Part shown: in pieces, positions 1 to 64,000 of the stretch
Layout of the letters: each line of letters opens with the position of its first letter
Position numbering within the stretch: position 1 is the stretch's first letter
Origin: Callorhinchus milii
Taxonomy: Eukaryota
Assembly (NCBI RefSeq): GCF_018977255.1
Contig: NW_024704760.1
Coordinates: 310,001-374,000 of the forward strand
Direction of reading: 5' to 3'
Length of the DNA stretch: 64,000 bases
Translations under genes and position numbers: made by a program
The notes under the pieces: generated by a model
Told to the model about the DNA's origin: nothing
Seen by the model: the letters and a program-made list of their open reading frames with translations, nothing else
The model's database searches: none

Positions 1-122
1 CTCACACTGGCTCACACGTGTGGCTCGTCTGGTGTCATAGCCCCGACCACAGCACATCACCTCACAGCCATCTGTTCCTCGCGACGACTTATTGCACACA
101 CGCCCTGCTGTGCCCAGCGAGC
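1..122 (-). CDS. WNT2B: WNT2B last coding exon (exon 5), truncated by window edge
   Basis: Acceptor ttgctgtag| (ct at 123-124 on +). Translates (G)[46 protein letters not shown] and QCE are WNT2B-type rather than WNT2-type (GMDSCE/KCG). Phase 1 matches exon 4. Confidence 0.95.
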
Positions 123-299
123 CTACAGCAACAAGGGGAGAAATCACAACAGGTGTGTGGACACAGATCCCTTTCCACCGTTGATCTCATCTTGTAGAAT
201 ATCCACAACAATAACAAATGACACTTGTATAGCGCCCTCCAGATCGGAAAGACTTCCCAGGGCTCTGACACCCCATATCCACTCTATCTTCTCCCATCA

Positions 300-420
300 C
301 AGCATCAAGCTGTTTCTTAAAAGACTCCCATTCCTGACCACTCTTTTTCACCTGTTAATTATCCTCTGTGTAAAGAAATACTTCCTGGTATCTATGCTAC
401 ACTTTCCCCTCACCCCCTGG
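300..420 (-). mobile_element. CR1-type LINE 3' fragment
   Basis: Minus strand reads ...gataccaggaagtatttctttacacagaggataattaacagg, the RKYFFTQRxxN C-terminus of CR1 ORF2. Related pieces at ~1830-1910 (+), ~22985-23345 (-) and ~30835-30885 (-). Confidence 0.6.
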
Positions 421-869
421 AGCCTGTCGTCAACAACAACGTGGATTTACATAGCGCCCTCCACACTGGACGGCGTCTCAGAATGCTATCTTCCTGCCCG
501 GAAGATGAGCAACGTGAGAGTCAGGAATATCCATATCCTGACAGGGACAGAAAACTGGTTTCCGAATTAAGAATAATTCAAAATAATGTTTTGCAATTCT
601 CCAAAATGTTACTTTTTAAATATAAATCTTAAATCTGAACTCGGGAAAATTTTGGAGATGAGTTAAAATAATTGAGGAGATAGCTTCACTTTTGGCACAT
701 TTCCCCTTACCTCCGTGCCCACCCGCACCCCCCCAACCCCTGCACCCACTCCTCCGCCTCCCCTTTCCATTTTTTTTTTTACAGTGACTGAGCCGAGACT
801 TACAACAACAACTTATATTTATACAGTGCCCTTCATGCGGGGAAGGGTCCCGGAGCACATTAAGCTTAC

Positions 870-1134
870 CTATAGCTTTATCCAGGACACAATAATCGGG
901 GGAGTTTTCGAAGTAAACCAGCTCGGTTTTCATGAGCTGGGCAGTCCTCCTGTTAGCCACGGTGAATCCCGTGCCATCCTGGTTCATGGTGACCTGCACG
1001 GCTAAGTGGTACCGTTTCCGCAGGTAATCCCCGGTTTTTCTAAAGTCCGACATGGCATTCCAGCAAGTGCGAACAGTGCAGGTGCCACTGATTCCGTGAC
1101 ATTTACACTCCAGCTTCATGAAGCGTTTCACCGC
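870..1134 (-). CDS. WNT2B: WNT2B coding exon 4 (265 bp)
   Basis: caccag|GCG acceptor, G|gtaag donor. Encodes [25 protein letters not shown]...[18 protein letters not shown], including the CKCHGxSGxC motif with the Porcupine-acylated Ser. Confidence 0.96.
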
Positions 1135-1499
1135 CTGGTGAGACGGAAAAGTGACAGCATTAACCCCCCAGGGACAGGGACTAGGACTTACCTCTCCCCA
1201 ACGAGCTCTCAGCCCAGCCTGAAGCTCTCACTCACACCTACACACGTGCTATAAACAATGGGAACGCACACAAGTGAACAGCATCAGCATGTTTGTATTC
1301 TCGAATGTGAGAATGACTTCCTGCTGCTGGCAATGCCTCTGTTGGCCGGGATCCCAATCACTGCAGCTGCCCATTTCAGGAGCTTTTTGGACACGACTGT
1401 CTCCACAGTTCCTTTTTAGGTGCCACACAGCGCAGAGAGCAACAATACCAGGTTCTCCGCTAGGAACATCTGGCTTTCCTTAGGAGAAAATATTTCCTG

Positions 1500-1765
1500 A
1501 CAGACCAGGTGAGGGGAATGGGAGGAGGGGAATAAGGAGACATCCTTAGATATCCCCGGAAAGGTGTCCCCAAAATAACCTCTTCGAATAAGGCCAACAG
1601 GGATCATTAAAGTGCTGATAGACAGGAGCGCAGTTTAATGTCTCCTCTGAAGGATGATATCTCTAACAATGTACCCCCCCAAACACTGGACTGAGGTGTC
1701 AGCCTAGACTAAGCTTTAAGTCTCCAATGTGGGGCCTGAACCCACAACTTTTTGACTCTGAAGTC
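1500..1765 (-). mobile_element. Old Deu-domain tRNA-SINE fragment
   Basis: Reverse complement shows agagtcaaaaagttgtgggttcaggccccac...ctgacacctcagtccagtg...gagacattaaact. Homologous to the copies at 28165-28345 and 39780-40137. Confidence 0.55.
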
Positions 1766-2556
1766 TGACATACAGGCTGACATACACAGAGAAATGTGTT
1801 GAGAAAGCATTTCTAGCTGAGCACATCTGGAAAAGGTTAGGACAGGCACCAGGAAGTATTTCTTTACACAGACAGGAGACAGCAACTGGTGGAGCAGGTT
1901 AATGGCAGGACGTTCATGCTGTCGTGTGAAGACGAGAGGAGTGAGGTTCTGGAAGATGAAATGAACAATATTCTTTGACCAAATGAGCAGCAGGAATTCC
2001 AGGAACTTTGTGTTTCTCCAATAGGAATGAAGTGAAAGTCGAAGAATGATACAGTGAGTGAAATGTTTCCTAATATTTCCTACTGGGAAGTAATAATAAT
2101 AATAATCAGGATATTTCCAACTGCTGAAAAACGTAACTTTTTGAAAAGTGAAGTTCAAAAAAACTATCATTTGTTGAGAATTATTTTAAATTGATTTAAA
2201 AATCATTAATAATTGAGCTCTCGAGGCACACGTTTCAAACATGTAGATGTTTGGAGGTTTATAGCATCTGATACCAATTGTTCTGGGCTGGCTGACAGCC
2301 CAACACAACCTATAGCAGATGTGCAGCTCACTTTTTTTACAGGAGAAAGAGATCAACATGTGTCAGCTTCAAGATGTATGTGTGTGTGCGGGGGGAGTCA
2401 GCATGGTACAGGGTCATACGTGGGAGGCAGAGGGTGGGCATGTGTCTGGGGACCGGTTAATAAGACTGGTCCTCGAGGCAAGAGGAGAGAGACTTTGGGA
2501 TGTTCCTTAGGAGGAGGGCGTGGGGCGTGGTGAGGGGGGGTGTGGTCAGCACTTAC

Positions 2557-2834
2557 TGTCCTCCCACAGCGATTGTTGTGCAGGTTCATGTGTGCTCTGG
2601 CGTCCTTCTCTTTCTTCTCCTTGGCGTCCACAAACACTTTGGAGAAGTTGATGGCGTACTTGATGTTGTCACTGCAGCCGCCCCAGTCGTACTCTCTCTT
2701 GGTGTTGTGTTTCTTGTCCCCCTCGTGTGTGTCGCAGCTACAGTTGTGGAGCTCCCCCTGGCTGCAGGCTCTGGTGATGGCGTGGACCACCCCAGCCGAG
2801 GAGATGGCGTACACAAAGGCCGCCTCAGGGCTGC
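2557..2834 (-). CDS. WNT2B: WNT2B coding exon 3 (278 bp)
   Basis: ccccacag|GC acceptor, ACA|gtaagt donor. Encodes [28 protein letters not shown]...WGGCSDNI...[16 protein letters not shown]. Confidence 0.96.
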
Positions 2835-3980
2835 CTGTGGGGGGAGTGGGCAGCGGGCAGGGTCAGTGTTATACAGTGCTTTGCCTCCTGCACCCCCCTC
2901 TCTCCCAAAGCCCCTCTCTCCCAAAGCCCCTCTCTCGCTGCTTTGAAACCCCTAAGACCCTCCTCCGGGGTCTGTGTTTCAGATCCTCTCAGGCGGTCGC
3001 TGAGGGTGACAGCCTGACCCACAGCCCTGTGCGGCCGGGAGAGAGAGACAGACAGAGAGGGGAGGGGGTGAGGGAGGCGGAGGGCAAGGGAGGCAGAGAG
3101 CGAGGGAACGAGGGAGACGGAGAGAGAGTTAGGAGGAGAACAAGAGAGCAAGAGGAGGAGAACGGAGAGCGAGAGGAGCGAAGAACCGTCTCTTGCTTTC
3201 ACATAAAACTTCCACTTTAGAACAAGTTAGCCATAAACAGCTGTGTGTTTATTGTGAACATTAGTGAGTGTCCGGGGAATATTTATTAGCATTTCTGATA
3301 AAACTTTGGCTGTTTATGCTGCATTTATAACACGTTTTATTTCTAGTTGAGGAGTCGTGAGGCAATGACTTAATTTACTGATAGCAAATAACTGCTCTCG
3401 TAGCAACATAAACAGCAGTAAATCCGCCCCGGCACCAAGAGAGAGAGAGTGTGTGGCGTTTACACTACCTCCCGCCCGCCCGCCTGCCTCCTGACAGCCA
3501 TCTATTACCAGCGCATTCCAGCTGTGTCACAGCAGGGCCTCTATACTGTAAGCACTTGGTCCCGCTCACATTAAACACTCTCTCTTTCTGGCGAGGAAAT
3601 CTCAGCTTGGTTTGGACACAGTGATGGGTTTCCGCACATGTCAGACACATATCTCTGGCATCGCAGGAACACAAGTGTGAGTGTTAATGAGGCACCAAAA
3701 CAACACATTGTAAAAGAAAAACACACTAACAAACTACGCTATTCCCACTTCAGGCTTCACACAGTGTTGGCAACAGGGATGGAGTGTTGGTGTGGTGTGA
3801 AGTCAGGTTAATGTCGTCTTAAAATAGCACAAGGAAGTGAGGGGGGAGAGAGAAAGAGTGAGTGAGTGAGAGGCTGAGAGAAACAGCTCCAACGTAAGGA
3901 TTATTTAATACACACACAAACACCACCCACCTACATCCACACACACACACGAACACCACACACACTTGTTGCCCACTTAC

Positions 3981-4201
3981 TTCTGAGCATGACTTTGCCG
4001 AACACAGTGTGGTCTCTGGCTAAAGTGCTGCAGTTCCACCGGTGGTGTCGGAATTGGTGCTGACATTCCCGGATCCACTCTTTGGCGCCCTCCCCGATGG
4101 ACTGCATGATATCGGCGTGTCTCTGGCACAACTGCCGCTGTTTGTTGACTAAACCGGGGATGTTGTTACAGATCACACGAGCTCCCAGCGCCCCAATGTA
4201 C
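3981..4201 (-). CDS. WNT2B: WNT2B coding exon 2 (221 bp)
   Basis: ggcag|G acceptor, A|gtaagt donor. Encodes [26 protein letters not shown]...[40 protein letters not shown] is characteristic of WNT2B. Confidence 0.96.
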
Positions 4202-4789
4202 CTGCCGGAGAGACACAGAGACTCAGCACCTCACAGTCCACAGCAACTTTAATAATAATAATCCTGATATTTGATACAGCGCCTCATCACGTCTTCGAGA
4301 CGTCTCAAAGCGCTTCTCAGGATATACTGTAAAGTGAATTGACTGTATACTTTGTGGGCAAACCTTTCAACCAGAAGATCATTTAGTGGAACATTTCAAG
4401 ATCCCATTCCCCTGCCCCAAACAAAACACTCCTTGTCCAGCAAGGACCACCCTTCCAGTTAGAACTTTGGCTGCAGGGTTAACAGGAGCTGAGTGGGAGG
4501 ATTCCCAGCCCCCAGTGACTGGTCTGCCCTTCCAGGTCCTGCCGATGAGCCAGGCCGGGCTGTGCTGTCATCATCAATGCCCTGGAATACCATGGTCCCT
4601 CCTGGCTCAGGAACCAGACGAGAGACCCTCACAGGTGGCTCGATCCTGACATTCCATTGCCAGGCATGTCACCTTGAAGCCAATTCAGCCCTAAACAGAC
4701 CTCACTTACTCCCCAACTAACCCCACCCCCCACCACCCCTTCCAGAAGAATCATGTTGTACTTTTAGAAAATAATCATTTTTAGGGGGT

Positions 4790-5165
4790 GTCAAGGCTAC
4801 AGAAGAGATTCATGAAGGTAAGAGCAGCGATTAATTGTTGAGAGGTTTCACTTGTGAGGAGAAAAATTGGAGCTGTTTTGACTAGAAAGTAGGGAAGGTT
4901 GAGAGAAGATCTGATAGAGGTTCTCACAGTCACAAGTGGTTCTGATAAATAAAGAGATTGATTTCCACTGGTGGGAAAGTCAGTAACTGGAGGCTGTACA
5001 TTTATCACCAGAAACCCAGTGTGAGAGGTTAGCAGTGTTACACGGCGGGGGGTGGGGGGTCTTGGGAAATCCTAACAAAAATACTGATTATAGCAAAATC
5101 CATCACAGCTTTTTAAGGATGAATTAGACAAATGTTCAAAAAAATATATATATACAAGGCTCGTA
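4790..5165 (+). mobile_element. Degraded CR1 LINE ORF2 3' fragment (WNT2B intron 1)
   Basis: cagaagagattc...gaaggttgagagaagatctgatagaggtt...tttccactggtg...taactggagg matches the QRRF...RLRGDLIEV...LFPL...TRGH region of CR1 ORF2, with frameshifts. Confidence 0.65.
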
Positions 5166-6445
5166 AGGGGCAGGGTAGCTCATAGTGGGATTCTGAGGGG
5201 GGTATAGTGTGGGGGTGGGGTGAGGTGTTGTACAGTGTGTGGAGGGTGTATAGGGTGGGACAGTGTGTAGTGCCGCGGTGAGGGTTGTTGTACGGGGACT
5301 GGGGATGTTTAGTGTGAGGGTAGGGTGAGGAGTGGGAGGGTATAGTGGGTGGGGGGGGGAGTAGAATTAATTTTATGTTACTTAATTTTGGAAACTGCTC
5401 AGCCTGTGAATATCCCAGAATTTAACCATGAATGGTTAATAATCTCTCTCTCTCACAGTGACCAGGGCACAGACAGACACACACTGAGTTCACCCTCACC
5501 CACATTCGTGAACTGAAATGAGTATTTTATTTTCAAAGTTTAAAGCAGAAAGTGTTGCACATTTCTAATCTGACCATTTAGTCACACAGTGACCCTCCAG
5601 GACTTATCACATTGCAATGTGTCTCTCTATCTCCTCACAGAACAACACAAATAGACACAAGCATCCACACACACGACATCCTTCCTGTGAATGTCACACA
5701 CAAAACTCCCCCAACTCACCTCCTTCATCACTTTCAATCACCCACAAAACACACAGTCACTACACTTTACAGTACATCCTGTGAAGCACTTTGCGAGGTC
5801 TTGAAGACACGATAAGGCGAGGATTATTACTATTATTATTGATGACCGAATAAGGTTTTAACGATCGATCACACGTCCTGGTCAGTGTGAGCACAGGAAT
5901 CTCCAGATCAATACATTCACAAATGTAGCAGATTTATTTTGTCACTTCTCTTTCAAAATTTCTCTTGTAATAACATCACCGCCCCCCCCCCCCCCCCCCC
6001 CCCATCACTGAGCCTGGGACATTTGGGAATACTGGTACTGGACATTGGGAATATTAAGACTGGACTGTGAGAATATTGGAATTGAGGGAGCTGCGATGGT
6101 CATTGTGTTCGCAGAGGCTGCGGGAAGCCCCGCCACCCCAGGCAGTCAGACACCCACAGCGACCCTCAGACACCAGGCAATAACTCAAAATGTTTTATAT
6201 ATTCTCACAGCAGGAATGTAGGCGCTGGAAACCTGAGCAATGTGTGCTCTGGACAAACGTGTGTGAGGGAGAGGAGGGGAGGAGAGGAGATGGACGCTGA
6301 GATGGGAAAGTGGCGAGAACAGGTAACAGCCCCACAATAGTGAGGGTAACTGTAGAGAGAGACACTGATTCAGTCAGGACCTGAGCTCACTTCAGCCCCT
6401 TAATTTAACAACAATAATAAAACAAAAAATGTAATAATAATACTT

Positions 6446-6720
6446 GGAGTCCTGTAGCTCAGTGGTTAGAGCGCTCGCCTTGCAAGCGAGAGACCTGGGT
6501 CTGATTCCCGGCAGGGCGAAACCTTGGGCAAGTTTCCTTACTCCACGCGCCTAACAATAATCCCTCAAGAAAATAATTTGGTCACTTCAATCCACGACTG
6601 GTTGTGGGACACTGCTGTAAGCAATTGGCTGCCGGGTTTCGCCCACAAATATACAGTCAATTCACTTTGAGATGCCTCGAAGACGTGAAAGGCGCTGTAT
6701 CCAATGCAAGGATTATTATT
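6446..6720 (+). mobile_element. Full-length young tRNA-head SINE (subfamily A)
   Basis: Head GGAGTCCTGTAGCTCAGTGGTTAGAGCGCTCGCCTTGCAAGCGAG with A-box and B-box-like motifs, Deu-like body gtgggacactgctg...aattggctgcc, and tail aatgcaagg(att)n. Closely related copies at 11266, 36893, 54647 and 61959. Confidence 0.9.
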
Positions 6721-6961
6721 TTGTTTATTATACTAATAAAAAGCACGAAAATAAAATCCAATGATTCCCTGCAAAGCTACCTGGAGCTCAGTGAAGTGTC
6801 TTGAGTGTGTGTGTGAGACAGAGAGCTGTGGGATATGATCAGCACAATAGGTATGTTTTACAGTCACTGACAATCTTATCGCTCGGACAGACGAAAGATA
6901 GCGAGAGAATCCATCAGCGTCCACAGTCCTACAGCTACACAACACAGTGCTTAACACAGGG

Positions 6962-7500
6962 ACTGTGTCTGTGTGTCTGTGTCTCTCTGTGTCTGTGTCT
7001 CTCTCTGTATCTGTCTCTCTCTATGTCTGTCTGTCTGTGTGTCTCTCTCTGTGTCAGTGTGTGTGTCTCTCTATGTGTCAGTGTGTGTCTCTCTCTGTGT
7101 CAGTGTGTGTCTCTCTGTGTCACTGTGTGTCTCTCTCTGTGTCACTGTGTCTCTCTCTCTGTCACTGTGTGTGTCGCTCTCTGTGTCAGTGTGTGTGTCT
7201 CTCTCTGTGTCAGTGTGTGTCTCTCTCTGTGTCATTGTGTCTCTCTCTGTGTCACTGTGTGTCTCTCTCTGTGTCACTGTGTGTCTCTCTCTGTGTCAGT
7301 GTGTGTCTCTCTCTCTGTCACTGTGTGTGTCGCTCTCTGTGTCAGTGTGTGTGTCTCTCTCTGTGTCAGTGTGTGTCTCTCTCTGTGTCATTGTGTGTCT
7401 CTCTCTGTGTCACTGTGTGTCTCTCTCTGTGTCACTGTGTGTCTCTCTCTGTGTCACTGTGTGTCTCTCTCTGTGTCACTGTGTGTGTCTCTGTGTCAGT
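6962..7500. repeat. ~20-bp CT/GT minisatellite (ctctctctgtgtcactgtgtgt)n
   Basis: Visible tandem array beginning ~30 bp inside WNT2B intron 1. Confidence 0.95.
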
Positions 7501-7536
7501 GTATCTCGGAGGGACTTCGCTCAGTCGTGCACTCAC

Positions 7537-7718
7537 CACCATGACGGCTCCACTCGGGGTGTCAGAGTGAGGAGGATGAGGAGGAAAGCGACACAGAGCC
7601 TCGGGGTGGGGTTGTTGCCCTCGGAGACCCCCGGAGTGTTCCCGTGTCTGACCCCCGCGGCTCCCGAGCCTCTGCAGAGACGTCTGTGCGACTCTCCAGC
7701 CCGGACCCCCCCGGCCAT
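7537..7718 (-). CDS. WNT2B: WNT2B coding exon 1 (182 bp): long N-terminal leader plus signal peptide
   Basis: ATG at 7718, with an upstream in-frame TAA at 7794-7796 and no earlier in-frame ATG. Encodes MAGGVRAG...[22 protein letters not shown], then TG|gtgagt. Phase 2 joins exon 2 to give SWWYIG. CpG-rich context. Confidence 0.9.
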
Positions 7719-8009
7719 CAGCACAGTGACAAGTGCCGCGTTACACCGCCGAGCAATCGCTTTAAATGTCTGTTGCAGTTGTTGTCCGAGGTTTTAGGTA
7801 CAAATCTGATTAAATCCACCGCTTTAAATCCATCTTATGCTGCGATGGGATCTGCGAACTGCCCATCCACCCCCTGCGCTGTGAGCGCCTGTGGGCGAGG
7901 GATGCGGAGCTCTGGGGGTCTGCGGGCAGTTTGGGGAGAGGTACCTTATGGCTTCGATCTGCTCAGCTCTGACCTCTCTCTCTCTCTCCCTGTGATGAGC
8001 TCTGAATGC

Positions 8010-8300
8010 TCTCTCCCTGTGCTGCTCTCTCTCCCTGTGCTGCTCTCTCTCCCTGTGCTGCTCTCTCTCCCTGTGCTGCTCTCTCTCCCTGTGCTGCTCT
8101 CTCTCCCTGTGCTGCTCTCTCTCCCTGTGCTGCTCTCTCTCCCTGTGCTGCTCTCTCTCCCTGTGCTGCTCTCTCTCCCTGTGCTGCTCTCTCCCTCTCT
8201 CTCTCTCTGTGCCTCTCTCTCCCTGTGCTGCTCTCTCTCTCTGTGCCACTCTCTCCCTGTGCTGCTCTCTCTCCCTGTGCTGAGCTCTGTTCTGATGCTC
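8010..8300. repeat. 18-bp tandem repeat (ctctctccctgtgctgct)n upstream of WNT2B
   Basis: About 10 perfect units followed by degenerate ones. Confidence 0.95.
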
Positions 8301-8600
8301 TCTCTCCCTCTCTCTGTCCCACACAGTGAAGTCCGGTTCCTCACTATAGCATTAGACCGTCATCAGCATCAAACGCGAGCCTCGGAGTCGCCCTCTTCTG
8401 GTTCAGAGGCGTCACTGCACAGCCCACACCACCTGCCGACACAACATCACACACTGCGTTAGTCAGGGTGGGAGACACAGCCTGGCGCCCCCCCCCCAAC
8501 ACACACACACACACACTCTCTATCCCTCCCCCCCCCCCAACACACAGACACACACTCTCTATCCCTCCCCCCCCCACACACACACTCTCTCTCTCCCCCA

Positions 8601-8720
8601 AATAATAATACTAATAATTCTTGCATTTCACACAGCGCCACATCATGTCTTCAAGACGTCTCAAAGAGCTTCGCAGAATATATTGTAAAGTGTAGTGACT
8701 GTATTTTGTGGGCGAAACGG
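8601..8720 (-). mobile_element. SINE 3' tail fragment
   Basis: aataataat...ttgcatttca...gacgtctcaaag...tgtaaagtgtagtgactgtattttgtgggcgaaacg. Similar tail fragments at ~4252-4360, 5760-5840, 13720-13890, 19380-19510, 20441-20560, 26905-27083, 35260-35430, 38440-38530, 41979-42080, 45140-45215 and 56120-56295. Confidence 0.8.
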
Positions 8721-8764
8721 CTGTGGATATTGGATCCATTCAAATTTTCATACTTTCTTCAAAC

Positions 8765-9025
8765 TCGAATGCATTGCCTGAAAGGCTGGTGGAAGCCGAT
8801 TCAAGAACAACTTTCAAGAGAGAAGTGGATAATTTTTGGGGGAGGACAAGTTTTCAGGGCTATGGGGAGAGAATGGGGGAGTGGGATTGATTTGGAAGCT
8901 CTTTTCCAAGAACCGGCACAGACATGATGGGCTGAATGGCCTCCGGTGCTGCGTAATTCTATGATTCTATGAATGGCAGAACAGGCTCGAGGGCCTGAAT
9001 GGCCTCCTGTTCCTATGTTCCCATG
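8765..9025 (+). mobile_element. CR1 LINE 3' end with two tandem 3' tails
   Basis: aatgcattgcctgaaaggctggtggaagccgattc...ttcaagagagaagtggat...ggcacagacatgatgggctgaatggcctcc...attctatgattctatg, followed by a second tail ggctcgagggcctgaatggcctcctgttcctatgtt. Related pieces at ~46910-47060 and 47750-47915. Confidence 0.8.
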
Positions 9026-9814
9026 TTGGGCTGAGTGACACACAGGGATGGAGAGTTGGGTTTAGGGAATGTCACATTTAGGTTAATAAAGAAACTGGCC
9101 CCAACTTTAATTTAGTTTTCTCTCTGGGCAAAATTATTTGTTCTGATGCTCCCTGGCTGGAGGGAAAGTATCAGAACCTGAATATAATTATAAACACATG
9201 TTTGTTTATGTGACATTTTGTATCGTTAAAAACTGTAATAGAGGAAGGAATATCCAGTTGGTATGTTAACCCCAAAATAGTTGCTCGTTTCACAATGATG
9301 AAAGAGATGGACAACAGAGCATAGATACTAACAGTAAGTCATCTGTCACTGTGTCGGACTGGGTATAGAGTTGACTCAAAGATCCCAGGGATGTGGCTAT
9401 GTATGTATGTGGGGTGTGTGGGGGGGGGGAGCCTGAGCCTCACGCCTCACTCCCCGATACTCACACCTCCCAGATGCCCCACCGCCATACAGTGACAGGA
9501 CATCAGTGACAGGCATCGGACATTCCCCTGTTTCTACTTTGTTCATTGAGATAAAATGGAAATTAATAAAATGTCACGTATAAAAGCAGCTGATAACAAG
9601 TCACCATCTCCAGGTAATGATGCCGTTGTTTCTGTATCTGTCAGATTGCATTGAGAACAAATTGTTGGGAGACAGATGCTGTCAGACAAACCATCCTTCC
9701 CCCTCACTGATGTCCATTTGCAGCAGGATTTTTGTACAGGTAAACTTACACATTTCTCTTACCTTAAGAAAAACTGCTTGTCTTTATCTCCAACTGTGTC
9801 ACCTCTTTAGACTA

Positions 9815-9940
9815 GTGTAGAGGGGCATTTACTGGATCTAATCCTGACCTGGGAGTGTGAATGGACAGTGTAGAGGAGCTTTACTGTGTCTCTAACCCTG
9901 ACCTGGGAGTGTGGACGCACAGTGTAGAGGAGCTTTATTT
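9815..9940 (+). repeat. Dispersed ~54-bp minisatellite, locus 1
   Basis: Unit tctctaaccctgacctgggagtgtggacgcacagtgtagaggagctttactgtg; ~2 units. Confidence 0.85.
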
Positions 9941-11265
9941 TGCATATTTTAAGAACTGTGGAAAACTGAATTCAACAATTTTCTAAAAAATGTCACTTTA
10001 GGAGAATGGTTTTATGGCTGAGACCAGGAGAATTCTGGGGCTTCTAATCCCCGTAACCGGCTGTGAGACAGATACACACTCCAACAGCATAGTAGCAAAT
10101 AGCAAACAACAAAAGTCACCAGAGAAAGTGACAGAGACGAACGTGCAGTAACTGTATGTGTTTAGTAACAGTGTCGGTGTGTATGTGTGCATGTGCATGT
10201 GCAGTAACTGTGTGGCCACTCCACACAGCAGATGTTCTCTTTCTGTTGCTGTTCAGCTAATCTCTGGATCCCCACAGCCCTATGATTTGCATTGTACAAA
10301 CAAACAATTTTTCATTTGCCTTCAGGATTCATTTACATCAAAGGCAGATCTCACCCCTCACAGCCACCCCCGCCCGCGCTTCAATTCCTTTACAGAAACA
10401 ACCCAAGTCTGAAACTAAACTCCACATGTGACAACACACACATCTCTGAGCAGCTTCAGGGACCTGGGTCTGTGTGTGACACAGGCTGTATGTGTGTGTG
10501 AGACAGACGGTGTGTGTGTGTGGGGGGGGGAGTCGCGTGTGTGCAATCACTGCTCTGGCACATCAGTTTGTAGTAAATCGTTTACTCTATTTTCTCCAAC
10601 TCTACTGAATTAATAGCCTTTACCTCCCAAATATCCAATGTGTTAGTTTTGCTGTGATTACAACTGCATGTGAGGACGGTGGGGGGTAAACATAGAGGGT
10701 TCTGCCCCCTCCCTACTCTCCCTCACTCCCTCCCTCTATCTCTCTCCTGCCCTTTTCTTCCCTCTTTCCCTCACTCGTTGTCTGCCTCTCTTCCCCATGG
10801 CTCTCCAGGGAGTTGGCTCTTTACTTATTTATTAAAAGCAAACCATTAGAAACCCAGCCAAATGACTAACTGAAGCTCATAAACACCCCAAGGACTGACT
10901 CACTTCCCCATAGAGAGGATTATTACATTGTTACTGACAAACCCAGGCCCAGGGTGTGATGCCCTGAGGGAGAGTAGAGGAGACGGGATGAATCAGATTC
11001 CCGTGATCAGATGGGAGACAATAGCCTGGAGCGAGAGGGAGGAACACTGTAGAGTGTGGGTGGAAAAACATCAATACAACAACAACAACTTGTGTTTACA
11101 CAGCGCCTTTCACATCAGGATGACATCCCAAAGTGCTGGACAGTTTGCAGATGAGCTGGTAGTTGGGACCAGAGGAGGGGGTGGAGGGCAGAGGAGGGAA
11201 GATGACCGAAGGCGCGGTCGAAACCCAACAATCCTCCCAGATAAAACCAGTCATTCATTCATTGT

Positions 11266-11548
11266 GGAGTCCTGTAGCTCAGTGGTTGGAGCACTCGCCT
11301 TGCAAGCGAGACACCTGGGTTCAATTCCAGGCAGAGGGCGAAACCTCGGGCAAGTTTCCTTACTCCACACAGAGCCTAATAATAATCCCTCCAAAAAAAA
11401 ACAATAAGAAATTGGTCATTTTCAATCCACAACTGTTTGTGGGACATTGCTGTGGCTAATTGGCTGCCGTGTTCCGCCCACAAATATATGGTCAATTCAC
11501 TTTACGAAGACGTGAAAAGCGCTATATCAAATGCAAGGATTATTATTA
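11266..11548 (+). mobile_element. Young tRNA-head SINE (subfamily A) nested in an older Deu-SINE
   Basis: Same head and tail as 6446, with a small internal deletion. Older SINE sequence flanks it on both sides (11228-11265 and 11556-11642). Confidence 0.85.
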
Positions 11549-14174
11549 ATATTATTTCACTGTTTGGGGGACATTGCTGGGCTTAAATTGGCTTCCTCAT
11601 TTGTTTACAAAGTACGCAGTGAATTCTGTGAAGCATTTTGAGTTGTGTGTGTGTGTGTCTGTGTTCAGGCATGGTATGAAACGTAAGGAATTTATAAATT
11701 TCTTGTTGGAGATAGAGGCGAGTGAAGGTGTGAGGCGGACAGTTGGAGATAGAGAAACCGTGGGACTGAGACAGATGTGTAAATAAGACGTGAGGACAAG
11801 AGATAAAAGGTCTCCAAGTTCAGCTGATTCCCAGCTGTTCAATAAGCGGCACAGAAACAGCACAGATGTAGCCATCGCTGAGCACAGCACCTCCCGCTGT
11901 GTCTGCAGCTGTGTGTGTGAATGTACGTGTGGGTGTGTGTGTGTGTTACAATGTGCGGGGGTGTGGGGGGGTGTGGGGGGGAGCTTATATTGTGTTGTTG
12001 GATTCAGACAGATGAAATGAAGATGAAAATTCCGCTGATCTCCACTCGGCCAGGCACCCCACATGCCATCTAACACCATCCCGGCAAAGGCAGAGTAAAT
12101 ATAGCCCATTGGTCATATTCAGCTATGAGCTGAATTCAGTCCCCAGAACACAGAGGGTATTGCAGTGCTGGCAGGACTGGGACAGAGATTAGTACAGAGA
12201 AACAGAGGGAGAGAGAGAGATACAGAGGGAGGGAAAGAGACAGAGAGAGGGAGAGAGAGATTAGGACAGAGACAAAGAGGGAGAGATTGAGAGAGGACAC
12301 AAGCAACACAGCAACAACAACTTGCATTTTACACAGCGCTCCTCACGCAGGGGAGCATCCCAGAGCGCTCGACAGTGACAGAGCACGACACCGAGCCGGA
12401 GGATGTGTGTGTGTGTGTGTGGGGAAGGGGGCAGTGAGGGTGTGTGTGTGAGTGCGGGGCGAGGGGGAGGCAGTGAGGGTGGTGGGGGCTTGTTGTTCAC
12501 ATGCTGTCAGGGCAGCCTGAGCTGAGATTGCGTCACTGCCGTCTGGCAGGGGCTATAGCCAGAGTCCGTGGGGAGTCAGGAATTGGGGACTGTGGGAGCT
12601 CAGAGACATTGTGTGGCTGACACAGAGCAAGAGGCGGCCTGGGGGCTGGTCACTGTCCATCACACCGAGAACCAACCTCAACAAGCACATCTGAACCCGT
12701 TTCCCAATGCCTCCCAATGGCTCTTCCTGGGCGGGGAAAACAGAAAGGTTTTCTCAAAATGTGAGTGGGTGTGAGGGTGGAGAGAGGGTGTGGGTGTGAG
12801 GGTGGAGAGAGGGTATGGGTGTGAGGGTGTGTGTAAAGGCTGGAGTGAGTGTGAAATGGGTGTGAGGGGGTGCACAAAATACACAGTTACTTTTTAAAGT
12901 AAAAATAATTCCTGCAAGGTGCTTTGCGGTGTCTTGACTTGGTGCTAGGAGCTGCTTCAAACGCAAGGATTATTCCCCCAATTCCCTCTGCTCCGAGGCT
13001 CAGCTCCCCAGTGTAAAGAACAGCCGACACATGTCAACACGGGAAAGTCAGTCAACAGGAATCTCTTGCTTAACGTCCTGGCTTCTGAGCGGGGCCATCG
13101 CGGACTAAACATGGCCTTTAGAGTTTACACATCACATTGTCCGAGTTCTTGGAATATCCTCAGGGACCCGGGAAGCCAACAGTTCCCACCCGAGCTGTGT
13201 GCAAGTGCGGAGCCACGCAGTTTACATGTTTAGATTCATTCAAGCTTTTAATTGCTGCGGTTAGCGTTTCTGCTTTGAACTCCACCAGGGAACGTGACAT
13301 TAACGTCAGGAGCTTTAAGTTCTTAAGAGGACAGACTATGAAAGCCCTTCAAAGCCCATTTTGGTTAACCCTTTAGCTGCTGTGAGGGTCCCTGCCCCCC
13401 AGCCTGGGGTCCCCGTGCTTACATTCTGACAATTTCCTCCAATTCCTTGAGTCTCCACCAAAAACACTGGGATGTGTTCCAGTGCCTGTAGGCTGGGAAC
13501 ATTGGCTTTGCTCTGTTACACCAGTGACTGACTCGGGAGCGAAGCTTATTGCATTGACTGGGATGGAAAGGTCGAAAGAACTTAATTTTCCCAACATGAA
13601 AATATGTAAATTGTTGTTAATTCAGCAGGAAATACAGGTTCACCTGCAGCACAGCTTAGCTTGAAGGACTGTGCGTGTGAGTGAGCGAGTGATGAGGGTT
13701 AGGGTTAGGTGTCCCGGCTGACAATCCCCCCAGATAAAATCATTCACTGACTTCATGGTTGTCTGGGACGTTGTTGTGCACAAATGACTGCTGCGCTTGC
13801 CTAAAAATTAGTCACTGCACAATTTCTGTGAAGCTCTTTGAGATGTTTTGAATATAAGACAAGACACTGTGTCAAGTGCAAGAGTTGTTATTCTTGAATT
13901 GCTTTCCTTTATGTGGAAGGTGGTACGTCAACAAAGATAATATGTGATTATTATATTGAGTTTTGAGAGATACATTCTGTTCTGCGCTCAGATAGAGAAA
14001 TCTGCTAGTCCTTGTCTGAGATGTGGCTATTGAAGTAGTTTAGTGTCTGCACAGGTGTCTGTCTGTCAGTCTCACTCTGTCTGTCTCTCTCACTCTCTCT
14101 GTCTATCTGTGTCCCTCACTTTCTCTGTTTGTCTGTGTCCTTCACACTCTCTCTCTCTCTCTATCTGTCCCTCA

Positions 14175-14212
<38 letters not shown>

Positions 14213-15544
14213 GTCCCTCACTCTCTCTGTCTGGCTGTGTGTCTCTGTCTGTCTGTGTAACTGTGTAATGAGAGATTGACGCTCTATTCCCTAACCCACT
14301 AAACTCCTGTTTTCTGTGCGTTAGTTTGGTCGTTGATTCATGTACTCACCGGACACTCTCCCCGTGCCTGTGAAGTCCGTGCTGAGCCCAGAGTGAGAGA
14401 GCGAGTGAGAGAGCGAGAGAGTGAGTGAGGCTCTATGCTGGACGGATGACTGCACAGATTCACATTAATCACAGCAAAGCCACCGGTATTAGTCATAAAC
14501 TTAACAAAAGGTCAGAAACAATGCGACAACTAAAAATACCACATTGCCCAGCAGGCTGCTGCATGGTGTTCAGTTACTGCCCCCCTCTCTGACTCCCACA
14601 CACACCTCGCTCCCCCTACACCTCACTCCCCAGAATTACACACACAGCAGAGCAGTGCCCCTCCCTCCCCCCCCGGCCGAGAGCTGTTGCTGTGTGTGTT
14701 CACTGTCAAGACATTGCAGCCATCGTGTAGATGGAAGGTTGCCAATTCAGTGGAGCGTCTGACACAGGATGAACAAACGGCTCAAACTGATCACCAACGT
14801 TTTCCTGGGTTCTCTGTCCTGTTAACTCTTTCTGTACGTAAACCTGTTTCTCCTAATCTCTGGCTTTGGCCTTTGAGGAGATGATGTGAGGTCGATGCTG
14901 CCCAATTAGTGACTCACTGACCAGTGGCAATAGCTGCTCCGTTTACCTTCCTCTGTAAACCCAGGGGATGTGCCTGACCCTGTGCGCGCTGTGGGGGGAT
15001 TTGTAGTGTGTAAGGATTGTGTGTTGAGGGTTGAGTGTCTGGGAGTGTCGCTCAGTGTGGAATGGGAGCGTGTGACAGGCTCGGCTGCCAGCGGCCCCTA
15101 ATCCTGCAGCTGCTCCTCCCTATCTGATCATCCCGAGATGTTAGCCCAGCCGGCACCTTCCCTTCTCTTCCCTTTCCTGCTCGTGTTAAGATTATCTCAT
15201 CCCTCAGACCAGCAGCTCAGAACAATCTGAGGTCATTCAGTGTCTGTCGGCCCGGCTCACAGCCTGACCAGTGTGTGTGTGTGGTCTAGGCTGACCCTCA
15301 GTGACGGTGCTGGGGGAAGTGCTGCATTGTCAGAGGTGTCCTTCAGATGAGACGTCATGTGAGGGTTGTTGTGGGCCCAGCGAGTGTGGGTCAAACATTG
15401 GCACTGATAGAACAGGGAGGGTTTAGCACCTTCCAAAGTGCGTCGCTGGGAGCGAGGGGAAGGGGCAGCAAGTGATAAAATGTTGACGTTACCCAGCAAC
15501 TCTCTGCTCTGGGTGCCCTCTCCTCAGGGGCCTCTTATACCTCA

Positions 15545-15660
15545 CACTGACCACACTCCAGAGGGTGTGCCCCACACCGACCACACCTCAGAGGGTGTGG
15601 CCCACACCTCAGAGGGTGTGGCCCACACCCACGAGGGTGTGGCCCACACCGACCACACCC
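15545..15660. repeat. Short tandem repeat gagggtgtggcccacac(cgaccacac)ctca
   Basis: About 4 variable units, directly visible. Confidence 0.85.
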
Positions 15661-17764
15661 AGATGTTAACCAGGACATTATTCTACACAAAATGGCTGCT
15701 CTAAAGGAGGAAATCTCAAAAGATGAATGAGACACAGTAAGTCTGAGCTCCTTCACTGTATATTTACAATTATTTGTCTCTTTATAGACGAGTGGTCTGT
15801 AATTAGTAAACTAGACATGACCTCACTACATAGTCAATCTGAGACCATAAGTTCCACCTCGTCCTAGCCTGTGATGCAATTGTGACAATGTTAAAAATCA
15901 GCCAAGGTTGTGGCCAATTTTTCACTTCCTTCCCAATTTGTCAGTTGGGTTTCAGGTCTTTTATAAAGACACCGGATTCTGGTTTCAGTCCATCCTGTAA
16001 TAAGCCCCGCCGCAGCCTTGTGACCATCACCTGTCAGATCCTGTGACAGTTTAGAGATTTCTGATTTTGTGAGATTCTGCTCTGGGCACCATTACTGACT
16101 GCACTGTATTTGGTGATCATGGGCTGGGGGTCGGGGGCTGGGGGACAATGTCCAGAAGCTCAGACCTGGGGGGCAGTGAATAGACTCGAGCCACTGCTTA
16201 GAGAACATGCCGCACAACATGTCAACTCAACTTGAAATCTGGCTCTCAGTCAAGGCTTTAAGTTGTACAAGATGGAGATCTATTGATGGAGGTCAGTCCA
16301 GCATGACTTGACCCAACCGCATGTCACACCGATCCTCTCCTCTCGTCACTGGCTTTTACTAGCTTCAATTATTCTTAATCACAAAAAGGTTTTAATCAAA
16401 TGTGAAGAGGATTGTTTGATTTTCGCTGGTAACTGTGTCCAAGTGGCCGACAGGCAACTCATAGCTGAGACCTGCATAAAACACCTGTGGTTAAGGTGGC
16501 GGGTTGGTGGGGGGGGTGTGGGGTGAGGTTAAGTTGGGGGTCTTGAGGTGGGTGGAGGTTGGGTGGGGGGGGCTGGTTGAGGTGGGGGGGCAGGTTGAGG
16601 TGGGGGGCTGGTTGGGTGGGGGTCAGGTTGAGGTGGGGGGGCTGGTTGGGTGGGGGGCTGGTTGGGCGTGGGTCAGGCTGAGATACAGAAGGGCAGTGGA
16701 TGGAACAAGCTGATCTGCCTGTGACAGATGTTGTCTCCCTTGTGATTGCCGTTTGGCTAAATGTGCCGGGGATTTATGTGAAACCTTCACATCTCCCAAC
16801 ACGAGGAAACCTCTGGCTTTGGCTCTAATGGTGCCGTTTGTACAGATCTCAGTCCCGGTGGAATTGTTAGTAAAGTATAAATAACATCTCTCATTTAATG
16901 CCATGTTAGTGCTGTTTTACAGGGCGGAGCAGCACCTATTAGTTGTGTTAGGAGCCTCGTAGGGACAGTCACTGGAGAGCGAGATGTTCCCACGTTCCTG
17001 TCGGGTCGATTTACAGTGTGTGTGTGTGTGTGTGTGTGAGGCAATGGCTTCCCCACTCGCTGTGTTAACATCTCTGATCCCACATTCAGCAGAAGATCTC
17101 TCGCTGTTTGTCACTGAGACTGTTACAGGAACAGCACAGAAGGTGACCATTTAGCCCCCGGTGTGTGTTATATCAAACCTTACATTTTTCACATCGGGAG
17201 CGAGTCTCAAAGTGCTTCATGGGATTTACCACAAAGTGTAGTGACTGTCCAGTTTGTAGGCTAATGCAGCAGATGTTTGTACACAACAACATCACACAAA
17301 CAGCCATGAAGTCAGCAACTGATTTTGCCTGGGGATTGTCAGCCAGGACACTGAGAGAGAGAAACTCCTCTCCCCGATTCCTGTGCTGATGACCCTGTGC
17401 GGAGTCTGTGGCTGTGGCTGAGGCACCACTCTCGGCTTTACTGGTTATAGGTAACTATATATATATATATATATACAGCCACAGATTGTCAGACACGGGC
17501 TGATTGTGCCAGTGACAGACTTGGGTCCCCTCTGGCTGACTGTTTCTTGGACAGAACTTTATTTATACAATTCCTGCCTGAACAAAACAGTAAATAAACA
17601 ACCGAAAAAATGAAACTGGAGGAACCACAGTGTCCGTTGGCCTGTTCCCACAGTGGTGGGGACGCGGGGGAGGGGTGTGAGACAGTGATGAGGAGGAGAA
17701 ACTTTCACTTATATCCATAACCCGCTTTTTAATAACTTTCTTTTGGTGGGGATACAGCACAGAT

Positions 17765-17935
17765 TAGAGACACAGTAAAGCTCCCTCTACATTGTGCGTC
17801 TGTCCACACTCCCAGGTCAGGGTTAGAGACACAGTAAAGCTCCCTCTACACTGTGCGTCCACACTCCCAGGTCAGGGTTAGAGACACAGTAAAGCTCCTC
17901 TACACTGTGCGTCCACACTCCCAGGTCAGTGATAG
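17765..17935 (-). repeat. Dispersed ~54-bp minisatellite, locus 2 (inverted)
   Basis: ttagagacacagtaaagctccctctacactgtgcgtccacactcccaggtcagg x3, the reverse complement of the unit at 9815 and 23365. Confidence 0.9.
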
Positions 17936-18089
17936 TGCTGGTTAGAGACAGAGTAGAGCCCCTATGAGACTAAAGGGGAAGGTGGTTCCACTGAACAACT
18001 GTCAGTCAGTGAGACCCTCTTGATGTTCCAGCCGCACTTGTTCAATGATATTTTTCACTTTAAATTTCTCATCTCTAATCCTGAGGACG

Positions 18090-18600
18090 TGTGTGAGTGA
18101 GTGTGTGCTTCCTTGCTTGTATGTGGTACGTTTTGTGTGTGAGTGCGAGTGTGCGTGTCTCTGCTTGTATGTGGTACGTTTTGTGTGTGAGTGCGAGTGT
18201 GCGTGTCTCTGCTTGTGTGTATGGTACGTTTGTGTGAGTGCGAGTGTGCGTGTCTCTGCTCGTGTGTGTGGTACGTGGTGTGTGTGTGAGTGTGCGTGTC
18301 TCTGCTTGTGTGTGTGGTCAGGGTGTGTGTGTGAGTGTGTGTGTCTCTGCTCGTGTGTGTGGTCATGGTGTGTGTGTGAGTGTGCGTGTCTGTGCTCGTG
18401 TGTGTGGTCGTGGTGTGTGTGTGTGAGTGCGCGTGTCTCTGCTCGTGTGTGTGGTCGTGGTGAGTGTGCGTGTCTCTGCTCGTGTGTGTGATCGTTGTGA
18501 GTGTGTGAGTGTGCGTGTGTCTGCTCGTGTGTGTGGTACGTGGTGTGAGTGTGCATGTCTCTGCTCGTGTGTGTGGTACGTGGTGTGTGTCTGTGTGCGA
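18090..18600. repeat. ~40-43-bp GT-rich minisatellite
   Basis: Unit approximately gtgtgtgagtgtgcgtgtctctgctcgtgtgtgtggtacgtg. Confidence 0.9.
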
Positions 18601-19929
18601 GCAAGCACGTGAGTGAGTATGTGTCTTCAAAATGTAATTTATACAAAGAAATATTTATTTGCCGGGAGACGACCTTCCGTGACACAAGTGGATCTGACAA
18701 TGGAAAAGATGCAACAGAAGATGTTGCTGTAATAACTCATCGCGTTGCACAGTGGACAGATCCTAGCGAGGCAGGCCAGGCGGGCGTCACTGAGCCAGTA
18801 CTGCTGCTCCACTGTTTTCAGGCCCGGTCAGAGGTGACTTTTGCTATCATTAATCCACTTTGTTGTTGTGTTGTTCAGCAGGGAGCAAAGGGGGGGGTGT
18901 GGGGTGGTGCGGAATGGGGGAATGCTGGCTACGTTTCCAGATACTGAACTCCAGTTTGCGGATGTTTAACCCCTTCTGGGTCCCGCTCCCTCGCAATGCC
19001 AGGTCTTTGCTCGATCACCGGGCACTGATTACAGGAAACGTTTCCACTTTATGTCGCTTCTGTTTTGGTCGCGTCACATTACCGAACTGTCACTGAGCCC
19101 CCCCCCCCCCCCCGTCCCAGCGCCCCACACACTTAACAACAACAACACAGCGCTGGGGGGGGTTTGTAGAGAGAAAGAGTCAGAGACTCCGTCCTTTGGT
19201 TCAGGTGTCAAGCTGAGCTCTGTGTCTGTGCCCTGTTTCAGGCAGATGTTAAGGATCTTGCGGTACTATTGGAAAAGAGAAAAGCATTTCTTTTTCTTTA
19301 TCTCACTCTCTCTCGCTCGCACTCTCTCGGTGTCCTGGCCAACAATCACCACCGCTGATATCACTCATTAACTTCAAGATTGTTTGTCGGACGGCGCTCT
19401 GTGCAAGTTGGCTGCCACGTTCGCCCACAAAATATACCTACAATCTTTGTGCTGTACAGTGAGGACGTGTGAGACATTACAGGTGCTGCAGTGAGCGTGA
19501 GGATTATTATTGTCCACTTGAGGGGCAGGTTTCCTTTCCGCACGGATAGGGATCAGGGTTCAGACAGGACTTGAACTTGGACTCAGCTCGATGCCGCATA
19601 CAGACATGCAGCAAAGCCTGAGATCTCTCAGCTGTCCCCCCCCCACCCCCGCCATCACACGCACAGCGTCCACAGCCAGCACATGTCCCTCTCTGCCCCC
19701 TCTTGTGTGTGCGTCTGTCTGTCTCCTGTTTCTCTTTCCCTCCCTCTCTCCTCTCCACTCTATTGGATCAGAACGGTTACAAAGGGGCCATGACACCAGC
19801 AGAACCTCCATTCTCTTTCCCAAGGCTCAGATGAGACCGTGGTTTAATATCCCACCCAAAGACTGTGTTTGATAATGCAGTGCTCCCACCCTCCTCCTCC
19901 CAACACCTTCACAGCCCTCAGCTCCATAG

Positions 19930-20110
19930 AGTGTGAGAGAGTGTGAAAGAGAGCGTGTGAGACTGTGAGAGAGAGAGAGCGTGTGAGACTGTGAGAGAGA
20001 GAAAGAGAGCGTGTGAGACTGAGAGAGAGCGTGTGAGACTGTGAGAGAGAGAAAGAGAGCGTGTGAGACTGAGAGAGAGAGAGAGAGAGAGCGTGTGAGA
20101 CTGAGAGAGA
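19930..20110. repeat. (GA)-rich minisatellite gagagagcgtgtgagactgt
   Basis: About 6 visible units. Confidence 0.85.
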
Positions 20111-21829
20111 GGGAGCTTGTGGCACCTACATTTACCTCCATTAAAAGATATTAAAGTTTAATATTGGGAAGTAAAAGTAAACTCTAATTTGACTTTGGCG
20201 CACAGTTACTGCGGCTTCGGCTCCTGAGCTGACAGATTGACATGTTTGATATCCCGGCCAACACTTGCACCTTTTCCTGGTCTCAGACCAAAAATACCTT
20301 TGTTCAGAATTGTTTTGCGATTAAAGATGTGGAGGGATCTGGCTGGCTAGGTGGGTGGGTGGTGAGTGTGTGCGTGTGTGTGTGTGTCTACGTGTGTGTG
20401 GGTGGGAATCCCTCTCAGGCTGTTTCCTGGGAGCGATGTTAATAATAATAATAATCCTCGCATTTGATACAGCGCCTTATCACGTCTTCGAAACATCTCA
20501 AAGTGCTTCACAGAATAGACCGTAAAGTGGAGTGACTGCGTGTTTGGTGTGCAAACTTTCTGATTGTGTGACATTTCACAGTGTAACTGAATCTAACAGC
20601 AACCTCAGCTGGGTGGGGGAGAGGGAAGGGAGGGGGGAGGGGCTGGGGGTGGTGGTGGGGTAAGTCCATGTGCTGACATGCCTGCCATCAGATGACAAAT
20701 TGCCCAGCTGAAAATCCACGTTCACCTGATTTAAAACAGGGTCCGCCTTTGACATGAAATGTGGTTTCGTACAGGAACGTGTAGTTTTCGGAGCCGGGAC
20801 CAGAAACCAGACAAAGGTTTGTGAATGGTTAACAGAATGGCATCTGCACCTGATTTAAAGGTAGTCCTCAGTCTGGCACTAGCCTTCTGAAGGCTCCGCA
20901 AATGTTTGTGCGCCACGCTCACATCTGCAGCCCTGATGTGAGATTCTGGCAGAGCTGACCCATTGTCCCAACCAAATCCTTGACATTAATTGTTATTGGA
21001 ATCAGTGCCCAGAGCTGTGTATAGCCAGCCTGCAACCTACCCCAGTCACTGTGTGGTTTGGGCATCAGAGAGACAGAGAAACGCACACACACGGAGCAGG
21101 AGAGAGAGACGGAGACAGAGATACACTTACACAGAGAGGGGAGAGAGAGGCAGAGAAGATAAATGAATAGTAGAGAGAGATGGAGACAGACAGCAAAAAG
21201 TCCCCTTCAACAGGAGTGGAGGAGGAGAAGAGAGGCACAATAGTGATTTTTTTTTCCGAGCTAGGCTAAAGTATTCTGTTATTTCCCTGATTGATTTAAG
21301 TTTTTTCAATAAACCCGTCGCTGAATTCAAATGATCATTGAAGCTACGAGAGAGAGAGAGGTGGGGGGAGGGTAGAGAGTGTGTGAGGGAGAGAGAGAAA
21401 ATGAGTCTCACACTGTAATATTGAGTGGCTTTAGTTTCTCTCCCAAGTGGGTCGGAATAACCTGGAGTGACCGAGGCTGGGAGCAGTAATTACAGATAAA
21501 ATGAAGGCAGATGTTCGGAGCCTGAGTCCAGCTGTGCTATGCTCACTTGCTGTGTACCTGCTCGGTCACTGTGTGACACAGTGACCAGTGCAGCACGGGA
21601 ACGCACATGTGCGTGTGTGTGATCGCTCGCACGCTCGCTCGCTCACACTGTAGCTGACGTGACATAGGAACGTGAAGGTTTAAAGACGTCTTGACAACGT
21701 GATAAGGTGCTATATCAAATGCGAGGATTATTATTATTCACATTATTAATATTATATTAAAGATATCGGGGATCAGTGATGTGCGGCTGTTATAACTTCT
21801 CGTGATAATTGTCACAGATTGTAGCCTAT

Positions 21830-22440
21830 TGTCTTCAGAACGCTACAGTGCGTTCCGCTCACCAAGGCCACACGCCTCGAGCTATACTCATACAGGTCTT
21901 CATTACAACTAGGCTCGACTATGCTAATGCTCCGCTTGACGCCCTCCCCAACTCCTCCCTCCACAAACAGCAGATCATCCAGAACTCTGCAGCTCGTGTC
22001 CTCTCCCCCACCAGGTTCTGTGACCCCATCACCCCCATCCTCGCCCGGCTCCACTGACTCCCCATCCCTCAGAGGATCGAGTTCAAAATTCTTGTTCTCA
22101 TCTTCGAGGCCCTCCATGGCCTTGCCTCTCCGACCTGGTAACCCCCTTATCAACCTGTCTGCCCCCTCCGCTCAGCAGGCTCCAGCCTGCTCCATATCCC
22201 CCTCCCGGCCCACCCCACCTTCAGCGGTCAGGCCTTCAGCCTCTCTGGAACCCCAACCCACAGTCTCGCCGCCTCGTTCGCTCCCTTGCCTCCTTCAAGG
22301 CACTCTCAAGACCCTCCTCTTCCATCGTGCCTTCAGTCACCCCCCCCCATCCTCTCTGCCCTCCACCCCTTCTGACTGTTCAGCGCTTGGGATGTCCTCC
22401 CAACGTGAAAGGCGTTTACAATTGTAATTTGGTATTGTAT
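21830..22440 (+). mobile_element. L2-clade LINE 3' fragment (RT C-terminus plus 3' UTR)
   Basis: LIQVFITTRLDYANA..LPNSSLHKQQIIQNSAARVL..DPITPILARLH*LPIPQRIEFKILVL is the L2 SRLDYxN...LHWLP...FK motif, here with a stop. Tail cagcgcttgggatgtcctcccaacgtgaaaggcg. Confidence 0.9.
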
Positions 22441-23364
22441 ACTCAGAATGGCTGCTACACTTACCATAAAGATACACAGTCACTACACTCGGCAACTGGT
22501 TACCTGTCAAGCCTTCACTTCACTTTACAGTACAGTCACTGAGGTGGGGGTTGGGTGGGGGGTGCTGTGTGCCCACATACTGTCCTGCTCGGGCATTTCA
22601 CTGATCTCTAAATCTTTCGCTTTGTAGATGTAGTGACCTCAAAGCAAACCGCAAATCAAATCACGTTTCCAGATGTGTTTGTCCGTCCGTCTCTTCAGCA
22701 CAGGGATTGGTGTGAGCCCAGAGTATGTGTGTGTGTCTGTGCGGATGTGTGTGTGTGGGGGGGTGGGGCCGGGAAGTGGGGTAATTGCCTCGCAGATGTG
22801 AAGCTTTCTCTTTGATCGCACGAGGTAGAGAAGTAACTCACTGATTTATGAGTTCGCCGTGGAATGTGTTTGCGGCGTCGTTCTCCCTCCCCCTCGCCAC
22901 CCCCCACCTTGCCCCCCCACCCCCTCGCCCCTCTCCTCATTGCCCTCCACACCCCCACCCTACCGTGTGGAGTTTTACACAAGATTGGGTTGGATGTCTT
23001 TTACCCTTTTACCCATCCAACCTCATCCCTACAGGCACCCTCCTGACCGTCCCCCCATCGCACCATCCAACTACTTTGTAAATGAGTCCAGTGTCCTGGC
23101 CTCAACCCCCCTTTACTGACAACCTGTTCCAGTCATAAATTACCCTCGGAGTAAAGAAAATTTGCCTGGTGTCTGTTCTGAAATTGGCCCTTTGCAACTC
23201 TAAACCCTTTCAACTGTCTTATTGAATCCTAAAGTACTGTTCTGGGTTTATTGTTTCAATCCCATTTAAAATTTCATACTCAACGAGAACCCGTCTGAGA
23301 CACATTATCTCAGCACTGAAGAGCCCGCAGCTTGTCTAATCATTGCTCATAGCATGTGCTGTTA

Positions 23365-23555
23365 CTGACCTGGGAGTGTGGACGGAGAGTGTAGAGGGAG
23401 CTTTACTGTGTCTCTAACCCTGACCTGGGAGTGTGGACGCACAGTGTAGAGCTTTACTGTGTCTCTAACCCTGACCTGGGAGTGTGGACGCACAGTGTAG
23501 AGGAGCTTTACTGTGTCTCTAACCCTGACCTGGGAGTGTGGACGCACAGTGTAGA
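23365..23555 (+). repeat. Dispersed ~54-bp minisatellite, locus 3
   Basis: About 3.5 units of tgacctgggagtgtggacgcacagtgtagaggagctttactgtgtctctaaccc. Confidence 0.9.
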
Positions 23556-24669
23556 CGGATTAATGAACAGCACATTTAAAAAAAAAGTTTTGATATGGAA
23601 GTGGTTGAAGTTAAACCCATCAGATATAAACATGAGTGATTGTGAAATATCCTCAGTCACCGACGCAGGAACTGAGAAGAGAGACTGAAATCGGACCCAC
23701 ATTCACCAACTCAGTGCCAAACGGCTGATTGGGCCACCACATCACCATTTCCCATCCTGCTTGGATCAAAGCATTCCTCGCTCACAATCACCGTTACATT
23801 TGGGAGACCGTTACATAACTTTTACCTCAATTACCTTCCCTGGTGCCCTGCAGCTGTGGGCAGTTAGTGTTTGTTCTGCATCGCGTTTAATCTACAAACT
23901 GCAGGAAACGCACTGGGTTGTTCCCCGACCCCGCAAAGAGCAGCCGTCGTGGTTCCCCATTGCTCTCTCCCCACCTCTCGCTCAGCCCGAGACCGGGGAC
24001 ACCGAGAACCTGCCCTGACTTTCAGGTTGTATTTGGAGAGGAACGCTGCCTCCCCCTCGTGGACTTGTCTGGAGTTGCTCTTCAGAAGCTGAAATGATTT
24101 TCTGAGCTTGATTTCGGGGCAGTGTTTAGTAACGGGGGCGGGGGGGTGGGGGGGGAAGAGGGTTTGTCTGTGCATAAAACAGGAGGATGGGAATCTGCCT
24201 CCAGCAGTGAGAGTAGCCGACTACAATACAGGGTCTGCAGTTGGGATCTTTGGGCTGATTCCGGTGGCATTTTGCTTTGGAAACTTTTTAAGCCTCAGAG
24301 ACGCTGCCCCACGTGAAGCACTATATATATATATATATGTGTGTACATGTGTGCAAGTTATGGCTTAGAGAGGATTCCGGAGCAGCTTGGGGCTGGAGAT
24401 AGTCATCATCAGTGTCAGGAGATTTACACATCGCTGTGTTCTCTTACATGTGTGTGCATGTGTGCTCTTGCACATGGGCTCATCCACGCTCATATGTGTT
24501 TACAGATCACAGCTGTGTCAGAGGTGCCTGACACGGTGTTTGTCCAGGAGCAGAGAGCCGATGGTTGGTCAGGGACAGCTGAACCTGATCTCAGCCCAAC
24601 CCAGGCTGCCAACGCCTCTCTGTGCCAGTAGGGAGCGCTGTTTACTGCTGTTACCAAGTGTGTAAGAAT

Positions 24670-24930
24670 GATAATAATCCTGGCATCTGATCGGTCGCCA
24701 ACAACATCTTCGCAGGGAAACGTGTAGTGACTGTGTACTTTGTAAAGCGAGTGAGGCGGCCAATTTGCACGCAGCAATAGCCCTGAGGTGAACAAACCCA
24801 ATTATCTGGAGGATTGTCGGCTCGGACAGCCGGAGAGTCTTTGCCAATTGTCACCAGGGAGATGAGGTGGGATGTGAGTTTCGTGCCTCGTCTGAAGGAC
24901 GGTCCCTTTGACAATGCAGCCCTTCCCTGA
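24670..24930 (-). mobile_element. Old Deu-domain SINE fragment
   Basis: Minus strand has ctgcattgtcaaagggaccgtccttcagacgagg...ttgctgcgtgcaaattggccgcc...tacacagtcactacac...ccaggattattatc. Confidence 0.65.
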
Positions 24931-25305
24931 GGGACAGCGAGAGGGGGGACATTCCAGTCTGTGTCCGCGCTAACTCTCCCCAGTTTATTACTGGCATTTA
25001 ACCCCTTCCCAACATGTGACACACATGTGGCAGGGAGGGATAATGTCAGCCAAGGTTCCCTGCTTCCGAACCCTATCCATCGTTCCTCTCCTGGCTCAGA
25101 AGGGCAGCAGTGGGGCAGCTCATTGCCGGGGCTCGAGGATTGGGGGTGGGAGCAGACAAGGGAACAGGAGAACATTGAGAGCTGGAGATGTCAGGTGGGG
25201 ATGTCAGGGGTGGGGGGCATTAGGGGAGTGTTGTTGGGGGGGTGCTGTGGGTTGAGGCTGTCGTGCAGGAAAGTGATACAAGTGTTTATGATGGGATGTC
25301 CTCAG

Positions 25306-25366
25306 TGACTTCATAGTTGCCCCCAACGACACTGTCTCCTGTTGGTGCAATGTGACATTACATTGC
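25306..25366 (+). promoter_or_regulatory. Candidate promoter elements of the protease-like gene (CRE-like TGACTTCA; palindrome containing TGACATTA)
   Basis: TGACTTCATA at 25306-25315 and GCAATGT-GACATT-ACATTGC at 25347-25366, ~170-225 bp upstream of the ATG. Motif match only. Confidence 0.35.
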
Positions 25367-25531
25367 GTGTGTGTGAAGCAGGCGGTGAGCAAACAAAAGC
25401 CCTGTGTCTGACAGGCCCTGCTCCCCGGGGAGGGGGGAGGGGAAGGGGTGGAGGAGGTGGGGGGGCACAGGGCACATCTCACAGCATCCTGTCTGCACAC
25501 ACACGGCGATGCGCTGAATTCCCCGGTGGGC

Positions 25532-26626
25532 ATGCGGTTAGCGAGTGTGGCACTGGTCTTGGCATTGCTCCTGGCCACTCCGCTGCTCACAGAGAACCTG
25601 CTGAAGTGTGGCACCCGCCGGGCCGGGGTGAGGGGGACCTTCCGCAACGTGAGGAGCAAAGAGCTGGAGCCGGGAGCCTGGCCCTGGCAGGTCAGCCTCG
25701 AGATGGTGGCGGAAAACAAGCATTTCTGCGGAGGGACCATCCTGAACGAGTTCTGGGTGATCACGGCTGCTCACTGCTTCCTGGACCCTGAGCTGCAGAA
25801 CCTGAAGGAGATCATCGTGGTGCTGGGCCTGAACAAGCGCCTGAGCCCCGAGAACTGGGCCCTGTACTCCAACCCCCACGACATCATCCTCCATGAGAGC
25901 TTCGACGAGGAGACGGGAGTGAACGACTTGGCTCTGATCCGCATGAAGGACCCGATCCAGTTTGGGCTTTACACCTGGCCCGTCTGCTTCCCCGACAACC
26001 CCACCTTCAACGAGAAAGACTGGGAAATCTGTATGGTGACGGGCTGGATGAAGATGGGGGAGGAGAGCTCAGACACGCTCCAGGAGACCTCCGTCTTCTT
26101 CCTCCCTTTCGATGAGTGCAACAGCAAGTTCTACAACGGCATGCTGACCCAGAACATGATGTGCGTGGACTTTGTGGAGAGCGACACAGCTACTTGTCAC
26201 ATCAACACGGGCGGCCCCATGGTGTGCCAGCCGGCCAACACCAACCGCTGGTTCCTCATCGGCGTCGTCAACTGGGTCAGCGACTGTGACCGGATGTGGC
26301 CCGGAGTCATCACCCTGACCAAGTCCTACCTGGAATGGGTGGAGAACACCACAGCCAAGTACGGCGCCCGCTTCGTCATCAACCGCTACGGCTCCGAGAC
26401 CGACATCACTCACCAGGCCAAGTCCCTCAAGATGAAAGCTGACAACTTTGCTGCTCAGATGATGCAGAACTATTGGTCGTGGAACATGATCAAAAAGGCC
26501 TACGAGCAGACCACCACCAACACCCCGCAGTATGTGACAGATACCCCTGCAAACAGCCAACCCCTCCCCCTCGCTGGGGGCAGACTGCTCCTCTGCTCCC
26601 TGACCCTGGTCCTGCTGCCAACGTGA
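25532..26626 (+). CDS. Intronless trypsin-fold (S1A) protease homolog, 364 aa, with signal peptide and C-terminal GPI-type signal; PRSS55/PRSS52/PRSS54-like; catalytic Ser replaced by Thr
   Basis: Signal peptide MRLASVALVLALLLATPLLT. Motifs WPWQVSL, FCGGTIL, TAAHC (H81), NDLAL (D132), PVCFP, CMVTGW, CHINTGGPMVC (T226), YLEWV. Ten conserved Cys. Hydrophobic tail RLLLCSLTLVLLPT*. Strong GC3 codon bias. AATAAA at 26767-26772. Confidence 0.9.
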   Translation: MRLASVALVLALLLATPLLTENLLKCGTRRAGVRGTFRNVRSKELEPGAWPWQVSLEMVAENKHFCGGTILNEFWVITAAHCFLDPELQNLKEIIVVLGLNKRLSPENWALYSNPHDIILHESFDEETGVNDLALIRMKDPIQFGLYTWPVCFPDNPTFNEKDWEICMVTGWMKMGEESSDTLQETSVFFLPFDECNSKFYNGMLTQNMMCVDFVESDTATCHINTGGPMVCQPANTNRWFLIGVVNWVSDCDRMWPGVITLTKSYLEWVENTTAKYGARFVINRYGSETDITHQAKSLKMKADNFAAQMMQNYWSWNMIKKAYEQTTTNTPQYVTDTPANSQPLPLAGGRLLLCSLTLVLLPT

Positions 26627-26766
26627 TGGGAGAGACATGCATCGAGTGCATGCGATGCTGAGCACTTCCCCCTCTCTCCCCCTCCCCCCCCCCACACTTC
26701 TCCCATCTCCGCCACCCCCCTCAAAACTCCTCCCCTGTTCCCTTTCTTCCTCGGGGAATCTCTTTA

Positions 26767-26772
26767 AATAAA
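26767..26772 (+). other. Polyadenylation signal of the protease-like gene
   Basis: AATAAA 141 nt after the stop codon, followed by GT/T-rich sequence. Confidence 0.6.
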
Positions 26773-27566
26773 GAAACCGGGAGATTCCAAACCAGGGCTC
26801 CATCGCCTGTGAGTCTTTTCTAATTAAATATGAATATTAAATATTTATTAGAATATCGTGCCGAGTGTGTGGTGAGAATATTTTCTTCTCTCTTTTGCGG
26901 CGATGAATTGGGTCATTCAATTCACGACTGTTTGTGGGACACTGCTTTGCGTAGTTGGCTGCCGTGTTACGCCCACAAAATATACAGTCACTACACTTTA
27001 CAGTATATCCTGTGAAGCGCTTTGAGACGTCTCAAAGATGTGATAAGGCGCTGTATCAAATGCAAGGATTATCATTATTATTATGAATGATGTTATTTGG
27101 ACCACGATGGGAATGTTTCACAAGTGGCTGCGAGGTGGGGAGAGGAGGGAGGGGGAAAGAGAGGGAACGGGCAGGAGGAGAGGGAGTGGGGGAGCGGGGG
27201 ACTGAGCGGAGGGGAGATGGATGATGACCAGGTGAGGTTTGGTGGTTGGTATGTTCGGGCTTGCGGAATGTGAAAGCTTGAATGCGCGGGACTGCTATTT
27301 TTACAGCAATTAGATTGAACTTCTCCTCCAGTCACTGTGGCAAGTGATTCCAGCACTGCGTCTCCATGGAAACGAGGCTCGAAAGGCTATTTTGGTAAAT
27401 TAACGACTAATTTTTAATTACAATCAATGTCAGGAAGGAGCTGTGGATGTATATCTGGGAACAGAACCTGTGTGAATGTGGTGGTGGGGAGACAGATAGA
27501 CAGACAGATTGACTGTGAATGTGCTGGAGAGAAAGAATAAATGTCCAGCTGGGGGATTGCTATACT

Positions 27567-27830
27567 AATAATCCTGGTCTTTGACACAACGCCTGATCAC
27601 GTCTTTTGAGACGTCCCACCGTGCTTCGTAGGACACTCTGTGAAGTGTAGTGACCGTCTGTTTTGTGGGCGAAACGCGGCAGCCAACAGGAGAAATTCCC
27701 TTCTCTTTTCCAGCGAAATCTCCGGATCCTTTAACGCCCACCCGAACAGGTAAACAGGACCGTTTCCTCTGAAGGTGGGCGTCTCCGACAATGCAGCCCC
27801 ACACACTGGGCCGGGTGTCAGCACAGACAC
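27567..27830 (-). mobile_element. SINE fragment (Deu domain plus tail)
   Basis: aataatcctgg...gagacgtc...gtgggcgaaacgcggcagccaa...ggatcctttaacgccca...ctctgaagg...tccgacaatgcagc. Confidence 0.7.
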
Positions 27831-28164
27831 TTTGTGGGGGGGGGGGAATTATGGACCCCCCAGAGGGTGACATTTTATCCTGAGGTAACCAGATGACAAG
27901 TGTTAGAAGTGGTGAGAGTCCCGCGCGCAGACTTTCATCGCTGGGCAATGGGGAGGTGGCTGAAAGGTCAGCCCTCGCCTCCCCTCAGAAGCCGGTACCC
28001 GTCACACTCTCTGATCTGACATGAAAAGCAGTGACTCAGTCAGTCACAGGTCCTTCCCTCCAGCTAAACCCATCGGAAGCGGCAACTCATGCCTGTGTTT
28101 GGCTACACAAGAAATCGTACGCAGTCGGCGGTTAACCCTTCCTGCTCCGTGGCGGATCCAGTGA

Positions 28165-28345
28165 TTTCTGAGTCAGAAGGTTGCGGGTTCAAGCCCCACG
28201 TCGGGGGAGGTTGGAATCACGCAGTCTAACCTGATGCTCCAATGCAGCTGAGCAGGTGCTGCATTGTCGAAGGTGCCGTCCTTCGGATGAGATGTTAACC
28301 CGAGGTCCCATCTGTGCCTGTTCAGGTGGATGTTAAAGGTTCTTC
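28165..28345 (+). mobile_element. Old Deu-SINE 5' part (tRNA B-box plus Deu domain)
   Basis: tctgagtcagaaggttgcgggttcaagccccac...gctgcattgtcgaaggtgccgtccttcggatgagatgttaacccgaggtccc...ttcaggtggatgttaaagg, resembling the SacSINE1/AmnSINE1-type Deu domain as recalled. Confidence 0.75.
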
Positions 28346-28423
28346 AGAGAATGCCAAGGGGACGGAAGGATTTCGATCGGAGGGAAGAGGAATGAGCGCC
28401 ATCCCCACAAATAACCAACCTCA

Positions 28424-28429
28424 TTTATT
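28424..28429 (-). other. Probable GPR61 polyadenylation signal
   Basis: tttatt on + (AATAAA on -), ~490 nt downstream of the GPR61 stop codon. Confidence 0.45.
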
Positions 28430-28917
28430 AGAATTTTCCAGAAATTACAAAGCGAAAGATTGTGTTAATTTACAAAATCTCTCCCGTAAATCACAACACG
28501 AGGAGCCCGAGCCATTAACCTTCTGACTGTCCAGAAGATGATTTTGTGTCCATTCAATTAGGCGAGTGTTTCCTCCTGTTTCCGTGGTTCCCGGTCACTG
28601 GGGGTGAGGGAGGTGGGAGTGGGGGGAGACAAGGGGGGAGGGGAGATGAGGGAGGTGGGAGTGGGGGGAACAAGGGAGGAGGGGAGGCAAGTGGGGCGAC
28701 GGGAGGCCTTAAAAAATCAAATTCGACACAATAAAGTGCTGGAAAGGGAAGGGAGTGAGACCTGGTGATGGTAAAACTGGTTGTGATCCTCGCGATGAAC
28801 AAGACTGAGCCTCGAGGTAGGAAAAGCCACCGCGTAAACATAGATTTATATTGTAAACATCATGTGACAGTCGAGAGAAGGAGAGGGAGAGAGACGGAGG
28901 GGGAGAGAGCGGGAGGG

Positions 28918-30258
28918 CTACACCTCGTGGTTGGGAGAGCGCCCCAGTTTAACACAAGTGTTGGACACACTGAAGTCGCTGGCTATCTGCTGCTCCAGGA
29001 ACTCGCACGTCTCCTCCAGGATTTGGCCGGGGATGTGGAAGGCGAGCGCGGGCTGGTCAGGTTTGGGGCTGGAGGCCCTGGTGTCCGTGGTGCAGCCCGT
29101 GCGCTGCAGGAACTGGAGGAAGTTCTCCTCGATGGAGCCCTCGCGGCTGGGCAAGGCCGGCTCCTCCTCCACGGCCGGGGTGAAGAGGCAGCTGAGGTGT
29201 TTGCTCAGAGCCCCGCGGATCTGCCTGTTCAGGCAGCCGTAGAAGAAGGGATTGGCGCTGAAGGAAGTGTAACCGATCCAGGTGACGATGGCCTCCCAGG
29301 GTTCCTCGGGGCCCAGACCTGGGGTCATGGCTGAGTACAGGTGAAAGGCAAAAAATGGCAGCCAACACAAGACAAACTGTCCTCCCACCAGCACGAGGAT
29401 CGCCGCAGCCTTGCCCCCCCCAAAGGTCCTCTGTGGGGAGCTCCGCTGGAGGCCGGAGCTGGTGACCATGGTGGACCTGCTACTTAGGGACTCTGAGCGT
29501 CGCCTTGGGGTGTCCAGCCAGATAGGCAGCGGCCCTCGCTGCATGGCCGCCACCCTGGCCACCCGGAACATTCCGCAGTACACCGTCAGGATGATGAACA
29601 CCGGCAACAAGAAGTAGAAGACGCTGAAGAACACCACAAAGACCTTCCTGTACTTGTCGACATTCCACTGGGAGCAGCAATGGCTCCTGTGTGTGGAGGA
29701 GCCGTGAGCCAGGCAGCCCAACACCGGCACCACCGACATCAGCGCGGCTTTGATCCACACACACACGATGACAGACACGACCAGTCGCACGGTCACACGG
29801 CCCTCGTACCTCATGGGGTGGACGATGTAATAGTAACGCTCCACGTTGATGGTCAGGATGGACAGGATGGAGGCGCTGATGAACAACATGTTCAGAAAGA
29901 GGTAAATACGGCACAAGATTTCCCCCAGGGCCATGCTACCGAACAGCCCCGAGCTCGTCACCATCCCCAGCGGCATCAGGACCAGGGCTGCCAGCAGATC
30001 CACCAGGCACAAGTGGAAAACAAAGACAAACTTCTTCAGCAGCGGAGTCCGGATAATCACCAGGATCACCGCGGCGTTCCCAATGATTCCCACCAGGTCA
30101 ACCAGCAACATGAAGAAGAGGCCGATAGATTGGGAAACGATGTCCGTAGGTGCGGACACTAGGCTCCCGTTCAGAGCTGTTGACGTGGGAGAGACTTCGC
30201 TTGGCCTCCCCGCAGCAGAACCGTTCCATGTCCATCCTTCCTGACTGGCAGCAGCCAT
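28918..30258 (-). CDS. GPR61: G protein-coupled receptor 61 (orphan class A GPCR), single coding exon, 446 aa
   Basis: Seven TM segments. KFVFVFHLCLVDLLAAL, INVERYYYIVHPMRYE, RRRSESLSSRSTMVTSSG, FGGGKAA, NPFFYGCLNRQIRG and LPSREGSIEENFLQFLQ are GPR61 signature segments. Syntenic with AMIGO1 and CYB561D1. Confidence 0.96.
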   Translation of the reverse strand: MAAASQEGWTWNGSAAGRPSEVSPTSTALNGSLVSAPTDIVSQSIGLFFMLLVDLVGIIGNAAVILVIIRTPLLKKFVFVFHLCLVDLLAALVLMPLGMVTSSGLFGSMALGEILCRIYLFLNMLFISASILSILTINVERYYYIVHPMRYEGRVTVRLVVSVIVCVWIKAALMSVVPVLGCLAHGSSTHRSHCCSQWNVDKYRKVFVVFFSVFYFLLPVFIILTVYCGMFRVARVAAMQRGPLPIWLDTPRRRSESLSSRSTMVTSSGLQRSSPQRTFGGGKAAAILVLVGGQFVLCWLPFFAFHLYSAMTPGLGPEEPWEAIVTWIGYTSFSANPFFYGCLNRQIRGALSKHLSCLFTPAVEEEPALPSREGSIEENFLQFLQRTGCTTDTRASSPKPDQPALAFHIPGQILEETCEFLEQQIASDFSVSNTCVKLGRSPNHEV

Positions 30259-30587
30259 GGGTGTGAGTGGCAGGTAACAGACCCCAGAGCCCTTCCTGCG
30301 AGTCCATCACCCATCCTCTTTGGGGAGAGGAGTGTCACTGGTGGGCGATGTCTGGTCTAGCATTGGTCATTGGTCAGATGACAGGGCCCTTCCCACATCT
30401 CCAAGAGCCACGGTTACCAGCTGTCAGCCCCCCACACCCCGATCAGCCCCGCCTACAACCCCACCCCTTACACCGGCCCACCGGGTGGCGAGGGTCTTGT
30501 CCGTCCGGCTGTGACGGGTCGATCTGATGGCGGAGACGAGGAGTCCGGAGGGGATGGAACCACTCATTCACGGATCATCAGAAACCT
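30259..30587 (-). other. GPR61: Predicted 5' UTR portion of the GPR61 coding exon
   Basis: Acceptor tgtctcttcctag| (ct at 30588-30589 on +). Confidence 0.55.
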
Positions 30588-31699
30588 CTAGGAAGAGACA
30601 TAGCAAATGGGTTAGGAACCGAAGAGAGAAACGGAGGGAATTCAGAGTGTGATATTGTCACCCGGGATAATTTTCACATCAACCATCAACAATCAGTTGT
30701 TATCACTGATCAGGGGGGGGCGGGGGGGAGAGTAAACACCCCCTTCACCACCAACACTGGGAACTGCTGACTAAATTTGACTCCATTTTTGTGGTAGTTC
30801 TCACTGCTGATAATATCGCAAGCCGCCTTCTTCCCCCTGTGTGAAAAGAAATACTTCCTGGTGTCTGTCCAGAAGTTGCTCTTTGCAGGTCTCATCTGAA
30901 GGATGGCATCTCCGACAATGATCCCACTGAGTCTCAGGAACTGACAGCAGCCTAAGGGTTAACATACACCTGATGATCAGTCCAAGCTGCTGCTGATTAT
31001 TCCAATCAGTGTGTGTGTGTGAGAGGAAGGGGAGAGGACAGGTTGAGGACCAGGTAAGATCTTCCCATCGGCTGCGCAGTGACCTGCTCTGTGAGAGAGC
31101 CCCCTCCCCATCTCCTCAGTGCAACCAACCAATCTAACATTGTCCTGCAGCACAGAGTGTCTGACAGCCGCAGGCTCGGTAAGAAAGCCCCAGGTTCTGT
31201 CCGCAGCCTGTACGGAGTTAGCTAATCTAGGTCTTGTTTCTAGACTTTCCTCACGACCGCCACACACCTGTCCCTAATGCCTCTAACCCTCATGATTCCA
31301 AACCCCCAGCTTGGGTGCAAACCCTTAGCTGTCCAGCGCCTTGGAATGTGCTCCTGACCTGAAAGGCGCTGTGTAAACACGTACGCACACAAGTACATAT
31401 ACACAAACAAGTACATTCACACACTCAAGTACATACACACACTGAAGTACATGCACACACACACTCAAGTACATACACACACTCAAATATATGCACACAC
31501 TCAAGTACGTGCACACATCCACACACACAAGTACGCACACATACACAAAACATACACACACACAAGTACATGCGAATGCACACACAATTACATGTGCACA
31601 CACATGCGCACACAAGCACATATGCACACATTTATGAACACACCCACATGTGCACACATGCACACACACACAAGAGGAATAATGGGTCTCTCGCACATT

Positions 31700-31980
31700 T
31701 CAGCAGGCGGTCAGGCCTTCAGCTTTTTGCCACACCCTCTAGAACTCTGTGCCGGAGCCCCTCCACCTCACTCCCTCCAGGAGGCTCCCTCTCCTCCTTC
31801 AAGGCCCGTTTGAAGACCTTCTTCGACTGCGCCTGTGTTCATCTTCCCTCCTCCAGGCTCCCTGTCCTCCACCCCTCTCTGATCCCACCCATAGTTCGGG
31901 TGCAAACCCCTCATTGTCCAGCGCCTTGCGACATCCTCCCGACGTGAAAAGAGCTGTGCAAATTTAATTTGTTGTTGTCT
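31700..31980 (+). mobile_element. L2 LINE 3' end fragment
   Basis: ggcggtcaggccttcagc...ctcctccttcaaggcccgtttgaagaccttc...cagcgccttgcgacatcctcccgacgtgaaaagagctg...ttgttgttg. Homologous to the copies at 21830 and 43045. Confidence 0.8.
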
Positions 31981-32453
31981 CTACCTGTAACCAGCTCACG
32001 TGCACAGCGCTCACAGCAAATGGTTACAGGTCTCTCTCAGCAGAAAGGCGTGAGTGAGGCTGGGAGCGAGGAGTGATTCCAGCGCCTGTGACTCAGACCT
32101 TTTCATTTTGATTCACAAGGTGCAGGTCAGCCTCCACTTGCCAACAATTGGACAAGGAATAATAGCCGTCTGTCACTGACTGCCAGCGCGGAGAGGAGAA
32201 GAGACATCGCTAGGTTATTTTAGAACCAGAAACCAGCAGCTGATTCAACTCTCTCTCTCGTTCCAGCATTAGGCTTTAGATTTTCCTCTTCTCTCTCTCT
32301 CTCACACACACTCACAGCTACACCTTCCGCCACATAACAGCCATTCAGACCATCAAGTCTGTGTTGATGTTCATCTCCACATTAGTGACCTTGTCTGATT
32401 CCACTCTCCTCCCTCCCCCATTGCCCTTTGATCTCTTTAGCAGCCACCTGTCT

Positions 32454-32515
32454 CAGTGAGCGCCAACCTGTGGCCCGCGGGCCAGAAGTGGCCCTCCGAA
32501 CACTCGCACTAGCCC
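32454..32515 (+). mobile_element. hAT/Charlie-like (MER58-type) DNA transposon end
   Basis: cagtgagcgccaacctgtggcccgcgggccagaagtggccc resembles the recalled CAGGGGTCGGCAAACT.CGGCCCGCGGGCC...CGGCCC terminus. The other end is not clearly found. Confidence 0.45.
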
Positions 32516-33310
32516 AATTCTTGATTTATGGCATCAGTGGAATGACACAGGATGTTACAGCACGGAAACAGGCCATTCGCGGCCCCACTGGTTGGTGCAG
32601 TGTTTGTGCGCCCTTTGAGCCTCTGAGTCTCTGTTGGCTGTGAGGGTCTTTGTGGCCCTGTTGGCTGTGAGGGTCTGTCTCTGTGGCCCTGTTGGCTGTG
32701 AGGGTCCTTGTGGCCCTGTGTGAGATGGAATCAATTAGCCAATCTAGAGTTCTTCAACGGTGAGCGTTGTGAGAGAGTTTTGTTAGAGATTGTCCCCGGA
32801 TAATCACATCAACAGTCGCTCTGACACAAGTGAAAGACCAACATTGACAGACAGAGCAATGCAGCAGTGAACTGCATTGTGAGCAACAGGGGAGAGATGA
32901 GAGGAATGTCTTCACTCAGAGACCTGTCTGTCAGGGTTTAGAATTCACTGGCATTGGAGGCACTGAGACTGGATCAATAAAGATGATCAATTGGGAGCCG
33001 GGTCAGCACTCGATATAGTGCAAACACGAGAAACAAACTGATAATTAATCAACAAGGTTATAATATAGGGCGCGAGGGCACAGGCATCGTGGGCTGCTGT
33101 GTGTGTGTGTGTGTGTGTGTGTCAGTGACTGGCTGCTGAATGGCCTCCTTTATGGCTCACATTGTCTCTGATTAACCCCTTGATGCCCGCGGAGAGGAAC
33201 AAAACACCAGCTTCACGAGCGCTGACACTGATACACACACACACAGTTGACACTGACACACACATACAGCCACTGACACACACACACAGCCACTGACACA
33301 CACAGCCACT

Positions 33311-33345
<35 letters not shown>

Positions 33346-33358
33346 CCACACACACAGC

Positions 33359-33394
<36 letters not shown>

Positions 33395-33513
33395 GGTTAG
33401 TGACACACTGACCCTAACTCACATCAGGATTTTGCAGGACATGAAAACAGCAACGATCAAAACCCCGAAGATTATTTTTGCTGCAGTTACTAAAGCTGGT
33501 TATTAGAAACATA

Positions 33514-34148
33514 GAGCTGGTTACTGAGCCCAGGGCTGGTTACTGAGCTGGTTACTGAGCTCAGGGCTGGTTACTGAGCTGGTTACTGAGCTCAGGGCTG
33601 GTTACTGAGCTGGTTACTGAGCTCAGGGCTGGTTACTGAGCTCAGGGCTGGTTACTGAGCTGGTTACTGAGCTCAGGGCTGGTTACTGAGCTCAGGGCTG
33701 GTTATTGAGCCCAGGGCTGGTTACTGGGCTGGTTACTGAGCTCAGGGCTGGTTACTGGCTCAGGGCTGGTTATTGAGCCCAGGGCTGGTTACTGGGCTGG
33801 TTACTGAGCTCAGGGCTGGTTACTGGGCTCGGGGTTGGTTACTGAGCCAAGGGCTGGTTACTGGGCTGGTTACTGAGCTCAGGGCTGGTTACTGGGCTCG
33901 GGGTTGGTTACTGGGCTGGTTACTGAGCCCAGGGCTGGTTACTGAGCTCAGGGCTGGTTACTGAGCTCAGGGCTGGTTACTGGGCTGGTTATTGAGCCCA
34001 GGGCTGGTTGCTGGGCTCGGGGTTGGTTACTGGGCTGGTTACTGAGCTCAGGGCTGGTTGCTGGGCTCGGGGTTGGTTACTGGGCTGGTTACTGAGCTCA
34101 GGGCTGGTTACTGAGCCCGGGGCTGGTTACTGGGCTCGGGGTTGGTTG
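33514..34148. repeat. 12/19-bp compound tandem repeat GCTGGTTACTGA(GCTCAGG)
   Basis: Visible array of ~630 bp in the predicted GPR61 intron. Confidence 0.95.
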
Positions 34149-34385
34149 CTGTACCGTGTGTCTCAGTGAGGCTGACACTGGGCTGTGTGAGCGTTCCGCC
34201 GCTGTTCATTCCCCGGGACTGGGGGTCAATGCAGCCTCCGGGGGGGGGCGCCGTTTACCAACACCAGTGGGTAAAAGGCTCGGCTGCCGTCTGGGATGGG
34301 ATACTGGCTGCCGGCTGGGATCGGCGGGGCCGGGATACTGGGAGATGCTGGGAGCCGGGATAGGGCTGCGAGCCGGGAAAAGGGT

Positions 34386-34756
34386 TGGGATGCCGGGATG
34401 GGGATGGGGATGTGATGCCGGGATGGGGATGGGGATGGGATGCCGGGATGGGGATGGGATGCCGGGATGGGGATGGGGATGTGATGCCGGGATGGGATGG
34501 GATGCCGGGATGGGGTGGGATGCCGGGATGGGGATGGGGATGGATGCCGGGATGGGGATGGGATGGGATGCCGGGATGGGGCTGGGATGCCGGGATGGGG
34601 ATGGGGATGGGATGCCGGGATGGGGATGGGATGCCGGGATGGGGATGGGGATGGGATGCCGGGATGGGGATGGGATGCCGGGATGGGGATGGGATGCCGG
34701 GATGGGGATGTGATGCCGGGATGAGGATGGGGCTGGGATGCCGGGATGGGGATGGG
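34386..34756. repeat. G-rich repeat of GGGAT/GGGGAT/GGGATGCC units
   Basis: Visible array with many G3-G4 runs. Confidence 0.95.
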
Positions 34757-34766
34757 AGCTGCTCAC

Positions 34767-34860
34767 CTGCTGCTGGTCCTGATGCTGCGGGAAGCGGCAC
34801 TGATCCGCCCAGAGGCGCGCCGGGTCCTAGCGCCGCCCGCGTTTCCTGTTGGAGAAAACC
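34767..34860 (-). promoter_or_regulatory. GPR61: Candidate non-coding first exon / CpG-rich promoter of GPR61
   Basis: Strong donor CAG|gtgagc (ctcac at 34762-34766 on +) next to a CpG-rich patch (gcggcac...ggcgcgccgg...cgccgcccgcg). Would splice to the acceptor at 30588. Confidence 0.5.
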
Positions 34861-36892
34861 AGGAAAATAATCAATCCAGGGATGGAGGGGGGGGGGGGGG
34901 GGGCTGTGCTAATCCATATTTATAACTAAAATGTCCTGATTGTGACCCTCGTCAACGCCCACGCAAAGTGTCTGATCGAGCAGCGAGAGAGAGAGAGACA
35001 GTGTGTTTGTGAGAGAGAAGATGGGTTTCATATTATCTTTGCGAATCTGCCCATAATAACAACAACAACAACAAGATAATAATAATCCTTGCATTTGATA
35101 TAGCGCCTTTTCACGTTGGGAGGACGTCCCAAAGCGCTGGACAGTGTACGGTGGACACTGCGGTCTGTGTCTCTAAATCACCTTCTTGTCTTGTTAGCCA
35201 CACTTACCCGCTCTTTCCCCGTGTCCGGATGTTTTACACACACACTAATGCCACCCATTGAGTCGTTCGTTCACTACATTGGCTGTTTGCAGGACGTCAC
35301 TGTGCGCAAACGGCCTGCCACGTTTGCCTACCGAATGCACCGTCACTACACTTTACAGTAAATCCTGTGAAGCAAGAGCGTTGAGACTTCTGGGGGGAAA
35401 TATCAAATGCAAGGATTACGTTATTATTAATGGGTGAGGGATTTCTACCTATTTAGGCTCAGGTGTAGGGTTGATCCCTGTGTTGTGTGTCGGGGATCTC
35501 ACTATAGTGTGTAACAATACGGTCAGATGTCCGAGCAGTGACGGTCCTCGATGCCTTGAAGTTTCAGGTATAAAGTTGCTATTTTGGGAGCAATATTGCT
35601 GCTGCCTGATGTCACCGTTTCCCCCCCCCCCACATACACATCGCACCCCCCCAACATTATACCCCCCCACACACATACACACTGCCCCCCACACTATACC
35701 CTCACACACATACACACCGCCCCACCACAGTATACCCCCCCACATGCATACACACCACCCCCCTCATAGTATACCCCCCCACATGCATACACAACGACCC
35801 CCCACAGTATACCCCTCACACACATACACACTGTCCTCCCACACTATACCCTCCATACGCATACACATCACCCCCACCCCACCCCCACTTTCCTGTTAGT
35901 GTAATGGCAGCCCCTTGGGACGCCCCTTGTGATATGAAAGGCGCTCTGTAAATAAAAGTTGTTGTAATGTGGCCACTATGCTGTCCCGGACACCCACGGG
36001 GACCACATATACTTCATTGAGTTTAGCAAAGTTTCCACAGAATGGGTAAGGCAAGATTTCCTTAACCCTCATCTCTAACCACTCGCCACTAACTAAACGC
36101 TCTGAGTAAATCGCTCCGAGACCCTGCCTTGCCTCAAGGCCGCTTGATAATACAAGTTGTTGTTGTTGTAAATTTCTTACCTCAACCCACGCCCCAATCT
36201 CTAGCCCCAACTAACCCCAGACCCTAAGTGGTTGAGTTAGTGTAAGGATATTTCCGTGACTGTCCTGCCTCTGAGCTATGTGTGCCGTGTGTGTGTGCGG
36301 GGGCTTGCTGTGTGTGTGCATGTGTGTGTGCGTGGGGAGGAGTGGGGGTTGCTGTGTGTGTGTGTGTGTGTGTATGGGGTGCTGTGTGTGGGGGGGGGGG
36401 TGCGGGGGGGGCTGTGTGTTTGTGTGTGTGTGTGTGTTACAGCCTGGGTTTGGGATACTGCCCGCTCACTGTGGGTTGGGGAGCAAGGCTTTGGGAAGGA
36501 GCAGCCTGTCTCACAGCGACACTCAGCTCCAGCTTTAGCTCCAGCTCTAGCTGCTGGGACCCGGGCTGGGACTGCGTGTCTCTACTGTCAATTAAACTTC
36601 AAATGAATCATTGAGCAATTAGACGCCTCTCTGGAATAAACCAGGGCTGTAGAGAATCGTCTTGGTAAGTTAATTGGAGCTGCTTCGCGTGCAGACAATT
36701 CCAATTACTTTTCACAATGAAAGCACTGGGATCTGGGTTTCCTTTCTCTGCAGTGTGAGGTCAAGAGTTACACCGGCCAGTGAGATGGTGTATGCACATG
36801 AGGGTTTTAGGGTTAGGGTCTGGGGTTAGTGTTATATTGGATGGATGTTGGAGCAATGTGGTCGCACCCTTGGTGTTGTCTGTACAGAACCG

Positions 36893-37213
36893 TATAATAA
36901 TAATAATCCTTGGATTTGATTTAGCGCTTTTCATGTCGGGAGGACTTCCCAAAGCACTTCACAGAACACACTGTAAAGTGAATTGACTGTATATTTGTGG
37001 GCGAACGCGGCAGCCAATTGCGCACAGCAATGTCCCACAAACAGTCGTGGATTGAAAATGACCAATTTATTATTGTTTTTGGTTTTGGAGGGATTATTAT
37101 TAGGCTCTGTGTGGAGTAAGGAAACTTGCCCAAGGTTTCGCCCTCTGCCTGGAATTGAACTCAGGTCTCTCACTTGCAAAGCGAGTGCTCTAACCACTGA
37201 GCTACAGGACTCC
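36893..37213 (-). mobile_element. Full-length young tRNA-head SINE (subfamily B)
   Basis: Reverse complement of GGAGTCCTGTAGCTCAGTGGTTAGAGCACTCGCTTTGCAAGTGAG...aagcgctaaatcaaat...(att)n. Confidence 0.9.
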
Positions 37214-37215
37214 AC

Positions 37216-37571
37216 AAATGTAGTGCCTTATCAAGTCTTCGAGACGTCTCAAAGCGCTTCACAGAATATACTGTAAAGCGAATTCACTGTATTTTGTGTG
37301 CGAAACATGGCAGCTAATCGCACACAGCAGCGTCCCACAAACAGTCGTGCTTTGAGTGACCAAATTATTATTACTGTATTATACTTCAGGGATTATTACC
37401 CCCGGAAAAGTGATCTATCAATCGACTAATAACTAGGTTCCTACTTAATGTTAGATAAACAGAGGTGTGTGTGTGCGTGTGGAGTAAGGAAGGTTGACCA
37501 ACATTTTGCCCCTCCCAGGAATCAAACCCATGACCTCTCGCTTGTGAGGCGAGTGCCCAGGCTGTGACCAC
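37216..37571 (-). mobile_element. Older tRNA-head SINE directly abutting the young copy
   Basis: Diverged head (ctcgcCTCACAAgcgag...ggtttgattcc), ~70 bp of extra internal sequence, same body. Its (att)n tail is interrupted by the 36893-37213 copy. Confidence 0.75.
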
Positions 37572-38530
37572 CTCCCCACACACACGCTCCTAGCAAACGT
37601 GATGATTAGTGAAGGGCTCACATGTGGCTGTCCCTTTAAGGGCTTTATCTTTTGATGTATGATCTTTTGATGCTTTTGATCTTTATTTAACTCAAACCTG
37701 GTAGTGAATGCACTTTAATGTAGCTGTTGTTTCAATTAAATAAATTAAATATTGCAGTTAGTTACAGGTGAAATGTTACAGCACAACACCCCGTTTATTA
37801 AACTTTTACCTTTTTCTGTTTACTTTATGTTTACCTTTTTGGGGTAAATTGTTTTTGTGCTCCGGGTTTAATTCAGGATATTTCTTCCTAACAAATGTGT
37901 AATGATGGGATTCCAAACCATGGAACGTGATATTGGAATTGAGTCTTTATCCTGTGAGGGGGTGAGGGTGGGGAATGGACCACCTGAACAGATGTTGGGA
38001 GTGTGGGGGGGGGGAGATTGTGTTATCAAAGTCCAGAGGGAATTCAGTAGTGACTTGGTAAAGATAGCAATACATGTTTCCTCTTTGCCTGTCACTAAAA
38101 ATACCAACTGCGGAAAATCCTTTAATAGCAAACAGTAAATTAACTGGGAAGCAATGAATGAAGAACAGGAAGTATAAACAGGGATTGTGGGAGAACAACT
38201 GAGGTGGGTTTATGGTTGGAGAGTTAACAGCGGAGAATAATATGTTGTGGGTTGAGAATCATTACAGCAGCCACCCAAGTTGAAGTGAGCTGCACTGAGT
38301 CCCTGTCATCCATTCCTGTAGCGGAATCTGTCAGCAGTGTGTAGTTAGTGCTTGACGTAGGCCAATCCCACTGTTCCCAGGCTCTCCTCTTGCCCTGTGT
38401 TTGTGCCATGTTTATATCCACTGAACCACCCGAATATAGTGTAAATCCACTTTACAGCGATCCCGTGAAGCGCTTTGAGACGTCTCGAAGACGTGAAAAC
38501 CCTGTATCAAATGCAAGGATTATTTATTAC

Positions 38531-38563
38531 CCGCAGTGTTACCGGGAACCACCAGAGGGCGAC
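38531..38563 (+). promoter_or_regulatory. Candidate CTCF site with upstream motif
   Basis: Core CCACCAGAGGGCGAC (38549-38563) preceded by CCGCAGTGT (38531-38539). Confidence 0.6.
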
Positions 38564-38764
38564 ATGATCCTACACCAGTTTCCATGTTTCCAACATTGAC
38601 GTTCGCCTGAAATTGCTCTTCAGCCTTAAGACCATTGTATTAATATTTCTGAATGTGTAGATTTTGGAACATTCCTATATTTGATCAATCAAATCTTAAT
38701 TTGGAAGCTGTGTTTCTTCACTGAGTAATATTCTATCCCCCATCTGACAGTCCAGTTATTCGTA

Positions 38765-38925
38765 ACAGATGTTAAACCGAGCTCCGCACCTGCCCGTTCA
38801 GTTGGACATTAAAGATCCTGTTGAAGGGAGTTTCTCCTGGTGACTTAGCCAACAATCCCCAGATAAAGTCCCCAGAACCTGGGCCCTCTCGCTTGCGAGG
38901 CGAGCGCTCTAACCACTACACTACA
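38765..38925. mobile_element. Deu-SINE fragment (+) joined to an inverted SINE tRNA head (-)
   Basis: gatgttaaaccgag...ggacattaaagatcc...aatccccagataaa, followed by the reverse complement of tgtagtgtagtggttagagcgctcgcCTCGCAAgcgagaggg. Confidence 0.65.
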
Positions 38926-39779
38926 TATAGTATATACTTTCACTCATGTCCTTCACTCACCCTTGTTGCCTGTTGTCTCTCTGACAATCCTGGCTTGTGG
39001 CAGGAGGAGTATTCCATATGTTAATTTGTTCATCAAGTCAGTTTCATCTTGTTTAGCTGCTGGACTCTGGGCAAACAATGCTGTTGAGAAACGTGGCCTA
39101 TTTGGGCACGGAAAGGCCCAGTGACATAAAGCCAATTATACCCGGTGTCAGCCAGGAGAATTATTGTCTGATACTAATCGTGTAACTTATCTGCAGTGTG
39201 GCTGTAAGGGAGAGACGAATGGGGGGAGGGGGGAGCGTCACTGCTCACACTCGAGACTTCCACTCACTGCTGGAAGTGAATTCAATGTTCTAACCATCAC
39301 ATCAAACCTGTTAGGGTTCCCTCCCCGCCCCGCCTCCTCCTACCCCCACTCCCTGTGGATCAGTAGGTGTTACCACCTCTGGAGGCACCTGCAGGGTTTG
39401 TCTCTGGCTGATAAGGTTTGGCTCAGAGAAGCTCCTCCAGCATCAGAACTCAATACTCCCATCCTTCAGTGTGACTGAGCCTGTCACCCTGTGTGGCTGG
39501 GGGGTGGGGGTGGGAGTGGGGAGAGGGGGGGGGGGTTGGTACTGGTCACCATAGAAACAGACACTTACACTAAGAGGCTTCATGTTGCTCTCAGTCTCGG
39601 GCAGAATTCACTCTCACATTTCTCTGGCTCACTGCTGATAATGGACAGGCATGGGCTGGGCGGGTTCTCTCTGCCCCTAGGCCTCCTTGTTGGCTATGAA
39701 CTCGATATGAATTAAACTTTTAATATGGTGAAGATCTTTAAGCGCCTTGAGATGTCCTCTCGACATGTCAGTGAATGTA

Positions 39780-40137
39780 GTCTAAACTGATGCTCCAGTG
39801 CAGTGCTGCAGGAGTTCTGCATTGTCGGAGGTGCCATTCTTTGGATGAGATGTTAAACTAAGGTCCCGTCTGCCTGTTCAAGTGGACGTTAGTTCCCGCA
39901 GCGCTATTCGAAAAGAGCAGGGAGATTCTCTCTCCTGGTGTCTGGGCCACCAATCCCCCAAATAAAATTGGTTGCTCAATCCATGGCTGTTTGTGGGACA
40001 TTGCTGTGTGCAACTGGCTACCACGTTTTGCCCATAAAACACAGTCACTCCACTTTAGAATGCATCCTGTGAAGCGCTTTGAGACGTCGCGATGATGTGA
40101 TAAGTCGCTGTATCAAATGTAAGGATTTATTATTATT
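39780..40137 (+). mobile_element. Near-complete old Deu-domain SINE body and tail
   Basis: gctccagtgcagtgctg...ctgcattgtcggaggtgcc...ggatgagatgttaaac...gtggacgtt...aaagagcagggag...gctgtttgtgggacattgctgtg...gaagcgctttgagacgtc...tatcaaatgtaagg(att)n. Confidence 0.85.
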
Positions 40138-43044
40138 AAACTGTATTGTATAACTGAAGGAATATTTTCAATACAATTTACATTTACAGAGCGCCTTGCA
40201 TGTCGGGAGGACTTTTCACAGCACTTGAAACAAACAAACTATAATGCGAGGTAATAGGATGAAACATTATGTGCTGACAGGGTTGATGCGATGGTTAGAG
40301 CATTGAATTGATTAGTTGTCGGAATGGCTTAGTTGGCAGCATTTTTATCTCTGGGTCAGAAGATTCAACCTTATTAATCAGAACTTGAGCTTCTAGTCTA
40401 GGTTTAAAACTCAATGTCACACTTCTGGGACAGTCAGTGAGAAACATGGCCTTAATATGCAAGTGTTAATTAACTGGCTGTGTTTAGTGAGCGTCAAAAC
40501 TACTGAGGACAGAGTCACAGCCCTGAGAGAGAGGGGGGCGGGAGTGGGTGAGCTGGTATTATCTGGGGAGCGGAGACATTAATTAATGTGTAATTGTTGC
40601 TGAAGCGGTGAATTAATTTATAAACTCTTGCCAGGTGATTGAGCTGAAACCTACAGATTATTGGGCTAGTTTAGTTGGGAAGCTGCTGCTGCTTATTTTA
40701 AGCATAAAAGGGTTTGTTTGGGTTTGGCTCACACGCATTGGCCGGGTGATCTACAGCGCTCCGTGTACACAGTGATTGAGCAGTCAGTGAGGCACCACAC
40801 TGATAGCACTGGAACTCAATGTCTGCAACAACAACAACAAGAAGCAGCACTTGTGTAACGCCTTTCCTGTCGGGTTGACATCCCAAATTGCTGGACCACA
40901 GGGAGGGGACGGGAGGAGAGCAGAGGATAGGAGAGGGGACAGTCAGCAGGAGATGGGCTGATAGTAACACAGTCGGATGCAAATTGTTTCAGTCCTCTCT
41001 CCTGTGCGGATATCAAGTGGTAATGCTACAAAGTTAACAGAACCCAAACAGGTCATTCCTCTGCCCATCAGAGTCTGTCTGGCTCCATTTGTTCTCTTTG
41101 TGATTATCTTAAATGTGTGTAAGTTGTGGTACACTGGACAGATGTAACTTGTTTTTGTGTGACACAATAAGAGATCATTACCACTGGTCGTGGGCAAGAA
41201 GTGGAGCCCAGTGAGGAGCCTCAGGGTAACAGTGGGGAGAGAATGTTCAGAGTCCACTGCGATGTGCAGGACAACGACTACAACTCATAATTAACAACTA
41301 ATGATTAACTCTAGCCAGCAGACAGCAAACCTGTTAGTGCAGGTCAGTTATCAGCCCCTGCCCCCCCACCCCCACATCATACATATACATGCACACACAC
41401 GTGCACACACATACTCACACACATCTGCACACACATGTGCGTACATATGCACACACACATACACACACTTCCCAGTCAGTCGCACACCTCATACATACTT
41501 GAACGCACTCACACTTGCTTGTATGCTCATGTACATTTGTGCACACACACACATACGAACACGCACATACACACATATACGCATACGCACGCACATGTGT
41601 AAAATCAATCAGTTCTATTTTAATTTCACAAAATGCAGCTCAGAGAGAGGCTTTGATCTCAGTCAAACCCATGTTGTTGTGAAGGAGGGAGGTTTCCCTA
41701 CAGCCAATCTCTCTGCTGTCCAGCTCTCACCACAGCCATAACCAGCTCATTAAAGTTGCATTACTGCCTCGCTCACATCTCCTGCACTTTGTCATCAATA
41801 ATTCATCTCAAAACAAGCAGACTGACGAGGGAACAAATGAACCCTGGGCGTGATTAATCCTTTCCAACCTGACACCTTTCCCGAAAAAAGGAAAACAACA
41901 TTGGGAAAGGGATTGACTCAGGGAAGGCAACATTCAGTGTGCGAGATAGAGAACGCTGTGTTCAGATATATCAGAACAATAATAATCTGTGCATTTGATA
42001 TAGAACCTTATCACGTCATTCAGACGATTCAAAACACTTCACAGAATATACTGTAAAGTGTAGTAACTGTGTATTGTGGTTGAAATATATATACAATATA
42101 TATGCTGGGAGCACTGGGCAGCATTGACTAGATGCAGGGCCTTTACACAGCCCTGACTTGCTCCTGGGAAGAGTTCAAGTATTTCTTTCATGACATAATC
42201 ACACTTGATTATGAAGTCGGCCTGAGAGCTGTGAACTGCCGAGATGTGTTTCACACACATGAGAAGTGCTGTCGACAGCTGTAGAGACCTGAATAAATAC
42301 ATTTACATCATTGTTCAGTGTTCAACACTGACATGGAAAATAATCTGATTTCCATTGGGCGTCAGTTCATTCACTCAACCATCCTGTCATCTGCAATTTA
42401 TCAGCCATGTTTCCAAAGTGATGGAGCGAGAGGGTGGGGGGTGGGAGGGTTCAAGGAGGCTTCAGATGGCAAATGTGGCAGCGAATAGAAATGATTCCTA
42501 ATAATCCTTATATTTGATAAAATGCCTTTCACATCGGGAGGACCTCTCAAAGCTATTCACGGATTCACTGTCAAGTGTAGTGACTGTGTAGTGTCACTGT
42601 GTGTATATCTGTGCGCGTCTGTGTGTGTGCGTCTGTGGAGAAGGTTCAGCAGCAGAAGGTTCAATACAGTGTGCAGCCCTGCTACAGTGTGCAGGGGTCA
42701 CAGTGTGTGGAGTCAAAGATACCTTGTACCTTATCTCATTGTGTTATCCAACCACACAATGTTCACCAGCGTAGAGATGTCACATAGGACGTGCTACATT
42801 GCCAAGCAAAGTGTTTCACAGATGTGAGAGAGAGAGAGGGAGAACAGGGAGACAGAAGGGAGGAGGATTTAGTCAGATGAATGAACGCACAAGCCAACCA
42901 GTGTAATACTGCTCCAGTGATGGATTAGGAGGGCTCATAAATACAGCTATTTCTGGGAAGGCATAAAACCAGGCTGGAACCAGCGTTCTCTCAGCAAGTT
43001 CTTGTCTCTAGGCAACTCACATATTGCAACTAACGTATTGCAGC

Positions 43045-43530
43045 TAACCCTCGCTCGCCTCCACTGGCTCCCCATCCACCAGAGGATCGATTTCAAGATC
43101 CTCATCCTCACCTACAAGGCCATTCACGGCCTCGCTCCCCCCTACCTCTCTGACCTACTATCCCCCTACCTATCTGCCCGTACCCTCCGTTCCTCTGGCT
43201 CCGGTCTGCTCCACATCCCCCGCCCCAACCGCCCTACCATCGGTAGCCGGGCCTTCAGCCTCTCAGCCCCTAAGCTCTGGAACTCTATCCCCCAGTGCCT
43301 TCGCTGCTTCCACCCTTTCCTCCTTCAAGGCCGGTCTCGAGACCTTTCTCTTTGACCGAGCCTTCAGCTCCCCTCTTGACTCTCTACCCCCTCCTCGCTC
43401 CCTCCCTTCCCTCCCCTCACCCTGACCATTTCCCCCCAATGCTCGGGTCCTGACCCAACTGTACAGCGCCTTGAGACGTCCTCCTGACGTGAAAGGCGCT
43501 CTATAAATGGAATCTTGTTGTTGTTGTTGC
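43045..43530 (+). mobile_element. L2 LINE 3' fragment, relatively well preserved
   Basis: LARLHWLPIHQRIDFKILILTYKAIHGLAPPYLSDLL..RTLRSS..GSRAFSLSAPKLWNSIP. 3' tail cagcgccttgagacgtcctcctgacgtgaaaggcgctctataaat..(ttg)n. Confidence 0.92.
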
Positions 43531-46500
43531 ATGGAAACCAGTTGTTGGTTCATTTAATAAAGATAATGAAATCCAGGGTGATTTATTTTTACAATATATT
43601 CCACCGTTTGATTAGAAATTAACCCCTCAACATCTCAAAGGAAAGTTTAACATGAAAGTGAGTTAAACTAAATTTATCAACATTAAGTGCTATCAAACCA
43701 GGGCCCGGCTTAGCTCAGTTGGTAGCTGTCTTGTCTGTGAGTTGGAAGATTGTAGGTTTAAGCCTACATCGAGACCTGAGGTGACAGTTTAGCCAGACAC
43801 TCAGCCCTGTGGTGAGAAAGAGCCGTCCTTGGCATCAGATACTTGACTCAAATCCACAACATTGACCTTGACTATCATGAAAATGTGATCAATTTAATGA
43901 CAGAAAATTCCTGGGGCCGAAGAGGTAATTTCAAACCATCGCCCTCCAAATACCAACCTGAGGAACAGAAGAACAGGAGGAGGAGTGTCTGTCTATCTGT
44001 CTCCTAAACAAGCTCATTGACTCAGCCTCCACAGCCTCCAGCCCTGACATTCAGGACCCAAACTCTGACCTTGTGATGGTCTGATTTGATCTGCTGTGAA
44101 CCTTCAATCTGTGCGCTTTTATACATGACTTTGCCCTTGCCTATGATTGGGTTTCCCGCTGTGTGGAGAGTTTGGAGAGTTGGGGTGTGGGGGGGGGGGG
44201 CGTGGGTGTCGGTGGGAGACACTGTAATCCGTCCATCTCCCTCTTTGATGTATGAGTAGCTGCTTTAATCCGGATTTATTGTAAGGAAATTGCCATTGAG
44301 TAAAATCCTGGGATTGCTTAAAATAACAAGAGCAAAGTAATCCTTCTGCAAATCCCTTAGCTTGAGTATAGTGCTCGCTCGCTCTCTCACTCAGAGAACA
44401 TCAGTGCAGCAGAGATTTTACCCGGGGTCACATTACACTCATTTCTGGCTGCATCAATACCTACTGTCCTTGATCTGCACGATTTTATAAAGTCCTCTGG
44501 AACCCTACCCTGAGTGAGGGGCGCTATATTTATGCACCAGGCGTCACCCCTATTTTTAAAAGGTCATTTATTCTCTTCTATAACAAACATATACAGAAAT
44601 ATGCAGACTTACAAATAAGTGTGGAACTGAATGATGGCAAACACAATAACAACTTGCATTTATTTATACAGCACCCCCTCCCGCAGGGTAGCATCCCAGA
44701 GCACTTGAAACACACATGCTCGCGGGCAGTGTCGAACGGGAATGGGATGTGGTGTTTGATGGGGTGAGAGTGCTAGCGTGCAGTGAGGGTAGCATTTGAC
44801 TGGGATTTGCAGAGTGACAGGTGAGAGACTGACTTAAATTTGGTTCAAACTACTTTCTCTTAAGATGCTTAAAGTTTTCATCCTGTCTGTGTGAGCAGGG
44901 TTTACACAGGAGCTCAGTGTATCAGTGAAACTGATTCCAATCCTGCTCAGCGCTAAATCTCACTTGATCTAGCTCTGGTCAGGTAACAGTAACCACTCCT
45001 GGATAATCCCAACTTTCTGTTTCACACTCTATAAACAGTCAGCGATCTGCATTCCAGTGTTTCCATTGACCCGTGCTTTATTCCACCCCCCTAACCGCAC
45101 ACTACCTCTCTGAACTAGACTGAGGTCTAAAATGCAAGATGAATAATAATAATAATCCTGGCATTTGATACAGCGCCTTATCACGTCTTTGAGACGTCTC
45201 AAAGCGCTTCACAGAAATGGTTGGGAAGAGCTCCCAGAGCTTTGATTGTGACTTGATGAAAGCTGCTCCGAAAGGTTAATTTTTCTTTGTTTTGTTCTTG
45301 CTTCTCACTAGTTAATTTGAGCTGTAAGTTTGGAATGACCAGCTGCCTGGTCAGGGCTGCCTGAGTGTGAATGTGTTGGTAAGTGTATAAATCAGGGCTT
45401 GGCTCAGGGTATGTGTGAGTGTCACTGATCTCTGAGGAGTTTCCATGCCAAACCCTTGTGACCAAGTTGATGGATCTGAGTTGTCAGCTGGACACAAATG
45501 CTCTCTTTTATTTAAGACCCAGCTGCCACTGGCCCATTTGTAGATCTGTAAATAAACCTACATTACAGTGCCACATCCTCTGTGTTTATATTGGGTGTCT
45601 GGGGATCGTTACTGAGTGACACAGTGGCCGTGCTTATGTTAGACACTCCCCGAACAACCCACGAAGATTCATCCCACAATGAGGTCCCACAAACACAAAG
45701 TCACTCCCGTGTATCCCGTGAAGCACTTTGAGGCGTCTTTCCCATGTGAAAGGCTCGGTATCAAATGTGAGGATCTGTTGTCTTCAGCTCAGTATCTGAT
45801 ACATTTCACTTTACAATTGCTTTGTAGATATGAGAAAAAGGGTTAATCCAGATCCTGGCTAAACATTTATTCAAAGCCCCATAATGAGCAAGCTTCCAGG
45901 TGTCACAACACATCCTGGTAATTACAGTGTGGAGACCGGTCGCTGGGCTATTCCTGTCTCCAGTTTACGTTTAACACAATCATCCAACAATTTCACAGAA
46001 AGTGGTAACTATTATTGATGGGAGTAAACGGTTCTCATGGACCACAGCTGCCACTGGCCCATTTGCCACACAGTCGTGTCTGTGTGTGCAACTCTCTGTC
46101 AATTACAGGCAACCTATGACATTGAGATCACAGCAATCAATCAGAACCGTCGATCACAGCGATTGATCACCACATTGAATGATCAATTGGAACTGTCAAT
46201 CATAGCCACTGACCAGAGCTGCCAATCAGAGTCATCAATCAGAACCATTGATCATTCAATGACAGGAATGATTGATCAGAATAGCTGCTCACTCCCTGGC
46301 TGGAGAGACAGACATGTGGTGAGAGGCCGATTAGGCTGAGGCCCTGGAAGCCCTCAGTGAAATCACACTGTAGCAAGTCGGTGGCTTGAGGAAAAGAGAG
46401 GGTTAACGATTAGTGGCGTTGATGTCAATGTGATCTGCCAGCCTCAGTGTGACTCCTTCTCTTCAAATTACTTTCTTGTTTTCAACCTGCTCCTGGGCAC

Positions 46501-48659
46501 AGAGAGGAGGCTGACTGTCTCCACAGTGACTGTCAGACCCCGCACTGCCTTTCTTGGTCTTCGACACAGCGAGACTGATTGACCACAGGCGACAATAACC
46601 AGCCCAGACACTGCGCTGGGCCTGAGCTGCAGGATTGAAACCCTGTAATATCAATCACACAGGCCAGCTGGCTGGCTGCCTTTATTCAGAGGAGCAATGA
46701 TTAAAGACTGTAATCTTAGCTCAGAGAGACTCTGGGCAACCAACAGGCAGAGGTGAGAGAGCAGAGATAAAGATCAAACAGGCTTTATTTAAAGTGTGTG
46801 AATAGAAGGGCTGATGAACCCAGTGTGGGGTCATAGGAACAAAAAATACTCTCACAACCGAAAGCTGGAACTCTCTCTCTCTCTCTCCCTCCCCCAATAG
46901 CCTGTGGATTATGTCTAGATACATTCACATTTTCAAGACTGAGGTGGATAGGTATTTGTTAGGTCAAGGTATCAAGGAATATGGGGGAAAGGTGGGTAAT
47001 TGGGGTTGAGGTACAGATCAGCCGTGATCTTACCGAATGGTGGAACAGGCTTGAGGAAGTTTCAATGATAAATACTGCACACAGTCACTACACTGACCAG
47101 CAATTCTCTGTGGAACGCTTTCAGACAGTTCAGCTATAATCGTTGTATCAAATACAGGAATTATTCCAGGATTATCATCATTAATGTTGGTGTTTCTCCA
47201 TCTGGCTGCCCTCTCTCTCCCTCTCCATTCCTTCCCTCGCTGCCCAGCAGGAAACATGATGATGTGAGCTACACCAGATTGTTTGTTGTAATTAATCAAA
47301 AGCTGTAGCCTCCATTGATTAGGATTTCTCTGGTTACAAAAGTGTTACAATAATAATAATAATAATGCTTGCATTTGATATAGCAAATTTATTGTTATTG
47401 TTATAAAAAGTTATTGGTTTTACAGTAAAACAAGACTGAGGGAAAGCTCCACAGTCTGACACTCCTTAGTTTATCCTGCAGCTGGGGGTGCTGGGGAGCT
47501 GACAATACTGTGGGGGGCTGGGGTGGGGGGCTGCTTAGGATGGCATTTTGAGGGTTTAATATTGAGTTTGCGCTATGAAGTGATTCAGAGTAAGAGCGTG
47601 TGTCATACAGTAACAATCCTGCTATTTTATTTCAGAAGGTCTTTATGGGTGGAGGAGAGGGTATGTGTGCGTGTGTATGGGCAGGGTTAGGGTTAGGAGA
47701 GTATGTGCAAGTGGGGGGTGAAGAGGATCGACTGCGGCTGAGACGACAAGTTTGCAGGGCTGTGGGGAGAGCGCAGGGGGAGTGGGATTGATCAGGGCTG
47801 TTGGGAGAGAGTGGGGTGGGGGGAGTGGGATTGATTGGAAAAGCTCTTTTCAAAGAGCCGGCACAGTCACGATGGGCTGAATGACCTCCTTCTGTGCTGT
47901 ATAATTGTATGGTTCTACTGGAGCTGAAGCAGCTCAGGCAGTAATGACAGAGTTTCTGGGCCCCGCTGTGCGGCGCAGACTGGTGGCCTTGATGTCGTCT
48001 GTGTAATTATAGGGTGTGAAATCCCTGTGTGCAGCACATCCCTGACAGAGACAAGGGACTTGTATTCCATTATAGCCCTGACATTCCCGAGTGTTGGAGG
48101 CCAAGAGAAACGCCCTGTTATTTGCACAGACAGATTTATTGTTAATCTCTGACAGGCAGCAATGATTAACACTGCAGAAACTCCGGACTCCAAACACCCC
48201 ATCACACACTCTCTCCCTGAGCTCAAACCCACCCTCGGGAAGTTACACAGTCCTTCACAGGACAGAAAGATAGAGAGACAGACAGAGTCACTCTTCCTCG
48301 GGATGTCCTCCCGACAGGTCCCACCATCAGCTTGAGGGGGAGGGGGTGTGTGGGTGCGTGTGTTGGTCTATGGTGGAGAGGGAGTGTTGGTGGCAGAATG
48401 AAAGGTACAGTGAGTAGGTGTAGCCCCCAAACGCCCCCCCCCCCCGGCCCTGTGGAAGCTGAGCTCAGGGACACGGGGCTGCAGACACGAACCTCCGCAG
48501 TGAGAGCAAAAACCACAGTAAATGACTAACTCCGCACTGGAACAGCAGCTGCTCTCATTGGGCCGACACTTTGGCGCACTCGACCCAATGGCTTTGGCAG
48601 GGAGTCGATGCGGGGCTGTCGCTCACTGTGATGGGCGATGCTGTGGCCCAATGCTGGGC

Positions 48660-48664
48660 TGGGG

Positions 48665-48696
<32 letters not shown>

Positions 48697-48830
48697 CAGG
48701 AGGAGGAGGAGAGAGAGAGCAAGAGGAGAGAGCAGGAGGAGGAGGGAGAGAGAGAGAGGAGGAGGAGAGAGAGAGAGGGAGAGCAAGAGGAGAGAGAGTG
48801 GCACAGGGGCTGAGAGAGGAGAGAGAGAGA
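48660..48830. repeat. Purine-rich (GA/GGA)n tract at the AMIGO1 promoter
   Basis: Visible tract, flanked by CpG-containing sequence. Confidence 0.85.
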
Positions 48831-49061
48831 GCCAGAACGACCGCAGTCTCATCATCCAGCCTTCTGGTGCCTGGCGGACCACTCTGAGCTGCCACTATTG
48901 CCTGTTTGTTGCCAGACATCCCCAGCGCGCGTGTGCGTTAATGCAGTGGGTGTGTGTTGGTACCCACCGCACGCACACACTCCGCTCTGCGGTGCTGCCT
49001 CGTTGGCTCCGAGCCCTGAGCAGGACATCTGGGCTGAGAGCTGCCGGAGGTTTCAGGGCTG
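48831..49061 (+). promoter_or_regulatory. AMIGO1: Candidate AMIGO1 non-coding first exon
   Basis: CpG-enriched. Donor candidates CTG|gtgcgt (49062) or gtgagt shortly after. Acceptor ctctctgcag| at 49518, 76 nt before the ATG. Confidence 0.35.
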
Positions 49062-49594
49062 GTGCGTGTGTGTGAGTGAGTGAGTGAGTGAGTGAAGGAG
49101 AGAGACAGAGAGGGAGGGAGAGAGGGAGGGAGGGAGAGAGAAAACCGCAGAGCTATTGCAGTCAGCAGTAACCGCTTACAGACCCCCCCCCCACCCCCAT
49201 CCTCACCCCCAGCCCCTCACTGACAGTACAGGACATTGGGCAAAGAATGACCAACCCTGAATCACAGCTGCTCCAGCAGTAACACCCAGTGAGTAACAGT
49301 GCTTTTGTTTTTATTATTATTTATTTATAAAGAATTCTGGTGGAGAGGGACTGAGATTGAGCTGAGGTGTCAGGTTTTGTGTGTGTGTGTGTGTGGGTGG
49401 GTGGGTGAGTGGGTGCCTTGTTGGGTTGGGTGCCAGGCTCTCTCTCTCTCTCTACACAATGCTGGATGATGTATGTCTCCCACCACAAGAGTCCTGTCCT
49501 GGGAAATCCTCTCTGCAGTCTGTGTCTCGCCCCTGTGCTGGGTAAGCTTTACCCCTCTCTGCTCTGCTCCATCTCCCCACCTTAAGTCCTGACA

Positions 49595-51061
49595 ATGTGG
49601 AAGAGCAGTGCCCTGGGGTTCAGACTGACCATTCTCGCCCTGTTTGGTTGTTGGGCTAACGTGGCTGCCCTGACCTGCCATCCGGACTGTATCTGTGCCA
49701 GTAACATTGTCAGCTGCTCCAAGAAGGAGCTCGTAGCCATCCCCAACTCCATCCCGGAGTACACCGCCATCCTGGACCTCAGCTACAACAGCCTGAGCCG
49801 CCTGCGGGCAGAGTGGACCTCTGTCCACCTCAACAAGCTCCACACATTGTTCTTCAGCCACAACGGCCTGATCTTCATCTCCGAGGAGGCCTTCTCTCGG
49901 GTGCTGCACCTCAGATACCTGGACCTGTCCTCCAACAAGCTGCGAACATTGGAGGAGTTGCACTTCCATGAGCTGGAAGAGCTGGAGGTGTTGTTGCTTT
50001 ACAACAACCAGATCTCACAGATTGACAAGACAGCCTTTGAGGGGACGTCTAAGCTGCAGAAACTCTACCTGAGCCAAAACCAGATCTCCCGCTTCCCCCT
50101 GGAGCTGGTCGTGAAGAAGACGAGGTCTCCTGAGCTGGAGCTGTTGGATGTTTCTGGCAACAAGATCAAATCACTGCCAATCGCGGAGCTGAACTCCCTG
50201 CCAGCCTTCCTCAAGAATTCTCTGTACCTGCATGACAACCCACTGCTGTGTGACTGCCCGCTCTATCTCCTGCTCACCCAATGGCACGCTCGCCAGCTCA
50301 ACTCTGCTGTGGACTTCAGGGACGAATTCCAGTGTGTCCTTCCCCTCAACCACAAGCTGTCCATCCGCCTCTTCAACCTGCAGAGCGACTACATGAACTG
50401 CAGTGTCCCGAACGATTCAGAACTGGAAGCTTTCCTGGAAGATACCCTCACCATCCACTGTGATACCAAGCTGAGGAACATGACCAAGGTCTGGATGACT
50501 CCCAGCAATGAGACCATCCAGGCTGGGCAAGGCAACCAGAGTGCCCAAGTCCTGCCCAATGGTAGCCTGCAGCTCAGGGAGCTGAGACCTGAGGACTCGG
50601 GCACCTACACCTGCTTTGCCATCAGCAGTCACTTCAACGAGACCATCTCTGTCCAACTCAAGGTCCACAACTCCTCGGCCATCGTTGGCTACGAGGGGTT
50701 AAACACGGCCTACACCACCCTGGTGGGTTGTGTGGCCAGCGTAGTGCTGGTTCTCATCTATCTATACCTCACCCCCTGCCACTGCTGGTGCAGGAAGAAG
50801 GCTGAGACACAGCAGGAGGAGAGCATCCATTCCTCCTCACTCAGCACCACCCCAACACACCAGGCCGAGGCCGAGAAGGAGGCCCTGGATATGCGGGTGG
50901 CCTTCATAGACCCGGCCAGGTGCGGCCTGGGGCAGAATGGCAAAGTGCAGCCCAACGCCGTGGAGCAATTTGAGGACAAAAGATTGTCAGCGACTTCCAG
51001 AAAGAAATCTGACTCCGAGTCCTTCAGCACCGTGCTCCTGGACTCTCCTGTTGTAGTGTAA
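49595..51061 (+). CDS. AMIGO1: Amphoterin-induced protein 1 (LRR + Ig type I membrane adhesion protein), single coding exon, 488 aa
   Basis: Signal peptide, LRRNT (CHPDCICASNIVSCS), SRLRAEWT, 6 LRRs, LRRCT (LYLHDNPLLCDC), Ig domain (EDSGTYTC), TM after NTAYTTLVGC, C-terminal GQNGK and DSPVVV. Lies between GPR61 and CYB561D1, as AMIGO1 does. Confidence 0.95.
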   Translation: MWKSSALGFRLTILALFGCWANVAALTCHPDCICASNIVSCSKKELVAIPNSIPEYTAILDLSYNSLSRLRAEWTSVHLNKLHTLFFSHNGLIFISEEAFSRVLHLRYLDLSSNKLRTLEELHFHELEELEVLLLYNNQISQIDKTAFEGTSKLQKLYLSQNQISRFPLELVVKKTRSPELELLDVSGNKIKSLPIAELNSLPAFLKNSLYLHDNPLLCDCPLYLLLTQWHARQLNSAVDFRDEFQCVLPLNHKLSIRLFNLQSDYMNCSVPNDSELEAFLEDTLTIHCDTKLRNMTKVWMTPSNETIQAGQGNQSAQVLPNGSLQLRELRPEDSGTYTCFAISSHFNETISVQLKVHNSSAIVGYEGLNTAYTTLVGCVASVVLVLIYLYLTPCHCWCRKKAETQQEESIHSSSLSTTPTHQAEAEKEALDMRVAFIDPARCGLGQNGKVQPNAVEQFEDKRLSATSRKKSDSESFSTVLLDSPVVV

Positions 51062-53480
51062 TAATTTAGTAAGTACCCAGGTGAGGGGAGAGAGAGGGAG
51101 GGGGCTGGGGGAGAGAGGGCGGGGTAAATGGGGGAGAGGGGGAAGGGGCTGGGGGAGAGAGGGAGGGGGCAGGCGGTCTGTGTTGAGAAGGGATCTGAGA
51201 TTATAAACTGAAGAACAGCACAGCGAGGGTTATAGTGAAATCCTATCAATTTATTCCTTAAATTGTTGGCTCTTAAGACGTGAGCCCAAGACCCGATCTG
51301 GGATGTATTTGAGTGAGGGTGAGATGGAGAAGGGATAAGAGTCTGTGTCTGAACCTGAGCTGTTTGTCCCAGACAATCATCCTCTGAGCTCAGCAACTGT
51401 GGAATCCAGGTTAACACTATGAGGAAAGCGAATTGATGTTGATCGAGTGGGGTGGGGGGTAACAATGTGCTGTTACACCAGGGCAGGCCTGTAGCTGATC
51501 ACTCACTCGGTACAGATAGTGAGGAGATGTTATCATAACTGACATCTTTTCAGGCGGTGTGAATAATGGCAGTCGATACACGTCAGTGTACATTAGACAC
51601 AGAACAAAGCTAACCTACCATTCGTATCCCCCTCACTCTTACAGTTAACACATCCCAGTACTGTATAAACCAGTGTATATCTCTATTGCAACTTGGTACA
51701 CCCCGTGTCCACTCGTGCGCTATTATACGTCAGTCCATTAGGTACCTGGTGAGAGTCAGCTGCGGTTTAATTGTGCATTTCCTGGATCAGCCATAAACAT
51801 ACTGCTGTCGCCGTCACTGTGTCTTTCTGAGTGCCCTATGTGTGAGGTGCCACACAGCTACCACACACCTCAGCCAGACCCCACATAGTTACTGGGATAG
51901 CCTTCCACCTTACAGCTAACTGATTCCTTTTCTATCATTAAAAACTCCAACATGGTGTATAAATCTTGGAACTGATACCAGCGGTGTGTGAGATAGTGTG
52001 TATTGTTAGAAGAGCTGTGATACTAGTCTCTCTCAAACACACACAATTTGTACCATTTTCTTTGCTTCTTTGATTCTCTGCAGCAAAAGTCAGTTAAAGA
52101 TTCTTACAGAATTCAGGTACTTGACTAGTGTAAGCAGTGTTAGCTGAGATACACTGCTTTACAAGCAATGAATTGTCATTCTGTGTATGTTGTCCTCTCT
52201 CAAAGGCAGAGAGCAGTAACAGTATATTTTCTATGGCCTGCTGCTATGTTTCTCCCTGGTGCTGTGGTACTAATAACAGTGTGGGTGGAAGCAGGGATGA
52301 GGAGTTACGAGGATGGGTTTGGAACATTGATTTATTTTTTTAATGGAAAACAGAAGATTGAGGAGGGGAGTTAATGGAGGCTGTCAACATTTTGGAAAGA
52401 TTTTGCAAAGATAAAAGTGAAAATTATTCATTCTGGATTGATGAAATGGCTCCCGTGGCTCAGCTAACGAGCAGTTAGAAGAGCGATGATGCTCTCAGTG
52501 TCCAGGGTCCATGAGAACTGAGTGAGAGCAGCTTTGCTGGGAGACGGTGTGTGGTCTCTGGTGGGTTGAGTTGAGATGTCTCAAACCAGGAAGGATTTGG
52601 CAGAGAGTTCACTAGTTGGAAATTAACAATATAAACTCCAGTCCCCTGTGAGATTGGCCCTCAGTGCCTTTCCTTGGTCTATTCTGTACCTCCCATTAAG
52701 CAATGGAGATGTGTTAAACCAAACCCCACCACCCACCAACTTTAACCTAATATCCAACAACAGCTTGCATTTTTATAGTGCTGTTCACCTGGAATAACAT
52801 CCCATTGCGCTCTATATATTACATGGGGAATGTGAGGAGCGCACCAGACCCAGGGAGGAATGGCCATCGTATCCATGTGCTGCTGTGTTCTGTAGGCAAT
52901 CGTTCGTGTGGCAGTGTTCCCTTCCCCCAGGGTGATGGTCGACGGCCTGTGATCCCTTATGAAGCGATGCAGGGTTGTGTGACAACGTGCTGGTTTCAAT
53001 ACTCTCTATTTTCTTTATTGAACTCATGTTGTGCATGTATTCTTCCCCACAAAGGTGTGAACAGCTGCCAACAATGCCTCATTCAATGCTCTAGACATAT
53101 CACCCTTTACAGCCTAACAAAAACAGGCAGACACAGTCTCTGAAGTGAACTTACTGTGGTTCTGAGCTAAACTGGGGCCATTGCGAAGGACTGTGACCTT
53201 ATATTCCCTTTGACTTCCTTTAGATAGAATAAAACTCACTGTTGTTTCTGGATAAAATGAGTAACTTGGGGGGAAATGTGAGATAACGTAAAGTTGTTTT
53301 GGGGTAAACTTCAGGGAGATGAGGGCAGATACACAACCAGGACCTCCTCACCTAATGGATGAATGGATCACTGCCATACACATCTGCAATGGATGTCTAT
53401 GTATTTAACCAGGTAAATATCAATGTATAAGATTTGTACAGTACCCTATAGCTTAATGTGTTTAACTCTATATATAAATG

Positions 53481-53506
53481 TGTACATACAGTATAATTAA
53501 AATAAA
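53481..53506 (+). other. Probable AMIGO1 3' end: Pumilio element plus poly(A) signal
   Basis: TGTACATA at 53481-53488 and AATAAA at 53501-53506. An alternative AATAAA lies at 53228-53233. Confidence 0.4.
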
Positions 53507-54646
53507 GGTAGGGTTTAAAGAGATACCTAAACCAGGTTGGAAACTATTGACACTCTATGTCAGAGTCAGTCTCTGAGTGTGTTTTGTGCTAATGGTAACT
53601 TGTTGGTCTCCCATCTCTGGCGCCTGGGATGGAAAGTTTCCTCTGTCAGCAAGAATTCTATACAATAGAACGGTGTGTACATGTGCACCACACAAGGCCA
53701 TATGGGTGACATTTATCCTGGTGCCTAGATGACATTTCTTTGATTTTGGTTCGTGTGACTCTTGGCTCAGACACGTGCAAACACACCCTTGCCTTCAGAT
53801 AGTTACTGGGACAGCTTGAGTTTCATGTTTGGGGAAGAGGAGTGTGTTTTTACACAGAGCTCTCCTCCTGTGTCGCCCGTCCCTCAGGCCGTGTGGACGG
53901 GAGCACATCACGTTTATACACAGTGTAAAAATCTGTGCCTCTGACGTCCAAACATCACAAAGCGCTTTCACAGTAATTATTATTCAATGTGGTGTCAAAC
54001 ACGGCAGCAGTTTGCATGGTGACAAGTCACAGGTTATGTCTTGAATCATCGGCCCTAGACTCACTGTGTCTCACTTAAAGCTGAACCCCTCTCCCTCCCT
54101 CTTTTCCTGCGCGCACACTCACTCTCTCTCTCCGCCAGGCAAAATGGGAAACATTTCCTGGAGAGTTTCACCTTAGATTTATAACGTAATTCAATCTGCA
54201 GCATTTTCCATCGTAAATCAAAGCCCCAAACGTTGGTAAGTAAATCCCGTCAACACGATTTACACCATCGTGTGACGTGCAGTGTCTGTCTCTGTAAAAT
54301 CAACTCCAGGAAAAATTTATGATGTGACAAATAATTTCTATGTTTGTGAAATGGTGCAGTCTGGAGTCTCAAGCCACATTCCTTTGGTGAGGCTCAGAGG
54401 GTGAAAGAGTGACAAGGTCTCTGAACTCCACGTGCCTGATGCAGGCAATCTGTGTCCAATGTTCCCACTCACAAAGCAGAGCAGCCTCTTGGGGTGAAGG
54501 CACGAGACCAGAAATTATTTATTTCTCTGAGAAAAACTTTTACCATCATTTAAACATAACTTCCAACGTAAAGTGGTTTTAAAGTTAAAATCAACTCTTC
54601 TCGTCACCACCTGATTTTATTTCTGTGAGTTTCCATGTCTTGTTTC

Positions 54647-54964
54647 GGCGTCCTGTAGCTCAGTGGTTAGAGCACTCGCCTTGCAAGCGAGACACCTGGG
54701 TTCAATTCCCGGCAGAGGGCGAAACCTTGGGCAAGTTTCCTTACCCCACAGAGCCTAATAATAATCTCCTCCAAAAAACAAAACAGTAATAAATTGGTTA
54801 TTTTCAAACCACGACTGTTTGTGGGACGCTGCTGTGCGCAATTGACTGCCGGGTTTCGCCCACAAATATACAGTCAATTCACTTTACAGTATATTCTGTG
54901 AAGCGCTTTGAGACGTCGAGAAGGCATGAAAAGCACTATATCAAATGCAAGGATTATTATTATT
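54647..54964 (+). mobile_element. Full-length young tRNA-head SINE (subfamily A)
   Basis: ggcgtcctgtagctcagtggttagagcactcgccttgcaagcgag...ggttcaattccc...tatcaaatgcaagg(att)n. Confidence 0.9.
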
Positions 54965-57900
54965 GTGATTCAGGTGGATGTTATGCCCCCCCTCATCTGA
55001 CTAATATTTTAAAGAAATGTGGAGTTTCTCCCCTCCCTGTTTTACTCTCTGTTCATTCAAATTCACCCCAAATTCAAATGACTTGGTCTCTCATCTGTGT
55101 GTGTGGGAGGGGGTGGGTGCTGTTGTTTGCTTCTGTAATGACATTTATAATTAATCTCATTTTGTAAAGTGCTTTGAGACTTTTTTTTCCAATGAGTGAG
55201 CTGTGTTTGCGAAACATCCCTTTTACTCCCCGCCACCCAACCCCTCCCGGCTTATGACTGAAAGGGAAAAGGGAGATTGAAAAGCTCTTTACTTGGGGCT
55301 GTGGTATGTAGAGTGCCGGAGAATCCTGCCCTTGGAGGGATTTGTGAAGATTGAAAGGCACCTGTAACCCATTCTATTCCTTGTGGTACATCTTCATAAA
55401 GGAGTCAGGTAAATTGCAAGCTGTGAGGGAGACGGGAGTGTTATTGGAGAAAGGGCGAGGTTGTTTGTTAGACAGAGCGAGCGGGTGGCGCTGATCAGCC
55501 CCAGATGTTGTCTCTCTAGCAGCTGGAACCTGAGTTACCAGCCAGAGCCGTTACCAGAGAAACAGCATTGGCTCAGTCAATGCGGACACAAAGTCACTGA
55601 TCCTGCTGAGAGTCTTTGTCTTGGTGATTGCTTACAGACTGTGGTGCTTCGTGTCTTCCATCACCATCGATGTGGGTGTGGGGTGTGCGGGGGGCGTGGG
55701 AGGGGGCTGAGTCACATTACTGCTGTCCTGTGTGCTTTCATCATGTTCTCATTCCCTGAGCATGTGCCTAATGCCTCTCCTTTTTGCCGGGAGGAAAGCT
55801 CCACAGCCGCCATCCATCACTTTACCCCCGAGGCCATCATTCATGTCATACACGACCTTGGCAGTGAGTGTTAGCTGGGTAACCACAGGGGGGGTGGGGG
55901 GGGGTGAGGAGGAACTCAGCTGGGACTAATTCTATCTGCACATGACTGGCCCTTCATACCCCTGACCCTGTGCCCTCTGTTTCTGCTGCCTTACATTATC
56001 AAAGGATTTGTCTGTGGTTACTTTCTACCTGTTTGTCACATTGTATAAGGAAAAACAGGAAAAAATATGGTGTGTGATATAATTAACACATCAAATACAT
56101 TTTTCCCAATCTATCACTTATATAATAATAATAATTTGGTCACTCAATCCACAATTATTTGTGGGACACTGCTGTGGGCAATTGGCTGACACATTGCACC
56201 CACAAAATATACAGTCAATTTACTTTACAGTATCTTCTATGAAGCACTTTTGAGATGTGATAAGGGGCTACATCAAATGCAAGGATTATTTTTATTTAAA
56301 TATGGTGCTTGTCACCATAACAGAAACATCTGAATTAGATCAATTGGGTACACAGTGAATCATTATGTGGGCAAAGTGCTAATTTTGGTGCCACCAATAT
56401 TTTGGAGTTTTGGGTTTGAACTTGATGAGGGATTGTAAGGCAGGATAACTGGGAGGAGAATGTCACATGTCTTTGAAACAGGTCCGGATGATCATTGGAT
56501 TCCCAGCACTGGGATACTTTAACACATCATTACAATTCATTTGATAAAATCCACTGTAATGGTACGAGGCACTTAAAAAAAATCCTTACATTTGAACACA
56601 GACCTCGAAGCACTCGCGGGCAATTGCTATCAATTGTGGACAAACATGACAATCATGTTACACACAGTAAGGCCCCACCACCTCAATGGCCTCTCAGTTT
56701 ATCACTGAAGTGCAGCTCACTCTAGTCTCATAGGGCATAAACAGGCAGTATATTATTTTGCACACGGCATCATTCATTGTTGAGGGCCAAACCACTGGGT
56801 GTTTACAGTTAATTCTTGTGAACCATATATTGCTGTCATAAAATAGGTGTCTCACCCTCAGAGACTGTGAAGTAGGACCCGGTTGGATTGGGATGTAACA
56901 CACAGGGACATTGTGTAATCAGCGTTCACTTAAATCAATATTTCGGTTGTCTGCCTGGTGTTCCGGATGTCTGGAATCCAAAGTACATGAGCTCCCCACC
57001 CCCACTTACTGCTTGTTCTCTTCCCAGCCGTCAACTCAGCACAAACAGGGATCAGCCCTGGGAACTTCCGGGTGTTTTGTCCTAGCAAGAACCTCACAGT
57101 CCAGCTTTAACAGTTGTTCTCCTGGATCTAAAATCAGTTAGAATCCAGTTTCCCAGATTTAAAACTAGCCTTTGCCCATCCAGTTCCTACAGCAGTGTAT
57201 TCCTTCAGTGAACAAAGGCGTCTGACTCAAAGCCCCTGGGAGAGGCTGGGGCTAAACCACACAACTCCAAATCCCAATCTGAAAGATATACAGTTCAAAA
57301 ACACACTGCCATTCAAACACCCAAAACATTTTTATTACAGCATCAGAGACAGCCATCAAATAATGAACTCCCTTTGCTAATACACTCAGTGCAATTTTGC
57401 TCTGGACACAATGACAGGACGAGGAAAAACTTGGGGGAGTCAATAACATATTAATTGGGTATGGACAGGGAGGGTGAGATAAGACTAAGACTTGAGGTGG
57501 CTCAAGTGACGAAAACACACAGGCAAATCTGACTGACCAAATGGCCTATTCCTGTACTGTAATAATCTAAAATTGTCATCAGATATCAGCCCAGAGAGGG
57601 CAGGGCACACACACTCCTGGGTTAACAACTGGATACTGAGAGTCTGTAGTTTACAGGTGAGTGTCTATTGGACAATCAATGCAGCTCTGTCTCTGCCCAT
57701 GTTATTCCCATGTTAGACTGGCCCAGACTTATCCAGACATGACGGATGGCAATTCTCTCTGAAGGATCAGCCCAGGACCATCCTTGCCTAATATTTATGA
57801 AGAATTGACTCTGTGCTGCCTGCCTTTGCCTTTGAAAGGCCTCCCATCCCAGACATCACTGTGTAAATACAGCCTGGGACTCTCAAGTGCTTCTGTCCCC

Positions 57901-59102
57901 CTGAGAACAATGATCACAAAGTTACATAAACATACAGATAATTAAAACGTCAGTTCACAAAAACTCCCCCACAACGAATCCCATTGGACAAGACCGGACA
58001 AGCTCCCAGACCAGCAAATGTGAGATCGAATTAAACAGGATTAAAAACTCCTTTCGTCTGAGGCAGCACAGTCGTTGGGAGGTTGAGATGAATCAACATG
58101 GCAATCAAAAGGCTTTATGCTGCTGTCGATCGAGAAGACAGCGACACAACACTGGGAATCTGACCTGATCCAAGCTCCCTGCTGCCAAATCATGGGAACG
58201 AGTGGAAAGGCTGCACATTGTCAATGTGCAGATACAGACACAACCAACCAACTCACATTTACATATAAGATAAACACAGTGAAACAAACTGGGTTTCTCT
58301 CTCTCTGAAGGAGCCGATGGTTACAGCATTCCGTGCAGTCGAGCATGTTAACACCCGGTCATGTCACATTTCATTTACAGAACACAAATTAAACTGTGTG
58401 TGCCTGGGGCTCTAGTAGTTCTGAGGGGGACTTTAATACTGTGTGTGTGCGCTCACACGCCTGCCTTTCCCTGCTCTCTAACAGCAAAATAGCCATTGAT
58501 TTAATAGATAGAAAAAACTACAGCTTCCTTTTCACCAGTTCCTCAGTCACTCACATTGTAATACTGTTCCTCCCACTCATCACATCTATCTGAAAGGTTT
58601 TTTTTGTTTGAACTAAGATGTTTTTTGGTCAGTCGGGTGTCTGACACATGCGGAAACCCATCACCATGTTATCTAGAGTGTCCAAACCAGACTGAAAGTT
58701 CCACGCATCCAACAACAACAAATTACATTTGTGTGGTGCCTTTCAGGTCGGGAGGATGTCCCTCGGCGCTGGAATTCCCATAGATTGGAATGTGCAATCT
58801 TTCCCAGAACTAGGAAAAGACCAGCCTTCACTCTGAAGTAACTCACTCGCTTATTTTACGATTGTTCCCAAATAACTCCTATCTCACCAGCAGCCACAGG
58901 AATGTCTGTGCCAGGTGCGGCTTGTATTGAGAGTTGCTTATTCTCTTTTTTTTGCAGTTCATCCAACACTGTGAATAGATCACAGATGCTGATTGCTGGT
59001 CCTACTGTAATCAATAAAACCACAAGTGTTCCCAGGGCCATGTGCAAATGTGTGCAAAACTGTGTACAACTCCATGTGCCGTGTAAACTGTGAGTGTGCA
59101 AC

Positions 59103-59136
59103 ATCACCCTCCGGTGGCGAGGAATCAGTACTGCAG
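59103..59136 (-). promoter_or_regulatory. Candidate CTCF site with upstream motif (reverse orientation)
   Basis: Minus strand reads CTGCAGTAC-tgattcctcg-CCACCGGAGGGTGAT. Confidence 0.5.
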
Positions 59137-60796
59137 GGAATTGCCACTAAACCTCAGCGACACACTTAGGGTTCGATGGACTTCGATGGTGCGGAGACCA
59201 GAAATTCCACCCGATCCTAGCCTGGAGCACTCTGTCCTGGTATTTAAGTTTGAGCAAAGCTGAACTTAAGAATGTTTACAGTTCTGCGCAGTGAGCCGTT
59301 TGAAAGACAAAATGATCTTAGTTGCTCGGCTAAGACCAGATGGAATTTCAGTCCCTCAGGTGCTCCCAATCCCAAGTAAATAAAGGAATTTCAGAAACAA
59401 ACGTTGCTTCTGGTGGTCAGGATTGGGGCGTCAGTGGAGGTCAGTTGGTTTATGATCTAACAGACCCTACACAGCCAGTAAACCCCCCACCTCCCCCACA
59501 CACATACTGTACACCCACACTCCCCCCAACTTTAAATATCCCCACACACACTGTAAACTCCCCCCCACACACTAGCTGGACTATATACTCGTCCCTCCCC
59601 CCCGCACACACACCACACGTACATGTCCCCTCACACTGTAATCACTATATACGCTCCCCCACCCCACACAAACCAAGTTCACTAACCAAATTAAAAACAA
59701 AGTATAAAACACCTCCTTACAGTAAAGATCACGTTTCACCACATTTTTAGCTATTCCCAATCACACACAAGGACTTGCATTTATCTAGCGCCCCTCACGC
59801 GAGGCAGCGTCCCAGTCACACACAAGATTCAGCAGGTATTATTCACAAGGACAGGACAGAGCTGACTTGCTCAGCAACAAAGCTTTTGATACAGCTAATC
59901 AGAAAACTTGATTAAAATGACCTAAAATCTCTATGCTCATTTACCACAAGTGATTCGGAATCATCCAAATAAAGTAATTAAAATATCTCCCATTTTCATT
60001 TTAAAAAACAGGTGGCAAAACAGGTACCTAATGTGGGTTTAACAACAGATATGCTGTGTGTTACTGTACTGTACTCTCAGGAGGGCTCTGGATTGGACCA
60101 GTTCCCGATTCCACAGCTCTGCTGTTGCTGCTACTTGTGAGGACATAAGGACCTCGTTTTCTCTTCCTCCGTCCCCCAGCGAGGCTGAGAGATTACAGAG
60201 AGGCTCTATTGTCCCCACTCATAAAAGCAACTGAGGGTCTTCTCTGCACTCCCCCCTGATCGCACAGGACTCAATGTACTGTGTGGGGGAAATCGCAGTA
60301 CATGCATCTATAACCCCAAATAGAACAGTTAGATAAAGATGCTGCCATAATTGTTTCACAAACACCATTACACACTTGGACAAACATGGACTATTTCTAC
60401 ACGTGCTTGATTAGTTCCCTTTGTACCGCGAGGAATACCGGTTAGATATAAACATTCACAAGGTTACTAAGAATCTCCGTCACTGTGATCAGAGGCAACT
60501 TCCCATCTCAGAGCAGCCAACAGGGAGAGGCAAAGAGATCTCCCCTCAAAAGATGGGTCGAGGCAACATTGTTCATGGACACCCCCTTGTGATGGGAGCA
60601 CAACACAGCAGGAATAAGAAACATCTTCCAAATTCTTCAGCTCCACTTCAAACTCGGAAATCGATTTCACACTGATACTCGTTGACCAGGTGAAGAGGCT
60701 AAAGTCCCAGCCAGCCGTCAGCTCCACCCTAGGCTTAGCTCGTACAACCACTGCGTGCAAATAGCTCCTGGCCATCACTGACCCACCGCCACGGTG

Positions 60797-61300
60797 CTAG
60801 ATCTCTATTTTCTTCTTGGAGAGGAAAGCGTTGTTAATTTGGTGCATGACCACTAGGGCGGGCACGAGGGGCAGCATCACACACAGGTACCACAGAACAC
60901 CACCAATCTGAGCCTGGAACCAGTTCGAGCACATCCCTGAGATCACCGTAGCTGTAGCCATGAGGTAAGCCACCAACCCACAAGTGGCGTGGTAAAGCCT
61001 CAAACGCGTCACTGAGTAGGTGTTGATCAACTGTGGGAACAGGAGCAGAATTCCACATGCCATCTGCCCACACACAGCCACCATCGTCCCCACTCCCAGC
61101 AGGCTGTGCCACGAGGTCAGGTGAGGCAGCTCAGAGACGTTCTTGCTGGCAAAGATAAAGACCAGGCCGGTGGAGGAGGCCAGAGTGGCCAGAACCTGCA
61201 GGATCCAGTGGATCCGCACCTTGGCTTTGAAGGAGCAAAGGAAGAAAGGGGAGCTGTCTGGAGAGAAGATGAGGATGGCCTCTGTCACACAGAAGCAGAA
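60797..61300 (-). CDS. CYB561D1: CYB561D1 exon 3 (last coding exon)
   Basis: ttttttccag|TTC acceptor. FCFCVTEAILIFSP..RIHW..ELPHLTSWHS..RLRLYHATCGLVAYL..WFQAQI..KKIEI*, with three of the four heme-ligating His. Confidence 0.95.
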   Translation of the reverse strand, partial: FCFCVTEAILIFSPDSSPFFLCSFKAKVRIHWILQVLATLASSTGLVFIFASKNVSELPHLTSWHSLLGVGTMVAVCGQMACGILLLFPQLINTYSVTRLRLYHATCGLVAYLMATATVISGMCSNWFQAQIGGVLWYLCVMLPLVPALVVMHQINNAFLSKKKIEI

Positions 61301-61958
61301 CTGGAAAAAACAGAACACACGCGGGCAATGTTAGGGTAATGCCATTGTTTTACCGTCTGTTCTCTCCTGCCCCTTCCTCTCCTGAACCTCAGGGTCTGCA
61401 ACCAAGCCTGTTTCTGTCCTCACTGCACACCTGTGGGCAATCATTTTTAGTAAGGTGGCGGGGGAGGGTGTTCGAGGATGAGAGCACACCCCAATCCTGT
61501 ACAATTGTCTTGCGCCTGGTGCTATCCCACCTCCCTCAGAGCTGATTGGGAGTTAAGCCCCAGCGCCCATCCAGGTGTGTACGGCTCCACTGCTCACTAT
61601 ATATATTAAAAATAAACAATTGCAGAACCTGACTTTAATACTGTAGAAAGTAAACCTGAAAGAAATATTTTCAAAGCAAATCTACGACTGCTCTTAGAAA
61701 GCGAATCCTCGTCTGAAACATCACCGTCCTGTGAGTGTTGCACATAGCCAGAGGTAATTGTTGTTTAAAATGTCAGTCACCACCTCACTTAATACATCAG
61801 TGAAACCAAACTAAATGGATCTACTCAACCATGCACAATAAACACAACCGCAAACCGAGACTTTGCAGAGTCTCACAGTGAAATTAAGCTCAGTGATGTT
61901 CGCGAAGTTAGTTGAATATCAGTGGAGTTAGGTGAACAGGAGTTGAATATCAGTTAGT

Positions 61959-62288
61959 GGAGTCCTGTAGCTCAGTGGTTAGAGCACTCGCTTTGCAAGT
62001 GAGAGACCTGAGTTCAATCCCCGGGGGGTCAGTCAGGGCCAAACCTCGGGCAAGTTTCCTTACTCCACACAGAGCCTAATAATAATCCTCCAAAACCCAA
62101 CAACAATAATAAATTGGTCATTTTCAATCCATATGACTGTTTGTGGGTCATTGCTGTGCGCAATTGGCTGCCGCGTTCGCCCACAAATATACAGTCAATT
62201 CACTTTACAGTGTGTTCTGTGAAGCGCTTTGGGACGTCCTCTCGACGTGAAAAGCGCTAAATCAAATGCAAGATTATTATTATTATTA
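61959..62288 (+). mobile_element. Full-length young tRNA-head SINE (subfamily B) in CYB561D1 intron 2, antisense to the gene
   Basis: Same family, with the TTTGCAAGTGAG head variant. Tail ends ~65 bp from the exon 2 donor. Confidence 0.9.
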
Positions 62289-62353
62289 ATATCTAATGCA
62301 TGAACCTTAACTTGTGCGAGTGATTTCTAGTTGAAATTTTTAGAAACACTTAC

Positions 62354-62391
62354 TCCAAAGGTCATGCAGGCGGGATGCCAGGAGAAGAGAC
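62354..62391 (-). CDS. CYB561D1: CYB561D1 exon 2 (38-bp micro-exon)
   Basis: ttttcag|GT CTC TTC TCC TGG CAT CCC GCC TGC ATG ACC TTT GGA|gtaagt = (S)LFSWHPACMTFG, carrying the first heme His. Phases 1/0 match the neighbouring exons. Confidence 0.93.
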
Positions 62392-62459
62392 CTGAAAAAC
62401 AAAACCAGACATTCAAACAATCTGAGGAGCGACACTCGTACTGTACATCACAAAGATAT

Positions 62460-63140
62460 GGTGTATAAGTGTAGCGTCTGTGTGTATATGTTATATACAA
62501 TGTCTGTGAGTATTACAGTTAATATGTATATATGATGTATATAGTGTATTTATTATGTACGATACGTGTATATATGTGTGGTATACAGTGTGTGTTTATA
62601 CCTATATTATATAGTGTATTGTGTGTGAGTATATACAGTGTACAAATTATATACCTTGTGTGTGTGTAATATACAGTATATAGTAGTAGTAATGTCAGTA
62701 TGTACATACAGTGTGGTATACATACAGTATATTGTTGGCGTATACATTGTACAGTGTGTACACAGTGTGTACATAGTGCTGTGTATATAGTGTGTACATT
62801 GTGCTGTGTATTATATACTGTATTATATATTGCTGTAATGTGCTGTATATACTGCATTAAATACTCACTGGAGCCGCGCCTCTACCCTATACTATACACT
62901 GTATTACACACTATTACACACTGTATTACACACTATTACACACTATATTACACACTGTATTAGACACTGTATTACACACTATATTACACACTATTACACA
63001 CTATATTAGATACTGTATTACACACTATTACACACTGTATTACACACTGTATTAGACACTATTACACACTGTATTACACACTGTATTAGACACTGTATTA
63101 CACACTATTACACACTGTACGGCACTGTACGGCACTGCCA
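62460..63140. repeat. AT-rich low-complexity / (acactgtatt, acactatt)n repeats in CYB561D1 intron 1
   Basis: Visible; the most regular part is ~62890-63120. Confidence 0.85.
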
Positions 63141-63149
63141 CACACTCAC

Positions 63150-63312
63150 TGGACCCGGGTCTGCCGAGCGCTGCGCCGCCGAGGCTGAGGCCGAAGCCGC
63201 TGAGATGCGCCGCCGCTGCCGCCGCCCTGCGCAGCCACAGCTCCAGACCGCAGCGCCGCGACCCCGAGTTCCTGGCGGCGTAGGGCCCGGGCAGCCGCTG
63301 AGGGCTCCTCAT
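63150..63312 (-). CDS. CYB561D1: CYB561D1 exon 1 (spliced CDS 705 nt, 234 aa)
   Basis: ATG at 63312. MRSPQ...LWLRRAAAAAAHLSGFGLSLGGAALGRPGS, then A|gtgagt. The WLRR...AHL...RPGxS pattern is typical of CYB561D1. Confidence 0.9.
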
Positions 63313-63382
63313 CCTCCCTCACTCCCGGCGGCAGCTCCAGGAAAGTGCCAGGCTTCAAGCCCCGGGTAGGCCGCGCGTCTGA

Positions 63383-63460
63383 CCCGCCCCGGAAGTGCGT
63401 AGGGGAGCCAGCGTGACTGACAGGCCGAGCAGCCAATGGGAGAGGCATTCTGTCACGTGG
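63383..63460 (-). promoter_or_regulatory. CYB561D1 CpG-island promoter motifs
   Basis: GC box cccgccc at 63383-63389, ETS CCGGAAGTG at 63389-63397, CCAAT at 63433-63437 and E-box GTCACGTG at 63452-63459, clustered within 150 bp of the ATG. Confidence 0.65.
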
Positions 63461-63461
63461 G

Positions 63462-63981
63462 GTGTGACATGGGACAGGTGTGACATTGGGACAGGTGTGA
63501 CGTGGGGACAGGTGTGACATAGGGACAGGTGTGACATGGGCACAGGTGTGACATAGGCACAGGTGTGACATAGGGACAGGTGTGACATGGGACAGGTGTG
63601 ACATGGGCACAGGTGTGACATGGGCACAGGTGTGACATAGGGACAGGTGTGACATGGGCACAGGTGTGACATAGGCACAGGTGTGACATAGGGACAGGTG
63701 TGACATGGGCACAGGTGTGACATGGCACAGGTGTGACATAGGGACAGGTGTGACATGGGACAGGTGTGACATGGGACAGGTGTGACATGGCACAGGTGTG
63801 ACATGGGACAGGTGTGACATGGGACAGGTGTGACATGGCACAGGTGTGACATGGCACAGGTGTGACATGGCACAGGTGTGACATGGCACAGGTGTGACAT
63901 GGCACAGGTGTGACATGGGCACAGGTGTGACATGGGCACAGGTGTGACATGGGCACAGGTGTGACATGGGCACAGGTGTGA
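63462..63981. repeat. 15-17-bp tandem repeat (caggtgtgacatgggca)n
   Basis: About 30 units directly upstream of the CYB561D1 promoter. Confidence 0.95.
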
Positions 63982-64000
63982 GGTGGCGATAACCCTGTGA

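Follow-up and report, generated by a model that had tools for sequence, protein, structure and literature searches.

The window, i.e. the 64,000-nucleotide stretch of Callorhinchus milii DNA analysed here, carries an intact single-exon gene for a trypsin-fold protein (table 1). Judged from its sequence, the product is probably a non-cutting surface protein with a predicted GPI anchor, which would likely bind a partner and may plausibly do so on sperm. The gene belongs to a conserved family that appears to be older than the split between cartilaginous and bony fishes.

A complete gene with an altered active site

Table 1. Features of the C. milii gene, in positions of the window. Residues of the active site are given in chymotrypsin numbering.
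Feature	Position	Strand	Evidence
S1A trypsin-fold protein, single exon, 364 aa	25532..26626	+	open frame, Pfam, GC3
Likely signal peptide, aa 1-20	25532..25591	+	hydrophobic N-terminus here and in orthologues
Degenerate activation site R-NVRS (15-19)	25643..25657	+	codon check and chymotrypsin numbering
Trypsin domain, aa 42-270	25655..26341	+	Pfam PF00089; predicted model with pLDDT 83.7; structural match 7wqx_A
His57 (His81 of the protein)	25772..25774	+	codon checked; invariant in 29/29 family rows
Asp102 (Asp132 of the protein)	25925..25927	+	codon checked; invariant in 29/29 family rows
Met142-Lys143, in place of the usual Gly142-x of the autolysis loop	26048..26053	+	18/18 chondrichthyan rows
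Ile193-Asn194-Thr195 (Ile224/Asn225/Thr226 of the protein; canonical Gly-Asp-Ser)	26201..26209	+	Thr codon ACG
Asn214-Trp215-Val216 (canonical Ser-Trp-Gly)	26270..26278	+	codon check and chymotrypsin numbering
Predicted GPI-type signal: small Ala340-Asn341-Ser342, spacer, hydrophobic Leu352-Thr364, stop	26549..26626	+	sequence pattern
AATAAA, candidate polyadenylation signal, 141 bases past the stop	26767..26772	+	sequence

The reading frame is uninterrupted over its whole length, as the initial annotation had claimed. It also needs no intron, a point on which the annotation made no remark. Its GC3 (0.86) is similar to that of nearby genes (0.78-0.81). The gene is present in a single copy in the genome, and its next-best match is only 31% identical. 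The Pfam Trypsin profile matches the domain with an E-value of 5e-45. A first predicted structure was weak (pLDDT 62), the second was good, and the latter matches 7wqx_A over 244 aligned residues (VIA Z 31.5, rmsd 2.2), i.e. it has the chymotrypsin double beta-barrel fold. Zymogen and active forms are mixed among the top structural matches, within about 2 Z units of each other. The domain has ten cysteines (residues 26, 66, 82, 152, 167, 196, 211, 222, 232 and 252) and the tail has one more (residue 355).

The initial annotation had listed His57, Asp102, the ten domain cysteines and Ile193-Asn194-Thr195, as well as R-NVRS, Met142, Asp184, Ala189, Asn214 and Val216. All of these are found at the expected places once the codons are checked and the residues placed in chymotrypsin numbering, where GWM occupies positions 140-142, CVD 182-184 and NWV 214-216. 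Relative to active S1A enzymes, the C. milii copy has the fold, His57 and Asp102, and lacks Ser195, Gly193 and the Ile16-Asp194 pair: residues 16 and 194 are both Asn.

The unusual codon of residue 195 is not a sequencing error, since the contigs of three of the four runs compared (X1, X3 and X5, from two studies) agree on it; X2 does not reach the codon. The contigs of X3 and X5 cover the entire reading frame and that of X1 covers positions 26043-26319, with no difference at this codon. Two polymorphisms are listed inside the gene and both are synonymous. In X1 and X2, which we guessed to be RNA runs, the gene is found only in short pieces of low depth, as are the adjacent intergenic regions. 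None of the runs catalogued as RNA is listed as containing the gene. The neighbouring GPCR gene (28678-30432) is covered by one X2 contig of depth 22.6 that ends near the gene ends and looks like a transcript. The genes around the reading frame are of the Wnt, 7TM-GPCR, LRR-Ig, cytochrome b561, SCA7-domain and MARVEL types, which we take to be WNT2B, GPR61, AMIGO1, CYB561D1, ATXN7L2 and SYPL2. We know of no protease in the WNT2B-SYPL2 block of mammals.

An old family in cartilaginous fishes, sturgeons and paddlefish

Full-length relatives of the gene were found in 11 elasmobranch 90% clusters and in one 90% cluster of sturgeons and paddlefish (acipenseriforms). Together with the C. milii copy, the sequences of sharks, rays, sturgeons and paddlefish form one clade with a support of 100/96 in a tree of 60 rows. 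Within it, the elasmobranch copies together form the sister group of the C. milii copy (100/99) and the sturgeons fall outside, an arrangement that the species tree predicts for a holocephalan orthologue. When the family was split into two reciprocal half-profiles, each half placed the other at the top, narrowly (237 versus 223 bits and 218 versus 187 bits). The domain of the C. milii copy is 53-61% identical to those of its elasmobranch orthologues, like the 54% of the TMPRSS12-like pair, suggesting that the gene is under ordinary constraint. Its terminal branch is not long (0.35 in the same tree). One paralogue, L017, was excluded from the trees because one of its exons was not located.

Automatic models of the orthologues, which include XP_067863976.1, XP_060700969.1, XP_055511112.1 and XP_033899595.3, carry four inconsistent names: chymotrypsinogen A-like, serine protease 27-like, acrosin-like and granzyme M. 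The sturgeon and paddlefish cluster (P0010) has at least two copies per species, with Asp195 in Acipenser sinensis; a frameshift breaks one of the paddlefish models in two. No further family member from other bony vertebrates appeared in word-based searches or among the best 150 matches of a representative search, which does not imply absence: 149 of these 150 are multi-domain proteins, their scores reach down to 252 bits, the sturgeon members are missing from them, and a held-out orthologue scores about 220-240 bits.

Residue 195 varies on an invariant His-Asp pair

None of the 33 family sequences has Gly-Asp-Ser at positions 193-195, against 236 of the 255 other retrieved domains. The orthologues lack a normal GDSGGP too, and the C. 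milii site is neither a private mutation nor the mark of a young pseudogene, two outcomes that the initial annotation had named as refuting its reading. Of the 19 chondrichthyan sequences, 16 have Ser at residue 195, two have Thr (C. milii and a sawshark) and one has Gly (Heptranchias). The 14 acipenseriform sequences have Gly (11) or Asp (three) and never Ser. A parsimony count gives at least three changes of this residue on the tree. His57 and Asp102 never change. Site rates put only 4% of the columns as slower than His57 and 9% as slower than Asp102, versus 65% for position 195, 90% for 193 and 95% for 189.

The surroundings of the site are also peculiar to the family. An IVGG-type N-terminus is found in none of the 18 chondrichthyan rows, all of which have Met142, Lys143, a bulky residue 193 and a bulky residue 216, and 17 of which have Asp or Glu at position 194. 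A full His-Asp-Ser triad together with Asp or Glu194 is present in 16/19 chondrichthyan sequences. The sturgeon copies keep a degenerate K-MEGG and Gly193. The replacements of Asp194 and Ser214 by Asn are specific to the C. milii copy (Asn214 occurs in one of 29 rows). In 12 chondrichthyans, 87 columns are invariant, and 24 of these residues are rare in eight canonical S1A controls. The family-specific invariant columns include Glu34, Glu37, Asn38, Glu77, Trp79, Tyr82, Pro85, Met142, Lys143 and Trp224. Counting all columns invariant in these 12 chondrichthyans, they make up 0/11 of the segment 16-26 and 1/13 of the 180s specificity loop, 5/9 of the 30s loop, 8/21 of the segment 65-85 and 5/10 of the 140s loop.

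The initial annotation had offered a coherently rewired Thr protease as one of its readings, which the comparison with orthologues does not support. Since four residues (Ser, Thr, Gly, Asp) occur at position 195 against constant His57 and Asp102, Thr is not a fixed new nucleophile. Ser195 is encoded by AGY in all eight paralogous genes checked, and this codon is one base away from both Thr and Gly, which fits drift at the position. The Thr195 of C. milii would be a one-step drift from such a codon.

In S1A enzymes, the pair Ile16-Asp194 orders the oxyanion hole and the S1 pocket. Without these residues the domain would stay zymogen-like, and neither the hole nor the pocket would ever form. As both are absent from the C. 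milii copy, its domain is likely locked in the zymogen state. Catalysis by Thr is unlikely there, given the loss of Asp194 and Ser214. On these sequence grounds, we regard the C. milii copy as very probably non-catalytic. The family as a whole is likely non-cutting, because residue 195 varies freely between species, and the C. milii copy shows a mark of pseudoproteases: an intact, conserved trypsin fold that lacks catalytic or activation residues. Two points count against this reading, i.e. His57 and Asp102 are constrained as in an enzyme, and most chondrichthyans keep the triad.

The same points speak for an alternative that we consider unlikely, in which the family consists of unusual single-chain active proteases: Lys143 would pair with Asp194, Ser195 would cut in galeomorphs and rays, and Thr195 would cut weakly in C. 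milii and the sawshark. The conservation of Lys143 and of an acidic residue 194 in chondrichthyans agrees with it, as do Ser195 in most of them and Thr195 in two lineages. A lysine serves as the surrogate partner of Asp194 in single-chain tPA, some snake proteases are active despite a bulky residue 193, and active elastase has Val216. Moreover, the activity of thrombin S195T is reported to be reduced, not abolished (bioRxiv 10.64898/2026.10.13.758922), and TSP50, whose triad reads His-Asp-Thr, is reported to be a Thr protease (PMC3344824). With these reports and the residues that are kept, an activation-independent enzyme is possible in the lineages that have Ser195. However, the Gly195 of Heptranchias and the Gly or Asp195 of all 14 acipenseriform sequences provide no nucleophile, yet these genes are intact. 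The surrogate salt bridge is impossible in the C. milii copy, which has lost Asp194 and also Ser214, and no other loop of the domain is as poorly conserved as the S1 loop.

The C. milii copy has the same three residues at the triad positions as PRSS50/TSP50 (PMC3344824), but Thr occurs in only 2/33 family sequences and the C. milii copy has also lost Gly193, Asp194 and Ser214. A marsupial PRSS42-like protein, the sole proxy of the PRSS50 cluster in our tree, is distant from the family.

An intronless gene and its relation to PRSS55

Six C. milii paralogues (L013, L014, L015, L016, L033 and L018/L034) share three introns of phases 2, 1 and 0. The reading frame has none of them, which suggests retroposition. 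The gene is probably a retrocopy of an acrosin/TMPRSS12/PRSS55-type gene made before the split between cartilaginous and bony fishes. Relatives of these types are nearest to the family in every tree, although the support for the grouping is modest (71/69). In the 60-row tree, the top-scoring candidate parent (L013) stands beside the family at a support of 59/6. In another, quick tree, the family stands beside the PRSS55-like group at a support of 44. AU tests reject neither placement (p-AU 0.488 with L013, 0.325 with the PRSS55-like sequences). Among the other paralogues, L015 groups with acrosin-like sequences (100/94), L016 with TMPRSS12 (100/99), and L014, L033 and L018 with PRS55 (100/96).

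The initial annotation had placed the closest resemblance with PRSS55. The resemblance is real but distant, since a sister relation is not rejected and a C-terminal motif after the last helix is common to the chondrichthyan members and to the three PRSS55-like genes of C. milii (the sturgeon members lack it). The PRSS55-like genes also have a hydrophobic C-terminal end, and an aromatic residue after Cys122 is shared with some members. Orthology, on the other hand, is not supported: the family and the PRSS55-like sequences form separate clades, each supported at 100/96, the PRS55 reference being one bird fragment. PRSS55 keeps its triad (PMC9114714), as does L014, and is a multi-exon gene (PMC6208766), whereas the C. 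milii reading frame has neither an intact triad nor introns. On present evidence the gene is therefore not a PRSS55 orthologue.

More generally, the gene could be a diverged orthologue of a described sperm protease, be it PRSS55, PRSS54, PRSS50, ACR or TMPRSS12, which we find improbable. Acrosin is its best sequence match among solved structures (E 8e-42), and acrosin and TMPRSS12 have the fold and the two-chain cysteine pattern in common with the family. Yet the triad and the activation site are retained in both, their C. milii genes have several exons, and the family is a separate clade. The genome has its own multi-exon acrosin-like, TMPRSS12 and PRS55-like genes. ACR is reported as kept in chondrichthyans and acipenseriforms, the triad is intact in 10/10 ACR sequences of the same source (PMC13762310), whose supplement contains none of six accessions of the family. 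Searches of the Atlas with the reading frame gave generic trypsin clusters; one auto-named inactive serine protease 54 came at rank 2 with 0.97, but ranks 1-5 all have 0.97 and this rank is not specific. The PRSS55-like motif and the p-AU of the PRS55-like grouping are, as said, signs of a distant likeness.

The paralogues themselves are diverse. L013 (L013:2311-4645, minus strand; G000:C10, ~7.25 Mb) is a multi-exon S1A gene whose activation site and triad are intact and whose tail is GPI-like; it groups firmly with neither acrosin nor TMPRSS12. It is flanked on one side by a lyase-family gene and on the other by a glycosyl hydrolase 2/VKOR pair, presumably ASL, GUSB and VKORC1L1. L014 (L014:1990-4300, minus strand; G000:C60) is PRSS55-like and multi-exon, with an intact triad and a proline-rich repeat tail; it adjoins TMEM107-family, L6-membrane and LRR genes. 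L033 (L033:5905-8175, minus strand; G000:C60, ~122 kb) is a PRSS55-like pseudoprotease with Arg57, Ala195, a long tail and a GPI-like end. A third PRSS55-like gene, a highly diverged pseudoprotease (L018:1500 to L034:1210, plus strand; G000:C29), keeps His57 and has Tyr195 and very basic 140s-180s loops. The acrosin-like L015 (L015:2019-4916, minus strand; G000:C5, near the contig end) has an intact triad and Thr193, and its predicted exons lack an IVGG motif. The bird protein automatically named PRS55 (P0333, a fragment) has Val193 and Gly195, pointing to non-catalytic members among bird proteins of this name too. A single-exon trypsin domain with Ala57 and Gly195 (L007:1489-2277, minus strand; G000:C15) is presumably haptoglobin-like.

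A putative binding protein at the cell surface

If the protein does not cut, selection would maintain the fold together with surface residues particular to the family, and those of the 37-loop, of the loops at 70-80 and in the 140s and around Trp224 would form a binding face. We take this putative face to coincide in part with exosite I of thrombin. The trypsin fold is similarly selected without the catalytic machinery, and likely for binding, in PRSS37, PRSS54 (by its database name), HGF, haptoglobin and protein Z. To our knowledge, PRSS54 is non-catalytic; this status rests on the database name, and the accessible part of PMC7013879 holds no confirmation of it. The family differs from PRSS37-type homologues in its invariant His57 and Asp102, in its many Ser195 and in the single exon of the C. 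milii gene. By analogy with mouse PRSS37, a pseudoprotease needed for the delivery of ADAM3 to the sperm surface (PMC9114714), the protein may escort or stabilise another surface protein.

By pattern reading, the C. milii product has a signal peptide, a hydrophobic C-terminal end and no cytosolic tail. The last two features are found in 14/14 representatives, with a mean hydropathy of the last 13 residues of 0.95-2.55. We consider GPI anchoring of the C. milii product likely. Among the relatives, PRSS55 is reported as GPI-anchored on testis cells and sperm (PMC6208766), and ACR and TMPRSS12 as testis-biased (PMC13762310). Arguing from such relatives, we lean with some hesitation towards a role on sperm. 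The initial annotation had tied the gene to internal fertilisation. This link fails: the family also occurs in sturgeons and paddlefish, which are external fertilisers, and internal fertilisation is thus no explanation for the gene.

A pseudoprotease conserved for a surface role outside reproduction, e.g. on an epithelium or as a decoy for protease inhibitors, would fit all the sequence evidence for non-catalysis equally well; nothing in it places the protein in testis. Prostasin is an example of a GPI-type S1A protein of epithelia. We still give this alternative a low probability, the nearest relatives in every tree being of the acrosin/TMPRSS12/PRSS55 type, with the modest support given above. 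There is only a slim chance that the family is a series of nucleophile swaps, i.e. a surface protease that needs no activation, with Lys143 standing in for the Ile16 switch, and that is active with Ser195 in galeomorphs and rays and, independently, with Thr195 in C. milii and the sawshark. If so, a natural threonine protease with the trypsin fold would have evolved convergently a second time, and would act at the sperm surface. A processed pseudogene in decay, or an artefact of sequencing, has a negligible probability: the gene is intronless and no other copy is as degenerate at 194 and 214 as that of C. milii, but the Thr codon is confirmed in three runs, GC3 is 0.86, the terminal branch is not long and full-length open orthologues exist in 11 elasmobranch clusters and one acipenseriform cluster.

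Discussion

We found no description of the family in the literature searched, mostly papers outside subscription. Searches on six family accessions, on elasmobranch sperm and on intronless genes or retrogenes returned no papers. The family is apparently undescribed, its orthologues being known only as automatic models under four names. Non-catalytic S1A proteins on sperm are already known, and the family would add another. With it, a very old vertebrate family joins the sperm-type serine proteases. If the protein is a pseudoprotease of the sperm surface, the mammalian pattern of proteases accompanied by dead paralogues would date back to the origin of jawed vertebrates. With four different residues (Ser, Thr, Gly, Asp) at position 195 of one scaffold and invariant His57 and Asp102, the orthologues offer a natural series in which to study why Thr195 is avoided by trypsin-like enzymes, and why a dead enzyme retains its His-Asp pair.
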